Shown here piece after piece: positions 1 through 64,000 of a stretch of DNA of 64,000 nucleotides (positions are counted from its first letter, which is position 1; every line of letters starts with the position of its first letter). The translations under genes were made by a program, and so were the position numbers. The DNA lies in the IMG/VR virus record IMGVR_UViG_3300030099_004448, positions 174,938 to 238,937 of that record; one strand, given 5' to 3'. The notes under the pieces were generated by a model that was not told where the DNA came from, did not search any database, and saw nothing but the letters and a program-made list of their open reading frames with translations.

Positions 1-423
1 TCAATCGCTCTTGTACGTGCAGTTGAGTGTACTAATGGTATTGTGCAGTATTCTTATAGAGACGGTGATCCCTGGGCCCTGGATACTGAACAGACTCGAC
101 TTTGCATGAAGACTTCTATGTCTTTTATAAAGTCTAAGGAGTTACCTCTACCCGATGGTACAGTTGTTAAATGTGACCCATCTGTTATCGATGCTTTGAA
201 CAAAGTAAGAGATATTTACATTAAAGGATTCAAAATGGGTGACGAAGATTGTATGATGGAATTCTATGCACAATCTATCGCACAGTTTTATGTGATTGGT
301 AGAGAAAAATTGAATGAAAAGTGCGACTTCGTTGCAGAACACTTCAAACATGTTTTTGGAGAGTTTATGCTAAAAGAAGGAAGAGCTTACATAATGTCCT
401 ATCTAAATGCTATGGGTAAATGA
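1..423 (+). CDS. hypothetical protein, 5'-truncated by window edge
   Basis: Frame is open from base 1 (SIALVRAVECTNGIVQ...) to TGA at 421-423; no recognised motif. Confidence 0.7.
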   Translation, partial: SIALVRAVECTNGIVQYSYRDGDPWALDTEQTRLCMKTSMSFIKSKELPLPDGTVVKCDPSVIDALNKVRDIYIKGFKMGDEDCMMEFYAQSIAQFYVIGREKLNEKCDFVAEHFKHVFGEFMLKEGRAYIMSYLNAMGK

Positions 424-839
424 CCGAAGCTTATGTTCAGAGAGTATGGTTCTCTGTTATCTACAAATCTACTGGAAAGAAAAAATGTGATTGTGGATTG
501 GAAACTACTGCAATGGAAATAGTTGCAAAAAATCCACATGAATTGACCTATGTAAGGAGTGACGCCCATCTTATGGGTCAAGTTATTGATGTCACTCCTC
601 CCCCTGCACTCCCTACTAATGAAATTGTTATGGCTGACGGTTACAGTACAAGTGAAGATGATATCGTTGTAAATATGGATGGTGGAGTTGGTGGATCTTG
701 GAAACAGATCAAACCAGAAGATGAAGAGTACGAACATATCAATGACGATCCCCATGATGGATGGTGGTTGAGACCTGAACATAGAGATGATGTCCTACCG
801 CAACTCCAAGAGAGTAACTTAGAACCCTTCAATCCATGA
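420..839 (+). CDS. hypothetical protein
   Basis: 139-aa ORF with ATGA coupling to neighbours. Confidence 0.7.
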   Translation: MTEAYVQRVWFSVIYKSTGKKKCDCGLETTAMEIVAKNPHELTYVRSDAHLMGQVIDVTPPPALPTNEIVMADGYSTSEDDIVVNMDGGVGGSWKQIKPEDEEYEHINDDPHDGWWLRPEHRDDVLPQLQESNLEPFNP

Positions 840-976
840 CCAAAAATTGGAAAGAAATTGCTATCGAATCCGAGTCTGATGAAAGAATTTTAAAAGTTCT
901 CAAAGAAGGACCTAAAAGTCTTGCTCAGTCTTGGATGTTGCAAGCAATGAAATATAAGTACGATAGAAAAAAATGA
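836..976 (+). CDS. small hypothetical protein (46 aa, MTKNWKEIAIES...), not in ORF track
   Basis: Read manually; ATGA overlaps at both ends. Confidence 0.7.
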   Translation: MTKNWKEIAIESESDERILKVLKEGPKSLAQSWMLQAMKYKYDRKK

Positions 977-1287
977 CACACCCACATCACGAACATAATA
1001 CACTTTCTGCAATTCGTGGATTTCTTGAGAATATTGCTAACGAAGAGTTGACAGATGTTCCAGAAAAGATTAGAATGAGTGCAAGATATTTTTTGAAAAC
1101 CTATCCATCTCAGGAAAGGTTGAACGAACTATATCAGGGTCAAACTTTTACTGATCTTGCTGCTCCTGCAGAACCAGAGAAGGCGATTCCCAACCCAAAT
1201 AGGATTGTGAATGATAACCAAACTTGGGAAACACCAGGATTCAAGTGGAAGAGTGAAGTAGAGTTTAAACCCTCTCAGGGGAATTAG
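973..1287 (+). CDS. hypothetical protein
   Basis: 104-aa ORF; stop codon lies inside tRNA-Ala. Confidence 0.7.
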   Translation: MTHPHHEHNTLSAIRGFLENIANEELTDVPEKIRMSARYFLKTYPSQERLNELYQGQTFTDLAAPAEPEKAIPNPNRIVNDNQTWETPGFKWKSEVEFKPSQGN

Positions 1288-1350
1288 CTCAGCTGGTAGA
1301 GCGCCTGCTTTGCAAGCAGGATGTCAGCGGTTCGAGTCCGCTATTCTCCA
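1278..1350 (+). tRNA. tRNA-Ala (TGC)
   Basis: Cloverleaf GGGGAAT/ATTCTCC acceptor, GCTC/GAGC D stem, CCTGC-TTTGCAA-GCAGG anticodon arm, AGCGG-TTCGAGT-CCGCT T arm. Confidence 0.97.
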
Positions 1351-1385
1351 TACATTACTAAATGTTGACTTTCTGTTAGGGTTAG

Positions 1386-1413
1386 TTGACAAATCCTATA
1401 GATAGACTAGAAT
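1386..1413 (+). promoter_or_regulatory. sigma70-type promoter
   Basis: TTGACA-16 nt-TAGAAT upstream of ATG 1436. Confidence 0.6.
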
Positions 1414-1435
1414 TGTCCTGTGACGAACATTCATT

Positions 1436-1606
1436 ATGGAAAGACACCGATCCGCTTTGGGTAGAGTCTTGTATTTTACAATGCCAGAGCAGGAAATCAT
1501 CTACAGAGCAGTAGATGAGTACGTGCAACGGAACCCTGGAGTTGCATCCACTTCAGAGGACATTCTAAAAGACTTTTATCGACGACACTTTGACGGAGGA
1601 AAATGA
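1436..1606 (+). CDS. small hypothetical protein (56 aa, MERHRSALGR...), not in ORF track
   Basis: Read manually; follows promoter; ATGA overlap with next ORF. Confidence 0.65.
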   Translation: MERHRSALGRVLYFTMPEQEIIYRAVDEYVQRNPGVASTSEDILKDFYRRHFDGGK

Positions 1607-1800
1607 GAGATCAAAATTCTATTGACGACAATGAATCGAAACAAGACAAGTGGAATCGAGGTCTTGACATTTTTATTGAGTCTGTGAATAAACCAGACTC
1701 TGCACTTAGGGGATGTGCTCACAATCAACGGTGCTACCATGAACTTATGGATATTCGGAATGATGTCCTGGAGTATCTAAAATCTAAGAGATGGAACTAA
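1603..1800 (+). CDS. cyanophage hypothetical protein
   Basis: GGAGG RBS; 65 aa. Confidence 0.75.
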   Translation: MRDQNSIDDNESKQDKWNRGLDIFIESVNKPDSALRGCAHNQRCYHELMDIRNDVLEYLKSKRWN

Positions 1801-2081
1801 ACATAATTTTACTGTTCTCGTTTTGTGTAGTCGCCTGGTTCATTGCCTCGGATGAGTCGGTTGCCGAATTCGTGGTATTAGTGGGAGAATACATAAAGAC
1901 AAAGACACGGATTTCTTGGTGGTGGATAACCAATAATCCAAGAAATCCCATTGTAAAATTCTTAATTAACAGAAGGTCTCACCGAGAGGCTGAGAAATTG
2001 CTCAAGATTATTAATGAAGAACGCAATAGTAATCCCAGTTCGATTGAACAGTCAGAGACTTCCCAAGAAAGCTCTGATTGA
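1791..2081 (+). CDS. hypothetical membrane protein
   Basis: Hydrophobic N-terminus, WWW..NPRNP motif. Confidence 0.65.
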   Translation: MELNIILLFSFCVVAWFIASDESVAEFVVLVGEYIKTKTRISWWWITNNPRNPIVKFLINRRSHREAEKLLKIINEERNSNPSSIEQSETSQESSD

Positions 2082-2724
2082 TATCGAAGGTAAAACCTTA
2101 ATTCAAAGAGTAGTCGGGCAGTGTCTTAAAACAGATCTGCCTGTGTATCTTATTACAGACAGTCAAGAAATTGCTGATTCCGTGTGTCCCCGTAGGACCA
2201 CGGTTCTTTTTTTAAGAGAAGAAGCATGCTCGGGAACAGAAAGAATTGCAAATGCAATTGATATGATTCCTGCGGATGGTGTTATTAATGTTCAAGGTGA
2301 TCAACCGTTCGTCGATCCTCAAGAGATCTTGGTCATGAATGAACATATGATTGCAAACAATTCAACGTATCCCGTGATCACACCATCTAAGATCTACGAG
2401 AGGGATCATCCATATGCTAAGGACCCGAACAAAGTTAAAGTTGTTTCTTCTAAGTATGGTCGTGCTCTTTACTTTAGCCGCCATGCCATCGGCGATGAGA
2501 GAGTTAGAATCCACATGGGAATTTATGGATACCGAAGATCTGCATTAGAAAGGTATCAATACATGAAACCAACTCCTTTAGAACAAAGAGAGAGGTTGGA
2601 ACAGTTGAGATTCCTTGAAAATGATATTTCTATCTACACTTATGAAACAGAAAGAGATCTGTTTTCTGTAGACACGCCACAAGACCTAGAACACGCTAGA
2701 GAGATAGCTTGGGAATACGACTAA
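2014..2724 (+). CDS. kdsB: 3-deoxy-manno-octulosonate cytidylyltransferase (CMP-Kdo synthetase)
   Basis: IP.RL.SQRLPKK.L, SGTERI, NVQGDQP, DPNKVKVV, ALYFSR, H.GIYGYR, E.LEQLR.LEN, VDTP.DL motifs. Confidence 0.93.
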   Translation: MKNAIVIPVRLNSQRLPKKALIDIEGKTLIQRVVGQCLKTDLPVYLITDSQEIADSVCPRRTTVLFLREEACSGTERIANAIDMIPADGVINVQGDQPFVDPQEILVMNEHMIANNSTYPVITPSKIYERDHPYAKDPNKVKVVSSKYGRALYFSRHAIGDERVRIHMGIYGYRRSALERYQYMKPTPLEQRERLEQLRFLENDISIYTYETERDLFSVDTPQDLEHAREIAWEYD

Positions 2725-3420
2725 GGGTATTTGGGAGTGTCGGTCTGAGAGTGCCCTAGAGGGATCTGGATGCACCTCAGCGAAGAATGCTTCTGCACCC
2801 CAGATTTTTGCACTCTGTGCAAGAGGTTGTGCATAGAACCAGTTACCACCAGTTGTAGATTCTCCACCTTCCTGGGTAGAGTGAGTTGAATCAAAACAAA
2901 CTTTGAATCCAGCACTCTTCAGTTTATGAATAGTTCGGAAGTCAACCACCAGGTTGTCATAACCGAAAGATGTACCACGTTCGCAGATATAAAAGTCTTC
3001 GCAACCATATGCTTCCATGTTCTCACCTAGGAGAATTGCCTGACGAGGGGACATAAACTGACCCTTCTTGACATTGACTAATTTACCAGACTCTGCAACT
3101 GCTTGAAGCAGGTCGTTTTGACGACACAAAAATGCAGGGACTTGGTATGCGTCTACATAGTTTGATAGGATCGCAACGTCTTGTGGTTCATGGACATCGG
3201 TGATGACTTTGTAACCTGCATCACGCAGTTTTTCAAAGATCTTGATTGCGAATCTAAGTCCATGTCCACGAAAACTCTTATGACTGGATCGGTTTGCCTT
3301 GTCAAAGGATGCCTTGAAGTAATAATCTACATCTTCGGGTAGATTTTCAGTAATAGTTTTCGCCACTAGAAATGCATCTTCTTCAGACTCTAGTAGACAT
3401 GGGCCTGCAAACAGCTTCAT
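2686..3420 (-). CDS. kdsA: Kdo-8-phosphate synthase
   Basis: AGPC..E, FKASFDKANRSS, TDVHE, PAFLCRQ, NVKKGQF, ERG.SFGY.NLVVD, FD.THS, EVHP.P..ALSD motifs. Confidence 0.95.
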   Translation of the reverse strand: MKLFAGPCLLESEEDAFLVAKTITENLPEDVDYYFKASFDKANRSSHKSFRGHGLRFAIKIFEKLRDAGYKVITDVHEPQDVAILSNYVDAYQVPAFLCRQNDLLQAVAESGKLVNVKKGQFMSPRQAILLGENMEAYGCEDFYICERGTSFGYDNLVVDFRTIHKLKSAGFKVCFDSTHSTQEGGESTTGGNWFYAQPLAQSAKIWGAEAFFAEVHPDPSRALSDRHSQIPLVVFPSYLSSVF

Positions 3421-3443
3421 TCTATGTTAAACTACTTGTACTA

Positions 3444-3452
3444 ATTATACCA
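3444..3452 (-). promoter_or_regulatory. extended -10 promoter for kdsA
   Basis: Minus strand TGG-TATAAT about 24 nt upstream of kdsA ATG. Confidence 0.5.
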
Positions 3453-3454
3453 CG

Positions 3455-4354
3455 ATGACACAGTATTTTCCAGAGTATGATCGACTAAAAGAATGTTGGG
3501 TAGGTCGTGCATACGATTCTTCGCTCGTAACTGATACATTTGTTAAAGATATCCTTGACGAAACAGAAGAGGATCTGTCAAACTTTAGTCAAATGTTGAG
3601 AGATCTGGGAGTAGAAGTTAAAAGACCGACTTATAAAAATCCCGATGTAACTCGGAAACCACAACTTCTACATGCACGGGACCATCTCCAGTATCTTAAC
3701 GGCAAACTTTATATTGGTCCAAGGTATGAAGATAATATTGCTGATTGGTTGGAGTTGCTTGATAATCGAACTCCTTTTGTCACTCTGGATAATCTATGCG
3801 CGCCTTCTGTAGTTCGTGCTGACAGAGTTTACTTTGATGCGGTATCATGGACACGCAAACGTTTTGAATATTTTCAACATGGGAATCCTGATCTGCCTTG
3901 TGTTTTTGAACGACTCTCTTCTCGCGATTTTAACATCGAACGTCATACAGATGGTGTATTCTGTGTAGTTAAAGAAGGTGTAATCATCTCCACCCCACAG
4001 GGACGTAACCTAGAGTATCTGTTTCCAGAGTGGGATATCTTATATCTTGATCAAAATACTCAGGATCTTAATGATATGTCGAAGACCAAGGGTAAGTTTA
4101 TTTGGTCTCCAGATCAGATCCCTGATGATTACAGAGATTGGGTAGGATATTCACCCGAAACTTTCTTTGATGTCAATGCACTTGCTGTTGATGAGAAACA
4201 CTTTATGTGTACTCGATACAATAAACAGGTGTTTGATTTCCTGAAGAAACATAAGGTGGAACCTATCATTGTTCCTTTCCGACATAGATATTTGTGGGAC
4301 GGCGGACTTCATTGTATGACGTTTGATTTTATTAGAGATGCATATCAACAGTAG
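3455..4354 (+). CDS. amidinotransferase family protein (glycine/inosamine-phosphate amidinotransferase-like)
   Basis: L.ECWVGR N-terminus, ARD, HTDG, FDVN, C-terminal GGLHCMT catalytic Cys motif. Confidence 0.85.
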   Translation: MTQYFPEYDRLKECWVGRAYDSSLVTDTFVKDILDETEEDLSNFSQMLRDLGVEVKRPTYKNPDVTRKPQLLHARDHLQYLNGKLYIGPRYEDNIADWLELLDNRTPFVTLDNLCAPSVVRADRVYFDAVSWTRKRFEYFQHGNPDLPCVFERLSSRDFNIERHTDGVFCVVKEGVIISTPQGRNLEYLFPEWDILYLDQNTQDLNDMSKTKGKFIWSPDQIPDDYRDWVGYSPETFFDVNALAVDEKHFMCTRYNKQVFDFLKKHKVEPIIVPFRHRYLWDGGLHCMTFDFIRDAYQQ

Positions 4355-5030
4355 TCTTTATAACGCCGAGATCATCTATGAACCTTGGCCCTATACAGTT
4401 ATTGATGATTTTTTCACCAAAGATACTTGGGAAAAGTTAAGTCAAATATCGAAGTATATTTTATCGGATACTCCCAATGAATATTTGAGAAACTCTATTC
4501 AAAAAGCAAAAGAAACTAAAGTTGGTGGAAAGGTATTCAATATCTGGGAACTCATTCAATGTGGAGTTCCCGAAGACATTGTTGAGTGTTATTGGGATGC
4601 ATGTCAAGAGATTTTAGAAAACAAGGAAAGAATTTACGGTCAGTTTCCTTCTCATAAACCTGATGTGAAGTCATTAATGAAACCATGTTTGAATTTAGAC
4701 TTCGAGGGAAACTGGTATGAACCGCATCCAGATTCTGACACAAAGGTTATTAGTCTCATTTGTTACCTTGATCCAGAGGAAAGTGAAGGTACTGCATTGC
4801 ATACTGACGGAACTCATGATAGTATGATACATAGACTGGATTGGAAACCAAACAGATGTACGGTTTTTTGTCCAAGTGATCACACTTGGCATTCTTTTCG
4901 ATGTCAATCCAAACATAGATTAGTTCTTGCTATGTTTGTTGAACGTTATATTATCAATAGAAAGAAAATTAAAGATAGACACACATTTTCTAACGGTAAA
5001 GTCGCTGAGTTCTGGTATGATTATGGCTAA
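4338..5030 (+). CDS. 2OG-Fe(II) oxygenase
   Basis: HPD...H..R facial triad pattern (PHPDS...TWHSF...HRLV); EPWPY.VIDDF N-terminus. Confidence 0.8.
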   Translation: MHINSSLYNAEIIYEPWPYTVIDDFFTKDTWEKLSQISKYILSDTPNEYLRNSIQKAKETKVGGKVFNIWELIQCGVPEDIVECYWDACQEILENKERIYGQFPSHKPDVKSLMKPCLNLDFEGNWYEPHPDSDTKVISLICYLDPEESEGTALHTDGTHDSMIHRLDWKPNRCTVFCPSDHTWHSFRCQSKHRLVLAMFVERYIINRKKIKDRHTFSNGKVAEFWYDYG

Positions 5031-5253
5031 AATTCAAGTCGGAGATTACGTCAAGTACAATGGATGTACAAAAGAACAAATCCGTTGGGGTAATAATGAT
5101 GATCCAAGTGATCAACTTGCGATTAATGGTATATATTATGTGAATAAAGTAGATATTAGGTCATCTCATACTAAAATTTCCCTGCGTGGCATTCAGGGTA
5201 GATTTAATAGTGTATGCTTTGATATCTTGAGTGGGGGATATGATTATAAATGA
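5023..5253 (+). CDS. hypothetical protein
   Basis: 76 aa from ATG 5023. Confidence 0.7.
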   Translation: MAKIQVGDYVKYNGCTKEQIRWGNNDDPSDQLAINGIYYVNKVDIRSSHTKISLRGIQGRFNSVCFDILSGGYDYK

Positions 5254-6215
5254 AAAAGATTCGTAGGGTAATTCAAAAAGACCAGAATCTTATGCACTTG
5301 ACCTGGATGGTCAATAATATTTGTCAGAATAAGTGTGCCTATTGTATTCCTGGATTGAATAGTGGTAAAGGACACCATTATAAGTGGGAAAATGCAAAGA
5401 GATTCATAGATATTCTTTTTGAAAGATATCCTAAGATTCATTGTTCTGTTACTGGTGGAGAACCAAGTATCAGTCCTTTTTTTCCAGAACTAGTTCAACG
5501 ATTTGTTGATGCTGGACACACCATAGGAACAACTACGAATGGATTCAAACCTGTAGAGTATTGGAAAGATATTTCCAAGAATCTTAGTTATGTTTGTTTT
5601 TCATATCATCCAGAACAACCAACAGAAGATTTTCTAGACAAAGTTCTTTACTGTTCACTTAATACAATGGTGACTGTAAGAATCATGATGCACCCTAGAC
5701 ACTGGGATCATTGTGTAGAAGTTTATAATGATATTAAAGATATCCCAACAATTTTTGTAGAACCTGTTCGATGTCTTGATTGGGGTAGCGTTGATAGAAC
5801 GGTTCACTTATACGATGAAAACCAACTTGCATGGTTTAGAGATGCAGAGTCTTCTCTTGGTCATGAAAAATACTTAGAAACTGATGAAAAGTTTAATAGA
5901 ACTCCAGACATTACTGCCGATTTCGAGATGGACGATGAAACTATCGAGAAAGGTACAAATACTCTGGATTACATTAACTCAGGACAAACAAACTTTAAGG
6001 GGTATGTTTGTGAGGTTGGTTTGAAGAGTTTGTTTATTGATCACTCTGGTGAAATCTTCTTGGGTAACTGTTGTATTGGTGGACCACAGGGTCACATGGA
6101 TGAACCAGATGAAATTGCATGGCCTACTAAGAGAGTAATTTGTTCAAAACATATCTGTCACTGTTCTATTGATGTCAATATAAATAAGTGGACTAGGGGA
6201 TATTTTAGAAAATGA
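5250..6215 (+). CDS. radical SAM protein with C-terminal Cys cluster (SPASM/twitch-like)
   Basis: CQNKCAYC, TGGEP, TTNG, SYH; C-terminal C..G..S..I...G....C and C....C.C. Confidence 0.88.
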   Translation: MKKIRRVIQKDQNLMHLTWMVNNICQNKCAYCIPGLNSGKGHHYKWENAKRFIDILFERYPKIHCSVTGGEPSISPFFPELVQRFVDAGHTIGTTTNGFKPVEYWKDISKNLSYVCFSYHPEQPTEDFLDKVLYCSLNTMVTVRIMMHPRHWDHCVEVYNDIKDIPTIFVEPVRCLDWGSVDRTVHLYDENQLAWFRDAESSLGHEKYLETDEKFNRTPDITADFEMDDETIEKGTNTLDYINSGQTNFKGYVCEVGLKSLFIDHSGEIFLGNCCIGGPQGHMDEPDEIAWPTKRVICSKHICHCSIDVNINKWTRGYFRK

Positions 6216-6550
6216 GAGTTGACAAACCCTGGGGATGGTATAAAGATCTTGAGAGAACACCTAATCTTGTTATAAAAAAGATTTACATCAAACCTTTCTC
6301 TAAGTTTTCACTTCAAAAACACTCTGAAAGGGAAGAATTCTGGTACATTATCAATGGGTATGGTAAACTGACCCTTGATGATAAGTTTCATACAGTTGGA
6401 CCTGGAGATTCTTATAAAATTAAAAAAGAACAAATTCATAGAATGGAAGCCTATGCAGATGGTGTAACTTTCGTGGAGGTACAGAGTGGAGAATGCAGAG
6501 AAAACGACATCTACAGAATCGAAGACGACTACGGAAGAGAAAACTCTTGA
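6212..6550 (+). CDS. mannose-6-phosphate isomerase type II-like cupin
   Basis: KPWG, SLQKH..REE.W, HR, EVQ.G...E.DI.RIEDDYGR. Confidence 0.85.
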   Translation: MRVDKPWGWYKDLERTPNLVIKKIYIKPFSKFSLQKHSEREEFWYIINGYGKLTLDDKFHTVGPGDSYKIKKEQIHRMEAYADGVTFVEVQSGECRENDIYRIEDDYGRENS

Positions 6551-6683
6551 ACCACCAATTCCCCAGTTAATTGGATTGGGCTTGTTTTTCTTTGGTACAC
6601 TTGGTATAATCTATGCTGGGTACGTCCACGGAAACATGCATTTGCTGACGACACTGAAAAACGCTAAAGAATTTTATGGCTAA
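6486..6683 (+). CDS. small membrane protein
   Basis: One hydrophobic segment; start uncertain. Confidence 0.6.
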   Translation: MENAEKTTSTESKTTTEEKTLEPPIPQLIGLGLFFFGTLGIIYAGYVHGNMHLLTTLKNAKEFYG

Positions 6684-6831
6684 AAAACAATTCGTAAACA
6701 AATCAGGCGACACTTTTGAGTGGGAAGAAACTGAAGAAATGCGTAAAGCAGTTGCAAGACTGCATCAAAATATTCGAGATCTAGAAAAAGATCATGGTAA
6801 AAAAGGCGGAGACTACGGAGTAGGTAAATGA
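6676..6831 (+). CDS. small hypothetical protein (51 aa, MAKKQFVNKSGDTFEWEE...), not in ORF track
   Basis: Read manually; ATGA coupling to talC. Confidence 0.65.
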   Translation: MAKKQFVNKSGDTFEWEETEEMRKAVARLHQNIRDLEKDHGKKGGDYGVGK

Positions 6832-7475
6832 AAATCTTTCTTGACACTGCAGATTACGATGCAATCTCTATGAGGTATGACACTGGTCTTATCGATGGAG
6901 TTACAACTAATCCTAGTCTGATCAAAAAAAATGGTGAGGATCCTTTTGAGTCAATTAAAGTAATCTCGGAATCGTTTCCTAAGTTACAATCTATCTCTGC
7001 TGAAGTAGTTGCAGATGTGGCATGTGACATGGTTGAACAGGCCAAACCTTTTATGGAACTAGATAATGTAACGATTAAAGTTCCGTGTACTGTTGAAGGT
7101 CTGAGAGCTTGTCGTCAACTTCGTGACCTCGGTGCAACAGTTAATGTTACCCTTATCTTCTCTGCTGCTCAGGCTGTACTTGCAGCTAAAGCTGGTGCAA
7201 CTTACGTCTCTCCTTTCGTTGGTCGTCTTACCGATAATGGTTTTGATGGTCTTGAATTGATTAAGACAATTTATGACATCTATGTTAAAGATGGTTGTCG
7301 AACTGAGATTCTTGCTGCATCTGTTCGTAGTCCAGAAGTTGTCGCACTTTGTTATCGTGAAGGTTCTGATATCGTGACAATGCCACCTGGAGTTTTTGAC
7401 CGTATGTATGAAAGTGTTCTAACTAGAGAAGGTCTTGCTATTTTCCAGAAAGACTGGGATTCTATCAACAAATAA
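6828..7475 (+). CDS. talC: transaldolase (TalC/fructose-6-phosphate aldolase family)
   Basis: MKIFLDTAD, GVTTNPSL, IKVPCT.EGL, NVTLIFS, YVSPFVGR, LAAS.R. Confidence 0.96.
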   Translation: MKIFLDTADYDAISMRYDTGLIDGVTTNPSLIKKNGEDPFESIKVISESFPKLQSISAEVVADVACDMVEQAKPFMELDNVTIKVPCTVEGLRACRQLRDLGATVNVTLIFSAAQAVLAAKAGATYVSPFVGRLTDNGFDGLELIKTIYDIYVKDGCRTEILAASVRSPEVVALCYREGSDIVTMPPGVFDRMYESVLTREGLAIFQKDWDSINK

Positions 7476-7476
7476 C

Positions 7477-7665
7477 ATGTACGAAGAACTAAATTGTTTT
7501 GAGGAAGCACTTAAACACTTTGGCACTCGGGTTGAAATTATCTGTGCTTTAGAACTTGGTGGCAGACTCCCCTCTGAGGCTGCCTATCAGATGATCAAAG
7601 ATGAGATGAAGGAACTCAAAAAGTGCCGTAAACAGTTTAACAAAGCCGGCGAGTGCGATAAATAA
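7477..7665 (+). CDS. cyanophage/cyanobacterial hypothetical protein
   Basis: 62 aa; FG.RV.II.ALE.GG....E.AY..IK pattern. Confidence 0.75.
   Translation: MYEELNCFEEALKHFGTRVEIICALELGGRLPSEAAYQMIKDEMKELKKCRKQFNKAGECDK
7658..7664 (+). promoter_or_regulatory. T4-like late promoter (representative; similar (A/C)TAAATA at 8227, 19743, 22488, 32512, 41761, 47161, 48630, 55362, 57115, 59345 on +, and 30661, 31572 on -)
   Basis: ATAAATA shortly upstream of structural/late ORF starts. Confidence 0.7.
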
Positions 7666-7684
7666 ATTACACAGGTAAAGTATT

Positions 7685-8227
7685 ATGGCTGCGGAAATTA
7701 CTTCCACTGGTATTCAATTCAGTGATTCTACGCAAGTAAACAGTAGGGGTTGGATGACCCCAGATGGAACTTCAATGTTTTTCTATCAGTCATCCGCCCC
7801 TACTCATTGGGTAAAGAGCACCTCTCATGATAATAAGATGCTTAGAGTTGTTAGTGGAAATGGTGGAGGATCTGGAGGTAGTGTTAGTTTTTCTGATTTT
7901 AGTAGTAGAAGTTTTACATTTCCATATTCATCCAATAGTTCAACAAATAATAAAACTCTAAGTTCAAACCAAATTCCTTCCCATACACATAGTAATATGG
8001 GAACTAAACTTACTTTCTTTCCACAAAATCCAAACGGAACTTATAATGGTGGAGACGTAAGAAGAGGTCCTGGTTGGACTAGGAACACTAATAGTACTGG
8101 TGGAGTTTCTGGACCTTCACAACATAGTCATCCGTTCAGTTCATCTGGTACTAGTCCAAGTATTTCCTGTAATATCAATGTTCAGTATATCGATATCATT
8201 CAGTGCAACTTCGATATCGACGCATAA
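7685..8227 (+). CDS. short tail fibre/tail-collar-like protein (paralogue 1)
   Basis: FYQSSAPT.W, L...QIPSHTH, HSH motifs; Ser/Gly rich; late promoter. Confidence 0.7.
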   Translation: MAAEITSTGIQFSDSTQVNSRGWMTPDGTSMFFYQSSAPTHWVKSTSHDNKMLRVVSGNGGGSGGSVSFSDFSSRSFTFPYSSNSSTNNKTLSSNQIPSHTHSNMGTKLTFFPQNPNGTYNGGDVRRGPGWTRNTNSTGGVSGPSQHSHPFSSSGTSPSISCNINVQYIDIIQCNFDIDA

Positions 8228-8267
8228 TAAATAACCATAGCAAACCCTCATCATCCCGTGAAATAAA

Positions 8268-8786
8268 ATGGCAGCAGAAATAGATGGAACTGGTATTGTC
8301 TTTAGTGATTCCACTCGACTAGACTCTAAGTATGATATTTTTGCACAAGGAACTTCTTCCATATTCTTTCAGTCGTCTGCTCCAACGGGGTGGTCAAAAA
8401 GCACTTCCAACAATAATAAAGCGCTTAGAGTTGTAACTGGATCTGGTGGAGGTACTGGTGGATCAAATACTTTTACTAGTGCATTTCCATCTTCAAAACC
8501 AGTTTCTGGTAACTTCCCTATTTCTGGAACGGTTGGTAACCACACTCTAACGTCAAACCAACTTCCGAGTCATACCCATGCTAATGGCGGTGCAGTTACA
8601 TTGAGTCCTGGTGGCGGAGACGTAAGATCTGGTGGTGGGTGGTCAAGAAGCACTCCAGGCACTGGCAACAATACTACTAATGCATCTTCACATAACCATG
8701 GATTTAGTAGTGGTAGTGCAAGTTTTAGTGCAAATATCAATCTTGCCGTGCAATATATTGATGTGATAGTTTGTAGTTTCTCCTGA
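8268..8786 (+). CDS. short tail fibre/tail-collar-like protein (paralogue 2)
   Basis: FFQSSAPTGW, HTLT..QLPSHTH, HNH; clear paralogue of 7685-8227. Confidence 0.7.
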   Translation: MAAEIDGTGIVFSDSTRLDSKYDIFAQGTSSIFFQSSAPTGWSKSTSNNNKALRVVTGSGGGTGGSNTFTSAFPSSKPVSGNFPISGTVGNHTLTSNQLPSHTHANGGAVTLSPGGGDVRSGGGWSRSTPGTGNNTTNASSHNHGFSSGSASFSANINLAVQYIDVIVCSFS

Positions 8787-8802
8787 TACCTGAGTTTTTA
8801 TT

Positions 8803-9162
8803 ATGATGAGATTCAAAAAAGAAGAACCAGGTAATTGGTGTCCTCTGATCAAAAAAGATTGTGTTGAACACAAGTGTGCATGGTATATGCATATTCGTGG
8901 AATGGATCCTAATACAGGACAAGATATCGATCACTGGGGATGTGCAGTAGGTTGGATGCCCACTCTCCTCATTGAAAATTCTCAACAACAAAGACAGACT
9001 GGTGCTGCTGTGGAATCTTTCCGTAATGAGACTGTTAAAGAGTCTCAGAAGAATCGTACTATGTACGAGGATATGATGAAACAACAATCAATTATGCCAG
9101 TTCAAGTTAATCCACTTGAAAACCTTTTGGAGGCCTCTGATGAATCTGACAGTAATAATTGA
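8803..9162 (+). CDS. phage hypothetical protein (Cys-containing N-terminus)
   Basis: CPL.KKDC....CAW...CA..W.P.LLIENSQQQRQT. Confidence 0.75.
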   Translation: MMRFKKEEPGNWCPLIKKDCVEHKCAWYMHIRGMDPNTGQDIDHWGCAVGWMPTLLIENSQQQRQTGAAVESFRNETVKESQKNRTMYEDMMKQQSIMPVQVNPLENLLEASDESDSNN

Positions 9163-9784
9163 AGATAAAGCCATCTACGTTGATGGTTTTGTTGTACAAC
9201 CTGCTGATATGAGTTGGTTTAATCCCGATGATTATGAAAGAGAGGTTAATGCAATTCAGTGGGAAGAAGATTGTGGTGAGATTGAATACGTAGAAGGACC
9301 TCCCACTCCCATCGATAACATCGACTTTTTGAAAGATGTTATCACTGTCCATCAACTTGCAAGAGAAAAATTTGAGCAAGATCAGGAAGCTTATAGAAAA
9401 GAATGTGAACTCAGTTCTCTTGTCGAATACAATGAAGATGATCCCAAACTAGAGTTTGTGGATTATGATGAAACTCGCGATATTGACGAAGATAAACTAA
9501 ATGATATTCTGGACGAAATTGATTTTGATCTAGAAGATGAACCTGATAGAGGATATGCTGAACTAGTCCATGCAGATGATGAAGATGGTCCAGAATCTGC
9601 AGAAGATATACTTGGAATTGGGTCATTAGATCAGGAACCAGTGCCCCAAACCGAGGATAATGATATAATGCATGAAGATCTCCGTGATGCTCTTGATACT
9701 CAAGAGGAAAGTTCATACGAGATGGAAGAGGAAGTAGAAAACCAAATCTACTATGATATTGAAGAATTACTCAAAGAGATATGA
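9140..9784 (+). CDS. hypothetical protein, possible fibre assembly chaperone with acidic tail
   Basis: GGAGG RBS; YVDG...AIQW....GEIEY then D/E-rich C-terminus. Confidence 0.7.
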   Translation: MNLTVIIEDKAIYVDGFVVQPADMSWFNPDDYEREVNAIQWEEDCGEIEYVEGPPTPIDNIDFLKDVITVHQLAREKFEQDQEAYRKECELSSLVEYNEDDPKLEFVDYDETRDIDEDKLNDILDEIDFDLEDEPDRGYAELVHADDEDGPESAEDILGIGSLDQEPVPQTEDNDIMHEDLRDALDTQEESSYEMEEEVENQIYYDIEELLKEI

Positions 9785-10929
9785 TTCCTGAACTCCAAGT
9801 CAATGATTATACTGTAGTCAGAAACTTCATTGATCAGGAAAGGGCAATAAAACTGGGTTATGAGTTCATGAACTTCTGTGAAGAACATGATGCTGCGGGT
9901 GATAATCAGGCAGTAAACTCAAACTCAGTTCATAATTACTTACCTTTTCTTGAGTTACTTTGTGAAAAAACACCTGAGGTGAGTAAGATTGTTGGAGAAA
10001 CAGTCTTGCCCACCTATGTTTATTCTAGGGTGTATAAGAATGGTTCTGACCTAAAACGACATACTGATAAGGATGAGTGTGAGATTTCTCTTACACTCAA
10101 TTTGTGTGCAGATAGACCTTGGAAAATATGGATTGAAACTCCTAGAGGAGAAAGGAGATCTGTGATGCTTGCTCCTGGAGATGCCATGTTCTATCATGGA
10201 TGTAATGCACCACACTGGAGAGATAACTATACAGGAACATACTACACTCAAGCATTTCTACATTATGTGTATAGTAGAGGTGAACGTGTTAACTCTTACT
10301 TCGACAAGAATCGACCAGGTGTAAACAACTTTGAACAGAAATCACCAAAACTTTTAGTAGAACCAGGAAGAGGAGAATCAATGATCAGTGATTATATCAT
10401 GGTAATCAAGGGACTTGTGCCTGAAGATCTGTGCGATGATATTCTAAAAGAATTTCCAGAAGACTCTGTTTATTGGGATCCTTCTACCGTGGGTGCTGGT
10501 GATGTCCGTGAAGATATCAGAAGTTGTAATACGATTGGATTATCTAGACTTCCACATCAAAATTTGGTGTATGAAAATCTAGACTCTAGAATGTTTGAGT
10601 GTGCAGCAGAAGCTATCAGACAATATAGAGAACGTTGGCCAGGTGTAGAAACAGAAATCGATACTGGTTACGATCTACTTAGATATAGAACTGGAGAGTT
10701 CTACACTCAACATACAGACTCATTCAAAGAACAACAAAGATCTGTAACTTGTTCTTTTCATCTCAATGATGACTATGAAGGTGGTGAGTTTGCCTTTTTC
10801 AATAGAGAAAAGGTATATAAATTTGAGAAAGGTGATGCGATTCTTTTCCCATCAAACTTCATGTTCCCGCATGAAATCTTGCCTGTAACTTCTGGAACAC
10901 GCTACTCTATTATTACTTGGTATGTCTGA
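9781..10929 (+). CDS. two-domain 2OG-Fe(II) oxygenase fusion
   Basis: Two HxD...H sets: RHTDK...PHWR and QHTDS...PHEILPVTSGTRYS. Confidence 0.85.
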   Translation: MIPELQVNDYTVVRNFIDQERAIKLGYEFMNFCEEHDAAGDNQAVNSNSVHNYLPFLELLCEKTPEVSKIVGETVLPTYVYSRVYKNGSDLKRHTDKDECEISLTLNLCADRPWKIWIETPRGERRSVMLAPGDAMFYHGCNAPHWRDNYTGTYYTQAFLHYVYSRGERVNSYFDKNRPGVNNFEQKSPKLLVEPGRGESMISDYIMVIKGLVPEDLCDDILKEFPEDSVYWDPSTVGAGDVREDIRSCNTIGLSRLPHQNLVYENLDSRMFECAAEAIRQYRERWPGVETEIDTGYDLLRYRTGEFYTQHTDSFKEQQRSVTCSFHLNDDYEGGEFAFFNREKVYKFEKGDAILFPSNFMFPHEILPVTSGTRYSIITWYV

Positions 10930-11695
10930 TAAACTTAAAGGTCTCCCAATGGTATATTGGTTGAGTTGTGATATTGATAGGATTGCTCGTATGGAATCCC
11001 AGTTTGAAAAGTGGGGTATCCAAAATCAAAAATTTTGGTTCGGTAATCTAAAACCAGATCATTATGAAGTATGGAAAGATAAAGTATTCAAACCAGAATT
11101 AATTCACCCAAAAGATTATCTATCCACATGTATTACGATCTCTACACTTGAGATGATTCGTTATTGGTTGGAGAATACCAATGACAAATATCTGATTCTA
11201 ATGGAAGATGATTATGATTTAGATCTGATCGAGTATTGGCATTTCGATTGGAAAACTCTGATGAAGAATCTTCCTTATGATTGGGATTGTATTCAGTTGG
11301 GATTTGAATCGCAGGAATATGTTTCTTTCTTCCTTCATCCAAAGACAAGACATAGTGCCTTTGGACCTGTAATGATCAATAGGTGGTTTGCGGAAAAACT
11401 ACTTCGTATTCATACAGTTCAGGGAAAATACTTTTTCCTCCGAAGATTTGCGGGATATCCTGGAATTCGTTCACTTGATGTTGATCACTTTTTTGGATTT
11501 GTTGGTAGAACATACCAGTTACCACTTATCACTCAAGATCCTTACCTAGATAAAGTGCCAAAGAAACATCACTTTGTCTGCAGAGATCTTTACTATGATT
11601 GGTGGGAAAACGAGAGAGATAAGTTTACTCTTAAAGAATTCTTCACTTATGGTAAACCCAACGACGGTGACATGACCAAAATTGTTGATCTATGA
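10922..11695 (+). CDS. glycosyltransferase family 25-like
   Basis: R...M..QF, LILMEDD, WDCIQLG. Confidence 0.78.
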   Translation: MSDKLKGLPMVYWLSCDIDRIARMESQFEKWGIQNQKFWFGNLKPDHYEVWKDKVFKPELIHPKDYLSTCITISTLEMIRYWLENTNDKYLILMEDDYDLDLIEYWHFDWKTLMKNLPYDWDCIQLGFESQEYVSFFLHPKTRHSAFGPVMINRWFAEKLLRIHTVQGKYFFLRRFAGYPGIRSLDVDHFFGFVGRTYQLPLITQDPYLDKVPKKHHFVCRDLYYDWWENERDKFTLKEFFTYGKPNDGDMTKIVDL

Positions 11696-12459
11696 AGTTA
11701 TCCAATCTACCTCCCATCTATTATCTCAACCTTCAGGAGAGGGAGGAGAGACGAGAATACATGGAGAAACAATTTAAGAAATATGAGATCCGCAAGTGGA
11801 GGCGCTGCAACGGATCCATTTTTGGGGAGGAAAATTTTCCTGAGTGGAAAAAGTTAGTTCTGGATTCTCAATTTAAGACTCAAAAGAGATTTTATAGTGT
11901 ATTATTGAATCGATCTGAGATGATCGCCAACTTTCTTTTTGACCTAGATTCTGATGTTGTTCTTCTATTAGAGGACGACTTGTCTTTTCATACGGAGAGA
12001 TATTTAAACTTTGAGTGGGAAGAGTTTATCGAACGTCTACCCCATAATTGGGACTGTGTTCAACTTCATATCATCGGTGAGAAGTTCATGCCCTTGACAC
12101 TTTCTCCTTGGTCTGTGAACAATCATAGTGCTGCAGCAATCCTAATCAATAAAAGATATGCAGATAAGTATGTGAATATGTTCATGGAAAATGGTAAGTG
12201 GAGATTTTTGAATAACTACGGGTATAGTAATGATCTTCCCGAGTATCATTATCACTCTGCAGACTTCATCCCATATCAAGTGGGTACGACTTATTCTTTC
12301 CCTATGTTTGTGACCAACTCTAAGTTTGAGAGTGATGGCTCTGGAATCAATGCTTTGGCTAAACGATCTGACGCAACTGTGTTAGAATGGTGGAAGAATA
12401 ATGAAAAGAGTTTGGAAGAAATGATGTATCTTGATCGTCCTATGTTTGCCCAACTATGA
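11692..12459 (+). CDS. glycosyltransferase family 25-like
   Basis: IYYLNL..R.ERR.YM..QF, LLLEDD, WDCVQL. Confidence 0.8.
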   Translation: MKLSNLPPIYYLNLQEREERREYMEKQFKKYEIRKWRRCNGSIFGEENFPEWKKLVLDSQFKTQKRFYSVLLNRSEMIANFLFDLDSDVVLLLEDDLSFHTERYLNFEWEEFIERLPHNWDCVQLHIIGEKFMPLTLSPWSVNNHSAAAILINKRYADKYVNMFMENGKWRFLNNYGYSNDLPEYHYHSADFIPYQVGTTYSFPMFVTNSKFESDGSGINALAKRSDATVLEWWKNNEKSLEEMMYLDRPMFAQL

Positions 12460-13298
12460 AACTGAAAGGTCTTCCGACTTTATATTATCTGAATCTAGAC
12501 GAACGACCAGATCGTAGGGAATACACAGAACTACAATACGATGAGTTGGGGATCACTAACTTCAAGAGATTTTCTGGTTCTGAGTATAAATTTGATAATT
12601 TTTTAGATTGGAAAGAACGGGTAATATTGAATGATATGTCTGATTGTGTCAGATGGAGACAACATATCATTGAAATTGCAATAGCAATCTCTACTCTCGA
12701 TATGATTAAACATTGGTTGACTACGACCAATGAGAAACATCTTCTACTAATGGAAGATGACTACGATTATCGATTCGTCAAATATTGGCATTTTGATTGG
12801 GAATATTTGATGAATCATATTCCTTTTGATTGGGACTGTATCCAACTTGGGTTTGAAAACGAACATGAGATTCCATGTTTTCTTCATCCAATCAGATCAC
12901 ATCATGATTATGGTCCTATTCTAATTAATAGACCATATGCAGAGAAGTTGATGAGACTTTTTACTGTTGGTGATCAATACGATCTTTCCCAGAGGATTCA
13001 AAACTATAAGTGGGGAAAGATGTTAGATATGCCCAATAGGACTATTGATTATTTCATGTGTCACTCAGGTAATACATACTGTATGCCTTTGATTAGTGTT
13101 AATCCTCATATCGGGAGTTATGAACAAAACTTTGTAAGAACTGATCGACCAGATCTTGATCTTGCCAGAAAGGCATATAATAAGTGGTGGACCGTCATGC
13201 GTGATGAGTATACTCTAGAAGAGTTTTTCATGTACGGTAAACCAAATGATTATGTGATCACTCCAGAAGAACCTGACATCGACGATTATTATGTTTGA
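12456..13298 (+). CDS. glycosyltransferase family 25-like
   Basis: YYLNLDERPDRR, LLMEDD, WDCIQLG. Confidence 0.8.
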   Translation: MKLKGLPTLYYLNLDERPDRREYTELQYDELGITNFKRFSGSEYKFDNFLDWKERVILNDMSDCVRWRQHIIEIAIAISTLDMIKHWLTTTNEKHLLLMEDDYDYRFVKYWHFDWEYLMNHIPFDWDCIQLGFENEHEIPCFLHPIRSHHDYGPILINRPYAEKLMRLFTVGDQYDLSQRIQNYKWGKMLDMPNRTIDYFMCHSGNTYCMPLISVNPHIGSYEQNFVRTDRPDLDLARKAYNKWWTVMRDEYTLEEFFMYGKPNDYVITPEEPDIDDYYV

Positions 13299-13881
13299 AC
13301 ATGTGAGACAGTTTGAAGAACAAGTTGCAGACTTCTATGGTGCTCCATATGCAGTCGCAACAGATTCTTGTACTCATGCAATCGAACTCTGTCTTAGGTT
13401 GCACTATCCATTGGTAGTTCCGCAGATACCTAAACATACATACCTTTCTGTTCCAATGACTTTCATGAAGTTGGATATTCCTTTTCTTTTGACGGATCGT
13501 AAGTGGTGTGGTTGGTATCCCATCGCTAATACTAATATTATCGATGCTGCGGTTTATTGGGAAGAAGGTGGTTATATACCAGACAAGAATATGTGTTTAA
13601 GTTTTCAGTTTAAGAAACATCTGAGTTTGGGTCGAGGTGGGATGATTCTTACCGATAATGAAAGAGACTATCATCAACTACAGAGAATGGTGTATGATGG
13701 TAGAGATATGACTAAACCTTGGGCAGAACAAGATATTACTACGGTTGGATATCATTACTACATGACACCAGAGACTGCTATCGAGGGTATTCGTAAGTTC
13801 CCCATGGCAAAAGACATGCAACCTAAATCCTGGTCTTGGGAGGATTATCCAAATCTATCAAAACTCACTGTATTTCAATGA
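13291..13881 (+). CDS. DegT/DnrJ/EryC1/StrS PLP sugar aminotransferase, short form
   Basis: FE..VA.F.GAPYAVATDSCT.A, IIDAA, SFQFKKHL..G.GG. Confidence 0.85.
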   Translation: MFEHVRQFEEQVADFYGAPYAVATDSCTHAIELCLRLHYPLVVPQIPKHTYLSVPMTFMKLDIPFLLTDRKWCGWYPIANTNIIDAAVYWEEGGYIPDKNMCLSFQFKKHLSLGRGGMILTDNERDYHQLQRMVYDGRDMTKPWAEQDITTVGYHYYMTPETAIEGIRKFPMAKDMQPKSWSWEDYPNLSKLTVFQ

Positions 13882-14384
13882 AACACATAGAACCAGATTG
13901 GAATATCGATCAGTTCAAACAACTGAACTATACCTTAGCGAGTCACAACGATCCGTTAGTTGTCAATGAATACTTGTGGGCTGGACATAATAAGTCCAAG
14001 ATGACTATCTACAAGTATCATGAACCGAATCCCATGCCAGAAAGTATGGAATATATTCGAGATCAGTTCTCATTTTGGTCTGATGTTTGTGTTGCAGTAA
14101 ATCACTTCAAACCTGGTCAATACCTACCTATGCACAAAGACTTGTATGGGAGATATGCTAGAATGACTGGTGCATATCCAGCATTTATCATGAGATGTAT
14201 GGTTATGCTTGAAGATAGTTTTCCTGGTCAAATTTTGCAGATCAGTGATGAGTGTTATGGTAAATGGTCTGCGGGCGATTGTTTCTATTGGGATTATGAT
14301 ACCCCACATGCGTTTTATAATATGAGTATGATTGATAGATACGCAGTTCAAGTTACAGGTGTTTGCAATGCATACCCCATGTGA
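13878..14384 (+). CDS. cupin/2OG-Fe(II) oxygenase (AspH-like)
   Basis: PGQYLPMHKD...TPHAFYN...R; start reassigned to ATG overlapping the DegT stop. Confidence 0.7.
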   Translation: MKHIEPDWNIDQFKQLNYTLASHNDPLVVNEYLWAGHNKSKMTIYKYHEPNPMPESMEYIRDQFSFWSDVCVAVNHFKPGQYLPMHKDLYGRYARMTGAYPAFIMRCMVMLEDSFPGQILQISDECYGKWSAGDCFYWDYDTPHAFYNMSMIDRYAVQVTGVCNAYPM

Positions 14385-15144
14385 TATTCCTAATTTAGAT
14401 ATTCATATTACTCATAGGTGTAATTTTTCTTGTGATAGTTGTTCTCACTTTTCTAATCACAAGTTTACCGATGAGGTAAAATTTGATGATTTCAAAGACT
14501 GGGTAGATCTTTGGAAAAATAGACTCAATCCTGCCAAGATTGGTATATTAGGTGGAGAAACATTCTTAAATCCCAGAGTTGCTGAGTATTGTGAATATAC
14601 AAGAAAGTGTTTTCCAAATTCTAGGATAGAACTAGTAACAAATGCATTTATCTTGAAGGATATATCTGAAACTTTGATTAAAAATGATATAGTTCTTGCA
14701 GTATCTGTTCACCACAACAGCCCAGAATATAAGAAAACTCTCGCAAAGAACAAAAAAATTATTGAGAGTTGGGGTGTTAAGGTAGAATATTGGAATAGTT
14801 TCTTGAAATGGCAAAAAGTTTATAAAGGATATGGAGAAAATATTGAACCCTATGAAGACAATGATCCAGAAAGTAGTTGGAATAACTGCCCTACTGGACA
14901 GAACTGTTTCCAACTTCATGAAGGTAAGATGTGGAAGTGTGCGCCACTCGCGTTCTTGCCAATGATGAATAAAAAATATAAGCTGTCTGAAAAGTGGGAT
15001 AGATACTTAGAGTACGTTCCTCTGTCATCAGATTGTACGACTGAAGAACTACAAAAGTTTATTAATCGTGGTGCAGAATCTTATTGTTCTATGTGTCCAT
15101 CTAAACCACATTATTTTATGAAAGATATGCCTTATGGGAAGTAA
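14368..15144 (+). CDS. radical SAM protein
   Basis: CNFSCDSC, LGGE, TN; C-terminal C...C..C Cys cluster. Confidence 0.87.
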   Translation: MHTPCDIPNLDIHITHRCNFSCDSCSHFSNHKFTDEVKFDDFKDWVDLWKNRLNPAKIGILGGETFLNPRVAEYCEYTRKCFPNSRIELVTNAFILKDISETLIKNDIVLAVSVHHNSPEYKKTLAKNKKIIESWGVKVEYWNSFLKWQKVYKGYGENIEPYEDNDPESSWNNCPTGQNCFQLHEGKMWKCAPLAFLPMMNKKYKLSEKWDRYLEYVPLSSDCTTEELQKFINRGAESYCSMCPSKPHYFMKDMPYGK

Positions 15145-16096
15145 AAATGAGTGGGGTCAACTCCGAAAAGTAATTGTAGGTCACGCTGAGGGTGCGAGAG
15201 TTCCTGAAATGGACAGGAGTTTGCGTCTAATCAACTATGCGGATCGTGATGATGTTTCGGATGTTCCGTGTGGATTGTATCCACAACAGGTTATTGATGA
15301 AGCAAATCAAGATCTAGAATTACTGGTAGATCTATTTGTTCAACTCGGAATTGCAGTCGGTAGACCTCACTATGAACCCACACCATACTATAATTACTGC
15401 CCTAGGGATCTTGTATTTGTCCATGGTGATAAGACTTACGCAACTCCCTCCCCACTGAAGGCAAGACGATTCAATTTTGGATCTATTTCCCATCATTTTA
15501 ATCAGTTAATTCCTATCACACCTTCATACTCTATGAGTTTGTATGATGATCACTGTGTGGGGAACAAAGACATTCTTGCATTGACTGAACATCATCCTGC
15601 ATTTGATGCCGCAAATATCATTAGAGCGAACGATGACATCCTCTATTTGGTGTCTAACAGTGGAAACAAGGCGGGTGCTCAGAAGTTACAATCACTCCTC
15701 CCTGACGCGAAGGTACACCTATTAGAGGGTGTTTACAGTTATATGCACATTGATACTACAGTTGCATTTTTGAGGGAGGGATTGCTTCTTGCAAATCCAG
15801 AAAGAATCACAGATAGAGACCTTCTACCTGGACCATTCAGGGACTGGGACATCATATGGTGTCCAAAGCCTGTTGACATTGGTTATTACCCTGGTTATAA
15901 TCATGCTTCAGAGTGGATAAATATGAATTTATTCAGTATTAACCCAAATCTGGTTGTACTGGAAGAACATCAAGAACCAACCCGAAAAGTTCTGGAGAAA
16001 CATGGAATTGAATGTGCTATGTTGCCCATGAGACAGTCCAGAACCTTAAGTGGTTGTTTCCACTGTGTTACCTTAGATCTAGAAAGAGATGACTGA
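15134..16096 (+). CDS. amidinotransferase (scyllo-inosamine-4-phosphate amidinotransferase StrB1-like)
   Basis: S.NEWG.L..VIVG, NYCPRD, FDAAN, SGN..G, HIDTT, W..MN, GCFHCVTLD. Confidence 0.88.
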   Translation: MGSKNEWGQLRKVIVGHAEGARVPEMDRSLRLINYADRDDVSDVPCGLYPQQVIDEANQDLELLVDLFVQLGIAVGRPHYEPTPYYNYCPRDLVFVHGDKTYATPSPLKARRFNFGSISHHFNQLIPITPSYSMSLYDDHCVGNKDILALTEHHPAFDAANIIRANDDILYLVSNSGNKAGAQKLQSLLPDAKVHLLEGVYSYMHIDTTVAFLREGLLLANPERITDRDLLPGPFRDWDIIWCPKPVDIGYYPGYNHASEWINMNLFSINPNLVVLEEHQEPTRKVLEKHGIECAMLPMRQSRTLSGCFHCVTLDLERDD

Positions 16097-16316
16097 ACCA
16101 ACTAAAATTCATCCATCGGGACTTAACATCATAGAGAACTCCAATGGATCCTATTCTTTCGAGTGGGATTCTAAAGACGAACGTTGGAGTTGGATGAATG
16201 ATTTGACGGACGAAGAGATTAAGGTTATTATTGAGGCTGCAATCGAGTACGAAGCTACTCGTCCAGTTGACGTTGAAACTATTGAAGAGGTCTACGATGA
16301 ATCAGAAGACGTATGA
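16089..16316 (+). CDS. hypothetical protein
   Basis: 75 aa, acidic. Confidence 0.7.
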   Translation: MTEPTKIHPSGLNIIENSNGSYSFEWDSKDERWSWMNDLTDEEIKVIIEAAIEYEATRPVDVETIEEVYDESEDV

Positions 16317-16704
16317 AGAACAACGCAAACAACGTCTAGACGAAGCGGTGTTTGATTACATTCAAGACGAAAAAGTAACTCCTAAGCAATTTTATGAGGA
16401 ATTGCAAGAGGTGCTTTTAAATAACAGTAAGTATTTTCAAGAACAGGCGATGCGAGTTGATCGTATGCGCCAACTAGTAACAGAAGGTTTTGACTCTCCT
16501 GACATGTCTCGATACAGTCAGTACACTGAAGCTGAAATTGATGCCATGTGTCATGAAGCTGATCGTAAAAGTAAAGAAGAGATCAATCTGGAAATCCAAG
16601 CCAACTCCCCTTTCAATGATGGTTGGACTCAGGAGTTTTATAAGGAACAACTGAAAGACCTTAAACACTCTAAGTATTATTACGATACTGATCGAAATCG
16701 TTGA
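16297..16704 (+). CDS. hypothetical protein
   Basis: ATG 16297 with GAGG RBS. Confidence 0.7.
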   Translation: MNQKTYEEQRKQRLDEAVFDYIQDEKVTPKQFYEELQEVLLNNSKYFQEQAMRVDRMRQLVTEGFDSPDMSRYSQYTEAEIDAMCHEADRKSKEEINLEIQANSPFNDGWTQEFYKEQLKDLKHSKYYYDTDRNR

Positions 16705-16749
16705 AACCCTAACAATACTAGATAAAATACTACTAGATACTTACGCACT

Positions 16750-16896
16750 ATGACTTTTAAGAGAGAAAAAAAAGAACTCTGCTCCGAAGAAATTGAATCA
16801 ATGGAGAAAGCCATAGAAGAGTCGGGGATCGTAGCTATTCATCCCGATAAAATGGAAGAATGGGCCGAACACCTTGTCAGAAAATTGAAGTCATAG
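16750..16896 (+). CDS. small hypothetical protein (48 aa), not in ORF track
   Basis: Read manually: MTFKREKKEL...AIHPDKMEEWAEHL. Confidence 0.6.
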   Translation: MTFKREKKELCSEEIESMEKAIEESGIVAIHPDKMEEWAEHLVRKLKS

Positions 16897-16923
16897 TACA
16901 ATTATCCCACGTATGTATTTTCT

Positions 16924-17160
16924 ATGAAATTTATCGTCTATAGTAAAGATGGATGCCCCCACTGTTATAAAGTAAAAACCGTTCTTGAACTTTGCGGTAT
17001 GGACTGCACCGTCTACGAATTAGGGGAAGACTACACAAAACAAGAATTCATTGATAAATTTGGTGAAGGATCTACTTTCCCCAGAGTTATCTGTGATGAT
17101 GAACTTCTCGGTGGTGCCCGAGAAACCATTTCATACCTCAGAGAAAAGTCACTAGTATGA
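16924..17160 (+). CDS. nrdC: glutaredoxin
   Basis: YSKDGCPHC, TFP, GG motifs. Confidence 0.9.
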   Translation: MKFIVYSKDGCPHCYKVKTVLELCGMDCTVYELGEDYTKQEFIDKFGEGSTFPRVICDDELLGGARETISYLREKSLV

Positions 17161-17336
17161 ATACCAAGGATCAGGAATTGCACATAAATAGAGGTGTGGA
17201 GCTACTATTAAGGAGAAAGAAAACCCCTGAAAAATCGAAAACATTCCATGTAAAATTCGGTAAAATGCTTTCTCTCCTTAAACGAGAGATTCATATTTAC
17301 TTTGAATTTTCGACAGATATTAAAAAAATTAAGTAG
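17157..17336 (+). CDS. small basic hypothetical protein (59 aa), not in ORF track
   Basis: Read manually: ...INRGVELLLRRK...; ATGA overlap. Confidence 0.65.
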   Translation: MNTKDQELHINRGVELLLRRKKTPEKSKTFHVKFGKMLSLLKREIHIYFEFSTDIKKIK

Positions 17337-17357
17337 AGTCTCTCGGAGGATAGAGCT

Positions 17358-17585
17358 ATGACAGGTCCCGTAATTGCACTTTTCAGCATGATGACCTTTA
17401 TGTTCCTATTGATTGGTGGCATAATTGGTTGGCTTTGGAAAGAACACGTAATTTACTCCTCCGCAGGTTTAGGATCAGTTCATCCTGAAATGTTTGATGA
17501 AAATGGGAATGTAATTCCTGATGAAATTTTAGCAGTACGATTTGAAAACGATTATGACTACGACGAAGAGGACGACGACAACTAA
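17358..17585 (+). CDS. membrane protein typical of T4-like cyanophages
   Basis: TM segment plus HPEMFDENGN motif; GGAGG RBS. Confidence 0.75.
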   Translation: MTGPVIALFSMMTFMFLLIGGIIGWLWKEHVIYSSAGLGSVHPEMFDENGNVIPDEILAVRFENDYDYDEEDDDN

Positions 17586-18087
17586 ACGTAAGTCTACCAC
17601 CACTACCCGTAAACCTGCAGCTAAGAAATCATCGACTCCGAAGGTAGTTCTCACTCCTTCATCAAGAGTCGATGAAATTCTTTCCGCAGTTGTTGCAGAG
17701 AGAACTAAAGCAAAGAAGATCGAAATTCTTCAACAATATAACGAAAACTTTATCAAATCAGTCTTCATCTGGAACTTTGATGAAACTGTAAAATCCGATC
17801 TTCCACCTGGAGAAGTGCCTCTTACTGCACAGGAAGATCGTGAACTCACCGCTTCTAGTATTCGTAAAGAGTGGGATAAACTTTATAACTTTGTGAAAGG
17901 CGGAAACGATTCTATGAATCGCCTTCGTAAAGAAACGATGTTTATCAATATCTGCGAACAACTTAATCCAAAAGAAGCTGAGATTCTTATCCTTGTTAAG
18001 GATAAACAACTCCAAACAAAGTACAAGATCACCCGAGAACTAGTCGAGGAAGCATATCCCGACATTCAATGGGGTGGTCGTTCTTGA
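17554..18087 (+). CDS. T4-like phage hypothetical protein
   Basis: LP.GEVP, RE.MFI...E.L.P.EAE.L..VKDK pattern. Confidence 0.75.
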   Translation: MTTTKRTTTTKRKSTTTTRKPAAKKSSTPKVVLTPSSRVDEILSAVVAERTKAKKIEILQQYNENFIKSVFIWNFDETVKSDLPPGEVPLTAQEDRELTASSIRKEWDKLYNFVKGGNDSMNRLRKETMFINICEQLNPKEAEILILVKDKQLQTKYKITRELVEEAYPDIQWGGRS

Positions 18088-18094
18088 GGTAACC

Positions 18095-18358
18095 ATGGGT
18101 AGCGTGAAAGTATTAATTGAAAACTGCGATGCAACCGCAGCTGAAGATAGGGGGTTGCCGAGTAACTCATACTTGGTAACATACCTAGATGAAGAACAAA
18201 ACAAAAAACAAGATATTACTCAGGGTGGACAAGTAGACATCTTTGATTATTATTACGACAAGTATAAGAATCTCCAAGCCTTGGATTGGACAAATGGTAC
18301 AGTGAATCCTAAACTGTACGGATACAAACCAGCCGAAGAAAAAAAGAAAAAAAGATGA
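18095..18358 (+). CDS. hypothetical protein
   Basis: GAGG RBS; IFDYYYDKY motif. Confidence 0.72.
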   Translation: MGSVKVLIENCDATAAEDRGLPSNSYLVTYLDEEQNKKQDITQGGQVDIFDYYYDKYKNLQALDWTNGTVNPKLYGYKPAEEKKKKR

Positions 18359-18573
18359 GTGAAGGATTTAAGGGTTTTACTGATAAGGAGGATCAAGAGT
18401 TAAAACTCAATATCCGTACTAGTGAAATCGACAAAATTATCAAACAGTATAAAAAACTGAAGAAGTATCAAAAGTCTTCCATACACGAAATCGCCAAACT
18501 CAGTAATAAACAAACTCAAATTGAAAAACTGGTGAACGAATACGGTATTGATCCAGAGGCGTTACAAGACTAA
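18355..18573 (+). CDS. hypothetical protein
   Basis: 72 aa; ATGA coupling. Confidence 0.7.
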   Translation: MSEGFKGFTDKEDQELKLNIRTSEIDKIIKQYKKLKKYQKSSIHEIAKLSNKQTQIEKLVNEYGIDPEALQD

Positions 18574-18578
18574 AAACT

Positions 18579-18592
18579 GTATCGTCTTATAC
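18579..18592. promoter_or_regulatory. NtcA-like binding site
   Basis: (T)GTA-TCGTCTTA-TAC matches GTA-N8-TAC, 8 nt upstream of the -35 box. Confidence 0.5.
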
Positions 18593-18600
18593 CAAATGGG

Positions 18601-18629
18601 TTGACTATATAGAATATAGGAGTTATAAT
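18601..18629 (+). promoter_or_regulatory. near-consensus sigma70-type promoter
   Basis: TTGACT-17 nt-TATAAT. Confidence 0.8.
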
Positions 18630-18638
18630 ACTCCAGTA

Positions 18639-18870
18639 CGTTCATCCCACTTTCGGGTGGGACGCAAGTAAGTCGCGGAACGGAGCGTTCATCCCATGTT
18701 AGAACTACTTTTTTATTCTAGTATGACCTGCACTGATGCTGATGCATTAATGCTCAAAATCAAGGCACAACAACATCTTGAACCTAGAATTCAGATCGAA
18801 CTGGTCGAGACCATAAAGGAATCTGTACCACAGTGTGATTTCTACTGGGACGCAAACGACTAAAGGAACG
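18639..18870 (+). ncRNA. tandem glutamine riboswitch-like RNA (glnA/Downstream-peptide family)
   Basis: Two copies of CGTTCATCCCA...TGGGACGCAA...GGAACGG; begins about 10 nt after -10 box; precedes YRG-motif peptide. Confidence 0.75.
18696..18863 (+). CDS. 55-aa ORF nested in riboswitch P2 (MLELLFYSSMTC...CDFYWDAND), not in ORF track
   Basis: GGAG upstream; open frame ATG 18696 to TAA 18861-18863. Confidence 0.65.
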   Translation: MLELLFYSSMTCTDADALMLKIKAQQHLEPRIQIELVETIKESVPQCDFYWDAND

Positions 18871-18903
18871 GGCCTTAAAATCCAATTACTTTAGGAAACG
18901 ACA

Positions 18904-19071
18904 ATGAACACACTAAATCTCATCAAAAAGCAAATCGAGAAAGCAGCTGCTCTCCATAATGCACAGATTACTCATACCTCATATCGTGGTGTTGAGTATG
19001 ATACACGTTGTGTAGAGTCCAAGGAGTCTCACGGCACCTTCTGTTATCGTGGTCACACTTATAAGAAGTGA
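18904..19071 (+). CDS. DUF4278-like YRG-repeat peptide (55 aa), not in ORF track
   Basis: SYRGVEY and CYRGHTY motifs; AGGA RBS. Confidence 0.75.
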   Translation: MNTLNLIKKQIEKAAALHNAQITHTSYRGVEYDTRCVESKESHGTFCYRGHTYKK

Positions 19072-19078
19072 GGCAATT

Positions 19079-19174
19079 ATGCAAGCAATTCAAGTAGCAT
19101 CATTAGGCTCTATTTTAAGCATTGCATTTCTTGGTTTACTTTATGGGGAACTCACACTTTTATATAAGAGGTGA
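19079..19174 (+). CDS. 31-aa hydrophobic peptide, not in ORF track
   Basis: GAGG RBS; MQAIQVASLGSILSIAFLGLLYGELTLLYKR. Confidence 0.6.
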   Translation: MQAIQVASLGSILSIAFLGLLYGELTLLYKR

Positions 19175-19177
19175 GAT

Positions 19178-19342
19178 ATGTTGAAGATCAGTTTACATTA
19201 TGATCTTCCAACATATGACCCCCAAAAACACGATCCAGATGAAACATTCGCGTTTTTGACGTATCGTGGAGTACATTATGCTAAGAGGGTTAATTTAAAA
19301 TCCCTTAGCATTCCAAGTTGGAAAGTATTCAAGAGAGGGTAA
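19178..19342 (+). CDS. second YRG-motif peptide (54 aa), not in ORF track
   Basis: GAGGTG RBS; LTYRGVHY motif. Confidence 0.65.
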   Translation: MLKISLHYDLPTYDPQKHDPDETFAFLTYRGVHYAKRVNLKSLSIPSWKVFKRG

Positions 19343-19360
19343 AGAACCCTCTCTTTTTTT
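19331..19360 (+). terminator. intrinsic terminator
   Basis: AAGAGAGGGT-AAAGA-ACCCTCTCTT followed by T tract. Confidence 0.85.
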
Positions 19361-19506
19361 GTATTTTTGTATCAAAGACAACAAACTTAGTAAATTTGTG
19401 TGTAAACCGTAACATTTTTGCTATATAATGATAGAATTAAGGATGGAGAGATGAACTGAAATTTATTCTTTTCGCTATGGTATAAAAACTAAATTGGAGG
19501 TGGAAA

Positions 19507-19683
19507 ATGCACAATTTATTATCCCGTGCTCAACTTGATGAGTGGAGACATTTAGAACGCACCATCGATGATTTAGAATATGAAGAACAAAGAATCAGTG
19601 ACTACTACGAGTGTTTGATCGAGTGCGATGTACTAAACCAAACGGAGTGTAAACGAGTATGCAGAAAAATCCTTGATCCATGA
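19507..19683 (+). CDS. small Cys-containing protein (58 aa), not in ORF track
   Basis: GGAGGT RBS; DYYECLIEC...CKRVCR. Confidence 0.72.
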   Translation: MHNLLSRAQLDEWRHLERTIDDLEYEEQRISDYYECLIECDVLNQTECKRVCRKILDP

Positions 19684-19706
19684 GTTTTGTCCAAGAGATC
19701 GTCCTC

Positions 19707-19734
19707 AGGAGGTTGGTGACAACCTCCTTTTTTT
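19707..19734 (+). terminator. intrinsic terminator
   Basis: AGGAGGTTG-GTGA-CAACCTCCT plus T tract. Confidence 0.85.
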
Positions 19735-19764
19735 GTGTTAAAATAAATAGGAACAAGGTTTTTT

Positions 19765-19923
19765 ATGCAAAAAGAAAAACTAAAATTAATCGTCCGAAAT
19801 CTTAAGTCACTGGTTGACCTCTTGGAGTCTGAAGTCTATTCCGATCCAGACGCTTATGTGGTAAAATCAAAGACAAACACCTATACAACTAGTGACAACG
19901 ATGACGACGGATACCCAGACTAA
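19765..19923 (+). CDS. small hypothetical protein (52 aa), not in ORF track
   Basis: MQKEKLKLIVRNLKSLVDLLESEVYSD...DDDGYPD; late promoter at 19743. Confidence 0.7.
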   Translation: MQKEKLKLIVRNLKSLVDLLESEVYSDPDAYVVKSKTNTYTTSDNDDDGYPD

Positions 19924-19930
19924 AGATTCT

Positions 19931-20593
19931 ATGACAAACCAAATCAAACTTATCGCCCTAACTCAAGGTGCAGGTGAACTTCTTGAGAAAACGGCGCAGG
20001 AAGTTATTTCGTATGTCGCTCGTGTGAGCAATCCAAACAATCAATTAAACTTTGATACTTCTGCAGGTCTCCTCAAGTATTGTATCAAACACGAACACTG
20101 GTCGATCTTTGAACAGGCCTATATGACTCTGGAGATCAATACGACCAGAGCTATCGCGGCTCAAATTTTGCGCCATCGCTCATTTACATATCAAGAGTTT
20201 TCCCAGCGTTATGCTGCGTCTACTTCTCTTGACCCAATCAAGATGCCCGAGTTCCGTCGTCAAGATACTAAGAATCGTCAGAACAGTATTGATGATATGG
20301 ACGAATTTGAGATTCAAAGACTGCAACTGCAGACACAAACTCTATTCGACTCCGCAACTGCACTGTATCAACAGATGTTAGATCGTGGCGTTGCAAAGGA
20401 GTGTGCTCGAAATATTTTGCCCTTGGCCACGCCAACAAGAATTTACATGACGGGATCATGCCGTTCATGGATTCATTATATCAATCTGAGATCTGCTAAC
20501 GGTACGCAGAAAGAACACATGCAGATTGCAGAGGGATGTCGTGAGATTTTTGTCGAACAATTCCCAGAGATTGCAGCTGCTTTAGAGTGGTAA
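19931..20593 (+). CDS. thyX: FAD-dependent thymidylate synthase
   Basis: H.SIFE, RAIAAQILRHRSFTYQEFSQRY (RHRx7S), KECAR..LP, Q.EH. Confidence 0.95.
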   Translation: MTNQIKLIALTQGAGELLEKTAQEVISYVARVSNPNNQLNFDTSAGLLKYCIKHEHWSIFEQAYMTLEINTTRAIAAQILRHRSFTYQEFSQRYAASTSLDPIKMPEFRRQDTKNRQNSIDDMDEFEIQRLQLQTQTLFDSATALYQQMLDRGVAKECARNILPLATPTRIYMTGSCRSWIHYINLRSANGTQKEHMQIAEGCREIFVEQFPEIAAALEW

Positions 20594-20618
20594 TATATAA
20601 GATAGTCTAGGAGATTCC

Positions 20619-20789
20619 ATGGCTTATTACCACGTTGCCGAGTACAATGCAGCATGTCAATTAATTGAATTCAAAGAAGGTAAATGGGTAGTTGAGTTCA
20701 CCAAACCAAGTGGAGAAGTCGTAGTAGAAATGATCGATGACGATAAAATTAGTTCTTTGAATTGTTACGGACAGGAGAGTAGTTATTAA
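20619..20789 (+). CDS. small hypothetical protein (56 aa), not in ORF track
   Basis: AGGAG RBS; read manually. Confidence 0.6.
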   Translation: MAYYHVAEYNAACQLIEFKEGKWVVEFTKPSGEVVVEMIDDDKISSLNCYGQESSY

Positions 20790-20791
20790 CA

Positions 20792-21691
20792 ATGTCAGTT
20801 TCTGTTATTTGTGCGTGTAGGGATAGAATCAAACCTTTGACGATATCCCTTTCTTCTTGGTTATTGTTTGATCAGATTAAAGAGATAATCATCGTTGACT
20901 GGTCTTCTAAAGAGGAGATCGGTCACTTGACAAAACTAGATGACAGGATCAAGGTGATTCGGGTCAATGATGAAGAGTTCTTCAATCAACCCCAACCCTT
21001 GAATCTTGCTGCGTCTATGGCTACAGGAGAGTTTATCCTGAAGTTTGATGCTGACCATATTCTGAACCCTTACTACAATTTCTTTCATGTCAACGGTATC
21101 TTTGACGAGGAATCGTTTGTAAGTGGTGTGAACGACAAGGTGGGGGATGAGTGTCTCCATCCTATCTGGGGACTCTTGTACGTCCGCCGAGAGCACTTTG
21201 AGAAGGTCGGTGGCTACAATGAGAAGATGGGTAAGTACTATGCGGTAGAAGATGATGAAATCTCCATCAGACTCCAGGCCGCGGGTTATACGTGTTGCCC
21301 TATCGATATGCGTGTTCTGAGTGCAATCCACATCCCACATAATGATGAGGTCAGAATCTCTAACTTTGAGGGATATGCAAAGGATCGTGAGTTCCTGGAT
21401 GTCTTTGAGAAACAGACTGGACAGTGGTACAAAGATCGCATTGATGAAGTGATCGCCCCTGGTATTATGGGTATCCTCAACAGCAAAGAACTGAAGAAGA
21501 CCAAGTTCAAGTATCTGACTGAACAACACAAAGAGAAGAACATGGAAATCTTCGGTCTCAAAGAATATATCGACAAGTCTCGATATGACTATGGTGGTAT
21601 TGACTTTGACCAACCAAACTTCAGGTTGTATGACTGGAAGACTAAAGAAGTAGAACCTAATTACTTTATTGCTACGAAGAAAAAGAAATGA
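20792..21691 (+). CDS. glycosyltransferase GT2/GT7C-like (paralogue 1)
   Basis: VSVI, IIVDWSS, DAD, GGYNE...Y..EDD..RL. Confidence 0.83.
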   Translation: MSVSVICACRDRIKPLTISLSSWLLFDQIKEIIIVDWSSKEEIGHLTKLDDRIKVIRVNDEEFFNQPQPLNLAASMATGEFILKFDADHILNPYYNFFHVNGIFDEESFVSGVNDKVGDECLHPIWGLLYVRREHFEKVGGYNEKMGKYYAVEDDEISIRLQAAGYTCCPIDMRVLSAIHIPHNDEVRISNFEGYAKDREFLDVFEKQTGQWYKDRIDEVIAPGIMGILNSKELKKTKFKYLTEQHKEKNMEIFGLKEYIDKSRYDYGGIDFDQPNFRLYDWKTKEVEPNYFIATKKKK

Positions 21692-22491
21692 GTGTATCGG
21701 TGATATCTGCCTGTATGAACAGGGTGGATCCGTTATCCATTTCTATTCAATCGTGGGCAATGAATGACCAGATTGATGAAATTGTTTTTGTTGACTGGTC
21801 ATCAGAAAAATCCTCGGAACATCTCACTAAGATCAGTCCAAAGATCAAACGTGTATATGTTCCTGATCAAAAATACTTTAATCAACCTCAACCACTGAAT
21901 CTTGCATTTAAGATTTCAAGTGGCGATCAAATCTTGAAACTGGATTCGGATACAATCCTCAATCCATACTTCAATTTCTTTGATGAATTTAGTGTTGATG
22001 AGTTTAGTTTCGCCTCTGGTTTGTATTCCCCAGGACACAAGTGTTTGCGTCCAATCTGGGGAACTATTTTTGTCAATAGAGAAAACTATGCAAAAGTCGG
22101 TGGATATAATGAAGCAATGGGAGAGTTTGTTGCTTGGGAAGATGATGAGATTGTAAATCGTTTCTTGCTCTCAGGACTAGAACATCGTAGAATCCAAGCG
22201 TCGAAGAATACTATCTTCGCCATGCCCCATGACAATAAGAAGAGAATCGAGAACTTCAAAGCTTATAATGAAAACAAAGAAATTGAAAAGAAGGTAAGAA
22301 CTCTTATGGAAAAGAAGGGGTATGATATTGAAGATAATATCGACTATGCAATTCTTTCTCACCACACAATTCTGAATAACAAGAAATATAAACGATATAA
22401 AGGTGACAGTTATTATGCGGAACCAGTTGTAGACTGGGACGTAACACAAGTTGATGAACAGAACTATGTTTGTCAAAAAATCATCCACTAA
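21688..22491 (+). CDS. glycosyltransferase GT2/GT7C-like (paralogue 2)
   Basis: VFVDWSS, FNQPQPLNLA, DSD, GGYNE...WEDD. Confidence 0.83.
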   Translation: MSVSVISACMNRVDPLSISIQSWAMNDQIDEIVFVDWSSEKSSEHLTKISPKIKRVYVPDQKYFNQPQPLNLAFKISSGDQILKLDSDTILNPYFNFFDEFSVDEFSFASGLYSPGHKCLRPIWGTIFVNRENYAKVGGYNEAMGEFVAWEDDEIVNRFLLSGLEHRRIQASKNTIFAMPHDNKKRIENFKAYNENKEIEKKVRTLMEKKGYDIEDNIDYAILSHHTILNNKKYKRYKGDSYYAEPVVDWDVTQVDEQNYVCQKIIH

Positions 22492-22516
22492 ATAATTTTG
22501 TAGTCTGACATTTATC

Positions 22517-22759
22517 ATGCCCACATATCCTGTAAAGAATTTGAAAACTGGTGAAGAACAAGAATTGAATATGTCCATCGCGGACTACGATCAATGGAGA
22601 AAAGACAACCCCGACTGGGATAAAGACTGGTCGAAAGGTTGTGCTGCCGCCCAAGAAGTTGGGGATTGGCAGAATAAACTGATCTCCAGAAACCCAGGGT
22701 GGAACGATGTCTTGAAAAAGGCAGGTAAAGCCCCTGGATCTCGTGTAAAACCCTTCTAA
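22517..22759 (+). CDS. T4-like cyanophage hypothetical protein (FmdB-like N-terminus)
   Basis: MPTYPV.N..TGE; typical position upstream of phoH. Confidence 0.75.
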   Translation: MPTYPVKNLKTGEEQELNMSIADYDQWRKDNPDWDKDWSKGCAAAQEVGDWQNKLISRNPGWNDVLKKAGKAPGSRVKPF

Positions 22760-22769
22760 CCAACAACGT

Positions 22770-23528
22770 ATGCCCAGATCAAAGAAGTCCAACGGCGGAA
22801 ACATTGGTGTTGGCATGAGTGCCAAACAAATGAGACGTAAGAAACCCATCAATACCGATTTGATGGTTGATATTAATCCTCTAACAGACAATCAGAAAAA
22901 ATTCTTTGATGAGTATAAGAGTGGTAAGAACATGTTCGCTTACGGTGCTGCAGGTACTGGTAAGACTTTTATTGCCCTGTATCACGCACTGAGAGATGTT
23001 CTTGATTCTGAGACTCCATATGACAAAGTTTACATTGTAAGATCTCTGGTATCCACGCGAGAGATTGGTTTCCTTCCTGGAGACCACGAAGACAAAGCCG
23101 CACTTTACCAAATTCCATATAAGAATATGGTGAAGTATATGTTTGAACTTGCTTCAGACTCAGACTTTGAGATGCTCTATGGTAACCTCAAAGCACAAGA
23201 AACTATTTCATTCTGGTCCACAAGTTTCATCCGTGGTACTACTCTAGACAGAGCAGTAGTTGTTGTTGATGAAATGCAAAACTTGAACTTCCATGAATTA
23301 GATAGTATAATTACAAGGATTGGTGAAGATAGTAAGATTGTATTCTGTGGTGATGCTACCCAGACCGACCTTACTCGATCCAATGAAAAAAATGGTATCC
23401 TTGATTTCATGAAAATTATTCGTGCAATGGAATACGATTTTTCAACTGTAGAATTCGGAACCGAGGACATTGTACGTTCTGGTCTTGTTAAAAACTACAT
23501 TGTCACTAAACTAGCAATGGGTATGTAA
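22770..23528 (+). CDS. phoH: PhoH-like ATPase
   Basis: GAAGTGKT, IGFLPG, FIRGTT, DEMQN, CGD..QTDL, DIVRSGLV. Confidence 0.95.
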   Translation: MPRSKKSNGGNIGVGMSAKQMRRKKPINTDLMVDINPLTDNQKKFFDEYKSGKNMFAYGAAGTGKTFIALYHALRDVLDSETPYDKVYIVRSLVSTREIGFLPGDHEDKAALYQIPYKNMVKYMFELASDSDFEMLYGNLKAQETISFWSTSFIRGTTLDRAVVVVDEMQNLNFHELDSIITRIGEDSKIVFCGDATQTDLTRSNEKNGILDFMKIIRAMEYDFSTVEFGTEDIVRSGLVKNYIVTKLAMGM

Positions 23529-24211
23529 TGTTTGAACATCTTGATTATTTGAAAGATGAAGTTGATTTAGAAGCACAGAATATCGAAGGGACTCGTTTTT
23601 ATCGGGTCCCTTCTGGTAAGTTGTATCCTTCAATCACCTCTATTACCAGTTTCTATGGACGCCAGAAGTTTATCGACTGGCGTAAGAAAGTTGGTAATGA
23701 AGAGGCAGACAGAATTACTCGGATTTCTACTGCTCGTGGAACTAAGTTTCATGATCTGGTAGAACAGTATATGTTGAACAATAACGTAGACGATTTCAAA
23801 CCTCTACCAACTACAAAGTTTCTTTTTCTCAAGGCTAAACCTTTTCTAGACCGTATAAATAATATACACGCTTTAGAAAAATCACTGTACAGTGATTACC
23901 TTGGACTTGCGGGTCGCGTTGATTGCATCGCGGAGTACGAAGGAGAACTCGCAGTCATTGACTTTAAGACATCTAAGAAGATCAAACCAGAAGAATGGAT
24001 TGAGAACTACTTTGTTCAAGAAGTAGCCTACGCTTGCATGTATTATGAAATGACTGGAATTGCAGTTGAAAAATTGATTACCATTATGGTAGCTGATAAT
24101 GGAGAATGTCACGTCTATGAAAAACGCAACAAAAGTCACTATATTAAACTTCTTACCAAGTACATCAGAGAGTTCGTCGAACACCACACCGAATCTTATG
24201 CCAAACACTGA
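23528..24211 (+). CDS. PD-(D/E)XK exonuclease (Cas4-like phage exonuclease)
   Basis: YPSITS, RGT..H, AGRVDC, IDFKTS, YF.Q..AY. Confidence 0.88.
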   Translation: MFEHLDYLKDEVDLEAQNIEGTRFYRVPSGKLYPSITSITSFYGRQKFIDWRKKVGNEEADRITRISTARGTKFHDLVEQYMLNNNVDDFKPLPTTKFLFLKAKPFLDRINNIHALEKSLYSDYLGLAGRVDCIAEYEGELAVIDFKTSKKIKPEEWIENYFVQEVAYACMYYEMTGIAVEKLITIMVADNGECHVYEKRNKSHYIKLLTKYIREFVEHHTESYAKH

Positions 24212-24458
24212 AAAGGTAGACTCACTAATAAAAGAAAAGTTTCTTTGTCAGTCAAAGTTTGCACAAGACATCGAGTATCTCGTCGCGACCTCTAAGATTA
24301 ACTATATCGAAGCAATCGTAACTTATTGCGAAGAAAACGGTATTGAGTTTGAATCTGTGTCTAAATTAATTTCTAAACCTCTAAAGGAAAAACTTAAGTG
24401 TGAAGCGACTCAACTTAACTTCCTCAAAAAAACCAGTCGTGCTAAATTGATGTTTTAA
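24198..24458 (+). CDS. gp33: late-promoter transcription coactivator gp33
   Basis: YIEAI..YCEEN.IE.ESV.KLISKPLKEKL..EA..LNF; synteny. Confidence 0.88.
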   Translation: MPNTEKVDSLIKEKFLCQSKFAQDIEYLVATSKINYIEAIVTYCEENGIEFESVSKLISKPLKEKLKCEATQLNFLKKTSRAKLMF

Positions 24459-25051
24459 TGATGACACCGCTAGATGTTTACAAGACATACCTAGCATTCA
24501 AAAATCATTTCACCAAGAAAAACTACGACTACTTTCAATATTGTGGGAAGTCTCGCGCATCGAAGGAGGCTTTCCACAAGAGAAAGGATCGGTATTTCTT
24601 TGAACGTATGTCACGAAAGAAGAGTGACGACGAAATCAAACAGTATTTTCTCGCCAACTTTGTTGAATGTAGTGATCCCAGTAAACTGTGGATCGGTGAA
24701 ATTATTGAATCGGGTGAGTCTAATTACCAGAATTGGTTAAAGAGATCTCAGAGTCTCACATATCTGTTTAAGACTGAAGTAGAAGTCTTTATCAACAAAA
24801 AGAATTTTGAACAACTATTCAAAGTAGAAGGAACAAATCATCCAGACATCCTAAAGAAGCATTTGCAAGGTGCAATCTCTATAGAGACAATGGTAATCCT
24901 CAATTTGATATTAGGATTTGTGCCTAACTTTGACAAAAAACTAATCGATCCTGTTTGGGAAACCACCAGTCTACGACTCAAAAAATATCAGGCTTTCCTA
25001 AATAATGACAGCAGCAAATACAAAAAAATCTTAAAAGAAATAGTACTATGA
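24458..25051 (+). CDS. gp59: helicase loader gp59
   Basis: Y..YLA.K.HF....YDYF.Y.GK, KRKDRYFFE; between gp33 and gp32. Confidence 0.9.
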   Translation: MMTPLDVYKTYLAFKNHFTKKNYDYFQYCGKSRASKEAFHKRKDRYFFERMSRKKSDDEIKQYFLANFVECSDPSKLWIGEIIESGESNYQNWLKRSQSLTYLFKTEVEVFINKKNFEQLFKVEGTNHPDILKKHLQGAISIETMVILNLILGFVPNFDKKLIDPVWETTSLRLKKYQAFLNNDSSKYKKILKEIVL

Positions 25052-25380
25052 GTGGATTCTTCGATTCAGAAATCGTAAAAGAACAAATCAAAGAAATGGA
25101 AGATCTCCAACAGGAGATCATTGAAAGAACAATGTCTGCTCCATTTATGGATGGACCTGAAAAGAAGGAACATGTTGACCTGATGAGACAGTTCCTAGAT
25201 AAACAAAAGAACCTGTGTTTCAGAATTCAACTCTCCCAAGATCCACAAGCATTGGAAATGAAAGAAAGGATCAAAGAAGCTGCTGTCATGTTGGGAATGA
25301 ATCCCGAAAGTGGTATCAATGAATTCTTTGAGAAAATGGACGAGACACTAGATTACTTAGAAGAAATTACAGACGAGTAA
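25048..25380 (+). CDS. DUF1825-like protein
   Basis: FFDSEIV, KQ....R..LS.DP.A..MK. Confidence 0.7.
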   Translation: MSGFFDSEIVKEQIKEMEDLQQEIIERTMSAPFMDGPEKKEHVDLMRQFLDKQKNLCFRIQLSQDPQALEMKERIKEAAVMLGMNPESGINEFFEKMDETLDYLEEITDE

Positions 25381-25381
25381 A

Positions 25382-25651
25382 ATGAGTTACCAATACACAA
25401 TCGATTCTAGATATTGTTATCACAACGGTGAGATTGTGGATATGTTTTTTATAAACGGTATACCATTTACATTCGATGATCTTCCTAAAATCATGCAGGA
25501 TGATCCATACATTCAAATAGAAGCAAAGGACCATCAAACATATACAATAGAAGATATGTATCGGTGGTCTTCCTACCTGATCATGGAGGAGTGCCATCCA
25601 CTCCTGTTTGAGTTAGACTTGAAGAATCCTGAGGAACTTCCCAGGAATTAA
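25382..25651 (+). CDS. hypothetical protein
   Basis: 89 aa; FING.PFTFD motif. Confidence 0.72.
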   Translation: MSYQYTIDSRYCYHNGEIVDMFFINGIPFTFDDLPKIMQDDPYIQIEAKDHQTYTIEDMYRWSSYLIMEECHPLLFELDLKNPEELPRN

Positions 25652-25661
25652 AAACCAGGGC

Positions 25662-25690
25662 TTGACATCCCTTCTTGCGACCTGTAAGAT
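25662..25690 (+). promoter_or_regulatory. sigma70-type promoter for gp32
   Basis: TTGACA-17 nt-TAAGAT; leader has AATAC repeats then GGAG RBS. Confidence 0.7.
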
Positions 25691-25734
25691 AAAGTCGTCC
25701 CAAAAGCCAAATACACACAATACGGAGCTACAAC

Positions 25735-26685
25735 ATGTCTTTTGCTGATCTCAAGAAACAGTCCCGCGCTGGTTCGCTGACTGATAAACTGATCAAGAAA
25801 GTCGAAAAACTTAATAGTGGAGAGTCCAACGGTGACGACCGTCTCTGGAAACCTGAAGTCGATAAGGCAGGTAACGGTTACGCCGTGATCCGATTCCTTC
25901 CCGCACCTGAAGGGTGCGAACTTCCCTGGGCCCAAGTTTGGAGTCATGCCTTCCAAGGTCCTGGTGGTTGGTACATCGAGAACTCTCTGACTACTCTGGG
26001 ACAGAAAGACCCTGTGTCTGAACACAATCGTACCCTGTGGAACAGTGGTCGCGATTCTGATAAAGAGATTGCACGTAAACAGAAACGTAAACTGTCTCAC
26101 TACGCAAACATCTATGTGGTGAAGGATCCCACCAACCCTCACAACGAAGGTAAGGTGTTCCTCTATAAGTTCGGTAAGAAGATCTTTGATAAGATCACCG
26201 AAGCAATGCAACCTCAGTTTGCTGATGAGGAAGCAATCAATCCCTTTGACTTCTGGAGTGGTGCAAACTTCAAACTGAAGATCCGCAAGGTCGAAGGTTA
26301 CTGGAATTATGATAAGTCTGAGTTTGATAGTCCTAGTGTTCTTCTGGATGATGATGACAAACTGGAGTCCATCTACAAGAACCTGAATGATCTGAATGAG
26401 TTCACCGATCTCAAGAACTTCAAGTCCTATGAAGATCTGAAGAAGCGTCTTGACTATGTTCTTGGTCACAAAGGTACTCCTAAGTTCCAAGATCAGGAGA
26501 CCGTTGAAGAAGATGCACAGTGGGAACGTGAACGTAAGGGTGACTTCTCTGAGTCCAAGTCCTACAATGCACCCGCTGCAAGTGGTGGTTTCAATGACTC
26601 GGATATCACGCCACAAGCGTCTACAGAGACAACTGAAGAAGAAGACGATGCACTGAGTTACTTCCAGAAACTCGCAGAGTCCTGA
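25735..26685 (+). CDS. gp32: single-stranded DNA-binding protein gp32
   Basis: DDRLWKP..DK.GNGYAVIRFLP, H.FQGPGGWYIENS, GKKIFDKI, acidic tail YF.KLAE. Confidence 0.97.
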   Translation: MSFADLKKQSRAGSLTDKLIKKVEKLNSGESNGDDRLWKPEVDKAGNGYAVIRFLPAPEGCELPWAQVWSHAFQGPGGWYIENSLTTLGQKDPVSEHNRTLWNSGRDSDKEIARKQKRKLSHYANIYVVKDPTNPHNEGKVFLYKFGKKIFDKITEAMQPQFADEEAINPFDFWSGANFKLKIRKVEGYWNYDKSEFDSPSVLLDDDDKLESIYKNLNDLNEFTDLKNFKSYEDLKKRLDYVLGHKGTPKFQDQETVEEDAQWERERKGDFSESKSYNAPAASGGFNDSDITPQASTETTEEEDDALSYFQKLAES

Positions 26686-26691
26686 TACTAG

Positions 26692-26719
26692 AAAGGAGGG
26701 TTAATACCCTCCTTTTTTT
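26692..26719. terminator. terminator between convergent gp32 and gp53
   Basis: AAAGGAGGGT-TAAT-ACCCTCCTTT plus T tract. Confidence 0.85.
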
Positions 26720-29063
26720 ATATTCCAGATAGTTTAGGATTATATGTTTGAGTAAGATTGGAATTAACTGAAGTTTTTAAAGTAGTATCATAAAGCATAG
26801 ACCGTTTTAGGTCATCTTTAATCACAGCAATATACTCTGGTTTTGGTAATCTGATAATTCTCTTAGCCTCATTACGAGAAACTTCATACTCATAATTGGT
26901 AATTGGTTTTGCAATCTTATTGCCTTTCAGTTCTTGGATAACTCCCTGACTATCCATATATTCAAATGCCTTGGTTAGTTGAAGTTCCCACTGCGTTCCA
27001 CTCCATCTATACACTTTATTATTTGCAGAATATATATCACCAACTTCTGTTACAATCGTTTCTTCTGGTTCAATATCAAATGTAACTACAGGAGGATCAT
27101 AATAATTTTCACCAGGATCTGTAATTGTTACGGATACTAACTCACGACCAATTACTGAAGTAATCCCAGCCGCAGATCTGAATGTTGGAGGTAATCCGAG
27201 TGTTACTTGAGGAGTAACTGTATATCCAAATCCTGCCTGAGTAATATCAAAAGAGGTTACATGGAATCCATTATCACCCTGTGTGAGTATTGCAGTAGCT
27301 GCTGCAGAAACCGCAGTGAAAGGTGTTCCAATAGCTACTGAAGGATTTTCAGTATAACCAAATCCAGTTTGAGTAATACTAAATCCATTAACTCTACCCA
27401 AAGAATCTACAGTACAGATTGCTTTTCCTTTTGATCTATTCTCAAACTGAGCAACCTTATCATCACCCTCACCAACAACCCATAGTGTTTCTTTGTTGTC
27501 TTCTCTCACAAATGCATCCGTAGGTTGATCTGCTCTGTTAGCAACGAAGAAAGTTTCAGAGTTTGTAATGTTACTTAGATCGTATGCAACATCTAAATCA
27601 AATCCATGAATGGATCCAGAGTCTTGACCTACAACATAAAGTTTTTTACCATCATCTCCGAAAGTAAATCCAACCAGATCAAAGTCCTGTACAAGACTGC
27701 CTATATTTGTGGTAGAACCCAATGTTGGACTGGAAAGATTATATGCAGCTGTTAGATTATATGTTTTGATACTATCTGGATTATTACCATCCAGAATAAA
27801 CATTTTTAGTCCATCTCCACTAAATCTAACTCCACCAGGGGCATCTAATGTGAATGATGTTGAATAAATTGCAGTTGATAGATCCCAGGGAACAACTAAC
27901 TGATAATATGCAACCTTCTGAGTTCCACTAAGACCACCAGTTACAAACAAAGCAGCTCCATTATTTGTAACGTCAACACCAGTACAATAAGAGAATTGAC
28001 TACTAGCATCTAAAGTTGGTCCTGCTGCAATAGTCTCAATATCCCATGGGGTGGAGAGATAAAACTCCTTGATTTGGTTTGGACCAGTCATACTGGCCGT
28101 GTAAATCTTGTAACCATCGGGTTTGATTGCCATACCCTCAACGTCACTTCCAACCCCGATTGGAGATTTCTTTCTATATCTTGCACCAACAACATAGTTT
28201 GGTGGTAAACTAATCGTTACTGCAGGTGCAGTCAAACCGTATCCAATACCTGGATCAACTACGGAAACTAAATTAAGTCTACCCGTGGCATTTAGAGTCG
28301 CGATTCCAGTTGCATTTCTAGATGGATATGGTTGAGAAATTGTTACCACGGGAGGAACTCTATATCCTGCACCAGTATTAAATCCAACTGTTGTACTAAA
28401 GCCACTAAGATGGAAATTTTCTATTTCTGCGGTTGCAGTTGCTGCTATAGTCTCTGGTGGTGCTGAAAAACCAATCTTAGGATTTCTGGGATAACCTCTA
28501 CCCCCACTAGAAATTGATGCAGCATTTACAACAAAATCTTCGACAGATGTCAAGATAGTTGCACCTATACCAGGTAAAGTGATTACTGGAAAGGTTACTC
28601 CTGGTGGATTTGTAGTAATTCCTTCATACTGAGGTGCATCATAATAAGACTTATCTACTTCTAAACCACCAGGAACTAATAATCTACCAAAAGCATCGGC
28701 AGTTTGTACAGTTTCGTAGTGATGAATCTCTGTAAGTTTATCTTCATCACCATATTTTTCTATCAAATAATTGTGAAGTTCTGAATTATTCAGAGGCCAA
28801 TCACTATAATAATCTTGAATATTGTTTACGAGTCTTACAACCCAGTCCAATCCAGAATCACCATACACTTTTTGAGCAATTTGTTCTGGTCTTTCATTTT
28901 CTTCTACTTGATAAAAATCAAAAGTGGTGAAGATTGATTCTAAATCATTTCTGAGTTTACTTCTTCTGAATAAATTTTTCGCTACGGTAACTTCATCATT
29001 GGTTTTAGATCCCTTGAATCTGTTAACATATTCTATATTTGGTAGATTTTTGAAATATGCCAT
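26718..29063 (-). CDS. gp53: baseplate wedge gp53 with large internal insertion
   Basis: N-terminal YF..LP.I.Y, ERPE.IA..VYG...LDW, WPL, HHYET; C-terminal TNYEYE...NE.KR.I.L. Confidence 0.82.
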   Translation of the reverse strand: MAYFKNLPNIEYVNRFKGSKTNDEVTVAKNLFRRSKLRNDLESIFTTFDFYQVEENERPEQIAQKVYGDSGLDWVVRLVNNIQDYYSDWPLNNSELHNYLIEKYGDEDKLTEIHHYETVQTADAFGRLLVPGGLEVDKSYYDAPQYEGITTNPPGVTFPVITLPGIGATILTSVEDFVVNAASISSGGRGYPRNPKIGFSAPPETIAATATAEIENFHLSGFSTTVGFNTGAGYRVPPVVTISQPYPSRNATGIATLNATGRLNLVSVVDPGIGYGLTAPAVTISLPPNYVVGARYRKKSPIGVGSDVEGMAIKPDGYKIYTASMTGPNQIKEFYLSTPWDIETIAAGPTLDASSQFSYCTGVDVTNNGAALFVTGGLSGTQKVAYYQLVVPWDLSTAIYSTSFTLDAPGGVRFSGDGLKMFILDGNNPDSIKTYNLTAAYNLSSPTLGSTTNIGSLVQDFDLVGFTFGDDGKKLYVVGQDSGSIHGFDLDVAYDLSNITNSETFFVANRADQPTDAFVREDNKETLWVVGEGDDKVAQFENRSKGKAICTVDSLGRVNGFSITQTGFGYTENPSVAIGTPFTAVSAAATAILTQGDNGFHVTSFDITQAGFGYTVTPQVTLGLPPTFRSAAGITSVIGRELVSVTITDPGENYYDPPVVTFDIEPEETIVTEVGDIYSANNKVYRWSGTQWELQLTKAFEYMDSQGVIQELKGNKIAKPITNYEYEVSRNEAKRIIRLPKPEYIAVIKDDLKRSMLYDTTLKTSVNSNLTQTYNPKLSGI

Positions 29064-29068
29064 GAGTT

Positions 29069-30631
29069 TTAGTAACCGATGTCGTCTAGGTCTTTGTAGT
29101 CATTAAAGTCACCACTATATATCGGAGTTAGTTCACCAAACTCCATGACAATTGTCACAGAAACTGGTTGACCATCATCATATGCTGACCACATTCTATC
29201 TGGAGAATAGTCTGTTGTAAATTTTCTCAATGCACAAGTTTTAAATTTAGGCATTCCTTTATTTTCTTCTTTTCTAGTTGTTCTGAACGATACTCCAAAA
29301 ACATTTGGTGTCTTTAAAAAGAAATTTTGCCCATCGTTGATTTGATTTCTAGGAGACATTCCTTGTTTAAAGAATCGAATAATTCTTCTAATTTCTGCAG
29401 CCTCAGCTTGACTTCTTGCAGTCATTCTGTATGCAAGTCCAAAGTTTCTAAGTAGTGGTGATCTGAATAATAGTTCCATGTTAGGGTTTGGAACAATACC
29501 AGCACCCCTAGCGAGAATAGTTTCTGCTGAAACGTTTATTCCTGCTGCTTTTAATATATTACTTGATACCACAGTACTTAAAAGTTGTTTACCAGATTCG
29601 CTGCTTGTTACTCCTTGAGCAGCGTCAAAAATAGCTTTTGCTGCAATACCTGTTCTTGCACCGCCACCTATTCCCCCTAATCCAAAGGTAGTACCCTGAC
29701 CACCGCCAGTGGCGATATTGACGCCGGCCTGACCCAGCGCCGTGAGGGCGCCCGCGGCCAGATAACCTGTTGTATTACTAAGAACTGATTGTGTTACTCC
29801 AGCAGCAAGAGTGTTCATGGTATCTTCACCATATTTAACTCCTCTCTCTTCTTGGAAACTTTGAGGCATTGGTAATATTACCATACCTTTAGGGTCCTTA
29901 TATCTACCTTCAGCAGCTCCTTGAAGAAGTCCGTCTTTAAAAATGTTTTGAGCGCTTTTACCTTCAATAAATTCTAGTTCATTTGGAGCTTGATAATTAA
30001 ATTGTGTAATTACACATGTATCCATTTTATGTTCTAAATTGCCTTTTAGGGCAATGGGATACACTAATACAGTCTTCTCATCAAATGAAGACCCTGGAGC
30101 GTATTTGTCATTTTGACCTAATTTGTCTAATGCATTTGGAGTATTAACGATTGTTTCTATAGTGCTTCCTAAGTTGAAGCCGGGTAAGAGATTATCAAGT
30201 AAATCAGCAAAATTTCCTATAGAACTACCAGTTGTCTGTGCTGGAGTTTGTGGATTACTACTATTACTGCTTGGGCTGGTTAGTGGATTTTTATTATTTG
30301 AATTAAATGCCTTAGCCCATGGGGGAGCTATATATCCAGCTGGATATACCATTCCCTGTAACAATGCTAGACTCAAAAGTTTCTGTTCTACAGATTTTAA
30401 TTGATCATCTTCTAAACCATAAGAACTAAGCACACTTTGACTAACAAAGTTATTTTTTTGAAAAATATCTGGCGAATTAATGGTTTTCGCATTACCATCT
30501 TTATCCGTATATTCGATAATAGTCGCTTTCCACTCGAAACTTTTATCGTCTAAGGTAATATTATACTTAATTGTTTCACCCTTACTATTCGTAATTTCTT
30601 CTGGAGTGGGCGTTAGATTTTGTATTGCCAC
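29069..30631 (-). CDS. gp48: baseplate tail-tube cap gp48
   Basis: LPMP, NPNMELLF..P.LR.F, I..II.FFK..M.P, P.FKTCAL, G.PV...M.F.EL.PIY. Confidence 0.85.
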   Translation of the reverse strand: MAIQNLTPTPEEITNSKGETIKYNITLDDKSFEWKATIIEYTDKDGNAKTINSPDIFQKNNFVSQSVLSSYGLEDDQLKSVEQKLLSLALLQGMVYPAGYIAPPWAKAFNSNNKNPLTSPSSNSSNPQTPAQTTGSSIGNFADLLDNLLPGFNLGSTIETIVNTPNALDKLGQNDKYAPGSSFDEKTVLVYPIALKGNLEHKMDTCVITQFNYQAPNELEFIEGKSAQNIFKDGLLQGAAEGRYKDPKGMVILPMPQSFQEERGVKYGEDTMNTLAAGVTQSVLSNTTGYLAAGALTALGQAGVNIATGGGQGTTFGLGGIGGGARTGIAAKAIFDAAQGVTSSESGKQLLSTVVSSNILKAAGINVSAETILARGAGIVPNPNMELLFRSPLLRNFGLAYRMTARSQAEAAEIRRIIRFFKQGMSPRNQINDGQNFFLKTPNVFGVSFRTTRKEENKGMPKFKTCALRKFTTDYSPDRMWSAYDDGQPVSVTIVMEFGELTPIYSGDFNDYKDLDDIGY

Positions 30632-30668
30632 GTATATCGATTAATAAGGTCCTTGTTTATTATTTAGA

Positions 30669-31106
30669 CTACTTTGGAGAACGTATAAATTTTGCATAAG
30701 ATATAGAAGTCAATACGGGCAATTCAGTTGAAGTGACTTCATATAAATTACTCTGCATTTCTGCCCAGGTGTAGTTTCTAGGATCTTTGAAGTGTATATT
30801 GTATCCTCGGAATCCCCATCGAAATACTTCTAGACATTCGATCAATGGGTGTTGATCGTACTTAAGATCTCTTGTCTTTGCCTTATATAAAAACGTATAA
30901 TATTTTCCCTGATCGGGCACAGGTGTTACTGTATATTGCAACGCATCCATGATCAACATCATGCGATCTTCTACGTCTTGTTCTGCATTGATTTTATCTT
31001 TAATCGGACTAATCCTATCATCACTCAGAATAGGATCATCACCTTTTCCAATTAGATCTGCAAGGTCTTGTTCTGTTTTTCTTTGTTTTAGAGTCTTTCT
31101 TGGCAT
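30669..31106 (-). CDS. gp2: DNA end protector gp2-like protein
   Basis: G.YY.F.Y.AKT...YD.HPL...GF.G.N.H; adjacent to gp4. Confidence 0.65.
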   Translation of the reverse strand: MPRKTLKQRKTEQDLADLIGKGDDPILSDDRISPIKDKINAEQDVEDRMMLIMDALQYTVTPVPDQGKYYTFLYKAKTRDLKYDQHPLIECLEVFRWGFRGYNIHFKDPRNYTWAEMQSNLYEVTSTELPVLTSISYAKFIRSPK

Positions 31107-31546
31107 TACTTGATACCTAGATCTTTTTCTGTCATGATCTTGAATTCATAGTTTCTATCATCACAGAATTCCTGAGCTGCTTTCCACTTTGCTTGATTAA
31201 CTGCCCAGGTCTTGACTTTATATGCCCACTGTTTCGTCCTTCTTTTAGGATTTTGTTCGGGCATTTCTACTTCTCTTTGTGGTTTTATTTCAATCACCAT
31301 TGATCTTTTTTTACCAAACTTATCAGTATATCGAACAAGGAAGTCTGGATAGTATCGGTGGACTTTATTATCAATAGGAGAGATGTATGGAATACAGAAC
31401 TCTTCGGACTGCCACTGGTTTACATTTTCATTGAGATCACAATATCTCATAAACTTTCGTTCCCAGAGTGAACGATAAACTATATTTGCTGGGTCACCTT
31501 TATACTTTCGGGGATTCTCTGGTCGATATTTTCCCTTATAACTCAT
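31106..31546 (-). CDS. gp4: head completion nuclease gp4
   Basis: KG.Y.P.NP.KYKGD..NI.YRS.WE, HRYYPDF, EIKP, VNQAKW.AA; start reassigned to MSYKG. Confidence 0.92.
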   Translation of the reverse strand: MSYKGKYRPENPRKYKGDPANIVYRSLWERKFMRYCDLNENVNQWQSEEFCIPYISPIDNKVHRYYPDFLVRYTDKFGKKRSMVIEIKPQREVEMPEQNPKRRTKQWAYKVKTWAVNQAKWKAAQEFCDDRNYEFKIMTEKDLGIK

Positions 31547-31579
31547 ATACATAGTATAGATCCTTAAAAAATATTTATA

Positions 31580-32515
31580 GTGGCGGAAAATCTGTACAGA
31601 TATAGAGTTGACCCCCTTAACATTAAGATGACGGACGGCAAATCGTCTGCAGCTCAGGGTAACATCGGCGGTGTTATGGATTACCTGGGCGAGATTGCCA
31701 TGTCCAGTCAATTCAAACTAAATTTATTTTTGAGTGGTACTGGAACGAGTGAAAATGATGATTTGAACTCTTGGTTAAGACAGTGTGGAATATTTGGAGA
31801 TAATGCTAACGATCAACAACTGAAGTATGATCTACTGTGTCATCAAGCTCAGTTGCCAGGAACTCAGTTTGATCTAGCAACAGAAAAAGGTGGATTTCAG
31901 GGAGTTACTGAGACATTCGCAAGAGCCAGACAGTTCACCCAATTTGCAGTTTCATTTTATGTTGATAGTCAGTATAATGTTATTAGATTATTTGAAGAGT
32001 GGATGAATTTTATCAATCCACTTCACGTAACTGGTGGACCAGGTGTGAAGCCTGATTCGGGAAAAATTATTGAGGGTAGTCCTGCAGGAAGTTTGTTTAG
32101 ACAAGAAGCTCAAGAAGGGACAGCCTTTTTTAGGATGAGATATCCAGAAGCTTATAAGAAAAATATCACTATTACTAAGTTTGAAAGAAATGCTGGATTT
32201 CATTTGGGTAAGAATAGTATATACCCATATGAACAACAAAGTAGACAACTGACTTATCAATTTATTAATGCATTCCCCATTCAAATTGCTGCAGTTAATT
32301 TAAACTATGGTGGAAGTGAAATTGCAAAAGTCGATGTTGTCTTTAATTATGATCGATATACTACTATGAAACATGATCCTGGTAGACAAGTTTCAGTACC
32401 ACAGAATTTGACTATAGAAAGTTTAACACAACTACAGGGACTACCAGGATTCGCTATTGGAGATTTCTTAGACCAAGATGGTAACCCTCTGGGCGGATCC
32501 CAAAATATTGGATAA
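31580..32515 (+). CDS. gp54: baseplate tail-tube initiator gp54-like
   Basis: C..A.LPG, F.VD..Y.V.R.FE.W, F.NAFP, V.F.Y tail-tube fold motifs; position. Confidence 0.7.
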   Translation: MAENLYRYRVDPLNIKMTDGKSSAAQGNIGGVMDYLGEIAMSSQFKLNLFLSGTGTSENDDLNSWLRQCGIFGDNANDQQLKYDLLCHQAQLPGTQFDLATEKGGFQGVTETFARARQFTQFAVSFYVDSQYNVIRLFEEWMNFINPLHVTGGPGVKPDSGKIIEGSPAGSLFRQEAQEGTAFFRMRYPEAYKKNITITKFERNAGFHLGKNSIYPYEQQSRQLTYQFINAFPIQIAAVNLNYGGSEIAKVDVVFNYDRYTTMKHDPGRQVSVPQNLTIESLTQLQGLPGFAIGDFLDQDGNPLGGSQNIG

Positions 32516-32539
32516 ATAAAATTACTGAGTTGAAATTCT

Positions 32540-33268
32540 ATGCCATTACCTAAGATTGCTGCGCCAACTTATGAGTTGACCCTACCCTCTACAGGAAAAA
32601 AAGTTAAGTATAGACCTTTTCTGGTCAAAGAAGAAAAAGTCTTGATTCTCGCTCTAGAAAGTCAAGACGTGAAACAAATTACCATGGCAATCAAACAAGT
32701 ATTGTCTGAGTGTATTCAAACTAGAGGTATCAAAGTAGAAGAACTTCCTTCATTTGATATTGAATATCTATTCTTGAATGTTCGTGGTAAATCAGTCGGA
32801 GAAGCAATCGAATTGATTGTTACCTGTCAAGATGATGGTGAGACCGAAGTACCTGTCAAAATTTATGTTGACCAAGTAGATATTCAGTTTGAAGAAGATC
32901 ATTCACCAGAAATTAAGTTGGATGATTCTGTTGTATTGAAAATGAAATATCCATCATTGGACCAATTCATTAAAAACAATTTTGACTTTAATGAACAAGA
33001 ATCGGTCAGTACTATTGAAAAATCATTTGAAATTATTGCTGAGTGCATCGATACTATCTTCACTGAAGAAGATGCTTGGTCCGCTAAAGACTGCACCAAG
33101 AAAGAACTATTAGAGTTTATTGAAGGAATGAATTCTTCACAGTTTAAGATGGTTGAAAAGTTTTTTGAAACCATGCCAAAATTGAGTCACACATTTACAG
33201 TGAAGAATCCTAAGACCAAGAAAGAAAATACTGTAACGCTGGAGGGGTTGACGAGTTTTTTCGGTTGA
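32540..33268 (+). CDS. gp26: baseplate hub assembly protein gp26-like (putative tail assembly chaperone)
   Basis: MPLPKI..PTYEL.LPS, YRPFLVKEEK, FDIEYLFL..R.KSVGE, FFETMPKL, LEGL.SFF. Confidence 0.9.
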   Translation: MPLPKIAAPTYELTLPSTGKKVKYRPFLVKEEKVLILALESQDVKQITMAIKQVLSECIQTRGIKVEELPSFDIEYLFLNVRGKSVGEAIELIVTCQDDGETEVPVKIYVDQVDIQFEEDHSPEIKLDDSVVLKMKYPSLDQFIKNNFDFNEQESVSTIEKSFEIIAECIDTIFTEEDAWSAKDCTKKELLEFIEGMNSSQFKMVEKFFETMPKLSHTFTVKNPKTKKENTVTLEGLTSFFG

Positions 33269-33306
33269 TAATGTCTCATATCAATCTTGAGGCATACTTT
33301 AAGATT
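33241..33306 (+). promoter_or_regulatory. putative -1 programmed ribosomal frameshift cassette
   Basis: GGAGG 33241-45; T_TTT_TTC 33256-62; 8-bp stem 33271-78/33288-95; loop AATCT pairs with AGATT 33302-06. Confidence 0.55.
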
Positions 33307-33450
33307 AACTTCGCTTTGATGCAGTTCCATAAATACAGCTTGACTGAGATCGAAAATATGATGCCTTGGGAAAGAGACATTTATCTTGCCCTATTGAGAG
33401 CTCACATTGAAGAAGAAAACCTAAAGGCACAACAAGCTAATGGCGGTTAG
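33271..33450 (+). CDS. gp51: gp51-like baseplate hub assembly protein (possible -1 frameshift extension of gp26)
   Basis: NFALMQ.HKYSLTEIENMMPWERDIY. Confidence 0.85.
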   Translation: MSHINLEAYFKINFALMQFHKYSLTEIENMMPWERDIYLALLRAHIEEENLKAQQANGG

Positions 33451-35209
33451 TAACTTACCAAATCTAAGTGTAGCAGCTCCTAGTTCTACTGGGAAAATAT
33501 CTCCACAGAGTATATCTGGAGGTCAGACCTTAGGTTCTGGTGTAGTTGAAAGTGCCGCTAACAATATTACAGGATTTAAGAGAGCAGGAACATCTGCCGT
33601 ATCACCAAAAGTTCCCAATATTGCAGCTCTTCTTCAAAGTATTTCTTCTAGTATTATCAGTAACGTAGAGAATATAACGAGTGGTGTTAAGAATGTAATT
33701 CAAGGCGGAATTACTAACGTAACAAATGTATTTGGTAGAAAAGAATCTGAGGAAGATCCGAATAAAATAATGTCGGAGTTCTTAGGACTCTACCAAAAGG
33801 CATTAGATTATATTAAATTCTTTGCAGATCCTAAACAGATACAAGGATTTGATAAAGCGATTAAATTATACCAAGATAGTTTAAAATCTACAGGAGATAC
33901 TGTAGTTACTATCAGGAAGTTCATCAAAAAGATGATCAAAGACTTCCTAAAATTAAAGAATGAACTTGCCAATATGGGAGGTGGTGGTGGTTTTAGATTA
34001 CCACGATTGCCCTTACCAGGAAGACAACCACGTCAACCCAGAGGACCCGCACGCCGACCTAGAACTAGGATGCCTAGAGGTAGAGGTGGTAAATTAGGCC
34101 TGGGATTATTGGGTCTAGGATTACTTGGTAGTGGCGCAATGGCTGCTAATAAGTTTATTGGTGGAAATGAGGAAAAACAACAAACGTCAGAAGGAATAAG
34201 TGGAGAACTCATTACAAAATTTGATGGTGTATTAGAAAAATTTGATCAAGCTATTGCTACTTTGGAGAATTTAACCGCATCAGCTGCAGGTGGTGGTGAT
34301 GGTAAACCCAAAAAAGTTAAAGATGGTGGTCCTAGAGGTGATGATCTTCTTCCTATGACTTCCGACTTTGATGCATCAAAAATAAAAGATGCATTTAACA
34401 CAGGATTGGTAACAGGTCCTAAAGGTCGGATAGGTCGTGGTACTGAATATCATATTGACTCTCAGTTTAGTAGTGATCTTCCTATGGAGGATATAGTTAA
34501 AATGGTGGATCAAATGGCACTAGCATATGATGCAATGGGTCGTGAAATGGAATTCTCTAACGCCGCGGTGGCAGATAAGATTTATAATCCTAACGCTAGT
34601 TTAGAAGAAAAAAGTGCGCTTTTAATGGACGTATTTAAAGCACATAATCTTCCCAGAGGACGAAAACTTGATGGAAAACATGGATTCTATCAAATGGATT
34701 ATTTTGTTCCTTTCAAAGGCAAAGGAAGAGGACATGAGAGTGCGGAAAGTGCTCCATTACTTTTGCCATTTCTACAAGACGGTAGTGTACGATATGAGAA
34801 GTCTGGTAGTTATGGTGCATCTGCTGATTTGATTGATTCCGAAGGAAAAGTTCGAGCGAGGGTTGGACATGGTGATGTTCGAGGTGCTAAATCTGGAACT
34901 ATTGACCTTTCTACAGTAAGACCATTCAGTCAACAAGTTCAACCAGTTGAAGAAGTAAAACCAGATCCCAAAGCACAAGAAGTAAGTCGTGCTGATCCAC
35001 AATCAACAAGTTTTATCCAACAAGTACCTGGATCAAATAGTGTTGCGGTCATACCCGCTTCTGATAGTTCTCAACCACAAACGCAGACACAACCACCACC
35101 TGCACTTGTAGCATCATCAGTAGAAAATATTAATTTTAATTTGACAGTTGAAAATCCTGATAATTTCTTTCCACTTTCGGCTAAACAAATGCTTAATATC
35201 GTAGGATAA
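33440..35209 (+). CDS. tape-measure-like virion protein with possible M23-like peptidase domain
   Basis: Helical N-part, RG-rich/Gly-zipper segment, YHID...SYG...VGH; position after gp26/51. Confidence 0.55.
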   Translation: MAVSNLPNLSVAAPSSTGKISPQSISGGQTLGSGVVESAANNITGFKRAGTSAVSPKVPNIAALLQSISSSIISNVENITSGVKNVIQGGITNVTNVFGRKESEEDPNKIMSEFLGLYQKALDYIKFFADPKQIQGFDKAIKLYQDSLKSTGDTVVTIRKFIKKMIKDFLKLKNELANMGGGGGFRLPRLPLPGRQPRQPRGPARRPRTRMPRGRGGKLGLGLLGLGLLGSGAMAANKFIGGNEEKQQTSEGISGELITKFDGVLEKFDQAIATLENLTASAAGGGDGKPKKVKDGGPRGDDLLPMTSDFDASKIKDAFNTGLVTGPKGRIGRGTEYHIDSQFSSDLPMEDIVKMVDQMALAYDAMGREMEFSNAAVADKIYNPNASLEEKSALLMDVFKAHNLPRGRKLDGKHGFYQMDYFVPFKGKGRGHESAESAPLLLPFLQDGSVRYEKSGSYGASADLIDSEGKVRARVGHGDVRGAKSGTIDLSTVRPFSQQVQPVEEVKPDPKAQEVSRADPQSTSFIQQVPGSNSVAVIPASDSSQPQTQTQPPPALVASSVENINFNLTVENPDNFFPLSAKQMLNIVG

Positions 35210-37389
35210 TGTCAGTAAATAATCTAACTCCAAAGGTAAGAACTAAAGCTAAAAAGGTATTGAATCTTGCGGTCAAATCCAAGAGATCGATGAAACTTAA
35301 TGAGTTGAACTTTGTTCGCACTTCAAGGTTTATTGAAAAAGAATCTAAGAGAATAAGCCAACCCAAAATTGATAAAAAAAAATTAAAGAAACTTTTAAAC
35401 ACCGACTTTGCTTCTATAGCGAGTGCAAGCCTCCCTGGTAAAGGTGGTGGAGGTCTTTTAGGATTATTAGGGGATGTTCTTGGTGGTTTTGGAGGTGGTG
35501 GGGGTAGAAGAGGTGGCCGTCGTGGTGGACCACCATCCAGAAGAGCACAACAAAGATATAGAAGAAGATTTGGAAATAGAGCTGGAAATAGAAGATTTGG
35601 TAGAATGCCTCAATTTGGTAGAGGTGGAGGTGTTCGTGTTCCCAGAGCGGGTGGATTGCTTGGTGTTGCAATGGCAGGACTTGAGTATGGAGGAAGAGTA
35701 TCTGAAGGACAAACACAGACACAGGCAATAACAGGAACTGCTGCATCCACTGCTGGTGGTATTGCTGGTGCATATGCAGGCGCAAAAGGTGGTGCTCTAT
35801 TAGGTGCTGGAATTGGTGCCTTGTTTGGTGGTGTGGGTGCTGTTCCTGGTGCTGCTATTGGTGGATTTCTTGGTGGAATTGCTGGTGGATTCGGTGGATC
35901 CATGATAGGTGGTGATATTTCGGATAGACTTACTGGTGTTGTTGGTAAGGATAAGGATAGCGAAGAAGCGGAAAAAGAACTAGAGAAGAAATCTAAGATC
36001 AATCCACTTGGAATGACTTTAGATAAGTTTGATCAAGTAGTTGACAGATTTGCTAAAGCTATAGTAAATCTAGATCTTGGTGGAAGAATTGAAGAGAGTG
36101 AAGATGAACCACCTAAAAGAGAAGACTTCCCAAATACAAGATCTGGAGCAAAGGCATATAATGAAGCGAGGCAGAGATATAGAGAAAGACAGGAAGAACG
36201 AAAAGCAAAAATACAAGAAGCACTAGACTTTGAACAGAATCAGTTTAAAAAGGGACAACAAGAGCGTGCAAGAGTAAAAACCAGAGAACAGGCAGACAAA
36301 GCGGGATTTGGAATACTTGAGGGAATCCTAGGTGAAGGGATATATGATTCCTTGATGAAGCAAGTATTTTTTGATATTCAACCTGAATCAAAAGAACCAG
36401 ATGCTACTACAAAATTTCTTACCAATTTAGGTATTTCCCCAGAAGCACAGGGTATATCGGCAATGTTAATCGAAACCGTACTGAGTGCGGCTTTGATGGC
36501 TAGGGGCAGAGGAGTTATGAAACCTCCTGCAGTTAAAACACGCCCTTTAACAAAACCAACAGCACTACAAGGTCCAGAACTTCCTCCAGTACAAAGACAA
36601 CCCGTCTCAAAACCTAGAGTAGTACGAAGTGCGGATACACTTCCAAGGCCAGAGGTTAAACCAACAGAACCTATGGTGCGACAACCAGCTCAGTCAGTGC
36701 AAGATGTATTGAATAAAAATAGAAGAGGTCGTTTAAAGAGAACCGTCAATCAAGTTGAAAAAAGTCAAAGGAGATCTGAAGCAGAACTAGATGCTGCAAG
36801 AGATATGGCAGAGGGAGGTTTTAGAAGAAGTCAATCCACAGTAAAACCTCAACAAAATCTGATTGAAGGTCAAACTACACTTCCTGATGGTTCTACTGTC
36901 TATTACCGTAGACCCATGGGTCGATCAGCCGCATCTAGACGAAATCAATTAAAATCATCAAAAACATCGTCAGAGACGCAGACAGATAGTGCAACTAAAA
37001 TTATGGAGAGAGAACAACTTCAGGTTGACGCTGATAAACTTAGTGATAAGGTAAGATTAAACCAGACTATTCAGGATGCTATAGATCAGGCTGCTCGGGA
37101 TGCCGAACGAGTAATAAAAATAAAAAAGAAAAAGAAATTCTCTCCCAGTAGTACCAATCCCTTGGAAGGTAAGGAACTTTCTAGTATAAATCAATATACA
37201 ACTTACAATGCACCAAATAATACCACTATTATTATGCAGCAGGGTGGAAATCAAATGCCGCCGCAGAGTCCACCACCACAGATGATGGCATCTGCTCCAC
37301 CTCCAACGATGCCACCAGGTCCGTCAGCGATTGATGTTGTATCACATTTGAATACGGTTATCTTCTTAAACAACTTACAAACTACTTAA
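35209..37389 (+). CDS. tape-measure-like virion protein
   Basis: RG-rich stretch, long GxxxG hydrophobic zipper, charged helical regions. Confidence 0.55.
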   Translation: MSVNNLTPKVRTKAKKVLNLAVKSKRSMKLNELNFVRTSRFIEKESKRISQPKIDKKKLKKLLNTDFASIASASLPGKGGGGLLGLLGDVLGGFGGGGGRRGGRRGGPPSRRAQQRYRRRFGNRAGNRRFGRMPQFGRGGGVRVPRAGGLLGVAMAGLEYGGRVSEGQTQTQAITGTAASTAGGIAGAYAGAKGGALLGAGIGALFGGVGAVPGAAIGGFLGGIAGGFGGSMIGGDISDRLTGVVGKDKDSEEAEKELEKKSKINPLGMTLDKFDQVVDRFAKAIVNLDLGGRIEESEDEPPKREDFPNTRSGAKAYNEARQRYRERQEERKAKIQEALDFEQNQFKKGQQERARVKTREQADKAGFGILEGILGEGIYDSLMKQVFFDIQPESKEPDATTKFLTNLGISPEAQGISAMLIETVLSAALMARGRGVMKPPAVKTRPLTKPTALQGPELPPVQRQPVSKPRVVRSADTLPRPEVKPTEPMVRQPAQSVQDVLNKNRRGRLKRTVNQVEKSQRRSEAELDAARDMAEGGFRRSQSTVKPQQNLIEGQTTLPDGSTVYYRRPMGRSAASRRNQLKSSKTSSETQTDSATKIMEREQLQVDADKLSDKVRLNQTIQDAIDQAARDAERVIKIKKKKKFSPSSTNPLEGKELSSINQYTTYNAPNNTTIIMQQGGNQMPPQSPPPQMMASAPPPTMPPGPSAIDVVSHLNTVIFLNNLQTT

Positions 37390-37390
37390 G

Positions 37391-38665
37391 ATGTCAGTAG
37401 CACTAACAGGATTAGATGTAATAGGCGCAGAAATTATCTCTGCGAATGGAAAACGTGTAGATTTTACTAATGGTATCAGGGATATTAATTACTTTGAAGA
37501 CATTTTATCTCCATGTTGCACGATGTCCATCACTGTCGATCTTGGAAGTAGAATAGTTAATTCTTTACCAATTCGTGGTGGAGAAAAAGTAGTTATAAAA
37601 TTAAGAACAGCTACTGGTGATTTTGATAGAGATGGGAATAAGGCTTTTTACGTTAAAAAAGTACAAAATTATGCTTCTGATGGACAGAAAGAAACATTTA
37701 CGTTGCAACTTGTAAGTAGAGAAGGTCTCACCAATGAGACGGCTAGATGTGAAAGAAAATATCAAAAACTTACTATTGATCAACACGTAAAAGCTATCCT
37801 AGATGATGTCCTCAAAACAAGTAACTATGAATCTAAAAATATAGAAAAAACAGCAAACACATATAGTTTTATTGGAAATCAGAAGAAACCTTTTTATATT
37901 TTGAATTGGTTGTTACCTAAAGGTATTCCAGTTTCTGGACAATCTGGAACAAATGGATCGCGAGCTGTAGGTGTTTCGGGATTTTTCTTTTATGAAAATT
38001 CTGAGGGTTTTAATTTTAAGAGTATTGAAAAACTTGTTGGAGGTGTAGATAAAACAAATCAACCAGTTGCTGAATACACATATTCCAATGTAATTGAACA
38101 CAATAAACTATCAGTTGAATTTAAAATTCTAGATTATAAAGTGTCTAGAAACATTGATCTCATAAGTTCATTGAGAACAGGAATGTATTCAAATATTACA
38201 TTTTTCTTCGATCTTTACGAAAACCGAACAGATTTCTATCAATATGACCTAAAAGACGAAATCCTTGATAAACTAGGGGAGCAGGATGACATAGATGTTC
38301 CTGGAGGATTTGAAAGTGCTCCATCAAGAATTCTAGTCAGAACAGCAGACAGAGGTATCCTAGATCCCAATGATATTGCTGCCGACTCTGGTAGAGATAC
38401 TGCTGATATGGCAAAATCTTTCGCTAGATATAACTTGCTCTTCACTCAGTCACTAAATATGGTAGTACCATGTAACATAGGATTGAAGGTGGGTGATGTA
38501 ATTTCCGCTACTTTTCCAAAAGTTAGTTCTTCTGAAAAAGCGGAAAAAGACAATCAACAAAGTGGCAACTACTTAATAAAAAGTCTAAGACATCACTTTG
38601 AAGCAAACTCGAATGTAACTTACTTAAGTTTAATTCGTGACTCATACGGTCTCACAGATAATTAA
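37391..38665 (+). CDS. baseplate hub protein (gp27-like)
   Basis: YFEDI.SP, LPI.GGE, FFYE...GF.FKSIE, SG.YLI..L.H, L.RDS. Confidence 0.65.
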   Translation: MSVALTGLDVIGAEIISANGKRVDFTNGIRDINYFEDILSPCCTMSITVDLGSRIVNSLPIRGGEKVVIKLRTATGDFDRDGNKAFYVKKVQNYASDGQKETFTLQLVSREGLTNETARCERKYQKLTIDQHVKAILDDVLKTSNYESKNIEKTANTYSFIGNQKKPFYILNWLLPKGIPVSGQSGTNGSRAVGVSGFFFYENSEGFNFKSIEKLVGGVDKTNQPVAEYTYSNVIEHNKLSVEFKILDYKVSRNIDLISSLRTGMYSNITFFFDLYENRTDFYQYDLKDEILDKLGEQDDIDVPGGFESAPSRILVRTADRGILDPNDIAADSGRDTADMAKSFARYNLLFTQSLNMVVPCNIGLKVGDVISATFPKVSSSEKAEKDNQQSGNYLIKSLRHHFEANSNVTYLSLIRDSYGLTDN

Positions 38666-38676
38666 CAAAAAAACCC

Positions 38677-38904
38677 ATGGAAAACATCGAAGCGCATATC
38701 GAAAAGGATAAGCAAATCCTTCAAGATCCAACAACCTCGCCTCAACAACGTCGTCACATCGAAGGTGAACTTCACGAACTAGAAGTTTACGCAGAGAATC
38801 ACAAAAAAGAAATTGCTGCAGGAGATCATCACGATCCATCTCCACTAGAACTATTCTGCGAAATGGAACCAGAAGCAGATGAATGTAGAATTTACGAAGA
38901 CTAA
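38677..38904 (+). CDS. cp12: Calvin cycle inhibitor CP12
   Basis: DPSPLELFCEMEPEADECRIYED C-terminal CP12 motif. Confidence 0.92.
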   Translation: MENIEAHIEKDKQILQDPTTSPQQRRHIEGELHELEVYAENHKKEIAAGDHHDPSPLELFCEMEPEADECRIYED

Positions 38905-38908
38905 TTAA

Positions 38909-41764
38909 ATGATTGACGAGTCCATACTAAAATCTAATTTTATAGGCAAAGACGGATTCATCTGGTGGATTGGTCAAGTCGCTCCTGCAGAAACATGGAG
39001 AACTGAAAAGTCCCGAGTCGATACTGAAGTTGGTGAAGGCTGGGCTTATAGATGTAAAGTTAGAATCATTGGGTATCATAGTTTTGATGATCAAAAATTA
39101 CCCAATGAAGACTTACCATGGGCACATATCCTAACTAGTGCTGATTCAGGAGCTCCTGGCCAGGGTAGTTTTGGTAAGACACATGGACTCGTCGGTGGAG
39201 AATCTGTTTTAGGATTCTTCTTGGATGGAGAAGAGGGTCAACAACCAGTTGTTGTCTCTTGTTTCTATAGAACGAAAGCGGTACAGAACTTAAAACAAAA
39301 ATCACCCTTCAAACCTTTCACGGGTATGGAGGGTACTCTTTCACAAACTTCTACGAGAAAGAAACGCCCTAGTGCTACGACAAAAGAAATTCCTACAAAG
39401 ACTGTAGAAACAGGTCCTGCATTTAACTTTGAAGGAGGCACTGCAATTGATCTACAGGGTAATGTAGATTCTCCTTTTAATGTTTCACTGGCATTTGATA
39501 GTTCTAAAATTGGTGGTGCATCATATCTTGTAGCAGATGATTTGCAGGATGAATTATTTGGCGAAAACAAGGCAGATCTTGGACTTAACAAAGCATTTTA
39601 TGATGCAGGTCCAGTTACTAAACCTAATGGATGTTTAACTGACATTCTTGCACAAATACAAGCAGGACTCAATAGTTTTCTAGGATTTATTAATGGTCTA
39701 GAGAAGACTGCACTGGGTTATATTGATCCAGTAAGAAACTTAATTGTAGATGTTAGTTCGTCTGTAGCATCAGTTGCTAGATTAACAATGGGTCTCGTTA
39801 GATTCGTTGTTAATGGTATTAGAGAAAATATTGTTAAATTAGTTGGATGTTTATTTGAAGTATTTGCAATCACCATACCTCTACCTCAGTGGTTGCAAAT
39901 ATCTGAAGCGGCAAAACAGATTCTAGACCTAATCTTCTGTTTGTTTGAAAAACTCTTTGGTCCAATGGAAGAATTTCTCCAAGGACTCATCAATGAGATG
40001 ATTGGAGATTCTTTCAACGCTGCTGCTTGTGCAGTCGAAGAGTTTCTTGCTGCAACTATCGGTAAACTTGAAGAGATGATGCAAGATGTTCTTGGGGACA
40101 TTATGAGTGGTCTTGATTGGTTAGCTGGAGGAATCGGTGAAATTAGTGGATACATCCGTCAGGGTGTTGGTATGATTCAACAGTTGCTAAGTTTCCTGAA
40201 TTGTGATGGTCTGTTATGCAACAAACCTGGAACATGGGATCCATTCGGTAAAATAGAATTCCCATCTACAGATGATTGGGCACAGTCTCTTGCAAATATC
40301 GATATTCTTGGGGGATATGGTAGTGAGATAAATGAAGTCGCTGGATTATTGTCCTTATATGGTGGAGATACACCATTTACTGACTGTAGAGATAAAAATA
40401 TTAATCCAAAAAATCAAGGAGATGCGCCCAGAGTACCACCTGGTCACAAGTTTTATAAGTGTATTCCACCAGAAATTATCATTTATGGTGAAGGTTCAGG
40501 TGCTTCAGCAGTACCAGTCATTGATCCAAACACAGGAAAAGTTCTTACAGTCGTTGTAACTAGCCCTGGATCTGGATATACCAAAAAACCTAAAGTTAAG
40601 ATTGTAGATAATACAAATTACGGAAAAGGTGCAACTGCAAAAGCAAGAATTACAAATGGAACTGTAAGTGACATTTATGTCACAAATCCTGGTTCTGGAT
40701 ATTGCCCAACAGATCTATCAATAACACTACCTCAACCACCCAAAGATCCAGATCTACCTCCAACATGTAAAAATAGTACAGATTGTCCACCAGGATTTGT
40801 CTGTGTTGATGGATATTGTGTTCCTGGATGTGAAGATACTAAAGATTGCCCTCCTGGATATACTTGTGTTGATGGTTCATGTATTCAAACATGTTCTACT
40901 GATAAGGATTGTCCAAAAGGATATGTTTGTATTGATGGTCAATGCGTAAGAGATCCAATATTTACTATTCAGCCTATCCCTGGGGATTCGGATCCAGGCA
41001 TCAGTACTATTCCAGTTGGTATTGTTACTGACATTGTTATTGAAAATCCTGGTATTGGATACACTGGTGGTGATTATATTCAAATAGGAGACGATTGTTA
41101 CTACGAACCAATTTTAACTGCAAATGGTTCAATCATTGGTATTAAAGATATATCACCATGTAATATTCAATTTACAACCACCCCCGAAGTTCAAATCATT
41201 ACAGATACAGGAAGTGGTGCTAGTGCATTCCCTGTTACAGAATATCAACCTCAATATATCTTTGATAACCAAGATACTGTTGGTATCGGAAGTATCAAAA
41301 CTATTATCGATTGTGTTGGTATAAGAGATCTAGTCTTTGTTGGTTGGGTCAATGGATTCCCATACTATGGACCATATCATGAACATGAAGGCAAGAGAAT
41401 GGTAGGTCCAGTACATCCCAATAGACCACATGCAACAATCTATGACACCAGAGAACAGAGTCTGTTTGCTATGAATATAACACCAAAGCAATCTACAAGT
41501 GGTGATGCTACAACTCTGACGCCATTGTCAGGATATACAACTATACCAACTGCACAGAGTTCTGTGCCCACTACAAGTCCCGCTCCATCACCAACACCCG
41601 CACCCGCTCCTGCACCCGCTCCTGCACCTACTCCCACACCAGACCCAACTCCACCGCCATCCAGTCCTCCTCCATCTAGTCCGCCGCCATCTAGTCCTCC
41701 TCCATCTAGTCCTCCTCCATCACCCCCACCTTCAGGAGGCGGAGGCGGTGGATATGGCTACTAA
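38909..41764 (+). CDS. gp5: baseplate hub/spike gp5-like protein with Cys-rich and Pro-rich extensions
   Basis: N-terminal F.WW.GQV, R.KVRI.GYH, LPWA, V.GFFLDG...QQP OB-fold; no lysozyme motif seen. Confidence 0.82.
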   Translation: MIDESILKSNFIGKDGFIWWIGQVAPAETWRTEKSRVDTEVGEGWAYRCKVRIIGYHSFDDQKLPNEDLPWAHILTSADSGAPGQGSFGKTHGLVGGESVLGFFLDGEEGQQPVVVSCFYRTKAVQNLKQKSPFKPFTGMEGTLSQTSTRKKRPSATTKEIPTKTVETGPAFNFEGGTAIDLQGNVDSPFNVSLAFDSSKIGGASYLVADDLQDELFGENKADLGLNKAFYDAGPVTKPNGCLTDILAQIQAGLNSFLGFINGLEKTALGYIDPVRNLIVDVSSSVASVARLTMGLVRFVVNGIRENIVKLVGCLFEVFAITIPLPQWLQISEAAKQILDLIFCLFEKLFGPMEEFLQGLINEMIGDSFNAAACAVEEFLAATIGKLEEMMQDVLGDIMSGLDWLAGGIGEISGYIRQGVGMIQQLLSFLNCDGLLCNKPGTWDPFGKIEFPSTDDWAQSLANIDILGGYGSEINEVAGLLSLYGGDTPFTDCRDKNINPKNQGDAPRVPPGHKFYKCIPPEIIIYGEGSGASAVPVIDPNTGKVLTVVVTSPGSGYTKKPKVKIVDNTNYGKGATAKARITNGTVSDIYVTNPGSGYCPTDLSITLPQPPKDPDLPPTCKNSTDCPPGFVCVDGYCVPGCEDTKDCPPGYTCVDGSCIQTCSTDKDCPKGYVCIDGQCVRDPIFTIQPIPGDSDPGISTIPVGIVTDIVIENPGIGYTGGDYIQIGDDCYYEPILTANGSIIGIKDISPCNIQFTTTPEVQIITDTGSGASAFPVTEYQPQYIFDNQDTVGIGSIKTIIDCVGIRDLVFVGWVNGFPYYGPYHEHEGKRMVGPVHPNRPHATIYDTREQSLFAMNITPKQSTSGDATTLTPLSGYTTIPTAQSSVPTTSPAPSPTPAPAPAPAPAPTPTPDPTPPPSSPPPSSPPPSSPPPSSPPPSPPPSGGGGGGYGY
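40766..40945 (+). repeat. three tandem ~21-aa Cys-rich repeats in gp5
   Basis: C..T.DCP.G..C.DG.C x3. Confidence 0.9.
41575..41730 (+). repeat. Pro-rich PA/PT and SSPPP repeats at gp5 C-terminus
   Basis: Imperfect 15-nt repeats (ccatctagtcctcct) encoding SSPPP x4. Confidence 0.85.
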
Positions 41765-41789
41765 ATAATAAAAAGTTGACTGACGTTTA

Positions 41790-42347
41790 GTGGCCCAACA
41801 ACCCAAAGAATTTTACTGTAAATATCAAGGATTTGAATTCAAATCTGGCGTAGACGATGGTGCTGGTCGTATTATCGATTGGCAAGTAGTTACTGATAAT
41901 ATTCAAGGTATCAAATTTTGTACTGATGGTACTCACTTTCAACTATGTTATGGAACTAGTTACGATCTCTCTGGTAAAGATGTAGGAAAAGACGAACCCG
42001 CAAAGATTATTCGTGCAATAAATGGAGATATTCATATTGATGCAATGGCTGGAGATATTATTCTGAAAGGAATGAATATCAGACTTCAAGCTCAAGATCC
42101 ATCAGGAGAAATAACTCTAACTGCTGGTAAACAGATTGCTACAAAAGCTGCAATTACATCTGTTTCTGGAACCAAGGTAAATATAAATGGAACTCAAGAC
42201 GTTGGTATTAGTGGATCTACAGTTAATGGTCACGCAAAACTTCAGAATACCCAGTCTCAAGCAACTGACGAAAAGCAAGCATCTTTCTTAGGTCAGATCA
42301 TGCAAGCAATTAAAAAATTCAAACAACTCTTGGAGTGTGCGTCTTAA
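41790..42347 (+). CDS. virion structural protein (gp5 C-terminal beta-helix-like)
   Basis: I.A.NGDI.I.A..GDI.L beta-strand repeats; late promoter 41761. Confidence 0.6.
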   Translation: MAQQPKEFYCKYQGFEFKSGVDDGAGRIIDWQVVTDNIQGIKFCTDGTHFQLCYGTSYDLSGKDVGKDEPAKIIRAINGDIHIDAMAGDIILKGMNIRLQAQDPSGEITLTAGKQIATKAAITSVSGTKVNINGTQDVGISGSTVNGHAKLQNTQSQATDEKQASFLGQIMQAIKKFKQLLECAS

Positions 42348-42350
42348 ATT

Positions 42351-43235
42351 ATGGCTACCCCTATTCAACACGTTGGTGATAAGTTTATCGTAGGTGCTAT
42401 TGACACCTCTTTTTTAGATGCATCATCTAGACTCTTACCAGGAACTAGTGTTCTGAATGGACCAGTTTATATTGGTATGCCATTTTCTGTTGGTGTTGCT
42501 CGTGCAAACTGTATGATTGGACCACCATTGTTATCATTAGGTAGTCCTGCATCTTTAGAAGTCCTTGGTATTGCCAATATCTTTGGTCTCTTGAATGTAT
42601 ATGCAATTAGTACTTTTACTGGATTATGTACAAAATTTGGAACTACAATTAAGAACGCACTGAGTCTTAAGAATGGTATTGATATTGGTAATGCTTTAAG
42701 GATCGGTAATACAATTAAGGTACAGAATGGTACAGATAATGTTAACGGTATCCTGAACGTTGCTGGTGTTATTAACTGTGCATGGTTAGATGGTAAAATT
42801 GCTGCTGCAATGGCATCTCCACCAAAAGGGTTTGATATGCATCATCCAACCAAGAAAGGTTGGAGACTAACACATATTTGTATAGAAGGACCAGAGGCTG
42901 CGGTATATTATCGTGGTAAACTTAATGGTGGTAACTATATCGAACTACCTGAATATTGGAAAGGTTTGGTTGATTCTGAAAGTGTTACAGTTCAACTAAC
43001 TCCAATCGGAGTATATCAAGAACTATATTATGAGATTACTGACTGGGGGACTAGAATCAAGGTTCTAAATAATCAAGGTGGAGCAGTAAACTGTAGTTAT
43101 GTGGTCTTTGGTGAAAGAAAAGATGTTGATAAGATCGTGGTTGAGTATGAGGGAAAGATTGAAGACTATCCTGGGCGGGATCAACGTTCTATCGTTGGTT
43201 ATCATTACGATTATAGACAAGGAGTGAACGGATAA
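42351..43235 (+). CDS. virion structural protein
   Basis: Beta-repeat N-part; C-terminal FD..HP..G..L.H.C.EGPE..VY.RG..LP.YW domain typical of fibre/spike ends. Confidence 0.65.
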   Translation: MATPIQHVGDKFIVGAIDTSFLDASSRLLPGTSVLNGPVYIGMPFSVGVARANCMIGPPLLSLGSPASLEVLGIANIFGLLNVYAISTFTGLCTKFGTTIKNALSLKNGIDIGNALRIGNTIKVQNGTDNVNGILNVAGVINCAWLDGKIAAAMASPPKGFDMHHPTKKGWRLTHICIEGPEAAVYYRGKLNGGNYIELPEYWKGLVDSESVTVQLTPIGVYQELYYEITDWGTRIKVLNNQGGAVNCSYVVFGERKDVDKIVVEYEGKIEDYPGRDQRSIVGYHYDYRQGVNG

Positions 43236-44854
43236 TGGCTGCAGATCCTAAAGATATTGAAAAAAGACTTCGTGATCAATCTACTCAGATTAAAGGTCAG
43301 GTAGATCAACTAAAAGAACTGCTTGCAATTAAGGATGCAATCCTTGATGAGTATGATGAACTTATCGAAAAACTTGATAAGAAAAATTATCCCTTAATCC
43401 AAGATATTAATACAAAAATCAAAGCAACTGCAGATGCATATAAAGCAAGAATTAGTGCAGGTTGTCTAAGTGACCTCGCCTGGGTAAAACAAGAGACTAA
43501 AACTGTAGATCATGACGCTTTCGATGATGACATTGAAATTGAAACTTGGAAGGTAGAAAAGGATCCCGAACAGAGAGTTCAACTCAATAGATATGGACTT
43601 AAGTATTACAGATACCCCAAAGATAGAGACTATGGTTCTAATGTTACTGCAGAAATAGAAACTGCAAACATCGATCAATTTACTACAGTTCTTGTAATAT
43701 TTGATTCGGATACTCAGTATGAACAAGATGGAACTTCAACTCTACTCAAGGGTGTTAAAAATGGGGACTTTGTAACTGATAACTTAGATGAACCCCAAAT
43801 CTTTATAACAGGAAACTTACCTACTGTTGTTGGTCTGGGAACCACTTCATATCCTGGAATTAGATCAGATTTTACTGGATTCTGCACTGCAGTTGATAAT
43901 AAAATCTATTCTGATGCGGTTCAGGGAACTGTTCTTGATTATGCTCAAGTAGGAGATTTCATCTATGACTTTTCTGGTAATGGATTGTTGCCTGCTAACG
44001 GAGTTGAGATCACTGCTATTGATAATGTTAAAGTCCCACTCGCTATTGATGGCGGTAATACTGGTAATGGAGGCGAGGTAACATCAAAAGTTGCAACGAT
44101 CGATGGAACTGTTAATGGTAGTGCTAGTAATGTAACTTTTACTGTAGGTATCGTTTCTACATATCAAGCCGCATTCCTTAGTACGAGTCCACAAATAGCA
44201 GGTGTTCAAAGTTCTTTCACTTTTGTTAGAAACGAAGGGGCAGATATTGACTTTGACGCTGCTGCAAACCCGATTGATCCAGTGAAAATTGGTACTATCC
44301 AAGGTAAGAAGGATTATGGTAAAGGACATAAACTAGAAAGACAAAATAATGGTGATCCTGAAAAAACTAAGACGTGGAGAGAAGTTCAACAGGAACCAGA
44401 ACCTGATGTAGGATCTAGTTTTGAAGAGTATTGGGAAGGTGCCCCATCATGGCCCCAGTGGGCTGAAAGTGACGGAGAAGAACTATCTAGTCCTGTATAT
44501 GTTAATGAAGGATTCACTGTAACTATTAGTGTTGGTGGAACCATGTTATCAGGACAAAGATCAATGACATCAACACCTCCGCCATCACCAAATCCAAGTA
44601 GTAGTGAGTGTAATAACTTGCTCTCAGCAATTACTGCTGCAGAGAGTGATATGAATTCAACAATCAGTACAAATACCCCGAAGATCGACTATCTGTTGAA
44701 AGGATCTAAGACTTTAAGGAATCTCAGAGCCGAGGATCAAACTGAGGCATGGTCCTACCTACAGGGAATCGGTTATCAAAACCAAAAATCTAAAGACAAT
44801 AACTCGAATGCCGACGAAATAGGGGACTTCAACTGGTCAGAGCTTGACGACTGA
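43235..44854 (+). CDS. virion structural protein
   Basis: Coiled-coil ends, beta-rich middle; in late module. Confidence 0.6.
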   Translation: MAADPKDIEKRLRDQSTQIKGQVDQLKELLAIKDAILDEYDELIEKLDKKNYPLIQDINTKIKATADAYKARISAGCLSDLAWVKQETKTVDHDAFDDDIEIETWKVEKDPEQRVQLNRYGLKYYRYPKDRDYGSNVTAEIETANIDQFTTVLVIFDSDTQYEQDGTSTLLKGVKNGDFVTDNLDEPQIFITGNLPTVVGLGTTSYPGIRSDFTGFCTAVDNKIYSDAVQGTVLDYAQVGDFIYDFSGNGLLPANGVEITAIDNVKVPLAIDGGNTGNGGEVTSKVATIDGTVNGSASNVTFTVGIVSTYQAAFLSTSPQIAGVQSSFTFVRNEGADIDFDAAANPIDPVKIGTIQGKKDYGKGHKLERQNNGDPEKTKTWREVQQEPEPDVGSSFEEYWEGAPSWPQWAESDGEELSSPVYVNEGFTVTISVGGTMLSGQRSMTSTPPPSPNPSSSECNNLLSAITAAESDMNSTISTNTPKIDYLLKGSKTLRNLRAEDQTEAWSYLQGIGYQNQKSKDNNSNADEIGDFNWSELDD

Positions 44855-44872
44855 CCTGGATGGGGTTATAGT
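44844..44872 (+). promoter_or_regulatory. sigma70-type promoter
   Basis: TTGACG-17 nt-TATAGT; GGTCAG/CTGACC inverted repeat flanks the -35 box. Confidence 0.65.
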
Positions 44873-44895
44873 ACGTGGGTAACGCAATCAAACCT

Positions 44896-45069
44896 ATGTA
44901 CGTCGAACGCGACACCCTCTCACAATTCCAAGGTCTTCTGGAAGACACCGCAGAGTATTTCTGCGATGAAAACGTAATGAGTGGTGAACTATTCTGGACA
45001 ATGGTCGAATGTTTCGCCTCTGCAAAACTTGCAGAACTTGAAGGCGAGGTTCAACCTGACATCGCATGA
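44896..45069 (+). CDS. small hypothetical protein
   Basis: EDT.EY.C.E...SGE..WT pattern. Confidence 0.7.
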   Translation: MYVERDTLSQFQGLLEDTAEYFCDENVMSGELFWTMVECFASAKLAELEGEVQPDIA

Positions 45070-45227
45070 AGTACATCGTTCAGTACGACAAACCCAAAAA
45101 GAAAGGTACAGCAACTCAACGTGCAACCTTTTTTGATATTCGTGATGCGATGATGTGGGAAAGACACATCAGAAACGAAACCAACTGTAAAAACGTAGAA
45201 CTGGTCCCCATTTTCACAGATGTTTGA
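45066..45227 (+). CDS. small hypothetical protein (53 aa, MKYIVQYDKPKKKG...), not in ORF track
   Basis: Read manually; ATGA coupling. Confidence 0.7.
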   Translation: MKYIVQYDKPKKKGTATQRATFFDIRDAMMWERHIRNETNCKNVELVPIFTDV

Positions 45228-46143
45228 AAGAGTTCCCTGGTACATCCACAAAGACAAAAACACCAAGATCAATCTATCAAACAACATTTGTTACGATCAG
45301 ATTCACTCCCTTAAGGTAAGTGAGTTGATCCGAGAGAATGGTAATGGTCTCAGTCAATACGCCAACGAAGCAAAGATCTATGAAGATCTGAGTCAATTCT
45401 ATGGTGTTCCTAAAACAAACATTGCCATTGGTATGGGTCTGGGGGAACTTATTCCTCGGATCTTTAACATTTTTAGGGACAAAACTTTCTCTATTGTCAC
45501 ACCCACATGGATGATGGCAACAGGATTTTGTGAAGTCAACTGCATCAAATACCATGAAGGTCTTGATCTTCGTGCAGATGTCCTTTATATTGCAAATCCT
45601 AACGGGCAAGATGGAAAAGTAATAGAACGAGATATACTAGAGTCACTATGTGATGCTTTTGAGTATGTCATCATCGATGAAGCCTACGCAGACTTTTGCG
45701 TTCCCGCCTGTTCAGCTCTCGACCTGGCTGCTACCAGAAACAACGTTCTCGTATGCAAAACTTTTAGCAAGTCTCTTGCTTTACCTGGTCTTCGTTTCGG
45801 TTATTGTTTTGGTAATCATCATGTTATTTGGCGACTTCAACAACTACGTCCTTCGGGGGTAGTAAATACTATTGTGGAAAAGATTGGTCCTGAACTTCTC
45901 TCCCTCATTGATGAACATGTAGTGCGTATGGTTGATACCAGGGACTACATTGAATCTAAATACGAGTGTTCTCCTTCAAATGCAAACTTTGTATTGTTGA
46001 AGAACAAAGAATCTTTCTTGGATAGATTTCAATATCGAACAATCAATGGACTCCATCGTATGTCTTTGATGGATCTAGACACATTCAAATCTTATGAATC
46101 GTTATCAGACATTCAACAAAGTCGAGAACGCCAACCTAGTTAA
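45220..46143 (+). CDS. class I/II PLP enzyme (HisC/CobD-like aminotransferase or decarboxylase)
   Basis: ANPNG..G, IIDEAYADF, KTFSKSLALPGLRFGY, PS.ANFVL. Confidence 0.85.
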   Translation: MFERVPWYIHKDKNTKINLSNNICYDQIHSLKVSELIRENGNGLSQYANEAKIYEDLSQFYGVPKTNIAIGMGLGELIPRIFNIFRDKTFSIVTPTWMMATGFCEVNCIKYHEGLDLRADVLYIANPNGQDGKVIERDILESLCDAFEYVIIDEAYADFCVPACSALDLAATRNNVLVCKTFSKSLALPGLRFGYCFGNHHVIWRLQQLRPSGVVNTIVEKIGPELLSLIDEHVVRMVDTRDYIESKYECSPSNANFVLLKNKESFLDRFQYRTINGLHRMSLMDLDTFKSYESLSDIQQSRERQPS

Positions 46144-46834
46144 CTCAACATTACGAAGCATCGAGTTGTGTATCACAACTGCATGTAATCGTTCCTGTTC
46201 GTTTTGCCCTCACGATTGGGGATTCAAAACTGAAGACACTAGAGAAAAGTTTGTAAGTCTAGAGACTGTAGATAAATTCATAGAATTTCTATCAGAATAC
46301 AATAATCAGATTACTCTCTGTGGTATGGGTGAACCCACAATGCACCCACATATCAAAGAGATTCTGGATAAATTCCAAAAACTTAATAACAAAATAATTC
46401 TAGTCACTAATGGATACAAACTTCATAATGTGGTAAATCATCTAGGACATATTCGCCCTAGAGTAAGTCTATATGAACCTATGGATCTTCCAAATATTGA
46501 TATGGATGTTATCAATTACCATGAAGAAGGTGAGAATGTAAACTTCAACCAAAGAAGTTACTCTAAAGGTATCAAGAAACCATGTTATCTACCATCATAT
46601 AAAATGGTTGTCGATACTAGTGGTGGTATTTTACCTTGTGACAATAACTGGCAAGAGGTTGAGTACCTTGGTAATATTTTCGATTATAACCTAGAAACTG
46701 TATGGTTGGATAAGTTCAACACATTCAGAACCAACTGCTCTAAAGACCGATCTCTTAACAACTATTGCCGCAACTGCAATGCAGGTGGTATATTATATGG
46801 GTCGGAAGAGATGCAACTCCTTACTAATCAATGA
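46094..46834 (+). CDS. radical SAM/SPASM protein
   Basis: CNRSCSFC, G.GEP..HP, TNG; C..P...G..LPC..GNI..C..C. Confidence 0.88.
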   Translation: MNRYQTFNKVENANLVNSTLRSIELCITTACNRSCSFCPHDWGFKTEDTREKFVSLETVDKFIEFLSEYNNQITLCGMGEPTMHPHIKEILDKFQKLNNKIILVTNGYKLHNVVNHLGHIRPRVSLYEPMDLPNIDMDVINYHEEGENVNFNQRSYSKGIKKPCYLPSYKMVVDTSGGILPCDNNWQEVEYLGNIFDYNLETVWLDKFNTFRTNCSKDRSLNNYCRNCNAGGILYGSEEMQLLTNQ

Positions 46835-47016
46835 GACCAGAAACACGAAAGTCAATGGAAATGCTTTGGTCTGCAAAGTGGAATCTTCCCACAGCAGCAA
46901 AACATGCAAATCTGACCAACAAAGAGATGAAAATTACTTTCAATGAGTATTGTTCATTTCATCCTCCGACCTGGAATATTAAATTAGATGACGAGGGACT
47001 GTCGCCTATTGGTTAA
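46831..47016 (+). CDS. cyanophage hypothetical protein
   Basis: MRPETR.SME.L..AKWNLP.AA; stop lies inside tRNA-Ile. Confidence 0.72.
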   Translation: MRPETRKSMEMLWSAKWNLPTAAKHANLTNKEMKITFNEYCSFHPPTWNIKLDDEGLSPIG

Positions 47017-47066
47017 GGCCTGCTCCTTATAAGGGCATGAATCGGGTTCAATTCCCGACAGACCCA
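46995..47066 (+). tRNA. tRNA-Ile (TAT)
   Basis: GGGACTG/CAGACCC acceptor (one A-A mismatch), TGCTC-CTTATAA-GGGCA anticodon arm, TCGGG-TTCAATT-CCCGA T arm. Confidence 0.82.
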
Positions 47067-47070
47067 CCTT

Positions 47071-47155
47071 GCGAGTATGGCGGAATCGGTAGACGCACCA
47101 GACTTAAAATCTGTTGACCACTAAGGTCGTGGGAGTTCAAGTCTCCCTACTCGCA
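47071..47155 (+). tRNA. tRNA-Leu (TAA)
   Basis: GCGAGTA/TACTCGC acceptor, CTTAAAA loop, long variable arm, GGGAG-TTCAAGT-CTCCC. Confidence 0.95.
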
Positions 47156-47183
47156 TCCTAATAAATAAAAGAAAATTTTGATC

Positions 47184-47651
47184 ATGTTTGAAGAATTTTG
47201 CAATTATTTTGAAGGATACTTCAATAATCAAGCACAAGCTTTTAACTATCCTAGAGAGTTTGCGATGATTGAACTTAATCATCGTCGCATTGAAGGAACT
47301 AACAAATTCACTGTCACTCAAGGATATGTGATGGATGGTGAACCTTATCGATCTGTAGTGATTGAAGTTGTCGATGATTCAGATAACGACCAAGTAATTC
47401 TAAAAACTTATAAGGATGATGAACACATCCCTGGATGTGATTGTGTATTTCAAAAAGTCGATAATGAATTTCATGGTGACATCACGGGCAAAGAATGTTT
47501 TGTTCAACGTGGAATCAAGAACACATACATGCAATCTTCTGCCAAATTAGGTGATGGATATTATCATGTAATTGATCAGGGATTTGATCCTGAAAATGAT
47601 GAACAACTTTGGGGATCTCGTCATGGTCATTTTGAATTTGATAGAAAATAA
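47184..47651 (+). CDS. cpeT: CpcT/CpeT-family phycobilin lyase
   Basis: G.F.N..QA...P..FA, PYR, GCD, D.GFD.....WGS..G.F.F. Confidence 0.85.
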   Translation: MFEEFCNYFEGYFNNQAQAFNYPREFAMIELNHRRIEGTNKFTVTQGYVMDGEPYRSVVIEVVDDSDNDQVILKTYKDDEHIPGCDCVFQKVDNEFHGDITGKECFVQRGIKNTYMQSSAKLGDGYYHVIDQGFDPENDEQLWGSRHGHFEFDRK

Positions 47652-47652
47652 T

Positions 47653-47725
47653 GCCCTTGTAGCTCAGCTGGTAGAGCACCGCTTTTGTAAAGCGGTTGTC
47701 GCAAGTTCAAGTCTTGTCGGGGGCT
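47653..47725 (+). tRNA. tRNA-Thr (TGT)
   Basis: GCCCTTG/CGGGGGC acceptor, CCGCT-TTTGTAA-AGCGG anticodon arm. Confidence 0.95.
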
Positions 47726-47726
47726 T

Positions 47727-48344
47727 ATGAGAGTAAAATATGCAACTGAACCCTTCCCATATGTTCTTATAGATGAACTCTATAATGAATGGGAGTTGGA
47801 AGAATTGTGGGAAGAGATGGACTATCTTTGTAGTCCAAGAAGATTGATGGTTGCTGATACAAATAATGGCTCTGCAACTGATCCTAATGGGGAACTTTTA
47901 AAGTTTACTCGTTGTCAATATCTTGAAGATGTATATCAAAATAGAAATCACTCCGCTATTTTACAGATAACTGAAAAAGTTTTTATGGAAGATAAAACTT
48001 TTTTCATGAGTCATCCCCATTGGTATTTTCCTGGAACAGCTTCTAATACTAATCAACACTATACACAACTTGTTTACTATGAAAACAGTGATGAATATAA
48101 GAGTCATAGAGATTGTGCTCAGTTTACTGTACTAAATTGGTTCTACAGAAAACCAAAGAAATTTTCGGGTGGTAATCTATACTTTGAAGATTTTAATCTA
48201 GAAATAGAATGCTTAAATAATAGGACATTAATTTTTCCTTCAGTCATCAATCATGCGGCTAAACCCGTTATAATGGAAGAGAAATACATAGGACAAAAAT
48301 ATGGAAGATTCTGCATCTCACAATTTGTGTCCCGTCAATTCTAA
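47727..48344 (+). CDS. 2OG-Fe(II) oxygenase
   Basis: Y.SHRD, GG.L.F, IFPS..NH...V...GRF. Confidence 0.85.
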   Translation: MRVKYATEPFPYVLIDELYNEWELEELWEEMDYLCSPRRLMVADTNNGSATDPNGELLKFTRCQYLEDVYQNRNHSAILQITEKVFMEDKTFFMSHPHWYFPGTASNTNQHYTQLVYYENSDEYKSHRDCAQFTVLNWFYRKPKKFSGGNLYFEDFNLEIECLNNRTLIFPSVINHAAKPVIMEEKYIGQKYGRFCISQFVSRQF

Positions 48345-48363
48345 GGAGTACGGAAAGTCCAAG

Positions 48364-48576
48364 ATGAATATAAAACTCTGGTACAATAGTGCAATGGGAC
48401 AATGGCGTTGGACTTTGACAGATAAAGACTTAAATATGGAAGCGGGGCAACAACCTATGCTTCGTGATGCTATGAATGATGTAGCAAATACCGTGGAACA
48501 TATGTTAGATAAATCTGGATACTTGCCAGAAAAGATAGACTTAGATAAGATAGATTATGGTGATACTCACCAGTAA
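48364..48576 (+). CDS. hypothetical protein
   Basis: MNIKLWY...M.QWRWTL. Confidence 0.7.
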   Translation: MNIKLWYNSAMGQWRWTLTDKDLNMEAGQQPMLRDAMNDVANTVEHMLDKSGYLPEKIDLDKIDYGDTHQ

Positions 48577-48596
48577 TCCCTTCCGTGTGACTAAAC

Positions 48597-48624
48597 AAAC
48601 CTCCCCTGAACAGGGAGGTTTTTT
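48597..48624 (+). terminator. intrinsic terminator
   Basis: AAACCTCCC-CTGAACA-GGGAGGTTT plus T tract. Confidence 0.8.
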
Positions 48625-48672
48625 AGTGTCTAAATATAAAAAGAATAGATTTGTCACTGTAGGAATCCCGAG

Positions 48673-51600
48673 ATGCCCCTAAGTAGATTAGAGAATTTCC
48701 TAAAGAATGCTGAAGGTAATATCCTGTATGTAAACCCTTCTGACTTTGACGCAACCGATAGTTATGAAAATAGAGGTAATTCTCTAACAAGACCTTTCAG
48801 AACTATACAGAGAGCTCTGATTGAATCTGCTAGATTTTCATATAGAGCAGGAAGAAATAATGATAAGATTGATAGTACAACGATCCTAGTATATCCAGGC
48901 ACACACTACATTGACAACAGACCTGGACACTCTATTGAATCCAATGGAAGCACTGCAACTTTCAAAAGATTCACTAATGGTTCATGGCAAGAAGCTGGGG
49001 CAGAACTAACTGAGTTTAACGAGAATACTAACTTCGATATTTTTGACGAAGAGAACGAATTACACAAATATAACAGTGTTAATGGTGGTGTTATCCTACC
49101 TAGAGGTACATCTATTGTAGGTCTTGACCTCAGAAAAACCAAGATTAGACCACTATATGTACCAGATCCTCTAAATGATGCAGTACCAAGCACTTCAATC
49201 TTCCGTGTTACTGGTACTTGTTACTTCACTGCATTTTCATTCTTTGATGCAGATCCAGCGAGACAGGCATATAGAGATTCTACTGCAAGAAAGGTAAATC
49301 CTAGATTCTCTCACCATAAACTCACCTGTTTTGAGTATGCTGATGGTGTCAATAACGTTGTATTAGGTAACGATGTAACAGATCTAACCGATCTGGAGAT
49401 GTTCTACTTCAAGGTCACTTATGCTTACGGTGACTCTGGTGGTAGAGGACTTGCTGATTATCCTTCATCAACTTCTCTCGACTTTGAACCATCTGTCGAT
49501 GAATTTAGAATTGTTGGTGATTTAACAGCGAACCCACTAGGTATTACCAGTTTGAGATCTGGTGATGGTGTAATCCCAACTCAAGAAATTACTGTAATTA
49601 CCAGTAATAAGCATGGTCTATTCAAGGATACTCCAGTTCTAATTTCTGGTATTAGTACAAACGTAAGTGCTTATAATGGTTCTTTCGTTGTCAAAGATGT
49701 TCTGAGTGACACGAAATTCACCTATGAGACCACATCAACCCCAACAGATGTCTTACCTACTCAAGACAAATTCAATAACTCACAGATCATTGTAGAGTCC
49801 GATAGTACGTCATCTGCATCTCCATATGTATTCTCTTGTTCACTAAGATCTGTTTTTGGTGTTAATGGTCTACATGCTGATGGTAGCAAAGCAACTGGAT
49901 TCAAATCCATGCTTACTGCACAGTTCACTGGTATCTCCCTTCAGAAGGACGACAATGCGTTCATTCTGTTTGACGAAGAAACTAATATCTACAATGATAA
50001 TAATACTGTAAGCGACGATCAGAAACCTCTACACACTAATTCTAGAGCAATCTACAGACCAGATTTTGAGAACTTCCACATGAAGTGCTCAAATGATTCT
50101 ATCATTCAGTGTGTATCGATCTTTGCTATTGGTTTCGCAAAACACTTCGTTGCTGAGTCTGGTGGTGACCAATCTATTACCAACTCTAACTCCAACTTTG
50201 GTGCGATCTCTCTGGAATCTGCTGGTTTCCAAGCAAACTCCTTTGATAGAGATGACGTAGGTTATATTACACACATTATCCCACCAAGAGAACCCGAGAG
50301 AAGAATCTCTAACATCACTTGGTTGCCACTTGATGCAACTAAGATTGTTTCTGCTGCTACAACCAACAAACTGTGGTTAGCAAACTTTAAGTCCGCTGAC
50401 GTTCCACCCCCAAGTGAACTAGACGCATATAGAATTGGTGGTAAGAGACAAGATAAACTATTCCTACAAACAATTACTGGTACTGCGGTAAGCACCTTCA
50501 GTTCTCCAATTCTGATGGATGTTCCTGCGGGAACTGGTCTCAGTACAGAGGCATTTAAGACAAATGTTGTGGGTAGAGCTGCTGGTATTAACAGTATTTC
50601 TACTAACATTCTTACCTTTACCCAGAATCACCAACTATTCAATGGTGAGAAAATCAGAATTTATGCTGATACTGGTGAGATGCCTGCGAACCTTGAGGCA
50701 AATAAGATTTACTATGCACTAACAACTGGTCTGAATCCTAATCAGATTAAAGTTTCTACTAGTGTCAATGATGCTGAAGCAGGTAATAATATCACAGGTA
50801 TTACTAATGGTGGTGGTGAAGTCACTGTTCTCAGTACAGTTGCTGATAAAGTAACTGGTGAACCAGGTCACCCAATTCAATTTGATGATACAGAAGGTCA
50901 GTGGTATGTAAACTCTTCACCATCAACTTTCTTTAACGAGATTTATACTGGTATTACTGGTATTGGAACTGATACTGTTGGTGAAGTAACTGGTGGTACA
51001 TTCATCCAAAGACAAATTGATGCTAGAGGTATTGAAGAAAGAATCTATAAGATTCGTTATGTTGTTCCTAAAGAGTTTAGTAATGGTCGTCAACCATCTG
51101 AAGGTTTCATTCTCCAAGAATCCAAGAGTGTTGGTGTTGGATCTGCATCCTTCTTAGATGTTAGTGTTAGTGATCCAACTCAACTTAGAAACCCACGTAT
51201 CATCACACTTGCATCTTACAATAGTGTAACCGAACGTGCTACAATCAAGACTGAAAAAGAACACAACTTTGTTGCTGGTGACCAAGTTATTATCAAAGGT
51301 GTAAGTAGTGCAAACAATACTGTTGCTACTGCAACTTCTGCATATAACGGAACTTTTGAAGTCTTCCAAGTAGACAACCCAAGAACATTCCAAGTCAGTG
51401 TAACTACTGGAGATCCTGGAGTATTCCTTAACCAAGTCAACCAAAGAAGTACACAACAACAGGTTGAAGCTTTACCAACTGTACAAAGAAGTAGATACAA
51501 GGATTCACTCTATATCTACAATTCTAGACAAATTAGAGAACATATTCCTGGTGCTGATGGTCAGGATGGTGTATATGCAGTTACTCTTCTTTGTGGTTCT

Positions 51601-54600
51601 GTTCAACCCGACCAAAATATTGGTTTCGGTGTAAGTGAGAAGAAGTTCTCTCAAAATGTGGTCGATCTATATCCACAGGGCGATAGAGACAACTATAATT
51701 CTGACCCACAACCTGCTATTTCACACGCTCGTAAATCTCCACTGGGTAAAGTTCTCACCAATGACAAGAGAAACTCTGTTACTAGAGAAGGTGAAGAAAT
51801 CTTCCTGGAAAACAACAACGTTGCATTTGTAGTAGACAGTGCTGCTATTACTGGTACAGGTAACACTACTGTTACTCTTAATTTAACCAGAAATCATGGA
51901 TTCAATAAGATCAAGTCCTTGTCCATCACAAATGGTGGTGCTGGATATAACAATGCTGCTGGTGTTACTACAACAATCTATGCTGCAGATCTTGTTACTT
52001 CCTCTGGAGGAACTGGTGAAGGTGGTGTAATCAGAGCGAATGTTTCAACTGGAAATACTATCGCTTCGTTTAGAATTGTTGAACCAGGTGGTGCATATGG
52101 TATTGGTGATACGATGACAGTATCTGCTGATCCTGCTGGCGCTCCATCAGCATTTGCAGTTCTAACAGTTGATGACATCTACAATAACATCGGTGACTCA
52201 CTAGAACTCTCTGGTTTCCCCACTCCTAAATTGAATGGTGTCTTCAAGATTATTGACGTTCCTGATGCGAACACTGTTGTTGTAGAGAATGACCTCAATC
52301 TTGAAAGTAATGTTTATAAAACTAGAAATGATGATAGAAAACCAGTTGTTACTTATGCTGGTAAAGGTCTAATCTTTGACAGTTTAGATTACAATCCAGA
52401 AGCCGGTATTGCTACAGTAACAGTCGAAAGTGCTCACAACTTCTTACCTGGTAACACTTTCAGAATTGTTGGTAGTGGTAACACTTTCTTTGGACTTGAA
52501 AAGTATCAAGTTCTTGAGAATGTAGGAATTAACACCTTCGCATTTACTGCGGGAGTCTCTACTGTTGCACAAACAATGGCAACAGGAACTACAATTCAGA
52601 GATATGGTCTTTCTTCACAGGGTAAACCAGTTGGTGCTGGTGAAGAGAACTTGGGTGGCAGATCCACTCCAATGTATGTTGGTATTCAAACTACTCTAGC
52701 AAGTCCTGCTGCTAAGACTGACATTAGTATAACTGTAACTAATGCGGATGGTTTTAATCTGGGTGATTACATCACTTTAGGTGAAGAAGTCCTGAGAATT
52801 AAAGCAAACCCAACCAGCAATACTTTACAGGTAGCTAGAGGTCAATTTGCTACTCCTGCAAACACTGGTGAAGTTGGTCAGGTTATCCAGAAGATTAAGA
52901 TCCTACCAATGGAGTTACGCAGACACTCCATTCTTCGTGCATCTGCACATACATTTGAATATCTAGGTTTCGGTCCTGGTAACTATTCAACTGGTATGCC
53001 TCAGGTTCAAGATAGAATCCTAACCGATGATGAGGTTCTACTTGCACAGTCAAGAGAACAAGACGGTGGTGCAGTTGTTTATACTGGTATGAATGACCGT
53101 GGTGAATTCTTCACTGGTGCAACTAAGGTCAACGGAACTACTGGCGAAGAAACTACAATCGGTGCTCCTCAGATCACTTACTTCGGTGATGAAAGTAAGA
53201 GTGAGGTTGTTAGTGCAAACAACGGTATCTTTGACGATCTAATTGTTAAGAACGCAATTACTGTTGAAGGTGGTGTAAACCAGAATAGAACGTCTCAGTT
53301 CTACGGTCCTGTATCTTATACCAACAAGGTAACTGTTTCTTCTGAAGAAGGGTTAGAAACTAATGTCTTCTTCCTGAAAGGTGAGGCAGCACAGGCTAAA
53401 GAAATGACCGTGGGTATTCAAACACCCATCATTGGAAAGAGACCTGGTGACATCTCATTCAAGGCAATACCTGACCCTGGTGGATACATTGGACATGTAT
53501 TTGCTGACAATGATTGGAGAAGATGGGGTGTAATTTCCATCGAGAAAGATGAAACTTTCCTCACCTTAGATAGAGTTGCTATTGGTGAGACTGGCGGTAG
53601 TTCGGGATTTGTTCATGACTCGACCGCAGATGCTTTCCAAGTAAATGGTGTTACTAGAATTGATCACCTATTTGTTGGTGGTGCAGTTACCTTCTCACAA
53701 AACCAGACATTCTCTGGTGTTACTTATGAAACTGTCACAGTTAAGGATGAAATTGTCTTAACTGGTACTGCTGGAACAGATAACTACGTCTTCAAAGTTA
53801 CTGATGCAGATAAGATCGCACAGTTCTCTAACGTAGAAATCACTGGTGCAGCATTCACCTTCGGTAATAATACTCAAGTAACTGTAGAAAACTCTTTCGA
53901 GTCCAATTTCACTGGAGTCTCTACATTTAAGGGAACAGTTGCAATGGGTCAACTAGAAGTCGTAGGACTTGCTAGTGCTGCGATTGGAATCTTTACTTCT
54001 GTAGAATGTGAATTCCTACAGGTTGGTACTGCTGCAAGTATCAAGTTAGGATTTGCAACTGACTTCTATGTTTATGATGACTTAGTTGTTCAATCAAATG
54101 CATATGTAAACACTGGTGTTGTTACTACAATCGAAGGTAGTGATCTAACATATGATGAGATTACTGGTACAACAGTTCAAGCGGTTGGATTACGTGCTAC
54201 CAACTTTGCAACACCAAACGCAAAAATCAATGTTGGTATCATAACCACTCTGATTGTTCCACCTTATAATGTAAATACGGGCGACTCCTGGGCAGGTATT
54301 AGTACCGCATATATTGGTGCAGGTATTGTAACCACTCTAATTGTTCCTGCTGGTGGTTGGATAGGTGCTCCACAAGCGTATATCAACTCTGGTATTGTCA
54401 CCACAATATCTGGTACTGATGCAACTTATACCAATGTAAATGCAAATAACGTTTACTCACCATATATTGCTGGTCAAACAGGTGGAAATCCTGCTGGTGC
54501 TGGTGTTCTTTATGTTCAAAATGCACAAGTTGGTTCTAAACTCTGGTTGAGTGGAACTGCTGCAGGTGAAGGTCTGAGGGCGAATGTTGGTATCATCACT

Positions 54601-55359
54601 TACTTCGGGCATAATGCCAAGTCTCTACTGGGTAACCTGGACAGTAGTGGCAACAACATGCACATCAATGCAGGTTCTGATGGTATTGTTCAGGCATCTC
54701 AACTTAGATCAACAATCGCTCAAGGTGCTGCACCATTTACAGTTGTATCTACAACTAAGGTTACTAACCTGAACGTTGATTTACTTGATGGTAAGAGTGC
54801 AACATCATCTGCAACTGCCAATACGATTATGTCTCGTAATGGTAGTGCGAATAGCGCACTCAATAAGTTGACATCTACAACGATTGATAACTCTGGAAAT
54901 ATTGATACTAACACACTTGATGCTAGTACCGCAGATATTACTACTCTGAATGTCACTGGTAGTATCAATGGTAATTCAAATTATCCATTGATCGACCAAT
55001 TCAGAATGGGTAAGTACCTAGAAACTTTCAACGATCTAGGTAATAAGAGTGGAACTGTTAATCTCGATACTTCTACAGGTAACAACTTCAGAATCAGAAT
55101 CACAGGTAACACCAGCATCAACTTTACCAATATTCCTGTTGACTCTAACAATTCTAGTGCTGACATCTATTCAACACAAATTATTGTCAAGAACGGAACT
55201 GGTGGTGCTAGTTTGACATGGAACGGTAACATAAAGTGGCCAGGTGGATCTACACCTTCTAGAACTACTAATAATGGTGCTGAAGATATTTGGGTCTTTA
55301 TTTCATATGATAGTGGTTCTACCTGGTACGGAAACCTTGCTCTACCCGACATGAAGTAG
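48673..55359 (+). CDS. very large virion structural/tail fibre protein (2228 aa)
   Basis: MPLSRLENFL, G.SLTRPF.TIQRA, PRG.SIVG.DLRKT.IRP.YVP; G.(V/I)TT repeats; C-terminal W....KWPGG..P domain. Confidence 0.8.
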   Translation: MPLSRLENFLKNAEGNILYVNPSDFDATDSYENRGNSLTRPFRTIQRALIESARFSYRAGRNNDKIDSTTILVYPGTHYIDNRPGHSIESNGSTATFKRFTNGSWQEAGAELTEFNENTNFDIFDEENELHKYNSVNGGVILPRGTSIVGLDLRKTKIRPLYVPDPLNDAVPSTSIFRVTGTCYFTAFSFFDADPARQAYRDSTARKVNPRFSHHKLTCFEYADGVNNVVLGNDVTDLTDLEMFYFKVTYAYGDSGGRGLADYPSSTSLDFEPSVDEFRIVGDLTANPLGITSLRSGDGVIPTQEITVITSNKHGLFKDTPVLISGISTNVSAYNGSFVVKDVLSDTKFTYETTSTPTDVLPTQDKFNNSQIIVESDSTSSASPYVFSCSLRSVFGVNGLHADGSKATGFKSMLTAQFTGISLQKDDNAFILFDEETNIYNDNNTVSDDQKPLHTNSRAIYRPDFENFHMKCSNDSIIQCVSIFAIGFAKHFVAESGGDQSITNSNSNFGAISLESAGFQANSFDRDDVGYITHIIPPREPERRISNITWLPLDATKIVSAATTNKLWLANFKSADVPPPSELDAYRIGGKRQDKLFLQTITGTAVSTFSSPILMDVPAGTGLSTEAFKTNVVGRAAGINSISTNILTFTQNHQLFNGEKIRIYADTGEMPANLEANKIYYALTTGLNPNQIKVSTSVNDAEAGNNITGITNGGGEVTVLSTVADKVTGEPGHPIQFDDTEGQWYVNSSPSTFFNEIYTGITGIGTDTVGEVTGGTFIQRQIDARGIEERIYKIRYVVPKEFSNGRQPSEGFILQESKSVGVGSASFLDVSVSDPTQLRNPRIITLASYNSVTERATIKTEKEHNFVAGDQVIIKGVSSANNTVATATSAYNGTFEVFQVDNPRTFQVSVTTGDPGVFLNQVNQRSTQQQVEALPTVQRSRYKDSLYIYNSRQIREHIPGADGQDGVYAVTLLCGSVQPDQNIGFGVSEKKFSQNVVDLYPQGDRDNYNSDPQPAISHARKSPLGKVLTNDKRNSVTREGEEIFLENNNVAFVVDSAAITGTGNTTVTLNLTRNHGFNKIKSLSITNGGAGYNNAAGVTTTIYAADLVTSSGGTGEGGVIRANVSTGNTIASFRIVEPGGAYGIGDTMTVSADPAGAPSAFAVLTVDDIYNNIGDSLELSGFPTPKLNGVFKIIDVPDANTVVVENDLNLESNVYKTRNDDRKPVVTYAGKGLIFDSLDYNPEAGIATVTVESAHNFLPGNTFRIVGSGNTFFGLEKYQVLENVGINTFAFTAGVSTVAQTMATGTTIQRYGLSSQGKPVGAGEENLGGRSTPMYVGIQTTLASPAAKTDISITVTNADGFNLGDYITLGEEVLRIKANPTSNTLQVARGQFATPANTGEVGQVIQKIKILPMELRRHSILRASAHTFEYLGFGPGNYSTGMPQVQDRILTDDEVLLAQSREQDGGAVVYTGMNDRGEFFTGATKVNGTTGEETTIGAPQITYFGDESKSEVVSANNGIFDDLIVKNAITVEGGVNQNRTSQFYGPVSYTNKVTVSSEEGLETNVFFLKGEAAQAKEMTVGIQTPIIGKRPGDISFKAIPDPGGYIGHVFADNDWRRWGVISIEKDETFLTLDRVAIGETGGSSGFVHDSTADAFQVNGVTRIDHLFVGGAVTFSQNQTFSGVTYETVTVKDEIVLTGTAGTDNYVFKVTDADKIAQFSNVEITGAAFTFGNNTQVTVENSFESNFTGVSTFKGTVAMGQLEVVGLASAAIGIFTSVECEFLQVGTAASIKLGFATDFYVYDDLVVQSNAYVNTGVVTTIEGSDLTYDEITGTTVQAVGLRATNFATPNAKINVGIITTLIVPPYNVNTGDSWAGISTAYIGAGIVTTLIVPAGGWIGAPQAYINSGIVTTISGTDATYTNVNANNVYSPYIAGQTGGNPAGAGVLYVQNAQVGSKLWLSGTAAGEGLRANVGIITYFGHNAKSLLGNLDSSGNNMHINAGSDGIVQASQLRSTIAQGAAPFTVVSTTKVTNLNVDLLDGKSATSSATANTIMSRNGSANSALNKLTSTTIDNSGNIDTNTLDASTADITTLNVTGSINGNSNYPLIDQFRMGKYLETFNDLGNKSGTVNLDTSTGNNFRIRITGNTSINFTNIPVDSNNSSADIYSTQIIVKNGTGGASLTWNGNIKWPGGSTPSRTTNNGAEDIWVFISYDSGSTWYGNLALPDMK

Positions 55360-55389
55360 TAATAAATAAATTATCTCGTGATTTAATAT

Positions 55390-56004
55390 ATGACTAGAAC
55401 AGAAGTGTCATGTGAGTATCAAGATTTCATCGGGACTTACAGAAATGTATATCCCGATGATTTTTGTGAGCACTTGATCAATTTTTTTGAAGAAATAGAA
55501 AGCGGTACTAATTGTATTATCCAAAATAGACAAGAAGAAGATTCCAGAATGCCTAAGTGCGATAAGGATGATAAATTCATGTTTTTGGACTTAGCTGCTC
55601 TCCAAGTTCCTCGGTGGAGAGATAAAGCTACGATTAACATGATATGGAAGGGACTTCAAGTTTGTTTCGATCAATATGTTAAAGAGTACGACCATCTTAA
55701 AGATAATAATATATCAGGACATGCATTAAAAATGCAAAGAACTGATCCTGGTCAAGGTTATCATATTTGGCATTATGAAAATAATGGATACGAAGATAGA
55801 CATAGGTGTCTAGCATTCTCAATTTATCTCAATGATATTGAAGATGCAGGTGAAACCGAATTTCTCTATTTGAAAAGAAGAATTAAACCAGAGAGGAATA
55901 TGTGTACTATTTGGCCTGCTGGTTTTACCCATGTTCATCGAGGTAATGTTGTTCATGGAACTAAATCTAAATATATTATAACTGGTTGGTTTTATTACAT
56001 CTAA
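55390..56004 (+). CDS. 2OG-Fe(II) oxygenase (prolyl-hydroxylase-like)
   Basis: GYHIWHYE, YLND...GETEF, WPA.FTH.HRG, KYI.TGW. Confidence 0.87.
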   Translation: MTRTEVSCEYQDFIGTYRNVYPDDFCEHLINFFEEIESGTNCIIQNRQEEDSRMPKCDKDDKFMFLDLAALQVPRWRDKATINMIWKGLQVCFDQYVKEYDHLKDNNISGHALKMQRTDPGQGYHIWHYENNGYEDRHRCLAFSIYLNDIEDAGETEFLYLKRRIKPERNMCTIWPAGFTHVHRGNVVHGTKSKYIITGWFYYI

Positions 56005-56005
56005 G

Positions 56006-57118
56006 ATGACCCATTACACCCGTAGAATTATACAATCAGGATCCTTATTAGCGGGATCAGTTACTTTTAATTCCCCTGGCACTTTTACTGCTCCCCCAAG
56101 ATTACAGGTTGCTAGTTTATCTGGAAAGGGCGCTGCGGGAAATCCAGGCAATCCTGGTAATGCTGGTAATAAGGGTAATGGCGGATCAGGAAATCCTGGA
56201 AACCACGGTGGTGGTGGAGGAGGCGGAGGCGGTGGTGGTTCCGCTGCTGAAGGCGAAAAATCAAGCACTAATAGTGCCCAGGGTGGCCAAAAAGGCGGAA
56301 GCACAAACAACCCTGGCGGTGGCGGTGGTAATGGTGGTAGTAAAGGAAACCCCATCAACTTTGGTAGGGACGAAGAATATAATAACAAATACACTAAAAA
56401 AGCAAACGCTGGCAATCCTGGTAGTCAAGGGCAGTCAGGTAATCAAGGCAATAAAAATAGTGGCAATAGTGGTGGATCAGGAAATCCTGGTAATTCAGGA
56501 CAAGCTGGTGCAAAAACTAAATTTGGTAATTATCAATTCCCTGGTGGAAATGGCGGAAATGCTGGTTCGGGAAATCCAGGCAATCCTGGAAATCCTGGTA
56601 ATAAGGGAAATGCTGGTGGTGGCGGTAATGGCGGAGGAGGAGGTGGCGGCGCACTTGTCGCCTACAACAACTTCGGTAATGATGACTACAAAATGGATGC
56701 CATAACTAAAGGAAATGCTGGTAGTGGCGGCAATCCTGGCGGTCAAAGTGGTAATACTGGGCAAAGATTTTGGAACGATCGCGGCAACTGTGCTGGTGGT
56801 AATGGTGGCGGCGGTGGTCCTGGTCCTGGTCCCGCTGGTGCTGGTGGTGAAGGTGGCAACGGAGGCGGTGCCAATGGCAATGATGACTCTGGTGACGGTA
56901 AAGCAGGAGGCGGTGGCGGCGGAGGCGGCGGTGGTGGCGCCCAACGCAACACTGGTAACCCTGGAAATCCTGGAAACCCTGGATCTAGCAACCCTGGAAA
57001 CCCAGGAAATGCTGCTAATACCAATAGTTTCACAGATATTTCTATAACCCCATTGAATAATTATTCAGTCACAGTTCCGAGTGGTGGTACGGTAACTATC
57101 TCCTGGGATGCTCAATAA
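56006..57118 (+). CDS. glycine-rich G-X-Y/polyglycine virion protein
   Basis: GNPGNPGN triplets and G8-G10 runs; TFNSPGTFT N-terminus and YSVTV..GG.VTISW C-terminus. Confidence 0.75.
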   Translation: MTHYTRRIIQSGSLLAGSVTFNSPGTFTAPPRLQVASLSGKGAAGNPGNPGNAGNKGNGGSGNPGNHGGGGGGGGGGGSAAEGEKSSTNSAQGGQKGGSTNNPGGGGGNGGSKGNPINFGRDEEYNNKYTKKANAGNPGSQGQSGNQGNKNSGNSGGSGNPGNSGQAGAKTKFGNYQFPGGNGGNAGSGNPGNPGNPGNKGNAGGGGNGGGGGGGALVAYNNFGNDDYKMDAITKGNAGSGGNPGGQSGNTGQRFWNDRGNCAGGNGGGGGPGPGPAGAGGEGGNGGGANGNDDSGDGKAGGGGGGGGGGGAQRNTGNPGNPGNPGSSNPGNPGNAANTNSFTDISITPLNNYSVTVPSGGTVTISWDAQ

Positions 57119-57143
57119 ATAATCAAAACTTGTTTATTTTACT

Positions 57144-57623
57144 ATGGAAGAAATGAACAAATCTGCAGACCTTGAAGCGGTAGAAAAACAAAAAGAATTG
57201 TTAAACGCACAGATTGAACTTGAGAAACTTAAGTTCGAGATGTATGACATCAGAGCTGCTAAAAATAGAGCACGTAGTATTTCCGTTGGTTCTGCAAACG
57301 GTGGAACTATAGAAATTTCAATGCGTGGAGATACAAATGATCTGTATATGCAACTCAATCCAACTGAAGCGGTTGAATTGTTAAACTCTCTTGCTGCTCA
57401 ATGTGGTTTAGACATTGCTACTAGACCCAAGGACGATTATGCCACTTGGAGATCTTGGGATCCTAGAACTCTTCCTGACACAACACACCTTGGTCTTGGT
57501 TCATGGCAACTCAGTGATAACTCAAGAGAAAAACTTATTGCTAAAAAAGAATTAGAACTACAACAAGTTCGAGTAGAAGAACCACCCAAACCACTATTGC
57601 CTAATCAAAATGAATCTGAGTGA
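57144..57623 (+). CDS. hypothetical protein
   Basis: RARSI.VG...GGT.EI.MRG; late promoter 57115. Confidence 0.7.
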   Translation: MEEMNKSADLEAVEKQKELLNAQIELEKLKFEMYDIRAAKNRARSISVGSANGGTIEISMRGDTNDLYMQLNPTEAVELLNSLAAQCGLDIATRPKDDYATWRSWDPRTLPDTTHLGLGSWQLSDNSREKLIAKKELELQQVRVEEPPKPLLPNQNESE

Positions 57624-58143
57624 ACTTTACATTATTGTTGATAATCACCAAAAGGAAATAAGAGGAGTATTTCAAAAAGAACCACAAGATTGGAAAAATA
57701 TCTGCACATTTCCTGGACTAAGTGATGAAGAAAAATCTGATTTATCTTGGGCAGGTCATGATGGAGTGGGTTTTGTTCGTGGTGAATCTCTAAAAAATTA
57801 TTCTTGTAATGATGGTCACTTAGAAGAAATAAAACTGAATATAAAAAGAATGTCAGGAGAAATCATAAAAGATCTTCGTGCTGAAGGTGTGATTTTTGAA
57901 GGATATAGATTTCCTGTTGATTTGGAATCAATTATGTTTGCTAACTTCCAAAACAATAGACATTCTAATATCATCAAGAGTCAAAATAATTATCACAAAT
58001 TCAGTAGAGATCAAATGTTCTCTCTTGTAGAGAAACTAAATCATAAATTTGATGAACTATTAGATCAAGAAGTAGAATTTTTTAGACAAATTGATGAGTG
58101 TTCCTCAGTATATGAATTGAGTCAATTAAATTATGGTATCTGA
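57610..58143 (+). CDS. hypothetical protein, possible fibre assembly chaperone (DUF4376-like)
   Basis: P..W.NI....LSDEE..DLSWAG; C-terminal ID.C.SV.EL. Confidence 0.6.
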   Translation: MNLSELYIIVDNHQKEIRGVFQKEPQDWKNICTFPGLSDEEKSDLSWAGHDGVGFVRGESLKNYSCNDGHLEEIKLNIKRMSGEIIKDLRAEGVIFEGYRFPVDLESIMFANFQNNRHSNIIKSQNNYHKFSRDQMFSLVEKLNHKFDELLDQEVEFFRQIDECSSVYELSQLNYGI

Positions 58144-58798
58144 CTATTTTAATTACGATGTAGACAGTCTGGATTATATTATTCCAGATTTAGAATTAGA
58201 TGATTCCCTATCAGATGAATGGCCTTTGATGTCATTTAATAACCCATCACATGTAACAGTTTCTGATATTTTTTCTGAGGAAGAAATTGGTAAGATTATA
58301 TTTACAGGTAAACAATCTGGTTCACATTTAGGAACTGTTGCTTCAAATAGTGAGTTTGTAGTTGACTCTGAAGTGAGAAGATCTAAGGTCTCTTGGTTAA
58401 AACCAAACTCATTTAATAGTTGGTTGTATGAAAGATTGACTCGTATTATTTGCGAAATCAATGATTCTAATTGGGAATACGATTTACGTTCTATACAAAC
58501 ATTACAGTTTGGTGAATATCATTCAGAATACCAGGGGCATTATGTACAACATTTGGATGCTAATCTGGGAAATAATGTAAATACGACTCAAAGAAAATTA
58601 AGTTTTTCAGTTCAACTATCACATCCCAATATTTACCAAGGTGGTGATTTGGTATTGAATAATGGTATAGAGATAATATCAAAAAACAAAGGATCTATGA
58701 CTATATTTCCTTCACATACCTTACATGAAGTAACACCAGTAACCAAAGGTGTTCGTTATTCTTTAGTTGGTTGGGTTATTGGAGATAAGTTAAAATGA
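58133..58798 (+). CDS. 2OG-Fe(II) oxygenase (PKHD-type)
   Basis: HY.QHLD, RKLS..VQLS...Y.GG, FPS..LHEVTPVTKG.RYSLVGW. Confidence 0.88.
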   Translation: MVSDYFNYDVDSLDYIIPDLELDDSLSDEWPLMSFNNPSHVTVSDIFSEEEIGKIIFTGKQSGSHLGTVASNSEFVVDSEVRRSKVSWLKPNSFNSWLYERLTRIICEINDSNWEYDLRSIQTLQFGEYHSEYQGHYVQHLDANLGNNVNTTQRKLSFSVQLSHPNIYQGGDLVLNNGIEIISKNKGSMTIFPSHTLHEVTPVTKGVRYSLVGWVIGDKLK

Positions 58799-59352
58799 AT
58801 AAAGTAATTAGAGGATTTTTAGGATTAGAATTTTGTAAATTTACTGAACAATATTTTATCACCAGACTATCTTCTGGTAAAGATATTCAATTTGGTTCTG
58901 ACTCAAACACAAATAATGGAGGTATGAATATCTACGGTGATCCTTTCACTGATACAATTCTAAAACTATCCACAGATCATATCTCATGTGTGTTAGGCAA
59001 ACATTTACTGCCAACTTACTCCTATGTAAGATTTTATCAAAGAGGTGATGAGTTAAATATACACACAGATAGACCAGAATGTGAATACTCCGCAACTCTT
59101 ACTCTAGCACATCCTTCAGATCAACCACTATCCCCAATTTATTTTAACAAAAGTCCTTCAAAGAATGGTGCTGAAAGTGTTACTCTAGAAAGAGGAGATT
59201 TGTGCATTTATGAAGGTTGTAAATACTATCATTGGAGAGAACCAATAGAATCTGATTGGTTACTTCAATGTTTTATACACTGGGTTGATGCAAATGGACC
59301 CCATAAAGACTTATTATTCGATGGAAGACCTTTTCTGGGAGTACCTAAATAA
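58795..59352 (+). CDS. 2OG-Fe(II) oxygenase-like protein
   Basis: PTYSY.R.Y..G..L..HTDR..CE.S.TL, GD...Y.G....HWR. Confidence 0.8.
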   Translation: MNKVIRGFLGLEFCKFTEQYFITRLSSGKDIQFGSDSNTNNGGMNIYGDPFTDTILKLSTDHISCVLGKHLLPTYSYVRFYQRGDELNIHTDRPECEYSATLTLAHPSDQPLSPIYFNKSPSKNGAESVTLERGDLCIYEGCKYYHWREPIESDWLLQCFIHWVDANGPHKDLLFDGRPFLGVPK

Positions 59353-59382
59353 AAATGTCTGAGTTACTTATTATTCTCTATC

Positions 59383-59562
59383 ATGGCGAAACCAACAGAA
59401 ACTACTGGTGCTGATGTCGAAAGTATGATCACTGATCTGACATCAAGACTTGAAACACTTCGTGAAGAACTGCTCGAAACTGAGAGAGCATTTAACACTA
59501 AAAAAGAAGAATTTATTAAACTGTCTGGTGCTCTAGAAGCATTACATACAGTCAAAGGATAA
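59383..59562 (+). CDS. small coiled-coil protein (59 aa), not in ORF track
   Basis: MAKPTETTG...KLSGALEAL; late promoter 59345. Confidence 0.65.
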   Translation: MAKPTETTGADVESMITDLTSRLETLREELLETERAFNTKKEEFIKLSGALEALHTVKG

Positions 59563-59600
59563 TCTTTGAAACTCCACAGAGTTATTATATACATTATTAC

Positions 59601-59635
59601 GGGGGTATGTCAATATTGACTATCCCTCTTTTTTT
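59601..59635 (+). terminator. terminator-like hairpin overlapping next promoter
   Basis: GGGGGTATGTCAA-TA-TTGACTATCCCTC plus T tract. Confidence 0.55.
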
Positions 59636-59644
59636 CTCTATACT
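59616..59644 (+). promoter_or_regulatory. sigma70-type promoter
   Basis: TTGACT-17 nt-TATACT. Confidence 0.65.
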
Positions 59645-59652
59645 GTATTACT

Positions 59653-59964
59653 ATGCGTTTTGTCCGTAACTTGTTTAGAAATAAGAAAAGAGACAAAGAG
59701 TTACCGCAACTCCTTGACGGAAATGATTATCCAGACTTCTGGACACAGATAGAGGGTTTCAAAAAGTTTGCTGAAACAGTTAATCAAGGTTCTAAAGATG
59801 GCACCCCATTATTAGTATCTGAAGAAGTGAGCAAACTTAGAATTGAAGAGTGCGAACGTTGCGATTATTTCGATAAACAACAAACTAGGTGTAGAAAGTG
59901 TGGATGTTATATGAAAGTTAAGGTAAAATTTACTAATACAGCGTGTCCCGTAGGTAAGTGGTAG
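59653..59964 (+). CDS. Cys-rich putative metal-binding protein
   Basis: R...C..C.......C..CGC...K.....CP.GKW. Confidence 0.75.
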   Translation: MRFVRNLFRNKKRDKELPQLLDGNDYPDFWTQIEGFKKFAETVNQGSKDGTPLLVSEEVSKLRIEECERCDYFDKQQTRCRKCGCYMKVKVKFTNTACPVGKW

Positions 59965-59965
59965 T

Positions 59966-61609
59966 ATGTGTGGACTTGGATTAGTTTTCTCAAAAAAAGA
60001 TAAAATTCCTCACAATCTCATCAAGATCGCTGAAAATGACTTAGGACTTCGTGGTCCCTCCCATGCAACACATTATCTGGGAGATGATATTTACATGTAT
60101 CAATCTGTCTTGGCGATTCAAACAGAACCAGATCGTGATGATGGATTTGCTAGTCTACCTCAGAACTTTGATGTAACTCTCTATAACGGAGAGATATATG
60201 ATGATCATGAGCATGATAGTGACATCGAAATGTTGCAGAAGTCCAGTGCTAAACAACTGGTTCTGGGTCGATGTGATGGAATGTTTGCCGTTATTCAGGC
60301 ACAGAGACATGGACAATGGTTGGATATTACTGCCCTGAGAGATATTCACGGGGAGAAAAGAATCTTCTATTATGATAGTCCTAGAGTCCTGATTCTTGCT
60401 TCTACGCCATCATTCATCCTTAAAGTTATGGAGGAGTTTGATGAACCAGTGACTTTGAATGAGGTAGCACTGAAAGATTATTTTGTAACGAGACATTATA
60501 TCTCAAACTCCACTGCAATCAGTGGGATCTATCAAGTGCCCCCAGGTAGTAAGTTTCACTTCAATAAGTATTCCTCAGTCACTCAAGTATGGACGCCTAG
60601 AAAATATCTGAACTCAGAACTTACAAGAGAACTAAACAACACCACTCCTGGACAATATACACACTATCTTGAAGAGTTGATAATAAGAACTCTCAAGAAG
60701 ATGCAGTCAAGTGTTCGTCCACATGTGAACGTCTATTCAACAGTATCTGGTGGTACAGATTCGTCGATAGTCACTAAACTATTAGAGAACATTGGCACTC
60801 AGTTGATACGAGGGATCACACTTACGTTTGATGAGAAAGATTCTGTTGCTCTGTTTGCTGATAAATTGTTCGATAAACTCTACACGGGGCAGGTAGTTAG
60901 GAACATAGATCGTGAGAGTTATCATGAGTCTTACCTACAGACTCTTAAGTTATGTTGTTCTCCCATACCATCGCATGATTTTGCCTCTGCAAATCTGTTG
61001 TATGAGATGTTAGAACCTGGATCAATACTATATGGTGGTGAAGGCGCAGATGAATTATTTCTAGGATACAAATACTATCAGAATTGTGTACGTTCAGAGT
61101 ACAGTATGGCAGTAAGAAATAACTTCAAACTATCATTCTCAGAGAACATACAAGAAGACTATGAGTATGCCTTCCAGTTCTTTATTGACAACCTGTACTC
61201 TACAAAAGATGCACACATTAAAGCATGTTCTTTTGTAGATTTCTTCCATCAGATGCCTAATGCCACTCTAATGTCTGGAGATCTGATTGGTTCTAGTCAT
61301 GGAATTGAGACTAGGACGCCATTCACACGCAAAGATATTGTGACCTATGCAATCAACTCTCCGCCATATTTGTTGGACAATAAGAGACCACTTAGTAAAA
61401 TCTTCGAGAATCATTATCAACGTAGACCTTATGCTAAGATTGGATTCAGTGGGCACCCCAATGAAATGTATCGTTACCTAGAGAATGGCATCGATAAAAG
61501 TTATGAAATCTACGGAAGTTATGTCCAATCACCATACAACGACAGAGATACTGAGTGGAAGTATATAAACACTGAGTTTTTCCTTGACACATTCTGCTTT
61601 ACTCCCTAA
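59966..61609 (+). CDS. asnB: asparagine synthase (glutamine-hydrolysing)-like amidotransferase
   Basis: MCG N-terminal nucleophile, RGP, YNGEIY, DGMFA, RD..G.K, SGGTDSS, GEGADELF.GY, E.R.PF. Confidence 0.85.
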   Translation: MCGLGLVFSKKDKIPHNLIKIAENDLGLRGPSHATHYLGDDIYMYQSVLAIQTEPDRDDGFASLPQNFDVTLYNGEIYDDHEHDSDIEMLQKSSAKQLVLGRCDGMFAVIQAQRHGQWLDITALRDIHGEKRIFYYDSPRVLILASTPSFILKVMEEFDEPVTLNEVALKDYFVTRHYISNSTAISGIYQVPPGSKFHFNKYSSVTQVWTPRKYLNSELTRELNNTTPGQYTHYLEELIIRTLKKMQSSVRPHVNVYSTVSGGTDSSIVTKLLENIGTQLIRGITLTFDEKDSVALFADKLFDKLYTGQVVRNIDRESYHESYLQTLKLCCSPIPSHDFASANLLYEMLEPGSILYGGEGADELFLGYKYYQNCVRSEYSMAVRNNFKLSFSENIQEDYEYAFQFFIDNLYSTKDAHIKACSFVDFFHQMPNATLMSGDLIGSSHGIETRTPFTRKDIVTYAINSPPYLLDNKRPLSKIFENHYQRRPYAKIGFSGHPNEMYRYLENGIDKSYEIYGSYVQSPYNDRDTEWKYINTEFFLDTFCFTP

Positions 61610-61612
61610 TAT
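61584..61612 (+). promoter_or_regulatory. sigma70-type promoter
   Basis: TTGACA-17 nt-TAATAT. Confidence 0.55.
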
Positions 61613-61635
61613 GGTGAGGTAATTGATATAAAACA

Positions 61636-61830
61636 ATGACTCCCGAAAAGTTCCAACTGCTCCGCGATTGGGTCCGAGCAGAGATTAAGTCAGTAATCAC
61701 TGAAGAGAGTAATAAAGATACTACTAATTATTGGAAAGGAAAAAACACAAATCCCGATGCACTTAAGGAATCAGAAGTAGCATTCCTTCGAGTGATGCAG
61801 GCATTTTGTGGTGGACAGGTGCTCCTGTGA
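61636..61830 (+). CDS. hypothetical protein
   Basis: 64 aa after promoter. Confidence 0.65.
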   Translation: MTPEKFQLLRDWVRAEIKSVITEESNKDTTNYWKGKNTNPDALKESEVAFLRVMQAFCGGQVLL

Positions 61831-61997
61831 GACCTAAGTTTTCCAATGAGTATTACAAGGTAGGTTATTACCTTGGAGATGAACATAGGTGGGCAGTATA
61901 TTTTACGATGGAATCTGCCCAGGAAGCGATGATGAAAATGATCAAGAGAGGGCAAGAGGTAACAGGGATGGAGTCCGCGACCCTGTGTGACAGTTGA
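61827..61997 (+). CDS. small hypothetical protein
   Basis: GTGA coupling; 56 aa. Confidence 0.55.
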   Translation: MRPKFSNEYYKVGYYLGDEHRWAVYFTMESAQEAMMKMIKRGQEVTGMESATLCDS

Positions 61998-62143
61998 TCA
62001 AAGTGTCCACTACTCTCGCCGCGGTGGTCCGACCCGTGTATATTAAATGAGTCGAGGGGAGACCTGAGACGCACACCGAGAGGCAAAACCGTAAGAGGGA
62101 ACGACAAACAGTTCTCCGCCTCTCACACTCATTCCTAAGTATC

Positions 62144-62563
62144 ATGGGCACTCGTTCACGCATCGGTAAGCAACTCGCAGACGGTTCTATTCTGTCTGTC
62201 TATTGTCACTACGATGGTTATCCTGAGTTCAATGGTCGCGTTCTCCGTGACTATTTCTCCACCGATGAGAAAGTTTCTGAACTGATTGACGGTGGTGATA
62301 TGTCTGCTACCTGGACTAATGCAGGTTGGAGAAACGAAACACTTCCCAAAACTGGTCCTCTCCACTATACTCAACGTGGTGAATCTATTGAAGACAATGC
62401 ACCGATGATTCACGATTCTCTGAATGATTTCATTGAGAATGGTGAAGAGTTCGGTTATGTGTTTACAAGTGCAGGTTGGACCTGTTATGATACTAAGACC
62501 TGGAGCGATACATACAAGCAACAGGTTGCAATCCCCGCAGGAGGTATTACCGATGGAAACTAA
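62144..62563 (+). CDS. phage hypothetical protein (MGTRSRIG...YCHYDGYP family)
   Basis: Recognisable N-terminal motif. Confidence 0.8.
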   Translation: MGTRSRIGKQLADGSILSVYCHYDGYPEFNGRVLRDYFSTDEKVSELIDGGDMSATWTNAGWRNETLPKTGPLHYTQRGESIEDNAPMIHDSLNDFIENGEEFGYVFTSAGWTCYDTKTWSDTYKQQVAIPAGGITDGN

Positions 62564-62684
62564 AATGATCCAAGTAAAGTATTACTTTAAGGAACATCCC
62601 AAGACTTCGCTATCAGTATTCCTCAAAACTGAAGAACAAGTTAAAGCTTTCAAAGAAAAACACCCCGATTACATCTATGTCTGA
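62553..62684 (+). CDS. small hypothetical protein
   Basis: AGGAGG RBS; 43 aa. Confidence 0.65.
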   Translation: METKMIQVKYYFKEHPKTSLSVFLKTEEQVKAFKEKHPDYIYV

Positions 62685-62820
62685 TTCTACTAAGTACAAC
62701 GATTTCGATGAACTCTATGAAGATTTCATGGAGTCAGGTAGCGATGAGTGGTTGCTTCCTGAGTGTGGAGTGAAGGAAGAACTGGACAGGGAAACGCTTG
62801 CACTCCTCCGTTCCTTCTGA
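62677..62820 (+). CDS. small acidic hypothetical protein (47 aa), not in ORF track
   Basis: Read manually. Confidence 0.55.
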   Translation: MSDSTKYNDFDELYEDFMESGSDEWLLPECGVKEELDRETLALLRSF

Positions 62821-62826
62821 TAAACT
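62798..62826 (+). promoter_or_regulatory. sigma70-type promoter
   Basis: TTGCAC-17 nt-TAAACT. Confidence 0.5.
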
Positions 62827-62931
62827 GAATAGTATGGGAACGGAGATGCCCTTAAAGACCTCCACTTCCAGATATGCTTTTAGCAGTTAAAGTCTGGACA
62901 AAAAACACTTTGCTTCTAGCACTTTTTTATC

Positions 62932-63954
62932 ATGTCCAAGAACAATTATTTTGTGCAAGTTCCCGACACTTGCGACGATCCCATTTGGGATGAAATTATT
63001 TCTAGAATTCCTGAACCTGAAGTAGTTGATGGTATGGAATTTATCGAAAGAAAAGTTTTGAAAACTACTGTCCCGAATAAGAAGAACAAACGGGGAGAAA
63101 CGCAAAACCTTGCTCGCCAATCAGGTACTGGTAAGCGAGATGAAACTCTTCTTGGTAGTTTTGAGAAGGGTATTGATACCCGTGAAATGCCACCAAAACT
63201 TATCAATGAAGATGGTCATCTTTCTTTGTATGGTGGTTATGGTCGTGCAGCAATTTTTGAAGAACTTGGTTATAGTGCATGGGTATATGACAACTATAAG
63301 TTTAACCGATCTAAACGCAATTCCCTCCAGTCAACTAATGTGGAGGTTCTAGAAGATGCTGCAATTAGTGATAATGGATCTGCAAAATCTAAACCCGCAC
63401 AAAAATCTGATTATGTTAGTATTCTTATCCGTCGTATCAAAGATCATGGATGGAATCGAGATCAAATGGAGGCGTGGTTTGCTAGCATTGAACATTGTCT
63501 AACTAAACGACAAGTCACAGAATATATCACTTCTGCTATCCGTACTGAAACAGCACAAGGTCGCATTGAGTGGTATAACGAAAAAGAAATCAACAAAAAA
63601 GTCTTTAATGAAGACCCTAGTTTGATCATCCTGAATACTACTGACGCGGAGAAAGGTAACAATCAACGTTTTATTCGCACATTATGGAGTATGATGGACT
63701 CTTACGTCCAAAGTAAGGGTAAGACACAATCTTATTGTTTCTGGAATAGTCAAGCGTGCAGTCATGAAGATATTGATGATGCACACCTTGCCGCAGAAAA
63801 CCTTATGAATGAGTATGTTTCTGATATTCTTAAGTTTGCTGCTGCAGTCAACTATCATCGGACCAAACCATGTCAACCCACAAAGGTTGTATTCCAGAAA
63901 CATGGATGCGATAAATTGGTGGGACATGTTGTAGACTATCCTGCAATCGACTGA
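62932..63954 (+). CDS. hypothetical protein, possible ParB/Srx-like N-terminal domain
   Basis: SF..GI.....PP......L.GG.GR..I pattern resembles the ParB G.HR region; family assignment weak. Confidence 0.6.
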   Translation: MSKNNYFVQVPDTCDDPIWDEIISRIPEPEVVDGMEFIERKVLKTTVPNKKNKRGETQNLARQSGTGKRDETLLGSFEKGIDTREMPPKLINEDGHLSLYGGYGRAAIFEELGYSAWVYDNYKFNRSKRNSLQSTNVEVLEDAAISDNGSAKSKPAQKSDYVSILIRRIKDHGWNRDQMEAWFASIEHCLTKRQVTEYITSAIRTETAQGRIEWYNEKEINKKVFNEDPSLIILNTTDAEKGNNQRFIRTLWSMMDSYVQSKGKTQSYCFWNSQACSHEDIDDAHLAAENLMNEYVSDILKFAAAVNYHRTKPCQPTKVVFQKHGCDKLVGHVVDYPAID

Positions 63955-63975
63955 TAAGGGACTCTTATCGATCAA

Positions 63976-64000
63976 CCCCTTGCCGCACTGCGGTGAGGGG
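63976..64000. other. GC-rich hairpin at window edge
   Basis: CCCCTTGCCGC-ACT-GCGGTGAGGGG; downstream context missing. Confidence 0.4.

What the first reader, a model, noticed from the sequence alone, without database searches (positions are those of the whole stretch)
33241..33450. Candidate -1 programmed frameshift fusing gp26 and gp51: a lambda G/GT-like tail chaperone pair in a T4-like phage
Seen: gp26 ends ...AGT TTT TTC GGT TGA, giving an X_XXY_YYZ heptamer T_TTT_TTC (33256-62). The -1 frame continues CGG TTG ATA ATG TCT... directly into the gp51-like ORF with no stop, predicting a 303-aa fusion. An SD-like GGAGG sits 10 nt upstream of the heptamer, too far (25 nt) to serve the gp51 ATG. 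An 8-bp stem (33271-78/33288-95) starts 8 nt downstream and buries the gp51 ATG. Its loop AATCT can pair with AGATT (33302-06) to give an H-type pseudoknot. The pair lies between the tail-tube-fold gene and the tape-measure-like genes. Established: G/GT chaperones at this genomic position use -1 frameshifts in many long-tailed phages, and an internal SD about 10 nt upstream plus 3' structure stimulates E. coli dnaX frameshifting. Inference: the so-called gp51 here is the frameshift extension rather than an independent gene.
Basis: partly seen in the sequence, partly recalled or inferred. Interest (0 to 1): 0.8.

Follow-up and report, generated by a model that had tools for sequence, protein, structure and literature searches.

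The report
Frameshift-made tail chaperone gene pair
This T4-like cyanophage very probably makes a short and a long form of its tail-assembly chaperone (gp26, and gp26 fused to "gp51") by ribosomes slipping back one base at a TTTTTTC site; the signal is deeply conserved, but it was already described for T4-like phages in 2022.

Summary
gp26 (32540-33268) carries the in-frame heptamer T_TTT_TTC (33256-62) two codons before its stop. The 59-codon "gp51" ORF lies in the -1 frame with no intervening stop, which predicts a 303-aa fusion.

Comparative evidence strongly supports a programmed -1 frameshift:
- The heptamer is invariant in 83 junctions, from cyanophages to Caulobacter, Vibrio, Aeromonas, Cronobacter, Stenotrophomonas and Delftia phages.
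- Its three codons are 3 of only 5 codon columns (of 239) with an invariant third base.
- Many lineages have no start codon for the downstream ORF.
- T4 gp51 is a gp26 paralogue plus this C-terminal extension, aligned without a gap across the predicted junction.
- Four phages with a separate full-length gene 51 have no heptamer in gene 26.

The proposed stimulators fare worse. The 8-bp hairpin is real in this phage but limited to some lineages. The GGAGG is only partly conserved. The pseudoknot has no comparative support.

The idea is not new. [quoted passage not shown] Database records still list two separate genes. Verdict: real, ordinary, already known in kind.

The parts
31580..32515 (+). 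Tail-tube-fold gene (gp54/gp48-like) immediately upstream of the chaperone pair
   Evidence: Pfam Phage_TTP_2 E 3.8e-19 and PHROG 45 'tail tube' E 5e-29. The closest isolate, S-SCSM2R, annotates its counterpart as tail tube protein.
32540..33268 (+). gp26 ORF, the short chaperone form (TAC-N equivalent), 242 aa, stop TGA at 33266-68
   Evidence: Pfam T4_baseplate PF12322 E 3.2e-71 and PHROG 150 E 3.4e-79. BLASTP to T4 gp26 gives E 3e-8 over the full length.
33241..33247 (+). SD-like GGAGGGG, 10 nt 5' of the heptamer; a possible but unproven stimulator
   Evidence: Seen in the sequence. GGAGG occurs in 32 of 57 junction types. GAG is used at this Glu codon in 72% of genes against 32% elsewhere in the gene. 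It overlaps the invariant Glu-Gly codons.
33256..33262 (+). Slippery heptamer T_TTT_TTC, the proposed site of the -1 tandem tRNA-Phe slip
   Evidence: Invariant in 83 junctions, with TTTTTTT in Cr30. Its three codons have invariant third bases, and the preceding codon is AGT, TCT, GAT or GGT, always ending in T. It is absent from gene 26 of T4, GAP161, Ac42 and avDM1, which carry a separate full-length gene 51.
33262..33450 (+). -1 frame extension (62 codons, then TAG at 33448-50), the TAC-C / Gp51_C part of the 303-aa fusion; it contains the annotated 59-aa 'gp51' ORF (ATG 33271)
   Evidence: PHROG 634 'baseplate hub assembly catalyst' E 4.6e-26. BLASTP to T4 gp51 residues 200-244 gives E 2e-6 with no gap at the junction. 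892 cluster representatives match at E <= 0.001, and many matches begin at the FF of the heptamer.
33271..33295 (+). Hairpin: 8-bp stem 33271-78 / 33288-95 with a 9-nt loop, starting 8 nt after the heptamer and burying the AUG at 33271
   Evidence: -9.1 kcal/mol, z = -5.4. Kept in this clade and a few others, with two compensatory changes (L021, L059). Replaced by other hairpins or none elsewhere.
33440..35209 (+). 589-aa ORF that overlaps the end of the extension by 11 nt; candidate tape measure (gp29 position)
   Evidence: Inferred from position and length only. T4 gp29 is 590 aa. Cr30, KVP40-like phages and Aeromonas phage 65 have a 562-657-aa gene at this position. There is no Pfam, PHROG or NCBIfam hit and no BLASTP similarity to T4 gp29 or the Cr30 tape measure.

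Best explanation
gp26 and the small "gp51" ORF form one recoded gene.

Proposed mechanism:
- Most ribosomes translate gp26 (242 aa) and stop at TGA 33266-68.
- A minority slip back one base while the two tRNA-Phe sit on UUU-UUC of U_UUU_UUC (33256-62) and re-pair on UUU-UUU.
- These ribosomes continue in the -1 frame through CGG UUG AUA AUG... to the stop at 33448-50.
- The result is a 303-aa protein: the whole gp26 domain plus a 62-residue C-terminal domain (Gp51_C).

The two products correspond to the short and long forms of a tail assembly chaperone. These are lambda G/GT, P2 E/E+E' and, in T4, the separate genes 26 and 51. They probably act on the tape-measure protein encoded just downstream during hub and tube assembly.

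Shown here: the signal, the reading-frame register, their conservation, and homology to T4 gp26 and gp51.
Inferred: that slippage actually occurs, its efficiency (probably a few per cent), any help from the local hairpin and the upstream GGAGG, and the chaperone function.
For: 1. Heptamer and -1 register are kept in 77 of 78 IMG/VR cyanophage loci at 63-100% gp26 identity. They are also kept in Cr30, LPCS28, Moby, Aeromonas phage 65, ValKK3 and PhiW-14 and in environmental loci L094-L110.
2. In 67 unique genes, only 5 of 239 codon columns have an invariant third base, and three of them are the heptamer codons. Other conserved Phe columns mix TTT and TTC.
3. In L011-L014 and L053 a -1 frame stop lies directly 5' of the heptamer, so the shift can only happen there.
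4. LPCS28, Aeromonas phage 65 and L094-L110 have no ATG near the junction.
5. T4 gp51 is T4_baseplate (residues 1-201, E 3.9e-52) plus an extension. T4 residues 200-244 (FKLL...) align without a gap to the trans-frame FRLI... of the window.
6. Gene 26 of four phages with a full-length gene 51 lacks any heptamer; T4 has TTC TTT.
7. Phage P2 uses the nearly identical GGT TTT TTG for its annotated E/E+E' frameshift.
8. Literature agrees.
Against: - There is no direct evidence of the fusion protein. No proteomic or reporter data were available.
- The sequencing runs were held only as contigs, which drop rare variants.
- An AUG 5 nt after the stop is kept in 40 of 57 cyanophage junction types, so separate translation is possible.
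- No 3' structure is conserved across the family: RNAalifold finds none and the stem is 59% paired.
- U_UUU_UUC efficiency in cyanobacteria is unknown.
- The fold link of gp26 to canonical chaperones is weak: Foldseek to HK97 2ob9 gives E 2.0, and hhalign to P2 gpE is negative.
Confidence: 0.85

Rival explanations
1. Two separate proteins only. The 59-aa ORF is translated from its own AUG (33271) by termination-reinitiation after the gp26 stop two bases upstream. The heptamer simply encodes a conserved Phe-Phe.
For: ATG lies 5 nt after the stop in 40 of 57 junction types, and at +14 in 11 more. Stop-start spacing of this kind is typical of coupled genes. All database records annotate two genes.
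Against: - Many lineages have no start codon.
- The third bases of the heptamer codons are invariant, and the preceding codon varies yet always ends in T.
- Phe-Phe in T4 gp26 is encoded TTC TTT, and two-gene phages lose the motif.
- Homology to T4 gp51 and to hundreds of -1 frame ORFs starts at the FF, upstream of the AUG.
- Only 9 of 40 AUG-bearing junctions have an SD-like 4-mer in range.
Confidence: 0.07
2. Transcriptional slippage. RNA polymerase adds one U in the T6 run, and the edited mRNA encodes the fusion in one frame.
For: The site is a homopolymer run. The title of Vladimirov et al. [quoted passage not shown]
Against: - Six T is shorter than runs known to give efficient polymerase slippage (own knowledge).
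- The conserved feature is the framed X_XXY_YYZ pattern with a fixed C at position 7, not the run length.
- Two contigs from RNA-labelled or untyped runs span the junction without an indel, but contigs hide rare variants.
Confidence: 0.05
3. Chance. The heptamer and the open -1 frame are coincidental, and the small ORF is an unrelated gene.
For: A single in-frame heptamer near a gene end is expected by chance in a window of this size.
Against: Conservation across more than 80 junctions and several phage families, together with the T4 gp51 architecture.
Confidence: 0.01

Closest known systems
[quoted passage not shown]
   Same: It is the same protein family: T4_baseplate PF12322 in gp26 and in gp51 residues 1-201, with the same C-terminal extension. 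Citing papers report poly-T slippery sequences in the short-form genes of T4-like phages and a short/long chaperone logic.
   Different: T4 and about 1,380 related records encode the long form as a separate full-length gene 51. In T4 it lies on the opposite strand to gene 26, and no heptamer is present. The window phage has one recoded gene. Its gp26 also lacks the CxxC / CPxCG cysteines of T4 gp26.
Phage P2 E / E+E' (-1 frameshift annotated in RefSeq NC_001895)
   Same: It is also a myovirus, with a short ORF between the tube gene and the tape measure gene. The heptamer is nearly identical (GGT TTT TTG) and lies near the end of the short ORF, and the -1 extension overlaps the start of the tape measure gene.
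   Different: P2 gpE is 91 aa (Pfam Phage_TAC_7), whereas gp26 is 242 aa. No sequence relationship was detectable by hhalign (probability 0.55%). The only link is a weak language-model lead.
Lambda G / GT
   Same: [quoted passage not shown]
   Different: The heptamer differs (G_GGA_AAG in lambda, own knowledge), the phage is a siphovirus, and the fold relationship is not demonstrated here (Foldseek to the HK97 chaperone 2ob9: E 2.0).
E. coli dnaX frameshift cassette (upstream SD + heptamer + 3' hairpin)
   Same: In this window a GGAGG lies 10 nt 5' of the heptamer and a hairpin starts 8 nt 3' of it.
   Different: Neither flanking element is conserved across homologues. In dnaX the shifted frame ends early, whereas here it extends the protein.

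Membership tests
T4 gp26/gp51 family (Pfam T4_baseplate PF12322 plus Gp51_C extension) | Significant match of the upstream ORF to PF12322 | tested here: met
   E 3.2e-71 over residues 9-241. T4 gp26 scores 8.8e-64 and T4 gp51 scores 3.9e-52 against the same model.
T4 gp26/gp51 family (Pfam T4_baseplate PF12322 plus Gp51_C extension) | C-terminal extension homologous to the C-terminus of T4 gp51 | tested here: met
   BLASTP E 2e-6, T4 gp51 residues 200-244 against -1 frame residues 2-47. PHROG 634 E 4.6e-26. A relative's read-through product carries the precomputed Pfam hit PF28602 Gp51_C.
Frameshift-made tail assembly chaperone pair (lambda G/GT, P2 E/E+E' type) | [quoted passage not shown] | tested here: met
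   T_TTT_TTC at 33256-62. The -1 frame is open from 33214 to 33450.
Frameshift-made tail assembly chaperone pair (lambda G/GT, P2 E/E+E' type) | Heptamer and frame offset conserved among diverged homologues | tested here: met
   83 junctions carry the heptamer, and 77 of 78 cyanophage loci keep the -1 register. Synonymous-site test.
Frameshift-made tail assembly chaperone pair (lambda G/GT, P2 E/E+E' type) | Position between the tail tube gene and the tape measure gene | tested here: inconclusive
   The upstream tube-fold gene is shown. The downstream 589-aa ORF has no family hit and is called a tape measure only from synteny and length.
Frameshift-made tail assembly chaperone pair (lambda G/GT, P2 E/E+E' type) | Long fusion protein actually made at a low ratio to the short form | not testable with these tools
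   No proteomic data were available. The RNA runs were held only as contigs.
Canonical chaperone fold (HK97 / lambda gpG spiral; Pfam Phage_TAC families) | Detectable sequence or structural homology of the short form to known chaperones | tested here: inconclusive
   AlphaFold model pLDDT 86. Foldseek to PDB gives no hit at E <= 0.001; 2ob9 (HK97 chaperone) scores E 2.0, probability 0.47, 56 columns. hhalign against P2 gpE relatives gives probability 0.55% with shallow profiles. In the Atlas, 50 of the 100 nearest named clusters are Phage_TAC_7 or Gp41_Mu, but at scores of 0.48-0.51.
dnaX-type stimulated frameshift cassette | Conserved SD-like element about 10 nt 5' and a stem-loop 5-9 nt 3' of the heptamer | tested here: inconclusive
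   Both are present in the window. GGAGG occurs in 32 of 57 junction types. The stem is 59% paired and RNAalifold finds no consensus structure. Mean z of downstream folding is -1.58.
H-type pseudoknot stimulator | Loop-to-downstream helix maintained or covarying in relatives | tested here: not met
   Helix 58-62/77-81 of alignment A1 is 58.9% paired and no better than shuffles or a -1 slide. It is broken in L003 at 98% gp26 identity.

The most novel reading that the evidence does not exclude
The cyanophage locus may yield three products rather than two: gp26, the frameshift fusion, and a free 59-aa Gp51_C peptide made by reinitiation at the AUG that 40 of 57 cyanophage junction types keep 5 nt after the stop. 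Frameshift stimulation may rest on interchangeable, lineage-specific hairpins (or none) around an invariant heptamer-codon-stop module, instead of one conserved structure.
Probability: 0.2. Interest if true: 0.4.

Novelty: already known. Interest (0 to 1): 0.3.

Why it matters
The practical value lies in annotation. Hundreds of cyanophage and other T4-like phage records list a "baseplate hub" gene and a separate small "hub assembly catalyst" or hypothetical gene. The evidence says these are one recoded gene that gives a short and a long chaperone.

The result also explains T4's puzzling pair gp26 and gp51 as the two-gene version of the same device. It gives a clean natural control: the heptamer is lost wherever gene 51 is full length.

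For ocean virology, it marks a conserved, testable recoding event in some of the most abundant phages known. It does not open a new question, because the concept was published in 2022.

Tried and rejected
- One consensus 3' structure: RNAalifold on 57 junctions gave none. The pseudoknot is rejected.
- Solved relatives: a profile search of PDB sequences found nothing meaningful. Foldseek against PDB found no significant hit. Foldseek against viral models returned only other "baseplate hub" proteins.
- hhalign of gp26 against P2 gpE relatives was negative, but both profiles are shallow.
- The search for homologous proteins with gp26 returned only close 241-243-aa relatives, so it said nothing about fusions.
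- Natural in-frame fusions among cluster representatives: P0242 comes from an error-ridden polished contig with several split genes, so it is an artefact. P0333 could not be traced. Neither is used as evidence.
- Single-protein locus searches with distant gp26 queries returned few loci.
- Reads: only Logan contigs were on offer. Two span the junction without an indel, which cannot exclude rare slippage.
- The tape measure identity of the 589-aa ORF could not be shown by BLASTP, Pfam, PHROGs or NCBIfam.
- The primary paper (Vladimirov et al. 2022) is not held. Its content is taken from two citing papers.
- A literature search for TTTTTTC led nowhere.

Full report
**Observation.**
- The gp26 ORF runs 32540-33268 (242 aa) and ends AGT TTT TTC GGT TGA.
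- T_TTT_TTC occupies 33256-62 in the gp26 frame.
- The -1 frame is open from 33214. It reads CGG TTG ATA ATG after the heptamer and continues to the TAG at 33448-50. The predicted product is 241 + 62 = 303 aa.
- GGAGGGG lies at 33241-47. The stem 33271-78 / 33288-95 forms 8 pairs, one of them G-U. AATCT and AGATT are complementary.
- gp26 matches Pfam T4_baseplate (E 3.2e-71). The 59-aa ORF matches PHROG 634 "baseplate hub assembly catalyst" (E 4.6e-26). It also matches the last 40 positions of the gp26 PHROG, a first hint that fused forms exist.
- The gene upstream has a tail-tube fold.

**Is it more than chance?** Within one genome it is not. The window has 76 in-frame canonical heptamers in 19,850 codons, so one near a stop is expected. 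The comparative data settle the matter.
- 78 IMG/VR loci with 63-100% gp26 identity all carry TTTTTTC. A stop follows after one more codon, and 77 keep the downstream ORF in the -1 frame. The exception, L071, has a 20-nt duplication.
- Among 67 unique genes, only 5 of 239 codon columns have an invariant third base, and three of these are the consecutive heptamer codons.
- The codon before the Phe pair changes amino acid (Ser AGT or TCT, Asp GAT, Gly GGT) but always ends in T.
- Other conserved Phe columns mix TTT and TTC freely.
- In some loci a -1 frame stop sits directly before the heptamer, which pins the shift to that site.

**Breadth.** The same heptamer (TTTTTTT in Cr30) and a 54-65-codon -1 ORF occur well outside the cyanophages.
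- They are found in Caulobacter phage Cr30, Cronobacter LPCS28, Stenotrophomonas Moby, Aeromonas phage 65, Vibrio ValKK3 and Delftia PhiW-14. They are also found in environmental loci L094-L110.
- Several of these have no ATG anywhere near the junction, so the extension can only be reached from gp26.
- A search of 1.8 billion cluster representatives with the -1 frame peptide found 892 matches. In many of them similarity begins exactly at the Phe-Phe of the heptamer.

**The T4 key.**
- In T4, genes 26 and 51 are separate and divergent.
- T4 gp51 (249 aa) is itself a T4_baseplate protein over residues 1-201 (E 3.9e-52).
- Its residues 200-244 (FKLL...) align without a gap to the window's trans-frame FRLI... 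sequence (E 2e-6).
- So T4 gp51 has the architecture predicted for the frameshift product.
- Gene 26 of T4 (TTC TTT), GAP161, Ac42 and avDM1 lacks any slippery heptamer. About 1,380 phage records carry a full-length gene 51.
- The heptamer is therefore tied to the presence of a -1 extension, not to the Phe-Phe motif.

**Stimulators.**
- The window hairpin is predicted at -9.1 kcal/mol (z = -5.4). It recurs in this clade and a few others, with compensatory changes in L021 and L059.
- Across 57 junction types it is only 59% paired, other lineages have different hairpins or none, and RNAalifold finds no consensus.
- The pseudoknot helix is indistinguishable from controls.
- GGAGG is present in 32 of 57 junction types. 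GAG is enriched at that Glu codon (72% against 32%), but the motif overlaps the invariant Glu-Gly codons.

**Family membership and function.**
- The gp26 model is confident (pLDDT 86), but it has no significant PDB neighbour.
- The best compact matches are the HK97 tail assembly chaperone 2ob9 (E 2.0) and 3fgx.
- hhalign to P2 gpE relatives is negative.
- A language-model search places Phage_TAC_7 and Gp41_Mu clusters among the nearest neighbours, at low scores.
- Chaperone function thus rests on three things: gene position, the short/long logic, and the literature.
- P2's annotated E/E+E' site, GGT TTT TTG, is nearly the same signal.

**Prior knowledge.**
- PMC10274946 summarises the same paper as showing that some T4-like phages carry a short gene and a long fused gene instead of frameshifting.
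- One GenBank record already names gp51 "tape measure protein assembly chaperone", and a Pfam family Gp51_C exists.
- The finding is therefore a correct rediscovery.

**Rivals.**
- Separate translation of the small ORF is possible in this phage, because the AUG is kept in 40 of 57 junction types. It cannot explain the nucleotide-level conservation or the lineages without a start codon.
- Transcriptional slippage is unlikely on six T and could not be tested with contigs.

**Verdict.** The frameshift is very probably real (0.85). The pseudoknot is unsupported, the other proposed stimulators are local at best, and the novelty is low.

Noticed in passing
L112:1801-3094 (Cronobacter phage GAP161): gp54, gp51 (long form), gp26 (short form) and gp25 lie in tandem on one strand, long form first. 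This looks like an intermediate between the single recoded gene and T4's divergent genes 26 and 51.
   Followed up: partly
L087:3200-3440 (Vibrio phage Kuja, Ackermannviridae): gp26 ends AAC CTT TTT CAA TAA with no canonical heptamer. Yet the -1 frame is open 94 nt upstream and 63 codons downstream with no nearby ATG. This may be a P-site slip on U_UUU, as with the GTTTTT motif reported for Vandenendeviridae and Andersonviridae (PMC12846349).
   Followed up: no
window 32540-33268: This cyanophage gp26 lacks the CxxC ... CPxCG cysteines (a likely zinc ribbon) found near the C-terminus of gp26 in T4, KVP40-like phages, Moby, LPCS28 and others. It has NPKTKKEN at that position.
   Followed up: no
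window 31106-31711 (- strand) and 30669-31106 (- strand): A 201-aa ORF combines a TnsA-like endonuclease N-terminal domain (E 4e-22) with PHROG 'head closure'. Next to it is a gp2-like DNA end protector.
   Followed up: no
window 33440-38665: Three large ORFs (589, 726 and 424 aa) follow the chaperone pair. The closest isolate labels them SleB-like hydrolase, endolysin and tail lysozyme. The 726-aa ORF has weak tape-measure and lysin PHROG hits. Which of them is the true tape measure is unresolved.
   Followed up: partly
L071:about 2350-2420: A 20-nt tandem duplication just after the junction puts the extension out of register in this 4-kb contig. It is probably an assembly error.
   Followed up: partly
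L116 (ENA contig hoskyn_2__contig_5456_pilon): A polished long contig has the tube gene, gp26 and the downstream ORF all split into fragments. gp26 reads straight into the extension, so indel errors can mimic natural fusions in protein databases.
   Followed up: yes
window 33263-33310: An outer 7-bp helix (GGTTGAT with ATTAACT) encloses the hairpin in the minimum-energy fold and competes with the proposed pseudoknot arm. It starts right at the heptamer, so a ribosome on the slip site would have melted it.
   Followed up: no
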